A DNA stretch of 64,000 bases, from positions 60,202,001-60,266,000 of the forward strand of contig OX597825.1 in NCBI GenBank assembly GCA_951406725.2, written 5' to 3'. The DNA comes from Octopus vulgaris. Its lineage: Eukaryota. A model generated the notes under the pieces. The model did not search any database. It was not told where the DNA came from and saw only the letters and a program-made list of their open reading frames with translations. The translations under genes and the position numbers were made by a program. This document shows, piece by piece, positions 1-64,000 of the stretch; position 1 is the first letter of the stretch; each line of letters starts with the position of its first letter.

Positions 1-26277: not shown

Positions 26278-26885
26278 AAGGTGGCGAGCTGGCAGAAACG
26301 TTAGCACGCCGGGCGAAATGCATAGCCGTATTTCGTCTGCCGTTACGTTCTGAGTTCAAATTCCGTCGAAGTCGACTTTGCCATTCATCCTTTTGAGGTC
26401 GATAAATTAAGTACCAGTTACGCACTGGTGTCGATGTAATCGACTTACTCCGTTTGTCTGTCCTTGTTTGTCCTCTCTGTGTTTAGCCCCTTGTGAGTAG
26501 AAAAGAAATAGGTATTTCGTCTGCCGTTACATTCTGAGTTCAAATTCCGCCGAGGTCGACTTTGCCATTCATCCTTTCGGGGTCGATTAAATAAGTACCA
26601 GTTACGCGCTGAAGTCGATATAATCGACTTAATCTGTTGTCTGTCCTTGTTTGTCCTCTCTGTGTTTAGCCCCTTGTGGGTAGTAAAGAAATAGGTATTT
26701 TGTCTACCATTACGTTCTGAGTTCAAATTCCGCCGAGGTCGACTTTGCCATTCATCCTTTCGGGGTCGATTAAATAAGTACTAAGTACGCACTGGGGTCG
26801 ATATAATCGACTTAGTCCGTTTGTCTGCCCTTGTTTGTCCCCTCAGTGTGTAGCCCTTTGTGGGCAGCAGTAAAGAAATAAGAAA
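26278..26885 (+). mobile_element. SINE family A copy with internally triplicated ~183-bp body
   Basis: gtatttcgtctgccgttacgttctgagttcaaattcc..tagcccc..aaagaaata repeated at ~26328, ~26512 and ~26694. Confidence 0.9.
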
Positions 26886-28480
26886 CAAGAGGAATAAAAA
26901 TAGTAATGATTATGAAAGCAATGCTACCACAACGATAAGAGTTACTACACCACCTTATCTTGTCCTTCCTACTTTTCCTTCTATCACAATGACTATCAAA
27001 ACTATTGTTGGTACTTTTGTTATCTACTTTTCACATAGAACGACTTCCGTCCCTACCATCGCCTTAAATAAATCAATGTCAGCGTTCCATTATGTATATG
27101 TTCCTATGTTTTTATTTTTTTTGCGTGACATCAATCTCTCCCCTACTTAAATATAAACGTGCCGGTATAGGGATATTGGGACCTTGCACATGAAAAGAAG
27201 TTAAAGGAACTGACAAATAAATCTAACTATCACCGGAAATTAACTTTCTCTTAGAAACTATGAAATAATCACGTTTATCAATATCACTTCTCTTCCGGGA
27301 AGCATTCATTGTTGTTGTTTTTATATTCTTATTCATATATTCTTATATTCTTATATTCTTACAGTTTTTGTGAATCTTTATTTTCATTATTCGCCTGTCA
27401 TTAATACTATTTATCTATTTCTTTTTATGTCGTGTGTTGCTATTCAGCAGAAATGGTAGACGGCTTCCTAATTTGTTTACAGTTTCAGATGTATTCCTTC
27501 TCAGTACGGCGTTCATACTCTACCGGCCCAGGTAAGTATATGTGGAAATGAACTTTCTTTTAATTCGAAACCGAAATGTACAATTACTCAGGTTTCTCTT
27601 CGGGAATCGACCATATAGGTCTCTGTACCACAAAATTCGAAACTATATACTTAGTGAACATACTTTGGCACCACACTATTGACAGTATGGAATATTTTCC
27701 TTTTCATTTATTACCAATATTGTAGGCTATACATTCAAACTTTTACTCATCTACACGCGCACACGCACACACACACATACACACACACACACCCACACAC
27801 ACACACACACATAATACAGAATTCACTCTCTGTATGTTTGCATACATATATGCATACACACACACACACAAACGTTCACAAGGAAATAGCCGTGAACGAC
27901 TTTGGAGATTCAGCTATCGCTTCGACGTCAAACTGTAGTTTTTTGCAAGGTTGTGTGTTCGTTTGATAGGTGGAGTAGTTTGATTGTTCGTTACGTGTGT
28001 TGCATGTATTATTCTTTTCTTTTTCATTTGTAGCAGAATAGGTAAATCCAGTGTATTTCTACGTCTCTGTGTATTTCTACGTCTCATATTTTTTATATGT
28101 ATATTATAGCCCTGTGACTCCTTAAACAATAATCTGATATCAATATCTTTCCTATATTTTCCAGGTCAGCGATATTTTTGGGTTAGACGTAACCTCATCT
28201 TTACCGTACCTTTTCGATTTCTAACAAGAGAAATCCATTTCTGTTTCAAATACGATTCTAATTTGCCAAACAACACTTTTTTATTTTCTTCCCAACGAGA
28301 GGACTGAAGCAATACGCAGTTGTTTGTGCTTGAATATCTTGGCTGATGTTATTTCTTTATCCCTTGATTAGTTTTCATAATGCGGATAAATGATTACAAT
28401 TGCAGCGTGGGAGGTGTTTATAAGCCATTTAAGAAACACACAGAAGCCGTTCGATTCACTTCAACATTTAAGTTTAATTT

Positions 28481-28524
28481 GTCAAAATATTTTCGTCGCT
28501 AAAATCCGCGACCTGCTCACTGAC
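28481..28524 (-). ncRNA. Hammerhead-like motif, G3-C8 variant
   Basis: gtca-GTGAGCA-G-GTCGC ggatttta GCGAC-GAAA-ATAT-TT-tgac. Confidence 0.6.
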
Positions 28525-29109
28525 TAAAATCCGTGCTGCATGATTAAAACCGTCCTAACCGTGTTCGTCGGATAGAAGGAACCATAACTGTGTTTCCCAC
28601 TGTACTATGTTCTGGGACGCTGAAGTACGATGGAAAAGAGATTTGCTTCCTATTCCTAACATGAAGTGTATCCACATTAAAAATCCTCTTTGACTTGTCA
28701 TACTGATAAATCATATTGGTAGTAGGCAACTGACTGATAATGATTTCGAATCAAAACACAAGAACAGATACCTCGTCTATATATGTATACATTATGTAAG
28801 TGTATAAGTAGAGAATATCGAAACCAGTAATGATTATAAAATTAATGATTAAAGAAATTATAAATTATTATCAACAAGGGACCTCCGTTAAGATCGCATG
28901 TAACGAAATACTTTATCTTATAACATATACGACAGTAAGATATAAAATGTCTCAGAAAATACAAGCAAGACATAAATTAAATATACGACAGAATACTATA
29001 TCAATTGAATACTTACAAGACTTAAGAAAAAAATAGTCCTCTAGAGTGGATTCTGTCGATTAAGTTCCTAGGCATACTACTAGCTTTCTAAAGGGTAAAA
29101 ATAAAAGAT

Positions 29110-29195
<86 letters not shown>

Positions 29196-29211
29196 CCATA
29201 CAGATATATAA

Positions 29212-29250
<39 letters not shown>

Positions 29251-29255
<5 letters not shown>

Positions 29256-30980
29256 GTAAAAAGTGAAAAAACTACAGAAGGCTTGTTTTAAAAGATTAAA
29301 AAAATATATATATTTGGGTCATTATGTCAGAAGAATGTTATAAATTTTTTTCATACAGTGACATAGTTTTTGAAGAAATTACCGGTTTGGTGTTAACTTC
29401 TCAAATTTCTCAAAACATTGTGTTATGACTTCGTTATGAAGTTTAAAGAAAGAGTTCCAGGTAAGGGGAGGTAATAAGTGATTTCTTCCGGTGTAAGGGA
29501 GATAATGGGGTGAGTTTCTCTATAAGAATGTAAGAGTGGTTAAGTTTGGGCTTATATTTTTCAATGAAGAATGTTTCCTTGTTTAGTCTAATTTGTGTTG
29601 GTGTTCCAATAGCACATTGATAAAATGGAAAGATTAAAATTGTGGTAGTAGTTGCTTTGCGCATTTCTCAATATGCTCATTAAAGGGTATCATTCTGTAT
29701 TCTGGGAATGCAATCTGTTGTCGATGCAGTGTGCATCTACGTCTGAGTGATAGTCCCGCGGATCCCACGTAGTTTTGGTGGCAGCCCGAGCATCTTATGA
29801 CATAAATTATGTTTTCAGAGGCACAAGTAAAATTAGATTTGATCTTGAATTTTTGTCCCTCTTTGAAGAGGAATTCTGATCCTTCTAGAAGGTTTGGGCA
29901 TGTTGCACAGTTTGGTCTACCACATTTTTTAACTTTTGCATCCGTAATTTCAGAAAGCAATTTTGCCTTTGTGAGAATCTTTTTAAGTGATTTAGGTTGT
30001 TTGTAGCTTTTAATGATTTTATGTATGTTTAGAATTTCCTTTAATTTGGGGTCCTTATGAAGTATTGGTAAATTCTGGGTGATGATGGTGAAGGCTTCTT
30101 TGTTTCTGGGGTTGTATGTGGATATGTAAGGCAGTATTTTCGGGGACGGTGTGTTGTTGTGTTGAACTTTTCTCAAAGTTTCTATGTCGATTTCTGTTGC
30201 ACGTCTGATCCCATCCTCTATGAGTTGAGCTGGGTAGTGTCTGTCAATTAGGGTGTTTTTGAGTTCTTGTAGTCTAAAGTTCCTGGTATTTTGTTCTGAC
30301 ACTATTGTGCATATCCTTCTTGCAAGGTTGAAAGGTATGTTTGTTTTAGTGTGTCTTGGGTGGCATAAATCAAAAAGTAGGTATTGTTTGGCGTCTGTGG
30401 CTTTGTAAAAAATGTCTGTTTCTATTTTAAGGTTCATTTTTTTAATTAGTATATCTAAGAATGGAAGCTCCTTTTGGTTGTATTCCATTGTGAACTGTAT
30501 ATTTGGGTTGATGCTGTTTTAGGAATTTATCTGGGTTTTCATTCCAGAGTATAAAACAATCGCCCTGGAATCGTTTCCAATTCTCTTTTATGTATTGAGA
30601 GAGGGGGTTTCCAAAGGTTGATAAAGATTCCTGGTAAATAATTATTTCCAGGTAGCCCATTGTTAGGTTCGCAATGACTGGTGCTGCCCTTGTACCATAG
30701 CAATTCCGGATTTTTGACGGTAAAATGTATTGTCAAACATGAAGTGGTTATTATGTAGGATGAATTCAACCGATTTAGTAATGAATTCTTTACTGATCCT
30801 TTTTGGTATTTCTGCCGGAAATTGGTCCAGCCAGAACTGTATTGCCTCTAGTCCATAATTATGAGGTATACTGGTATATAAATTAACTACATCAAATGAA
30901 ACCATGATTGTTTCTTCCTTGGCTTTTTTTGGAAGGTGGTTTAACATATCCAAGTCATCTCTGATATGGCTATCGATATG
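29251..30980 (-). mobile_element. PLE C (Neptune-like), 5'-truncated and frameshifted
   Basis: VSFDVVNLYTSIPH, QKSGIAM, WKRFQGDCFILW (degenerate DD motif), ELPFLDILI, CGRPNCATC, IIYVIRCSGCHQNYVG; ends in (TA)n. Confidence 0.9.
29374..29410 (-). ncRNA. Minimal hammerhead-like motif (U3-A8, G12C in this copy)
   Basis: agaaat-TTGAGAA-gt taac ac-CAAA-CCGG-TA-atttct in the 3'UTR of PLE C. Confidence 0.55.
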
Positions 30981-30999
30981 TTTAAGGAAGGGTTTTAGG

Positions 31000-31076
31000 G
31001 ACTACTGTAGCGTCGGGTGAGCTTAAACTCTTTGAGACGATTTGGTAGAGGGAAAGTGAAAGAAACCCATCGCATA

Positions 31077-31122
<46 letters not shown>

Positions 31123-31365
31123 TGTGTATGTGTGTGCGTGTATGTTTGTGTGTGTATCTGTGTTAGTCACCCCTCCATCACGTGACGGTCGATGCTAGTG
31201 TGTTTACGTCCCCAAATCTAGCGGTTCGTCAAAAGAACCGATAGAATAAGTACTAGGCTTACAAAGAATAAATCCTGGGGTCGATTTATTCGACCAAATG
31301 CGGTGCTCCAGCATGACCACGGTCAAACGAGTGAAACAAGTGAAAGGATAGAAGAATAAAGAATG
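31000..31365 (+). mobile_element. SINE family C copy with LINE-like 3' tail
   Basis: ..atttggtagagggaaagtgaaagaaaccc(TA)n..gatagaataagtactagg..gcggtgctccagcatgacc..gaaacaag. Confidence 0.75.
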
Positions 31366-31502
31366 TTTAGATATATATAAAATCGTTAATTTAAATATCG
31401 ATCATATCAAGTGGCCTGTATGGGAATAAAAACCTTCAAAGGTAATAATTATTATTAAAATTATAATTTAGGGAATCTAAGAGATACATCCACGCTGGAA
31501 AT

Positions 31503-31654
31503 AGCAACCAAAATTTGACCCTAAAATCACATTAAATGTCCATACAACACCAGGAGAGATGTCATTGTTTTGCTAGTATATTTTATAGTTTACTTTTCTC
31601 TCCTGGTACTGTATAAACATTTAATGTGATTTTAGAGTCAAGTTTTGGCTGTTC
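31503..31654. repeat. Imperfect inverted repeat (~57-bp arms) adjacent to (TA)n
   Basis: ccaaaatttgaccctaaaatcacattaaatgtccatacaacaccaggagaga / tctctcctggtactgtataaacatttaatgtgattttagagtcaagttttgg. Confidence 0.8.
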
Positions 31655-31664
31655 TTTATATATA

Positions 31665-31729
<65 letters not shown>

Positions 31730-32226
31730 CTTTTATGGTTAGGGCGACAAAGGTTTCTAAGACCTGCGTACACACATATCATGTTCTACTACGTGCAACC
31801 CATATGTGTCGATCTAGTACTAGCACGTTTTGAGCGAAATTGCAGCGGACAGTGGGAATACATTATATACACACATTCACACATATACTCTGTGTGTGTA
31901 ATAGATACAATATACTGTTTATGTGTGCGTTTTTATGCTTAGTGTTTGTATGTGGGTTCATACCCGAAAGCTAATATATAACTCCTGCACCATTGCCAAG
32001 GCGGAGATAGAGAAATATGTTGAGTAGCAAACGTCAGTAAATTAATTTTGAATTTATATATCAACCTAATTTCATATGACAGTTCGGTTCACTTGATAAT
32101 GAACCAAATGTATGATGAATGTGTGCGTGAGTATATGTGTGTAGTATCTGTACTTAGTCCCACTGTCGAATACAAAACATGCACACACACACACACACAC
32201 ATATATATGTATATACATATTTATAG

Positions 32227-32314
<88 letters not shown>

Positions 32315-32326
32315 AATGTATATATA

Positions 32327-32375
<49 letters not shown>

Positions 32376-32432
32376 GCATATATATATGTATATATATATA
32401 AATATGTATATAAATGCATATATATATAAATG

Positions 32433-32463
<31 letters not shown>

Positions 32464-32514
32464 CACTCACGAGCACACATCTGCATACATGTTTATTCGC
32501 ATGTGAATTTATGT

Positions 32515-32555
<41 letters not shown>

Positions 32556-32674
32556 TGCGTGCATGTATGTACCAATATATATCCGTGTATATGTGTGCAT
32601 ATATATGTATATATGCTTATCTATACATACCGACATACATGTAAGTGTGTGTGTACCTTTGCGCACTAGTGTTT

Positions 32675-32758
<84 letters not shown>

Positions 32759-33405
32759 GTGTGTGTATGTGTGTGAATGCTTGCATACTTCGTTTTTCCT
32801 TATCTGCTCTTAGAAATCTTTCCCCATAATTAGCATGCCGCTATGTCTTAGCACTGTAGCGTTATTTTACCAAACATCAATTTTTTTTTTTTTTTTTTTT
32901 TGGTTTTGCTTTCAAGTGTGAGGAATTCTTCCCAACACAGATATGCTACTAAACTAAATAGCTTTGCTTGAACTGCAGAGCCATCTGCACTACATTGTCA
33001 ATACTAATCTTTAAGCTAATGAACATCGCAAAACTTCAAAATGCATTCCAGCTGCTCCACTTAATGTTCCAATAGTAATATCTACACTACGTCTTGCAGT
33101 AAATTGTATCAGAATCAACATCGTGCGGGCTACCAATTTAAAGTATATTCATGTAATTCAGGTATATGATAATGACGACTTATACACTGGTGATTTATAT
33201 TTTGTGTGTTCATAGTTCATTTACAATTAAAAGGATTCTGCATTTATTTTGATAAGTAATACGAGAGGGTAATCAGTTGACACTTCGCTATTATTATAGA
33301 TAATTTGATATCGGTGTATATACATTTATAACATGCACACATATACAAAGGCAGACACACACACACACACACACACGCACACACACACATGCATGCGTGC
33401 GTGTG

Positions 33406-33978
<573 letters not shown>

Positions 33979-33981
<3 letters not shown>

Positions 33982-35105
33982 TTTTTAGACAAAATAATGG
34001 AAACACCTTAAAATGTCAAACAAGATTACTTTGATATGGGGTAGGACCTACTTTGGCAATAATTACTGTTTGAATTTCACGAGGTATGGACTCGTACAAA
34101 GTTTGAATTGTTTCCAAAGGAACTTTTGTCCATTCTTTATCTTAAAAAGTCTCCAGTTCTTGTAGTGATGAAAGTGGAGGAAATTGTTGTTTTTAATACG
34201 CCATAAATGTTCAATAATGTTCAGATCTGAGGACTGTGGTGACCAGATATAATGTTAAACTTCACTAGAATGTTCCTGGTGCCATTCAGTAGTAACTTTA
34301 GCTGTGTAAATTGGTGCATTATCATCCTGAAAGATTGTGTTTCCTTCCGGAATCATTTCCGCAAACATAGGATGAATTTGATGAGATAAAATGCTTAAAT
34401 AGTGTTTACTATTAATTCTGCCATGAAGGGACATCATTGGGCCGACGGATTTCCAAGATATAGCCCCCCACCAGATCATCACAGATCCTCCTCTATGTTT
34501 AACACTTGGATGAAGGCAGTTTGGGTCAAATGATTCCTTTGGCTGTCTCCACATGTATACTCCGCCGGTGGTCGGAAATAAGGTAAAGGATGACTCGTCC
34601 GAGAAAATAACATTCTCCCAATTCTCTAGGGACCAATTCTGCAGGGTTTTACTCCGCTCGAAACGCTTTGTAACATTTGTTTTTGAAAGTAGTTGTTTTC
34701 TGATTGCAGTCCTCCCGTGAAATCCGGCTTTGTGCAGCTCCCCGCGAAGAGTCTTTATGGAAACTCAGTTCTCTAGGTGGTCTGCAGTAAGTTTTTCCCT
34801 GTTTCTCAAAGGCTGTCATCACCTTCGAGACAGTACGTCTTGATACATCAAACATTTCGGCTGTTTTCGTTACGCTAGTGCCTGCTATACGAGCACCAAG
34901 AATTTGAGTTCTTTGAAAGCCCGATAGATCTGTCATTTTATTGAATTTTAATTGTCTTTTTCTGAGGATATCTGAAAAGAAACAACAATTTTCAAAACCA
35001 TATTAAGCAACATGAATAATAAATCAAAAAACATAAAAATGAACAAGTTTTCAACGGTTTTTATATATATTTCAAAATTATGATGCTATGATGCTAGGTT
35101 TTTCC
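33979..35105 (-). mobile_element. Tc1-family DNA transposon relic (DD34E-type transposase pseudogene)
   Basis: TA|CAGT..aaaataatggaaacacct terminus; MTDLSGFQRTQILGAR..SRRTVSK HTH; FSDESSF, VKHRGGSVMIW, FQDDNAP, SPQSSDLNIIEHLW; partial matching TIR aggtttttcc at ~35096. Confidence 0.88.
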
Positions 35106-35107
35106 CA

Positions 35108-35197
<90 letters not shown>

Positions 35198-35598
35198 ATA
35201 CACACACACACACATATATATATATAGGTATATATATATATATGTATATATATACACACATATATATATATACATATATACACATACATATATATATATA
35301 TATGTAAATATATATATATATATAAGTTTGTATGTAGTTGTATATCGTCATATAAAGTTGTACATGTATTAGACGTGGAATTATCAGTATGTAGCAGCGG
35401 ATGGTTTTTAATTGTGTGTTATATATCTTAATAACATTACTTTATTATCTTTTTTGAAGCCGTAAGCACATGGGATGCAGAATGTCCCGGTTTCATTCTG
35501 GGGTCGGGTTTACACATTCTGTCCTTAGGCCTGAGCTTTTTTCACGTTGCTCCCGCTGTAAATGAATACCTTTCCTCAATGTTCCTAACGGTCAAGGT

Positions 35599-35912
35599 TT
35601 CATATCTTCTCGGGAGTAGATACGTATCTAGTACAAGGAGAATAAGTAAGACCATGCTACCATGTCATACTCGCTCGCGAGTGGTGGAAACTGTCCGGCA
35701 TAATTAATTTCGAATGACGGTATTATTTCGATAAGCATATTTGTTCATACAGTTCTTCATCGCCAAGGATCCATGTCTTCTCAGGAATGGATAGGTATCT
35801 AGAACAAGGAGAAAACATATGGCCCATGCTACTAAGTCACATTCTCTTGCATGTGATGGAGATCATAGAGTATAATTACTTTTGAATGACCATATTACCT
35901 CGAGAAGCAAGT
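35599..35912 (+). repeat. Diverged ~172-bp tandem duplication behind a SINE-like head
   Basis: tcttctc(g/a)gga..atctag(t/a)acaaggaga..ccatgctac..ataatta..gaatgac..cga(t/g)aagca occurs twice. Confidence 0.7.
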
Positions 35913-36899
35913 CTATTCCTAATGTCTGTAGTCGACTTACTTTACACATCAGTTATAACCATAATTCTCTTGGGAATGACCCAGGTTCTTGCTCCACGAA
36001 CAAATAGTATATATAGACATTTTTACCTTATTAAATTAAATTAATTTGGTAATTGTTTATTACAGTTGAGTACTAATGTTCTTATAATTAATGTCACAAG
36101 ACCAATTCAGAAACGCTGGTACAATGATTGCATTGAAGTAATATTGGCTGGTATCATGAGGGATTCATTGCTGGCTTGGATACAATTATTACAACTGCAT
36201 CTTATATTTGGGAGAAGGATATTAGACACTCAGTGCATCACAAACGCAGAAGTACAGGAGATTTAATTACCGGAAGCCATTGATAATTATTGTAGTGTTA
36301 ATTGGTCGATGTTCCCTAATTAATGGCTTTAGTATTGGTGTTGTTATTGTTGCTGTTATTATCCTCACGTTGCGTAATTATTATTGGCAATGTGGAAATT
36401 TAATCGTATTTGCTACACGCGATGACACATCGTAATTTTCTTGTGTTTCAAAGAGACAAATATTTAAAAGAGAGAATTCAATACAGACTATGAGACAATA
36501 AAAGTGCCTGTGAGTATCACGGTGATATGCTAGAAATAACAACTACTTTCTCCATAAATCAAATGTATAAAACTTAGGAAAATTGATATTTTAGATTATG
36601 AACACATTCTTCATATGAAAACTCAAAAAAGTTAACATCATTGGGAAATTCAGTCTTTGTTTTTATCATAGTTCACAAAAACTATTTGATTAAAATTTGA
36701 TGAAAATAAGAAATTGATCGAAAATATACGACACCTTAAAATTTTCATGCCATAATATATTTTTGCTTAAATTTTCAGATTTGAAAATATCATATTCTTA
36801 ATAATTTAACCAGAAAAGCGACACTTAGAAACATGGATATGTCGAACTCTGCCAAATGTAATATTGTATGTATGTATGCATGTATGCATGTATGCATGT

Positions 36900-37220
36900 G
36901 AAGGCACGTGGCTTAGTGGTTAGGGTTTTCGACTCACAATTATAAGGTCGTGAGTTCAATTCCCGGAGACGCGTTGTGTCCTTGAGCAAGACACTTTATT
37001 TCACGTTGCTCCAGTTCACTCACCTCACACACATGAGTAGTACCTGTATTTAAAAGGGCCAGCATTGTCACATTGCGTGTCACGCTGAATTTCCCTGAGA
37101 ACTATGTTAAGGGCACGCATGTCTGTGGAGTGCTCAGCCACTTGCACGTTTATTTCACGAGCAGGTTATTCCGTTGATCGGATCAACTGGAACTCTCGTC
37201 GTCGAAACCGACGGATTACC
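36900..37220 (+). mobile_element. tRNA-derived SINE family B, near full length
   Basis: A box tggcttagtgg, B box gagttcaattcc, then gtgtccttgagcaagacactt. Confidence 0.85.
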
Positions 37221-37301
37221 GTATCGTAAAAATATTTTCTGTTCAAGTTCAGACAGAAGTGAAACATATAAATGAGTTAAGTTTTATATAGAAGCATACA
37301 A

Positions 37302-37358
<57 letters not shown>

Positions 37359-38050
37359 ACCAGACGCATAAAGCACACACAAACACAAGAAGAGGAATGT
37401 TGACAAATTGAGAAAATTATGTCTGACTTACTTTGCTACTGAGAGTAACACGTAATTAATTTAATTTTCTATTTATATAGATATGCCTGACTGCTTCAGA
37501 CATTGCCTCGCATCATTTTAGTTTAAAAATGATGATTTAAAGCATCTCAAGAGTGGTTATTATGTCTGTCTTCTTCTGACATTGGTTGCTTCCTTACTGA
37601 TGGTGTTCTTATTCAAATTGCACTTGTTCTTGTCGTTTCTTATAACACTGATGCTATGCTCAGGAAATGGTTATATATATACTTATATAAGTAGGCATAT
37701 ATGATGTATGTATTTTATGATATATGGATATGTATATGTATATTGTGATATAGGTATGTATAACTACACACACACACACATACATATATATATGCTCATG
37801 CATTTATACACACGCACACACATATTGATACATACAGTAGGAATGTAGAAATGCAGGTAAACAAAACACAGTGTGTATATATATATATATCTATATATCT
37901 ATACAAATTTATATATATATATGTGCATATATATATATATACGCATATGTACATGTATACGCACTGATAGGTATATAAATATATATACGTACATACAACA
38001 TATGTATATGTATGCAATTCTATCTATCTGTCTATCTATCTATCTATCTA

Positions 38051-38097
<47 letters not shown>

Positions 38098-38882
38098 TCA
38101 CACATACCATACACATATTAACACATATTAAGAAGTAGGTATATTGACACCTAACTGCATGTATACATGAACGGAACAATTAGAATGTAGCAACCGTACA
38201 TCGCAAAAGACAAATACAACAATAATAATAAGAACAATAATCCAAAACACGCAGGAAAGCTATAATGGAAAACAAGTCACGACACAAAATATTAGGAACT
38301 GCAAAAAAAACAAAAGATCTATAGATAGGTAAACATTATATAAAATGATATAAAAACAAAAGAATCTCACAAAATATGAGTATAATAATTTGTGATAAAA
38401 TCTAAATGAGCAAATCTCCTAATATTTATGTGTTCCCATGTCTGACATGCTTCAGTGAATGTTCAGCCTAGAATGTCATTTTATTAATGCAATACTTTAA
38501 AACAAAAACGAAATAGAAGCCAATTCTTGCTATGGAGCTTACGTAACTAATGACTTGTTGTTGGTGGCTAAAAACTAAAACTTTTAGCTTTTGTATTGTT
38601 TCATTCTTCTTCTTTGTCGTATAAATAACATTCAGCACAAGAGTGATGATCTCGTTATACTATATTACCTTCGTATCAAAGTTCTGACGGCAGGCAGACA
38701 TTATGTCAGGTTATATAAACGTAGAGCCGAACAGGAATTGGAGGTGAATGTAAATATGTATAATGTAGACGATATGATATGATATAATATATATAAATAC
38801 ATATGTGTGTGTGTGTACTTGTGTATGTGTGTGTGAGAGCGAATATACATGAATATGTTTTATGTATTGTAAGTATCCATGT

Positions 38883-39268
38883 ATGCATTTATGTACGCAC
38901 ATATTTATACATGCAAACATGCATACACACACATACACACACACACACATACACACACACACACACATATATATAAATACATACAGAAAACGAGGGAGAG
39001 AGAGAGAGTTATATGTATATTCATTTTATATATACGTGTATATATATGTAAATGCATGCATATATATATTGTGTGTGTGCGGGTGTGTATATATGCATTT
39101 ATGTACGCACATATTTATACATGCAAACATGCATACACACACATACACACACACACACATACACACACACACACACATATATATAAATACATACAGAAAA
39201 CGAGGGAGAGAGAGAGAGAGTTATATGTATATTCATTTTATATATACGTGTATATATATGTAAATGCA
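38883..39268 (+). repeat. ~210-bp near-perfect tandem duplication
   Basis: atgcatttatgtacgcac..cagaaaacgagggagag..gtaaatgca at ~38883 and ~39093. Confidence 0.9.
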
Positions 39269-39533
39269 GAATCACTCATCTTGCTACAGTCAAAAATTGT
39301 GAAGCATGACTGTCAACACTACTACATGAACCCGAAGATTGCAGAATTCAATGCATGAAAGTACTAGTTCAATCAGAATGAATATTTAACATTCTACTAT
39401 TTCATTTTATTTTATTCAATTATAATATATTATCTTATAATATATCATTATAAGATTGTAAATAAAACGTGAAAATCAGACAAGGTTGGAATTCTTTTTA
39501 TTAATATATTCTTCTATACACAATCACACACAC

Positions 39534-39570
<37 letters not shown>

Positions 39571-40234
39571 TATATAGGCGTATTCAAATATATGTCTTCA
39601 TATATTTGTGTTCTTTATATCGTCTCTATAATGCGTCATAGATATATGTGTATGTATATAAATATATATATCTATGCCTATGGTATATATTTATATACAT
39701 ATTCATATGTATTTATTTGTCTCAGCTACTAACGCAGGCAGATATATTAATGCTTAGCATTCTCTGGTTTTCTGTCTCGTTGTTAGATTACAACATCATA
39801 AATCTATCACTAAAATTACTTTTGTTGTTATAGGCAGTTTACTAATGTCAATGATCTTCGTCTTTTTTCTGTCAACAATCATCACGTCAAATATCCGTTT
39901 AAAAGTTTCTCTTACGTTAGACTCAAGAATTACTCTAATTCCTTCTATTTGTTTGTTTAACCTTTTGTGTTAATTTCTTTTAATTCTATTTCGTAATACA
40001 GCATAACGAATCGTTTGCTGAGTTGTTAATATTTCACAAACAACATTTTGCATACCAAGACCAATGCAAAACTTTGCAGATATGGACGCATTAGTAATGT
40101 TCTAAATATTTAAACAGTTTTACGGTCAAGCTGGTTAATTGCTTCGCAGATAATGATAGCATATCTTGTTAGTAAAATAATGTACATGAATCTCTTGTAC
40201 AACAATTTATATCCGTAAATCTTTTTAGTTTCTT

Positions 40235-40440
40235 CTTGTTAAGAATAGAAATGTGTTAAAAAGAACAAGTGCGCTAAGTAAATGACGTGTTAGGAAGATA
40301 ATTAAGATTTATTAAGAAAAAGAAGATAGATTTGTTATGATTAGAGGTGTATTAATGAAAGTGATATGTTAAGAAAAGAGGTGTGTTTAGGAAAGTCATG
40401 TGTTAAGAAAATTTATGTGTTAAGAAAAAAGGTGTATTGA
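40235..40440. repeat. Degenerate ~18-bp minisatellite (atgtgttaagaaaa core)
   Basis: About 10 imperfect copies. Confidence 0.6.
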
Positions 40441-40858
40441 GCAGCGTAATGCGTTCTATCTCTGTTATATATGTTAATGCATGAAAACTCTGTAAAGTAA
40501 TAATCGTAATGCAAATAAACTGGTGCACATTTGCATCAGTAAACGTTTGTTCAGATGTGAAATCTTAGAATGAATTCGATTGGATAGAGGAATTCAAATT
40601 TTAAAGTTTTGAGTTGTTGTATCTGAACTAAGAGTAGAAGTATTTGAAGTAATTCCTTAGTTATTGTATCCATGCTAAAATAACTCTGCCATTATCCGCC
40701 CTCAGATTAGAATTTACAGTCCTCAAAGTAATAATATTTCCTCATATATGGGGAAGACTTGATCTACTACGGGAACGGTTGCACATGACAGTAAACCTTG
40801 ATGCTAATGGAGGGATGCATGATAGGAATATATATAATTTAACAAAAACAAAAATTTT

Positions 40859-40938
40859 ATATAGTGGTCGTATACTGTCAACTCAATGTGACAGTCCCGT
40901 GAGGGACACATTGAGTTGGCAGTGTACGACCACTATAT
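40859..40938 (+). other. 80-nt near-perfect hairpin (pre-miRNA candidate or collapsed MITE)
   Basis: atatagtggtcgtatactgtcaactcaatgt-gaca-gtccc GTGA gggac-acattgagttggcagtgtacgaccactatat. Confidence 0.7.
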
Positions 40939-41930
40939 CGCTTCACGATGTATCTCTGAGACATTTAGAAATTCAATATTTCTAAAAATTTTATTATTGT
41001 CAATAAACATTTAGACTACCGTTGAAGGGCTAGAAGTCCCCGTTTGGGTCTTATATTACATGGTCTTATATTACATATGTTACCATGACAGTTTGTGTTA
41101 TTCTTCCTTTCAGCTTGTGAATCACTGCATTGTCAAATCTAACAAGTTGAAATAGGAGCTGAATATATGAAATTAAACACTATTGTTATTAACGATGCGA
41201 AGTACAAAGTATTGTATGATCAAATCCCAAATATGTTTTTAAAAACATAGAATAGTGTTTAGCTAGTTTTCATCACACATTTCTTTTAGATAGTTCCCAG
41301 GGTCAAGCAGCTGATGAAGTAGCGGTGGCAGCAACAAAAACAATAACAAAGTTAACAACAACAGTTCATCTCACACTCGTCTTTGTTTTGTTATGAAGTG
41401 TTGCCGTCTGTAGGGGACGCTTCCTGGCATTAGATAAAGAAGGTGGTGGAGAGAAGCGGTCGTCAAAAGTGCATTGCTATATCAATATTTCTTTACTTTC
41501 AGGGGTCGAAATCGACACCTATGCATCACGGGATATTCGGTGGAAACTGAAACAATGTAATCTATCCAAATAGCCCTTCAGGATTAAAATTTCGCTGCAA
41601 AACCGGTAATGTATAGAATTACCAAAGCAACACTTATACAGTGATACTATTGAAAGAAATTATTTTCAACGAGTGAAAAATAATTAACCTTACTAAGGTT
41701 ACACTATTCTTTAGAGGAAATCATGCAAAAATGATATCATCATTATTTTACACTGATATTACTGTTTATTTAATTACCGCGCTACTGTAGTTTTTGGTGA
41801 CATTAATATTACATTTCCTGTTGTTGATACAATTGTCAACGTTGAGGTTTCTTGTCGCTGGTCAGAGAAAAAGCGCAACGCCCATGAAATTTGTTTGTAC
41901 AGGTTTTCTTCAGGTTTAGTGTGGATATAT

Positions 41931-42142
41931 GCGAGCTGGCAGAAACGTTAGCTCGCCGGGCGAAATGTGTAGCCGTATTTCGTCTGCCGCAACGTTCTCG
42001 GTTCAAATTCCGCCGAGGTCGACTTTGCCTTTCATCCTTTCGGGATCGATAAATTAAGTAACAGTTACGCACTGGAGTCAATGTAATCGACTTAATCCGT
42101 TTGTCCCTTCTGTGTTTAGCCCCTTGTGGGTTGTAAAGAAAT
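41931..42142 (+). mobile_element. SINE family A copy
   Basis: gcgagctggcagaaacgttagc..gttcaaattccgccgaggtcgactttgcctttcatcctttcggg. Confidence 0.85.
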
Positions 42143-43110
42143 ATATATATATACGTGACGTAATGAAGAATCCATCTTCAAACCGAAAGTTTGCCTTAAA
42201 TAATTACAGAATTCAGTTTGTGGTGTGTTACATGGGTGACATATATCGTTTCCCAATGAGTGTAGCGTCGGAGTATGAGAAGATTGGTTTTGCATTTTCT
42301 ATGTTAGGCTACATACATATTTTATATCACGCAGTGTTTTGTAGTGTTACAATCTGTATGTAACAACGATCTTAAACTCTTGGGTCTTCGGTTACGTAAT
42401 ACAATAGTCTTTCTGTTTTTCTCAATGTACATTTCTGTTGTTTAAAACTTACCTAAATTAGCTGTCTTATTGTAATCAAGTTCAAGCCTGTACGTTATTG
42501 GCTGCTCAGCATATATCTAAATATTTTGAATTTCGTCTTATTTTAATAATCTGCCAAGTTTGGTAAATTTTCAAGCACCATACTTTCCGGCACACATGTC
42601 GACGTAATACATAGTGTAAACATATAGTTTAAAATTTTCAATATCCTCCTGTATTTCGCTTGTAATTTCTCATCTTCCAAAACTGTTTCCTTCTATAGAT
42701 CGACCGACAACTTTTGGCTGATAATTTTGATCTAAAAGCGTCACCTTGTATGCCGAAAAATACAATATCTTTCAGATCCACTAAAGTTACTTTGACATAG
42801 TCTTTTACTTGGTTTACGCCGCTGTTGGTTCATATCAGTATCATCTTTTGTCTTTCTGACTTTCTGAATATTCTGACTGAAGTAAAGGATTTTATGGCAT
42901 TTTTATTATCTGGACTCCTTAGATCACTTATCTCCCAATCTGTTCTAAGGAAACTGTAATTTACGACTAGGATGTGTAGCGTATATGTACGTATGCATGT
43001 ATGTATTACGTATGTGTGTATGCATTTATGTATTACTCTCTCTATCCTTTCTGTACACACACACACACATAAACACAAACACACACACACAAACTTATAT
43101 GTACACCTTA

Positions 43111-43141
<31 letters not shown>

Positions 43142-43479
43142 GTATGTATGTATACGAGGTGTAGTCAAAAAAGATTCGGCCTTGACTTTTTTGCACAAAA
43201 TAGTAAGTCGTGAGCAAAATCCGCATATGTAAGTGGCCACGTCCTTCCGGATTATGAAATACAGTGCTCCTATATGAGATAGCTGTTGTAAGTCGGTGTT
43301 AATACTTCATTGGTACTTTATTTCATTAATCTTGGAGAGACGAAAGTAAACAATGGCTGCTGGATTAGAACTCAGTATATAAAGTACCTTAGAATATAGC
43401 AGAAAGCATTTTGTCCGAATCGGTCGCAAAAACGATCTCTCTGTCTACTATTTCTATTGACTTAGTAGACAATAATAAT

Positions 43480-43935
43480 AATCCTATCTACAGAAGGCAC
43501 AAGACCTCAAATTTTGGGGGAGGGGGTCTAGTCAATTACATAGACCATTCAGTATTTCGCTGGTAATTAATTTATCGACCCTGAAAGGATGAAAGGCAAA
43601 GTCGACCTCGGCGGAATTTGAACTCACAACGTAAGACGGACGAAATGACACTAAGCATTTTGCCCGAAGTGCTAACGATTCTGCCAGCTCGCTGCCTTAA
43701 ACAACATTAATAAGAATCCTTACTACTATAAGCACAAATACTGAAATGTTTTATGGGGAGGAGGATTAGTCGATTGCATCGACCCCACGCCTCAGTTGGT
43801 ACTTATTTCATCGACTCCGGGAGGGTGAAAGGCAAAATCGATCGCGGCGGAACTTTAACTCAGAACGTAGCGACGAGCGAAATACTGCTAAGCGTTTCGT
43901 TCAGCGTACTTACTTCTGCCAGCTTATTGCCTTAT
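43480..43935 (-). mobile_element. Two tandem SINE family A copies
   Basis: Each ends in ctgccagct..gcctta (reverse complement of the head). Confidence 0.8.
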
Positions 43936-44450
43936 CCAGTATTAATAATAATAGAATCTTCACCATACGTGTAATATTCCTTTCTGAAACATACCTTTTA
44001 CGCACATCTTAAACCGGACTGCAGTTGCATGCAAATGCTGTGCCAAGTCAATCAACCATCCTTGGTCTATGAATGGGCTGAAGTTGCACGTTTCAGATAT
44101 GCAATAAAAACATTGCTACAGATGATACAAGAATTTTCCAGAGAAAAGCTATAAGAAATACGGATTATATGGAGACAGGGTGAAGTACTGTGATGATTCA
44201 CATACAGGGGTCCGTGAATCTCTTGGAGGAAAAAGCTGAATGAAATTTATAGTAATTTCCATTTATTTAAGAAAATGACAATGTAGCATTATTACTACGA
44301 AAATAGAAGGTAGACTATCGGATACCCTAAGTACATAGGAAACTCGATATTATTTTTCCATGTCAAAATGTATTTATGTATCACTCTCTCTATTCTTTCT
44401 GTACACACACACACAAACTCCAACACACACAAAAAATTATATGTACATCT

Positions 44451-44542
<92 letters not shown>

Positions 44543-44982
44543 GTATATGTATGTATATATGTATGTATGTATGTATGTATACTAGGTGTAGTATGAATTG
44601 CCGCACTGTACCATGTAACTTAAAGTTCTTGATAGTGTTGTAGGGCTACCGTCATGTGATATGGTGTGTTCTGGGATAGTAGACTCGGCTGATTCCATCC
44701 CTTTCGAGGTCAGACGGAAACTGATTTCTCTCAAAAGACGAGAAAGTGACAGATAGAAAAGTATGTTTAAAAGAAAAGGAAAGGAAAAGTTGACTAGTAT
44801 AGAACTGGTGCTTTAAGTTACAATTCCGAACTGAGGAAAAGTTGTCTTTAGTGCGATTTTGATTCACATCTCTGTAACCCAAAGCGATTACAGAAAAGCA
44901 ATATATATCTAACGATCTAGGGATTCGGTTAATTAGCCACCTTAGTGTGCGAATGATCAACAAAGCAATATTGATTTCTTGT

Positions 44983-45425
44983 AAAGCAGCGAGCTGGTAG
45001 AATCATTAGCGCGCCAGGCAAGATGTCTACCCACAATTTGTCCATCTTTACGTTATGAGTTTAAATTCGGCCGAAGCCAATTTTACCTTTCAGTTTCGGG
45101 ATCAATAAAATAAGTAACAGTTGAGCACTGTTGTGATGTAATCAACTTACCCCCTGTCCGAACTTGCTAGCCTTGTGCCAAAATTTGAAAGTATAATTTA
45201 ATGGCTGTAATAATGTGAAGAGGCTAGCTGAAATGGTTTTAAATTTCAGCACGGGTCTAGCAATTTTTAGTGGGTTGTGGTTTAGCGATTGTGTCGAATA
45301 CATTAACCCAGGTGCTTCGTATTTACCTCTTGGATAAGAGGCAAAGCCATCGGCGGCAGCATTTAGACTGAAATGTAAGAAATTACGGCAATCCTTTTGC
45401 TAGATATATTAACGATTCTGCCAGT
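44983..45425. mobile_element. Two SINE family A copies in opposite orientation (44983-45190 +, ~45240-45425 -)
   Basis: Family A head/core motifs. Confidence 0.65.
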
Positions 45426-46318
45426 TCTCTGTTTATACCGAATTAAAATGTTATTACACAGTTATGTTGTGAATTACAACCATTACAGCAGCAAAATATA
45501 CGCAGCATGAAATTTGTAATATGCTGAAATAGAACTTTGTACAACCAGTTGTGAAAAACCATTGATCGAATACATTCACTTATAGACATTGGAATAATCC
45601 AGTAAATAACAATACTATGATTTAAACAGAGGCAGGGGAGTTTCACATATCACTTGTTAATCTTCTGTTTCTGTATCCGAGTAGTAACTAATTCGTAGTG
45701 TTTTGTATGTATTTCTTATACCACGAATCATAAATATAAAAACAATAATAATGATAATGCAAGCATTAAGAGTTGTACTAAATATAATTATAAAAGGAAG
45801 CTATCGGTAAAGAAATGATGTCGGCGGAGGAGAGGGGGAGAGAGAGGGGGAGAAAGAGAGAGAGAGAGAGGAGGGAGAAAGAGAGAGGGAGAGGGAGAAA
45901 AGAGATAACATGGTTCCAGAAGTAATAAAACTGCGAAAATTCATTTGAAATCGTGAGAAATGATGTGAAACCTTTAAACTGCTATTATTTTGCTCAACAA
46001 TGGTTGCATCGAAGTTGAGTTAACAGTTCTTTGTCTAATTAATTCAATGAAACGATGTTCACTCGAGATCAATAGATTTGTCAGTAAATTGGGATGTAAC
46101 ATCTGAAACATTAAAAAAGGAATAAGAAATAAAAGAAAGATGGACATAAGGAAGCAGAGATTATTTTCAGAAAACTATAATTCTTCATATCTATCCGTCA
46201 GTATGACTTGCCTTTCTTTCTATTCAAAACTATCAACATAAGTTTCCGAGTGACCGTGTATCTGTGTCTTTCTACATACATATAAACATACATACATACA
46301 CACATACACGCGGCTATT

Positions 46319-46375
<57 letters not shown>

Positions 46376-46899
46376 GATTGAGGCAATTATGTTGGTTGCC
46401 GAACATTTGCAGTGAAAAGAATGAGAAGGGGATTTTGTGAGAGGCGACCTGCACACCATCTAATTTCCCTACTTCTCCTCAAATAGATTTGCATTCAGCC
46501 TAATGCCAATAATTCGGATTTACCGTTTAACTGTTCCTGGAGAATACCAACATACACCATCCTTATTATAGTCATACTTCAACTGCAACTGTATATGCCT
46601 TGTATGAGCTACCCTTATGTTTAAATATATATATATATATATGGCACAATGTGATCTACCTATTTTTATGCCTGAATAACCTCTTATTCTATGCATGCAC
46701 ATGCATAAATACATACACGCAAGCGTGCACACACACACACACGTACACACACGCCCGCGCACGTACGCACGCGCACACACACAGGAATTTTTGATCACTG
46801 ACATTATTGTCTGTTGACTGAAGTTAAATGATTGAAGCAAGTAAAATATACAAAATAACGATATAGATAGATAGACAGATAGATGGACATATATATTTG

Positions 46900-46963
<64 letters not shown>

Positions 46964-47107
46964 CTTCTATCATTAGCGATATAGGTACTCATGTATTATC
47001 CTTGTGTATATATGTACATATCTAATAATGTATGTATATATTTTATAAATTTACCTGCACGGCTGATATTTCGCTTACCACTTGTGATGGTGTCTTAATA
47101 ATACCAT

Positions 47108-47172
<65 letters not shown>

Positions 47173-47838
47173 TATACGTGTGTGCGTATGTTTATGTATA
47201 TATACATAAACATACGCTTTTATATGTATATACATATATAGTTATAAATATAAATATCTACATATATCTACACACACACACATATATACATATATACATA
47301 TACGTATGTACACATGTTCTAGAGACACACACATACACACATAGGTATATATTATTCAGAATTTAATAATGCTTATGCAAACTATTGCATTCGAGTGACA
47401 CTGCGTTTCCAATAAGGTTAATCGCCGACGCATGTCGAAGTAACTTTACGTTCTATGTATAAACACAGCCGCGGAGCAATTGAGTTCTGCGTACAAAACC
47501 TTACGGGATTTTTAACTGCTAATCATTATCGAAATGTATTATTAGCGTAGAAACAAGAATTCAAGTTAGGGTGGGGCGAACAATTATATCTTATGTAATG
47601 TAAAATCGATAAGGGCCGAAGCATTGAAGCATGAGAGATTGACAAAAGAGACGAGCAGAAAATTAGTCGATTGGGAAAGAAAAAATAGATAATACTGAAA
47701 GAAACATATAGAGTCAATCAAGAGAGGAGGGTAAGCAAAGTAAATAAAGAGGGGGAATGATGAAGAGATAATGAGGTGATGTACGAATAAATAATTAAAA
47801 GGAAAATGATGCGGAAGAATCGAATTTAAATAAGCTGT

Positions 47839-47896
<58 letters not shown>

Positions 47897-47901
<5 letters not shown>

Positions 47902-48489
47902 ATAAGGCTTCCAAATATGGAAGCGTAGTGCTAGAAACACAAAAAGGGATAAATTCATGAAAGGATTGAAAATTAAAAACATTTATCTTCTCAGCTATAT
48001 CCCAGACCGAACGCTTTCTACCTATTTTTAGCAAACACACAGAATATATTTGCCAGGCCAGGTTCTTCAGTGGGAAGCCTTCGTAATCCTAGATGCACAG
48101 ACTGTTAGAAGCACATGTAGATCTAACGGTTTGTATATTCTAACTTTTCAAACCTTTGCGCAGACGCAAATCATACCCGGCGTACAGAGAGAATGCCGGT
48201 AAAAAAATTTACGAACAAATTCATCAATCAAATAGGGTAATAAAATAAATTATTATTACCAGTGACCTAGCACAAAAGACGAGTTAGTCATTAGACTATA
48301 TATTTTTCGTATAGAAATATAATAAAAGGCTTCCAAATAAGGAAGCGTAGTGCTAGAAACACAAAAAGGGATACATTCAGGAAAGGATTGAAAATTAAAA
48401 ACATTTACCTCCTCAGCTATATCCCAGACCGAACGGTTTCTACCTATTTTTAGCAAACACACAGAAGAACCTGGCCTGGCAAATATATT
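47897..48489 (-). mobile_element. Non-coding PLE-like terminal module in partial tandem
   Basis: Direct repeat 47897-48044 / 48320-48465 plus a 26-nt inverted segment 48043-48068 / 48463-48489; begins at a (TA)n tract. Confidence 0.75.
48000..48075 (-). ncRNA. Type I hammerhead ribozyme candidate with canonical core and long stem II
   Basis: tccca-CTGAAGA-acct[ggcc tggcaaatatat tct gtgtgtttgcta aaaat]aggt-a-GAAA-gcg tt cgg-TC-tggga; GUC cleavage triplet. Confidence 0.7.
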
Positions 48490-51400
48490 TGTGAGGAAGG
48501 TGTTGAAAATATATGTTAAAACATATGAAAGCTAGGGTTCGAATTACTTTTAGCGTTAGCTGGGGCACGGATCGATTCGATCGGATTTAGATATGCGATT
48601 TGGGGCAAGACAAGAAATTATTAGATGAAAAAGTGTCCTTATTTTCATCCCTTTTCAAAACCCTTCTCAATAGCGCAAAACTAGAGAATGGATTGCAGAA
48701 TTAAAGTATATGGACAGAAATGCTAAAAAATTAGTTTCGAATTGAAACATTAACAATTTACCTCAGTCAACCAAGATTATTAAATTTATGAATCCTAGTT
48801 CTTCCTCATTCGTAGATTTAAAACGAAGCTGCTTCTTATGCGATCCAACGTACATACTTTATTTCCTAACTCACTTTTTGTTTAGTTATTTTTTTAAAGG
48901 AAATTTTTATCTGTGCTAAACATTAACCAGGCCATGTAAAAATCCTAAATTTTACGAAGCCTTTTGTCAGTCGTAATAATTTTAAACTATTATCCCTAAA
49001 ATAAACTTACTCAAATAGATTTTTAACATACTTTATTCATTTCTAACATAAATCCTTCAAAACAATATACCTTATATATTTTCAAAATAATATATACCAA
49101 AGAAGTTCAGCTATTTCTTAGGTATATTTTCCCTTTATTTGAAATTTCATATTAGAATAACTTCAGTATATATTTACCATACATCTATCCATATTTCATT
49201 GTCAAACACTTCATTATTACATACGTATTTTTATACCATCATAATAATCAATGTTGACCAACCTCTTGAATTTTGGATATTTTTATGTGTATATACATAC
49301 AGGGAGGTGATATATTGTTTATTTGTATACACTTCACTTAATTTATTATTTATTACTTATTTGTTCATACACTTAAGTATTTCTTATTTTGTTTATTTTT
49401 ATTGATTATCTGTATTCACCAGTAACTATTCTTATTATTCGCTTAGGGATACACACTCCATTACAGTATATAGCGTTTATTTTTAAATTCCCCCTTATCA
49501 TTTCTTTCAGTTCTAATCTTAGTTTAATATTTTTTATTTATTTTCATTTCTATTTCCCATCATTATTTCTGGCTTTTAAGAATTACCATTTATCATTTAC
49601 CATTTATCATTTACTGTATATCATTCATCATTTACAATGCATATCATATCATTTAACCATTTCCAAAAATTCCTTAGATTTCCATAATTTATCACCAACT
49701 ACATTACTTTTGTATTATTTTCATTGTAGGTTATTTCTTATTTCAACTATTTCACACTAACCTTTCACATCCCACTCTTTAAATTTATTATTTTTTTATA
49801 TCTATATTTTAAAATCCCCTTCTCATTCTTTTATCTTATACTTTAGATATTACTTGATATATTTTATTATTATATTTTATTAATCTATATATCTGGTCTA
49901 TACACTTCACGTCTTACATGAAATATATTATTCAGGCTTCTACTAAATTTATAACTTATTTTTATAATACATTTTCGCGCTCATTTATACATTGGTCCTT
50001 TATATATTTTCATTTACGTCGAACTTTTAAAAAAATATTTTAAAACACACACAAGACATTTTCCATTCATCTTATACAGAAAAACCAAAGACTCTGAAAA
50101 TATTTAATTCTATGGTTATAAATATGAACACATTACGGACTCATCCAAACATAGATATAACCATAAATCAGTTCCCTATTTTCACATTATTACGCAAAAG
50201 TAAAGGTTTTTTTACGCTACATATCTACGTATCTACGTTGATATATTTATCTACCACAACCCCAAACATTCTGAATATCTGTCTCACAAGCATCCACTAA
50301 CTTGGCCTTTACTTTCCGATTTTAGTTCCTTGCTTGTATGCATTTAAATATTCAATATACTTACCTACCTGCATTATGCCGGAGCATGTATGTATGTATC
50401 TATACATATATATTGTAATTGTATAAAAATGTAAACACATAGACATATTCCAAATGTAGGTATGGTTAAAGACCCCATTCAGTCATGAAGGGCCATGATA
50501 TTGCACCTAGAAAGTTCCCATCCGAGGATGACCAGCAGTCGCCCATACATACCAGCCTCTCCTCACCACGCCACCAATGTTATTGAAAGGAAAGAAAAAG
50601 GCTGATACAGATTTGCAACGTGAAATAGTGTTTTGTTTAAGAACACAACACACAGTATGGTGTGCGAATCGAACTCACTACCTCATAATTATAGCCCGAC
50701 GCTTTAACGACTGAGACATGCACCTTCAGGTATCGTTATAAAACTAATAATTTAAGTACCAGTAAGTAGACATGTCTACATTCAGATTGACTGTGTATAG
50801 CAACAGTGTATTGTTATATGTATATATATCTGAATGTATATGCGTATAATATAATGTAAAATAATATGTTCTTAAAACTGTAATATAATATAATATCATA
50901 TCATATAATGTATATGAAATGAAAATGAAGAAATATTACGTAATTTCATGAATATCAGGAAAATAATGAGAAAAGAACTGCATATCATTTTAACATTTGA
51001 GGGGCTGGAATTTGTATTGAAAGCCTCAAATTTTCCCACAAACGTGCGGTTTTCCCTTGGTATTTTTGTTTTTACAAAATATGGTAGTGCTTCTTTTAGA
51101 ATTTCCGTTAATATGTACTAATATCAAAGTACGCTCTGCTATTACTCACATCTATTCTGGTGACATTTATCCGAAATATTCATAAGAATGCATCATCGGT
51201 CATCTATTCTCAACTGTGTCGAAGAAACATACTAACATTCATAATTATTATGAAGGAGATGAAATGATTTAATACGAAACCATAAAAATGTGTTTAGTTA
51301 TAAAACCAGGAATTGTGGTGGAAAATCTAGTGTCCTACGTTATCACAGATACTCCTTAAAACTATGTGAATGTGAAGTAAAATGAATATCCGAGAATTCT

Positions 51401-51495
51401 ATTTTATTGGCTTCCATGATATGCATATACATATACATACATAAATACTTAGACTTCAAATATTTCAATATTTAAACAACTGATAAACGATCAGA

Positions 51496-52677
51496 ATGGA
51501 ACTGACCATATCGAAATCAACAACTAATTTAAACTCAAGTGACAGAATTTTGGCAGAAATCTCGAACAAACTAGCAATGCTCAGAAACAAATATGACTCA
51601 ATCACGTCAGTATTTCGGGAAATGGCTGAAAAAAACTCACATTTACAGAGAAAAATAGAAACTCTGCTAACAGCAAAACGCACTACCGAAACTCTAAAAA
51701 TAACGTCTATTACCCTACCAACAACAAAATAGTCCAATACATAAGACATCTTTAATGAAGGGAGCGAAATTCATTTGGAGAATAAAGCATTCAAGAAAAA
51801 GCAGATGAAAAAGATCTGGAATAATTTATTAAATCAAAGAAAAGAAGCATATCGGAAATCAATTAGAAATAAAAATGTAACAAACACATACGCACAGTGG
51901 ATAAACAGAGAACCAGTGATTTTCCCACGAAAATTCTATCCCAAGAATATCACATCAGAAACAAATGAAGAAACGAAAATCAGAACAAATATTGCGCACC
52001 AAAGATTCGAAGCGGAGATTAACATTCTAAAGCTTCGCACGCCTCGCTTTAATGAGAAATTAGAAATCTCCAAACAAACCTACAGAAAATTACGTGAAAA
52101 ACTACTGGACTTATGGCAAAAAGACATAGAGATACAAGAAGCCAAGTCAAATAAAATACTCGAGTCGTAAACTCGACGGCTGCAAGACTACGAACATAGT
52201 TACGGAACAGAATTCATGAGAACTAATAATAAAACACATATTCATGAAGAGACAAACTTTGTTTACAATAGCAACAATAAGAAGAAACCCCGTCCATATC
52301 AATTTCCCCATCAGACAGAACAATAACCAAAGTGTAACAACTACTTATTCATTTCATAAACGAAGCCCCTAAAATCAAAAAATTGCTAACGTCCACATTG
52401 GAAAAACGAACGAAAAAATAAAATAACACCGATAAGAATACACATGATCAAACGTAAACCAACAAACGTCTTAAAACACAACAATCCTAAAGACAGACGA
52501 AAATATCAAAGTAGATGGTATAACAACCGGGAAAATCCCTTCCGACGTAATGTAATGACAGAGAGGAACCAGTGACTCCATTTTTTAGAGAATAAGCTCT
52601 CCAAACAAAAACGAAGGAAAACATTAATGATACAAGAAGTCATGAAAACATTCGACTGACCTGAAAAAAATCAACCT
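51496..52677 (+). pseudogene. Interrupted basic/coiled-coil ORF, probably the upstream ORF of a non-LTR retroelement
   Basis: A-rich coding-like strand bias, two fragments of 78 and 131 aa (..WINREPVIFPRKFYPK..), cut by the mariner relic; family assignment is inference only. Confidence 0.35.
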
Positions 52678-52689
52678 TTCACAATGGAA

Positions 52690-53515
52690 TTTTATGGAAA
52701 GTGAAATCACCCGATTTCGACTCGAAAAATTGATCCAACCAAGCTCTCAATTCTGCATCAGTATTGAACGAAACTCCACGCATATCATTTGAAAAAGATG
52801 GAAAGTGGTAGAAATTCGTTGGTGCCAAATCAGGAGAGTACGGCGGGTGTGGCAGCACTTCCAAGCCATGCGTTTGAAAGGCTTCTATGGTCATATTAGC
52901 GACATGTGGGAGGGCGTTGTCGTGCAGTAGAAGACACTCCATTCTCCTGATTAGGACTTTTCTCTTGAATAACAGTGTTGAGTGGTTCCATCTGTTCAAC
53001 ATAGACTTCCACGTTGACCGTTTGGTTTCGTTCAAGTAATTCATAATGGATAATCCCTTCCCAGTAGAACCATACTCACAACATCGTTTTACGCGGATGA
53101 AGATCTTGTTTCACGCGCAATGTCGCTTGTTTATCGGGGCAAAGCCATTCCTTACGCTGCTTCATATTAATGTACAGGTACCATTTTTCGTCGCCAGTAA
53201 GTACTCGGTAAAGAAATCGTTGCTTGTGTCCATGAGTTGAGCGGTCACGAGCAAGCAAACCAGCGGAGATTGTGGTTCGTTGATTTTTGTTGTTGTTGTC
53301 ATTTAAAGCATGCGGAACCCATGCTCCATACTTCTGAACCTTTCCCATCCAGTTAAGATGCTCCTCTAAAGCAGTGTGGGTGCATTCCATTTTCTCTGCC
53401 ATTTACCTTGTCGCTTGACGAGAATTTCCTTTCAAAAGTTGGTTTAATCGTTCTTCATCGAACTCAAATGGGCGGCCAGAACGAGGTGCGTCTTTGAGGT
53501 CAAAATTTCCATTGC
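52690..53515 (-). mobile_element. mariner (D,D34D-type) transposase relic
   Basis: DLKDAPRSGRP, WVPHAL, VLTGDEKW, HPRKTML, LLHDNALPH, LPHPPYSPDLAPT; stops and frameshifts present. Confidence 0.9.
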
Positions 53516-53566
53516 AATTAAAAACATATATGTATTAAGAATCTGGGTACTTTACCAACAGTATAT

Positions 53567-55420
53567 TGAATAGACACCTGTCAGCGTGCGTTGGAGCGGT
53601 TCAACTTTTCCAGGCGCCACCGCCGCCTCAACATCTCCCCGCCCGAGCTCTCGGCTCTCCGTTCCCTCCAACGGCGCGCTGACATTATCATCAAACCGGC
53701 TGACAAAGGTGGAGCTGTTGTGGTGTGGGACGCGGACCTCTACAGGCCCGAGGCGCTCCGCCAACTCAATGACACCTCCTTCTACTCTCTTCTGTCCTCT
53801 AACCCCACGCGTAGCTACCAACAGACGGTATCCTCTATTGTCCACGACCTCATCTCGTCCTCCCGTCTCCCTCACACTGCATCCAACCTCATCGTGCGAA
53901 CCCCACGCACCCCACCATTTACTTCCTCCCCAAAATCCACAAACCCAACAACCCTGGCCGCCCCATCGTCTCCGCCTGTAACTACCCCACGGAGCTCATC
54001 TCAAAATACCTCGACCGTGTCCTTGCCCCCCTAGTGGCGTCTCTTCCCTCCAACATCCACGACACCAACCTTGCTCTCCGGCTTTTCAACTCTTTTTCCT
54101 TTCCTCCCGGCTCCTCCAAAATACATTTTACAATGGACATCCAGAGCCTCTATACCGTCATCTCTCACCACGAAGGACTGCGGGCACTTCAACACTTTCT
54201 CGACCTCCGCCCCAACCCCGAACCCGACACCTCCACACTCATTCGTCTGGCCGAACTTGTCCTTTCTCTTAACTGCTTCTCGTTCGCGGGCGAGTTCCAC
54301 CAACTGTCTCGGGAGTGGCCATGGGAACGCGAATGGGCCCCAACTATGCGAACCTGTTCGTTGGCTATGTTGAGGCCCAAATATTCTCTAGTTTCACTGG
54401 TCCCACTCCCGGACTATACGGTCGTTACATTGACGACATTATCGGTGCCACCTCACTCTCCCGTGAACATCTAGATTCCTTCCTCTCTTTCGTTCAATCC
54501 TTCCATCCTGCCCTGCACATCTCCTGCGCATCTCCAACACCTCTGTCTCCTTCCTCGACATTTCGGTCAGCATTCATCACTCCACTCTTACCACCTCCAT
54601 TCACTACAAACACACAGACACACACTCACACCTAAACTTCTCTTCCTCCCACCCCAAACACACCAAGCTTCCCATCCCCTATTCCCAATTTCTCCGTCTA
54701 CGTAGGCTCTGTAGTGACGACCATGACTTTGAGACTCAGTCTCAACTCATGGCTCGCCACTTCATCCTACGTGGATACCCCCTCACCACTATCCACACCG
54801 CCCTTGCCAGAGCACTTCCGTAGACCGTGCATCTGCTCTCTCCACGAACCCGCCCTTTAGTCTCCTGCCTCCCTTTTCCCCTCATTTACCACCCCACGAC
54901 CCTACCTCTCTAACGCACCATTCTTCGAGCTTTCCGGTATCTCCAGTCCGACCCGTCCACTTCACACCTCTTCCCTAACCGACCCCTCCCCTCCTTCAAA
55001 CGAGCCCATAACCTATGAGACCTCTTGGTCCACAGCTCCTTCCCTGACCCTACCTCCCAACCTGGCTCGTTCCCCTGCTCCCGCCCACGTTGCCGCACTT
55101 GCCCTTACCTCTCCAACACCACCCTCCTCACTGGCACCCATCATAGACCCTATCGCATCATCAACTCCTTCACCTGCACCTCCAGCAATATCATCTATTG
55201 CATCTCCTGCTCTCTCTGTCATTCCCTGTACATCGGACAAACTGGACGCCGCTCGGCTGACCGGTTCGCGGAAACCTTCGGGACATCCGCCTTGCCAACG
55301 ACATACCGGTCTCACGCCATTTCCGCTCCACTGGTCACTCCTTGCAACACATGTAAGTGTTCGGATTGTCCTTGCACAGAGGTCATCCAGATTCCCGTTT
55401 GCGCCGTGAACAGAAATTAA
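53567..55420 (+). mobile_element. PLE D (Neptune-like), C-rich, multiply frameshifted RT + GIY-YIG
   Basis: IIKPADKGGAVVVW, FTMDIQSLYT, AMGTRMGPNYANLF, YGRYIDD, CSRPRCRTC, IIYCISCSLCHSLYIGQTGR. Confidence 0.92.
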
Positions 55421-58400
55421 TCATATCCCATTGATTAAGAGAATTCTCGCGTAAATTCGTCATGTTAGTATATGTATTTGTCGCTAGATACATCCGTACA
55501 GTTAAGCAGATTATTTATTTTAGATATCTGAATATCTATATTTAATGTAGACGTCAAAATCCTATCGGATTTATCTAAGAGGACACCTATATTTCATATT
55601 TGTTTATTAATAATCTCATCTGTCATTTGTTCATGTAACAATCGTATATGTCATCCCTTTTCTGTATTAATTCTTCCAAATATGCAGTGAGGAGGCAAAG
55701 TCGTTAGAACTTCGGAAAAAATGCATTACCTTATTTGCGACTGTTTTATCGTCTGAGCTCAACCCCGCCGTGGGAAACGTTGCCTTTCATTGTTTCAGGT
55801 TGATAAAATATAGCCCCAATCATATAAAGGAATCGATAAAATCAACTAAACATTTTTCACTTGTGCCTAAATGAAAAACCAATATAAATTCTACCTCCAA
55901 AATAAAAAAAAAATCAATACTTATTCAGTCAAAGTATAAAACAGTTCTGCCGCAGGGTGCCTTGCGGTATTTGTTTTGATATTTTGTGTTCTGAGTTCAA
56001 ATATTGCGGACAGTAACTTAGATTTTCTCTCTTGGTGGAACGTTTGGTTTATATACCAGCCAATTACTGGGGCCGATGTAATAGACTAACTACCTCCACT
56101 CAGCAAATTGTCGGTCTTGTGCTTAAGTGTGTATTTGCTCCTCCCACCACCGATAGAAAACCAGTGCTGGTGTGTTTACGTCCCTGTAGCAAGAAAAAGA
56201 TAAAATATGAAAGATAAATCTAACTTGTTGAAGAAAGGCGGAATTTCTTAATTTGTTTTGAATACAAGTTCTGTAGGATAGACATAACATAAGGCATTAC
56301 TAATACGTTCTCTATTACGTACAAGCACAGTCATCAAACACTGTTACGAAGGAGAATCTTTGGGAATATCTTGATCGCTAGAAATAGCAACCAAATCACC
56401 ATATGTAAAATGTAATTTCGCTTTTGAATACTGTCAGTTTCTGTGTACCATACCTTAACACAACAATGAGGAGAAGTTGTTCATGGCTGGAATGCGTTTG
56501 ACAATACATTAGCTCAGCTTCGACCGATAATAATGCAAGCTTTCGTAACCAAACTGAGATCTGATAGGGAGTGTCTAGTAATTAGTAGATTAAACGAGTC
56601 GTTGTATATTGTATTCGTTTGAGTCGATGCAGTTGGTTCTTTTACAGCAATAAAAGAATTGGAGCAGTTCTATGAATTAATCAAGAGCATCACTAATGTA
56701 GCAGCAGTAAACCCTGTTTCTGTTCTTTCCATATTTTTTTATGAAATACCATGACTTTATTTCATAGTAAAATACACTTTGTCCTTGGTGGGTGTCAGGA
56801 ACAGAAATAATCGTTACATTTCATGGAAGTTTTTAATTTGCATGACTTTAAATTTTGTTTTTCTTAAGCATAGAAGTGAGAGCGATTTCAAGAGGTTTGG
56901 TACGAAAGTGGTTACACCAAGGATTAGAGCAAGAAAGTAGTTATATAGAGTGATGGAACAACATATGTTGCAGTGTTCTGTTTCTCAGAAAAATATTTGT
57001 TATTGACTTATTTATTTACACAAAGGCCATATATTTAATGGGAGTGAGTAGAAATTGTATTCTTTTCTACCTGTGATTAGACTAATGACAATACCGTTGG
57101 ATTTAAAGTGAACCAATATGAACTCCACTACGAATTGGATAGTAATCTCAATCAGATATGAGCTTTCCTCTTGATGTACGTTTTTCGGAATAGTACATTA
57201 CATTATCTCCAGAGGTTTGATATTTTAAACATTTATTCAATCTCCTTTACTATATAGCAGTAATTATTTCATTGATGATAAGAAAAACTTTTAAAACTTT
57301 TACATTTTAACGAAAAACTCTGCTTGAAATCTCAAAGGGATTTCGACGTGGTATATAATTTAAAATCTAAAATTCCAAGATGTTTTATTGATTTATGAAA
57401 ATAATAATGTTCAAACTTATCGTCGCCGAGAGAGATTTTATGAGCCAACTGATGTTTCATACAATGCATTTAATAAGACGTACCATTATGAATTAACCAG
57501 GCATGGAAAGTTCTGATTAGAATAATAAATTAGTTTGCACTCTGTTCCATTTATTACCGAACGATAAAGGCATTTCAATAAGTACAAAAGCCTAAATGAG
57601 TATGTCTTTAATTAAATCTCCTGCAGGTTAAGCAGAAACACTGATCTCATGAAATTGATTAACACTAATCGCCAGATATGCAATTTCCTGCTGTTGCTGA
57701 TGATAAAGAGTAGGGGTGGTTCCATTGGCTGGCGGGGTGTAAAGGGGCATTAATTAAAAGTAATTCTTCACAAAGACAAACCCCACTAGGAAAGTCTTTA
57801 CAGAGTTATTTTTCTGCGAGAAATAACAACCAAATCTATTCCAAACCATACCCACCCTACTGACTTGAAAAATTCCATATTGTATCATGTGATTCTGTGG
57901 AACTGCAAAGCTGAATAGAAATTAGTTGAAACGAATAGAATCTATTTGTGATTTTTATTTAAAAAATCTGATTGAGTAGCATTCCTCAAAAGCTAAACAC
58001 AGACAACTAAAACAACGACTTTATAAGATACATCAAAACGCAAAAACCTACCTGTTGGATTTACAGAGTAAAATTTGAGCTTCAGGCACATGTAAGGAAT
58101 ATTCATAATATCTAAATCCTTGACACTTAGGCATATAGATTGACACTGTGCCGATTAGTGTCATGCGTCTAAAATGTTCAACTGTTCATTCTAAAATCAC
58201 AAATACCTGTTGCTATTATGACGAATATTATATCATACTTAACGTAGCAATCCTCTTTCACAAGCTAAACTTTAGTTTCAGTGACAAAGTAAATCAAATT
58301 TAAATTCAGTTTAAAGCAGAAGCCATCTGCTATTCCTTATTAAGAGGAGTGATTTATCCCTTACGATGCATAATATTTCACAAAACATCTTATATACAAA

Positions 58401-58839
58401 CAGGTATATTTTAATGGGAGACGAAATTGAGTATTTTCATGTATATGATAATTTTAATGGCATTAGTTGGGAATTGATATTATTCTGAAGCTTGTGAACA
58501 CGATATGGCTATATCCATAAATACATTTTTATTACTACATGACCACAGAATTGGAAATTTGAAACCGTATCTCTCGCAATAAACGATAAAACAAAATGTG
58601 CAACGCACTACAATTTATGTATTCACATAAATATGTAAATTGCTGCCATGAAATATAAGAACATATCGTTGCTGAATACGTTAACTTCGATATTTTTGCA
58701 TGGCTTTGTGATTAACACATTTGTTTCGTAGCCCTGTATTTTCGACCTCAGATCTACTGCATGCCACCTTCAGCAAGTACCTTGTACTACAACCCTATGC
58801 ATACCAATATCCTTGATATCAGTAATGAATTTATAAGCA

Positions 58840-58990
58840 TCCCTCCCTCCATGCCTCCCTCCATCCATCCATCTGTCCGTCCATCTATGTATGTATGTAT
58901 GTATGTATGTATGTATGTATGTATGTATGTATCTATCTATCTATCTATCTATCTACCTATCTATCTATCTACCTATCTATCTGTCTATAA
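58840..58990. repeat. (CCAT)n-(ATGT)n-(ATCT)n tetranucleotide tract
   Basis: Direct reading. Confidence 0.9.
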
Positions 58991-59133
58991 GAGTGTTTAT
59001 AAGCACAGAAAGGTTATATGAAAATTTCTCTCATTGTAGCTATCATAGTACTTTTGTTCTAATTCAAAGTGGGGATTAATACTACCTATTTGTATCAATA
59101 TTGCTTGTGTCGCGTCGCTCACTATACATATAC

Positions 59134-59175
<42 letters not shown>

Positions 59176-59350
59176 CGTTTTTCTACCTATTTTTACATTA
59201 CATTATTCTTGTAATTTACTTAATGTTTACTTTTTAATTGTTATTTTAATTTTTACTTTTCTATTATATGTAATTTTCTAGATGGTGTAATTTAATTATT
59301 CATTTTGAATTGATAAAAGGTGTTTTTTTCTAATATTTTATATATACATG

Positions 59351-59411
<61 letters not shown>

Positions 59412-59416
<5 letters not shown>

Positions 59417-59625
59417 GAATTCATAATAAAATACAAAAGACGAAGACAAGTGGTTTAGACAACAAATGGATGTATTAGTATAACGCTCGGGAAGTGAAAA
59501 AGTCTTTAACGTTTCGAGCCTAACCTCTTCCACAGAGAGGAACACAGAAAGAAACAAGGAGAGAAAATAGAGAATTATAGTGGGGCTAGCGATCTATCAT
59601 GACGAAGCCATGATAGATTGTTAGA
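59412..59625 (-). mobile_element. Second copy of the ~190-bp PLE-like terminal module, with a micro fold-back at its 5' end
   Basis: Homologous to 9853-10042; ctagcgatctatcatg / catgatagattgttag inverted repeat at 59586-59624. Confidence 0.6.
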
Positions 59626-59681
59626 TGAAGTGTTTTAATCAAGAGCAAAATAATGAAAGGCGTTATTTTTAATTTTTATCT

Positions 59682-61430
59682 AGTTTCAGCTCACAAGCTG
59701 TGGCCATGCTGGGGTACCGCCATTTGGTGTTGCTACATGATTATACTTCACGAATGCTTTTTAGCAATTGCCATTTGGTGCATGAGAGAGTTCGATGCAG
59801 CTGCCCTCATCTGCACCTCCTGCCGTGAAGTTGGTTCATCTGGGACACCTGATAAGAAGAGATCCAGTTTTATTTTAAAGACATCTGCATCCACCCCATG
59901 CAGGTCTCTTAGAGGATATTGAAGAGCTGTGGGCCTCTGAAGTCCAGGCTGTCACAGTATCTTGCACTAAATCTTGATGGCAAATTTGGAATCCTTGGCA
60001 CTATGCAGTGGCGTCCAGTTCTGGCATTTGTGTAACTCTCGATGCCAAAGTTTGGGAAAAGTCCTTCTAGGATCTTCCAGATGTATATTATGGCATATCT
60101 TTCTCGCCTACGCTCTAAGGAATAGAGTCTCAAACTCTTGAGTCTTTCCCAATAGCTTATATGCTGCACAGAGGCTATCTTCTTCGTGTAGCGTCGTTGG
60201 TTCGCCTCAAGTTCTGTGATCAACTTGACACTGGATGGTGACCATAGCTGAGAGCAATAGTCAAAGTGGCTTAGGACAAGTGTCCTCCAGAGGACCATCA
60301 TGGTTTCCGGGTCTCTTGTTCTAAAGGTTCTAAGAATCAATCCGGTCAGCCGCCTACATTTCATTGCCAATTTAGCAACATGCACATGAAAGGTTGCATC
60401 ATCACTCATGTAAATACCCAGGTCTCGCAGTGATTGTGCCTCTGGGATTGCAGTCTCTCCAGGTCCAGTGTATTTATTGGGTATTGCATTTAGTTTTGCA
60501 TGCTGATAGCATAAAGCTTGAAACTTTTCAGCATTGAACTGCATGCTATTCTTTTCAGCCCATTTGTATATTTTGTCCAGCTCACATTGCAGGTGCTTAG
60601 TGTCTTCAGGGTCCTGTATTGCCTCTGAAACATTTGTATCATCTGCATAACTTGTGATCGTGTCTCTCTGCGTGGCTGAGGGCATGTCTGAGAGGGCCAT
60701 TATGAACAGTAGTGGTCCCAAAACAGTGCCTTGCGGAACACCACTCACTATTTGTGTGTTAATGGAAGTGGCCCCATTGGCTACTACCACCTGACTTCTA
60801 TCCTTCAGAAAGTCATGAATCCATTCTCCCAATTTTCCAACTATGCCAAGATGACGCAGTTTATGACATATCATTCCATGATCGACTTTATCAAAGGCCT
60901 TTTCAAAGTCGAGATATATCACTTCTACATTTGAGTGGTTGAGCAGTCGTTTCAGCACCCAGTCATAGTATTGTAGGAGCTGAGTTAAGCAGCTTCTTCC
61001 TGGTCGGAAACCATGTTGGGTGTCAGGCAGCAAGTCATTTTCTTCAAGGAAGGTGATTAGATTCCTTCTGACTATTCGTTCCATGACCTTGCTGATATGT
61101 GAGGTCAGAGAGATAGGTCTGTAGTTCTTGGCCTCAGCTCTGCTACCGCCTTTATGAATAGGGCATATTTTACCTTCCTTCAGTTTTCTTGGAAGTTTGC
61201 CAGTTGCAAGGAAGCTCTGAAAGAGGAACTGCAGTGGTCTTGCTAGGACTCTCTTACATACTTTTAGAAGGATCGCTGGGAATCCATCGGGGCCAGTAGC
61301 TGAGTTTGTTTTCACTTCATCAATAGCCTTTATTACATCGTCTTTCTTTATATTGATATAATCAATCATCGGTGCCTCTGATTTTATATCTGCAGTGGTA
61401 AAGAAGTCAGTTGGATTGCTGACTTGGTGA
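59682..61430 (-). mobile_element. 5'-truncated CR1/L2-group LINE
   Basis: RT ORF plus frameshifted C-terminus and 3' tail ggcggtaccccagcatggccacagcttgtgagctgaaact. Confidence 0.9.
59909..61369 (-). CDS. LINE ORF2 reverse transcriptase domain (486-aa open stretch)
   Basis: SATGPDG, NYRPISLTS, QHGFRPGRSCLTQL, YLDFEKAFDKVDH, GVPQGTVLGPLLF, YADDT, RDLGI. Confidence 0.92.
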   Translation of the reverse strand: MIDYINIKKDDVIKAIDEVKTNSATGPDGFPAILLKVCKRVLARPLQFLFQSFLATGKLPRKLKEGKICPIHKGGSRAEAKNYRPISLTSHISKVMERIVRRNLITFLEENDLLPDTQHGFRPGRSCLTQLLQYYDWVLKRLLNHSNVEVIYLDFEKAFDKVDHGMICHKLRHLGIVGKLGEWIHDFLKDRSQVVVANGATSINTQIVSGVPQGTVLGPLLFIMALSDMPSATQRDTITSYADDTNVSEAIQDPEDTKHLQCELDKIYKWAEKNSMQFNAEKFQALCYQHAKLNAIPNKYTGPGETAIPEAQSLRDLGIYMSDDATFHVHVAKLAMKCRRLTGLILRTFRTRDPETMMVLWRTLVLSHFDYCSQLWSPSSVKLITELEANQRRYTKKIASVQHISYWERLKSLRLYSLERRRERYAIIYIWKILEGLFPNFGIESYTNARTGRHCIVPRIPNLPSRFSARYCDSLDFRGPQLFNIL

Positions 61431-62758
61431 GAATTCTTTTAGAAGACGCACTATATTTGTAGGAGGCTAAAACCCACGGGTTGCTGCTTAACTGGTTACA
61501 AAATGAATTCTAGCACAAAAATAAAGTCAGCGTATCCTTTACGGTGACCCTCACACATTCTGTCGACCAGATATCATTTACTGGACTTTATTACCTCGTG
61601 GATACGAGAAAGAGACTATCCAAGAGTGCTTTAAATTAGAATCGAAGCCGAATCTCGGGCATTGCCGAGTAGGCGCCTTCATAGCCAGCTGTGAATATCG
61701 AGCAACAGTTTGACGTGGATCGTAAAGGGACGTAACTCAAACCATACGTTCTAACATTATAATGGCTTGTCATCTACGTTATCTTTGTTTTATTATTTGT
61801 TCGTAAGTAGGAAATTGAAAAGTATCTTACTATAGAAACTATAATACTTACAGTTACATATTTGTTTTTGTCCTTGTTTCAAGAACAAACCAGTATGTAC
61901 ATTAGAAATAGGTCTAAGTGATTGATTGCTTAATTCTATTAGATAATTAGTGATTATTTTTTTCAGGATCTCACAAAAAAAAAGAGAAGCAAAGTTAATT
62001 ACACATTAATTGCAAAGTTTGAACTCAGTCCGTCGGATCTAGCTAGATTCCATTTATGACATAAAACGGAAAATTATTGGCTTATTATAAAGCAGGAATT
62101 ATTGAATTATTATGCAGACATACTGATTTATTTTATTAACAATCTCTTCAAGTCTATTTGGGGAAATAACGAAATATAAATCTTAGATGACAGATGGTTA
62201 TCTATCGTTAAAGCAGTTTACAATAGATACAGCATTATTCATTATCGTCTCAAATTTCTGCAATCTTAAAGGTGAAACAATTTTTCAGCTGGCCTCTTAT
62301 CTATCACTGCTAGATTAGCGCTGTTTATCTTGATTCTATATAACTATTGGTAATACTGAGCTGATGTATTGTAGTAATTTGTTGGACTAAATGAAATTCG
62401 TAATGAACTTGTGAAAACAATTTACTGAACCATACAATTCAGCTAAAACGGATTCTGTGATTGTTTATGGGAAGGTGAACTCTTAGCCATTCCTCGCATT
62501 TACCATTCTGTCAAACAGATCGGTTACACCGCAGAGCTACAGCAGCAATGACACATTAACACCAAGCATTTCTTCGTTACTACAAGTCGTCACTTTCGTA
62601 CTGATTGTCTATAAATCTAACTCAAATGCGTATCGAAGACAATGGACGTATGGAAAGTAAGAACAATCCCAGTAGAGTATGTACGTAGAAAATAAGAGTA
62701 CAACAGTAAGCAATGAACAACGTTGTTGATTCAGTCAAACAATACTAAAGGAGTAAAT

Positions 62759-62975
62759 AAGGCTGCGAGCTGGAAGAAGCGTTGGCACGCCGGGTGAAAT
62801 GCTTAGCGGTGTTTCGTCTGTCTTGACGTTCTGAGTTCAAATTCCGACGAGATTTACTTTGCTTTCATACTTTCGGGGTCGATAAATTATGCACCAGTTG
62901 CGTACTGGGATCGAGCTAATCGACTGGCTCCCTTCCCCAAAATTTCGGGCCTCTTGCCTAGAGTAGAAAAGAATG
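62759..62975 (+). mobile_element. SINE family A copy
   Basis: aaggctgcgagctggaagaagcgttggcacgccggg..gagttcaaattcc.. Confidence 0.8.
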
Positions 62976-63026
62976 CTAAAGGAGTATATAATTTTATTAT
63001 ATTTGTACTGAAAGTACTCTCTGTTG

Positions 63027-63436
63027 CTCTCTTTTACTCTTTTACTCTTACTTGTTTCAGTCATTTGACTGCGGCCATGCTGGAACACCGCCTTTAATCG
63101 AGCAACTCGACCCCGAGACTTATTCTTTTGTAACCCCAGTACTTATTCTATCGGTGTCTTTTGCCGAACCGCTAAGTAACGGGGACATAAACACACCAGC
63201 ATCGGTTGTCAAGCAATGCTAGGGGGACAAACACACTCACACAAACACACACACGCATATATATATATACATATATATGACGGGCTTCTTTCAGTTTCCG
63301 TCTACCAAATCCACTCACAAGGCTTTGGTCGGCCCGAGGCTATAGTAGAAGATACTTGCCCAAGGTGCCACGCAGTGGGACTGAACCCGGAACCATGTGG
63401 CTGGTTAGCAAGCTACTTACCACACAGCCACTCCTG
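63027..63436 (-). mobile_element. Full-length tRNA-derived SINE family C with LINE-like tail
   Basis: Reverse complement: aggagtggctgtgtggtaag..gggttcagtccc (A/B boxes)..ggcggtgttccagcatggccgcagtcaaatgactgaaacaag(taaaagag)n. Confidence 0.88.
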
Positions 63437-63547
63437 CTAGTCAGATTTTCACAATTATTTGCTTATGTCGGTAACTTCGATCTCGTAAAGAATCACTTAA
63501 CTTGGAGTAGTAATGGGATTTAAAGACTCCAATCAATAAATTATCTC

Positions 63548-63715
<168 letters not shown>

Positions 63716-63943
63716 CTTAAGTGTGTGTACATATATGGGTGTGTGTCTTTATATTTGAGTTTGACATCTCACCGTATAACAACCAATTCTTGGATTGTTA
63801 CGACCCTTAACGTAGCAGCTTAGCAATTATACAAAAGCAGGTGATGAAATACCTAAGTATCAGGCTTAAAAAATTATATACTGAGGTCAGCTAAACTCTT
63901 CAAACTGTTGCTCCAGCATGGCTGCATTTTAATAACTGAAAAG

Positions 63944-64000
<57 letters not shown>

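Follow-up and report, generated by a model that had tools for sequence, protein, structure and literature searches.

A sequence on the minus strand of an Octopus vulgaris contig resembles a hammerhead ribozyme whose core carries G3-C8 in place of C3-G8. This raises the questions of what kind of sequence carries the motif and how it came to its present location. The window is the entire stretch analysed, 64,000 nucleotides of contig OX597825.1 (assembly GCA_951406725.2, positions 60,202,001 to 60,266,000), and all coordinates below refer to it. In the laboratory, G3-C8 has long served as the standard rescue mutant of the hammerhead core. The hammerheads of Penelope-like elements (PLEs) cut poorly in vitro, and the single PLE to have been reconstituted to date could insert without its ribozyme.

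The hammerhead motif

The minus strand at 28524–28481 contains all invariant hammerhead core bases except for the 3-8 pair, which is swapped from C3-G8 to G3-C8. The core, stem II, the palindromic AAUAUU of stem III and the swap itself were each confirmed as the first-pass annotation had described them. Position 2.1 lies at 28521 and G3 at 28520, followed by U4, G5, A6, G7 (28516), C8 (28515) and A9 (28514). One additional G (28513) is placed between A9 and G10.1 (28512), the latter pairing with C11.1 (28495) to close stem II. G12–A15.1 occupy 28494–28491, the palindrome 28491–28486, U17 28485 and position 1.1 28484, such that the cleavage triplet is UUU. With U4, G5, A6, A9, G12, A13, A14 and the A15.1-U16.1 pair in place, the core is that of the PLE-type minimal type I hammerhead, and the four traits of that type (the extra base, G10.1-C11.1, a palindromic stem III and an NUH triplet) are all present. 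The 3-8 pair remains Watson-Crick as G3-C8, and the canonical CUGANGA box with its C3-G8 is absent.

Stem II comprises five Watson-Crick pairs around an 8-nt loop, with pair probabilities of 0.99–1.0. Stem I of this copy has four perfect pairs, a bulged A and three further pairs. The minimum free energy structure of the 55-nt motif folded alone contains stems I and II (z −2.42, with 5 of 200 shuffles equally stable) and also an off-pathway pair between G3 and U17. Folded in a 71-nt context, stem I has a probability of only ~ 0.1, and the stability of the entire 140-mer is unremarkable on the minus strand (z −0.84) and on the plus strand (z −0.62).

Chance rates were estimated on 2216 locally shuffled windows, using patterns that allowed any Watson-Crick 3-8 pair and that were defined only after the motif had been seen. 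The loosest pattern gave 312 matches, stems I and II of at least 4 bp gave 29, and stems as seen gave 9; with the palindrome added, a loose pattern gave 21 matches and the stems as seen gave 1. In the actual window the motif is matched under all five patterns, and one further match occurs under the loosest pattern alone. In 20,000 shuffles of the 143-mer the hammerhead pattern was matched 3 and 0 times. Rfam returned no hammerhead among its two local matches, even at E 10, nor among the 150 of 204 matches listed for the whole window. Scans with the hammerhead pattern yielded 13, 0 and 0 loci in viral contigs, one locus in metagenomes and 38 in prokaryote genomes, all of them chance matches; the G3-C8 type I fold occurs in none of these 52 loci, and none matches the module beyond the pattern. 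Searches of the module with blastn and nhmmer against the 64-kb window found no second copy. Comparison of its plus-strand translation with predicted proteins found no other copies and returned only two unrelated matches.

Boundaries and parts of the inserted element

The 7-bp direct repeat ATGATTA, present at 28390–28396 and 28540–28546, is read as a target-site duplication; a direct repeat of this length within 3 nt of two random positions has a frequency of 0.005. Because the duplication flanks it, the insert is defined as 28397–28539 (143 bp). The duplication is also readable as 9–10 bp with one mismatch, the left copy then extending to 28399. The element had initially been delimited by the inverted repeat tgcagcgtgg/ccgtgctgca, which proved to be wrong. 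The left arm of this 10-bp repeat (8 of 10 positions matching) starts 4 nt inside the left end and its right arm overlaps the right duplication by 1 nt; therefore, the arms are not the ends of the element. The features of the locus are as follows.

28390–28396, no strand: left copy of the target-site duplication, ATGATTA; family homology begins at 28396/28397
28397–28539, minus strand: inserted element of 143 bp without an open reading frame, one copy of a high-copy dispersed repeat (depth and duplication)
28397–28478, minus strand: 3′ part behind the ribozyme, its end being the putative reverse transcription start (loose ends of other copies)
28478–28484, minus strand: 3′ strand of stem I, UGACAAA; predicted cut between 28485 and 28484
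28485–28494, minus strand: 3′ half of the core, with GAAA, palindromic stem III AAUAUU (28491–28486) and U17 at 28485
28495–28512, minus strand: stem II, 5 bp with G10.1-C11.1, and an 8-nt loop unlike that of the family majority
28513–28520, minus strand: 5′ half of the core, G3 U G A N7 C8 A9 with the swapped 3-8 pair, and the extra G before stem II
28521–28528, minus strand: 5′ strand of stem I, 4 bp, bulged A and 3 bp (7 uninterrupted pairs in the family majority)
28540–28546, no strand: right copy of the target-site duplication
28400–28457, plus strand: A-box-like (28400–28410, 2 mismatches) and B-box-like (28449–28457) motifs on the strand opposite to the ribozyme

The insert extends 55 nt before and 88 nt after the predicted cut site, and the distance from G10.1, at the start of stem II, to the left end of the insert is 116 nt. 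The target is AT-rich, both in the ATGATTA duplication and in the flank consensus of other copies.

An exact 10-bp direct repeat (28499–28508 and 28524–28533, 25 nt apart) relates loop 2 to a segment that overlaps stem I on its 5′ side. Both places differ in the family majority, and the repeat possibly records a template switch or conversion in a subfamily. A 68-codon open frame ending at the right duplication was rejected as a part of the element; it lies in low-depth DNA and has no credible Atlas match (best 0.86).

The repeat family in public sequencing runs

At least part of the 1181-bp stretch is contained in 10 of the 24 listed runs, under four organism labels. Copy number, ends and variants rest on four of these 24, in which contigs were matched at 80% likeness: X2 (organism A, DNA), X6 (organism B, DNA), X10 (organism D) and X11 (organism A, RNA by guess). 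The matched contigs number 2742, 5265, 2453 and 731, respectively, and their depth is concentrated on the module. The summed depth in X2 is 16.1 over the left flank and jumps at 28396 to ~ 10⁶; it is 0.85–1.04 million over the module (1.04 million at 28420–28459), 106,000 at 28500–28539, 1158 at 28540–28579 and 21 beyond. Summed depth is not a copy number, and the module-to-flank ratio of ~ 65,000 is thus an upper bound, which becomes ~ 2000 copies if divided by 31 for overlapping unitigs. A firmer floor is provided by the 143 contigs in X2 (121 + 22) that diverge from the window into other sequence just before 28396 or 28397. In an Octopus genome and its relatives the module is a dispersed repeat of very high abundance, with copies likely in the thousands. 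The sequence is thus not single-copy; a single copy would have spoken against the first-pass annotation. Long contigs in X6 span both junctions and therefore organism B has the same insertion. Depth in X11 is confined to the repeat and is zero in the flanks, which is uninformative on expression of this locus.

The left ends of other copies fall into two classes among the loose-end groups listed (the best six per run, with 407 more beyond these). Contigs that end before 28396 (121, 153, 116 and 21 in the four runs) share the letters next to the edge, whereas those that end before 28397 (22 contigs, X2) or 28399 (17 contigs, X6) are only AT-rich there. The first class thus carries ~ 14–18 further shared letters resembling a tail, and the second runs directly into AT-rich flank.

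Most copies diverge at 28500 from the one studied here, owing to a different loop 2. The majority letters behind 28500, given by 63, 71, 71 and 15 contigs with an agreement of 0.73–0.79, retain stem II, the extra G, G3 and C8 in all four runs, with A at N7, and form a stem I of 7 bp without the bulge of this copy; these letters are a majority line and not a per-position count. Loss of the core and stems across copies would have counted against the motif, and in the family majority GUGA-N-CA and GAAA are instead conserved, along with stems I and II, in each of the four runs. One X11 contig matches 28445–28524 with three differences and no gap, so the loop-2 version of this copy probably marks a subfamily.

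No variant of at least 5% occurs at 28483–28499 among the rows listed (two more rows exist). The sole listed ribozyme variant is an A-to-G change at 28482 in stem I, at 5–14% of depth, which keeps the pairing as U-G; most contigs are clipped at 28500. At 28452, the C of the B-box-like motif is replaced by A in 41–53% of the family depth. Varying sites amount to 1 of the 21 covered ribozyme positions and 5 of the 82 positions elsewhere, and extra constraint on the core is therefore not demonstrable from these counts.

The family is not wholly uniform, as small groups behind 28501 (4, 4 and 2 contigs) part from its sequence within or directly past the end of stem II, in the manner expected of truncated or snap-back copies. 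Five joints are listed in the four runs; three of them are opposite-strand joints (28538 in X10; 28442–28500 in X6 and X11), in which part of the module is fused, within one contig, to another part in inverted orientation. Inverted truncated copies are described for PLEs in the part of PMC8557442 available. None of the five joints listed is head-to-tail, most right-end contigs being clipped.

Penelope-like elements in the window

The window contains one long PLE open reading frame at 19966–23175, 1069 codons from stop to stop and without a Pfam match; its part 20317–23172 matches a predicted Octopus vulgaris protein with 99% identity across 83% of its length. A 1-kb inverted copy is arranged around it (19296–20349 versus 24052–23007, 94.9% identity), and the hammerhead core of the scanned pattern was not found in this region (19296–24052). 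Four further PLE remnants carry a Cys-rich linker before the GIY-YIG domain.

13684–14817, plus strand: PLE remnant
16081–16803, minus strand: PLE remnant
29634–31001, minus strand: PLE remnant, nearest to the module
53570–55420, plus strand: PLE remnant

By the description of the Cys-rich linker in the available part of PMC8557442 the remnants are Neptune-like, and two of them are 60% identical in protein. Neither the module sequence nor its hammerhead core pattern occurs in the remnants of the window, and no PLE frame in the 64-kb window is linked to the module copy at 28397–28539. The first-pass annotation had stated that the module has neither an adjacent open reading frame nor a (TA)n tract. 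The module itself indeed holds no reading frame, but a broken PLE frame (29634–31001) lies 1.1 kb upstream on the same strand and ends in its own (TA)n near 29250. This PLE was rejected as the parent of the module on account of that (TA)n end and of ~ 700 bp of unrelated DNA between the two, where depth is low (4–33 in X2 at 28580–29080).

Comparison with known ribozyme-bearing elements

The closest published motifs are the minimal hammerheads that sit in PLE pseudo-LTRs, as described in the accessible portion of PMC4209133 (Cervera and de la Pena 2014). These have a base between positions 9 and 10.1, G10.1-C11.1 and a mini stem III made of a palindromic 15.2-16.2/loop 3; they show low activity and require dimers. 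Most are solitary, likely from truncated PLEs, and dispersed copies run into the thousands. The octopus module shares the type I topology, the extra base, G10.1-C11.1, the palindromic mini stem III, the NUH site and the mostly solitary dispersed copies in the thousands. However, position 3 in the 56 motifs aligned there is C3 in 53, U3 in 3 and G3 in none, the extra base has the consensus H with G in only 1 of 56, cephalopods are absent from the alignment, and no PLE open reading frame is linked to this octopus copy. U17, present in the module, occurs in ~ 24 of the 56 by our own count. Co-adaptation of U17 to G3 was considered and is unsupported because U17 is also common in C3-G8 PLE motifs; in the part of PMC3884650 available, G3-C8 is stated to perform better with G17 than with C17 (data not shown there).

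The PLE named PAc, a Poseidon-type element of Anolis carolinensis, provides the closest parallel for the geometry of insertion (Frangieh et al. 2024, PMC11167929, as far as its available text goes). Its open reading frame begins at stem II, and reverse transcription starts 111–118 nt into that frame at either of two sites, which accounts for a tail that is present in some copies only. Its endonuclease has a preference for ATT, the main template is uncut RNA and the ribozyme needs the protein. The octopus copies likewise end ~ 115 nt behind the start of stem II (116 nt here, a match that rests on PAc as the one comparator), fall into two end classes, have a target containing ATT and would have been copied from uncut RNA. 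They differ from PAc in that no open reading frame starts at stem II and in an extension of ~ 14–18 nt compared with a PLE tail of 30–40 bp. The C3G/G8C double mutant partly restores PAc cleavage, and thus an engineered rescue state in PAc corresponds to the natural majority state of the octopus repeat.

Natural covariation at the 3-8 pair has precedents. U3-A8 is the only natural 3-8 covariant reported in the available part of PMC3088659 (Perreault et al. 2011), and it also occurs in Schistosoma Cercyon (PMC4209133, same portion as above). As in these covariants, the 3-8 pair of the octopus module is retained by a compensatory change; U3-A8 arises by transitions that keep the pyrimidine-purine order, whereas G3-C8 reverses it.

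Metazoan retrozymes are tandem repeats that give rise to circular RNAs of ~ 170–400 nt (PMC7229834 and bioRxiv 10.64898/2026.07.22.740005, each as represented by its available part). Non-LTR retrozymes and the module are both short, non-coding and AT-rich, carry a type I hammerhead and a duplication of more than 4 bp, and are thought to be moved by PLEs. The retrozyme unit of ~ 170–400 nt is highly self-paired, unlike the octopus unit of 143 bp (z −0.84), and retrozymes are defined by tandem units, whereas the octopus element is a monomer with no tandem joint among those listed.

Origin of the module

The module is one copy of an abundant octopus repeat that bears a minimal type I hammerhead motif with a G3-C8 core, and it was probably inserted by a PLE reverse transcriptase and endonuclease, either as a solo pseudo-LTR end piece or as a non-autonomous derivative. 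By analogy it would work like the ribozyme of a PLE pseudo-LTR, with membership in the pseudo-LTRs or the retrozymes as candidate assignments. Of the original suggestion of a retrozyme-like element or a solo pseudo-LTR, a mobile, non-coding, ribozyme-bearing element of PLE type is retained as the best reading, with the retrozyme-like element and the solo pseudo-LTR both as candidates; no head-to-tail joint is listed in the four runs. A non-LTR retrozyme monomer is unlikely; in this scenario dimeric hammerheads would release circles from tandem master arrays of a ~ 150-nt unit, a PLE reverse transcriptase would copy them back as dispersed monomers, and the apparent tail would be terminal redundancy left when copying overruns one full turn of the circle. 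It would account for an insert that spans the cut site and for a 6-mer of the shared extension that recurs in direct orientation at the right end; the duplication of more than 4 bp and the low GC content fit the description in the accessible part of PMC7229834, some families contain many solo monomers (bioRxiv 10.64898/2026.07.22.740005, available part), and the family is present in X11, which is labelled RNA by guess. However, besides the lack of a head-to-tail arrangement among the five joints listed, the right end of the unit is not recovered in the outer letters of the left loose ends, the window holds a single copy and the motif is of the minimal PLE type. A still less probable origin is a chance look-alike of a hammerhead in the founder of an unrelated repeat, passively copied and never functional. 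Several observations are consistent with such an accident: no Rfam hammerhead match was obtained, the patterns were chosen post hoc, scanning very many windows yields chance matches (0.004–0.013 per window for mid-strict patterns), a high copy number repeats one founding event and hence is not independent evidence, and compensatory change is not resolved among the covered variants. On the other hand, the traits beyond the pattern (extra base, G10.1-C11.1, palindrome) agree with PLE hammerheads, stem I is lengthened to 7 bp in the majority, and the differences between this copy and the majority fall at the free positions, loop 2 and N7.

Two further explanations assign the mobility of the module to its plus strand or to its inverted repeat. 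An origin as a tRNA-type Pol III SINE transcribed from the plus strand, with the hammerhead of the opposite strand as a passenger or an accident of the master copy, appears improbable. The A-box-like and perfect B-box-like motifs lie 38 nt apart, an arrangement with a frequency of 0.006 in shuffles, and the end repeat pairs 10 of 10 positions, two of them as G-U, on the plus strand only. SINEs moreover make up 11.6% of the O. vulgaris genome, and most of the recently active families are unclassified (PMC13282606, available part). Against this, the B-box substitution takes up roughly half of the family depth, neither ARAGORN nor Rfam identifies a tRNA, the T4 run at 28490 would end Pol III transcription before the last 46 nt, and the tRNA-like head, the poly(A) or simple-repeat tail and the freedom from internal T4 expected of a SINE are missing. 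The hammerhead pattern is also the rarer one by chance in the shuffled 143-mer, and it is more perfect in the family majority than in this copy. Least probable, to the point of being remote, is a miniature inverted-repeat DNA transposon with the 10-bp inverted repeat as its ends. CpG decay could explain both mismatches of the repeat, and the duplication can be read as 9–10 bp with one mismatch; but inverted repeats located exactly at the ends and adjoining the duplication are not what is found, since 4 nt separate the left arm from the 7-bp duplication and the right arm runs into it. In addition, the left ends with the best support among other copies lie at 28396, 28397 and 28399 rather than at 28401, and shared sequence continues past the left end in many copies.

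In the favoured reading, insertion by a PLE machinery, the template would be a Pol II transcript of the minus strand; Pol II is proposed because the three T4 runs on this strand of the element would stop Pol III. The PLE protein would bind the transcript and nick an AT-rich target containing ATT. Reverse transcription would then begin ~ 116 nt past the first base of stem II, with a choice between two sites some 14–18 nt apart that give copies with or without the tail, and would traverse the ribozyme as far as 28539. As the predicted cut site lies within the insert, the template would have been uncut or re-ligated. The ribozyme may cut weakly after U17, as a dimer formed through the AAUAUU palindrome or with the help of the PLE protein, and with G3-C8 the core pair would be preserved but activity lowered. 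With its bulged stem I and its other loop 2, this copy probably cuts less well than the majority form of the family. A fixed 5′ end is weakly hinted at by the joint at 28538 in X10 and by the fall in depth at 28540.

A more specific and rather doubtful version of PLE-driven insertion is that the family is a dedicated hammerhead-SINE, namely a non-autonomous Penelope parasite of ~ 145–160 bp with fixed ends, dispersed as monomers in tens of thousands in octopuses and carrying an active natural G3-C8 ribozyme. Such a family would place a self-cleaving site in many host transcripts, would bear a promoter of Pol III-like type on the strand opposite to the ribozyme, and would be invisible to CUGANGA-based searches and to Rfam.

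Significance of a natural G3-C8 hammerhead

PLE hammerheads, solitary copies and covariation of the 3-8 pair as U3-A8 are already known. That G3-C8 should predominate in an animal repeat of such abundance appears to be new as far as the literature was searched; no report of a natural G3-C8 hammerhead or of this octopus family was found in the open literature, which is what the search covered. In the accessible parts of the respective papers, 235 Rfam hammerheads are given for the giant squid (PMC6962438), the PLE share of the O. vulgaris genome is put at 6.83% (PMC13282606, supplement), and hammerheads or ribozymes are unmentioned in the O. vulgaris repeat annotation (PMC13282606). The present family may allow one of the octopus repeats listed as unclassified to be named. 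If the module cuts, it would represent a large ribozyme family overlooked by standard search patterns, and hammerhead counts built on the CUGANGA pattern are suggested to miss whole families. The thousands of copies in related species would constitute a natural mutation series that bears on selection of PLE hammerheads for cleavage.

Other features of the window

Another abundant dispersed repeat, of 170–230 bp and unrelated to the hammerhead module, occurs at 371–598, 7160–7358, 26278–26880, 41931–42143, 43487–43952 and 62759–62975, and is in partial tandem at 26328–26880. A direct repeat of 170 bp (47875–48044 and 48297–48466) has copies that are 92% identical and 422 bp apart. Fragments of other mobile elements include a LINE-type reverse transcriptase on the minus strand at 59909–61438 (RVT_1, E 4e-32) and a Tc1-type transposase on the minus strand at 34255–34764. 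On the plus strand, two micro-exon-like stretches of 8 nt (28034–28041) and 24 nt (28165–28188), without RNA cover in X11, were recognized by eye, each preceded by a pyrimidine tract plus AG and followed by GT.
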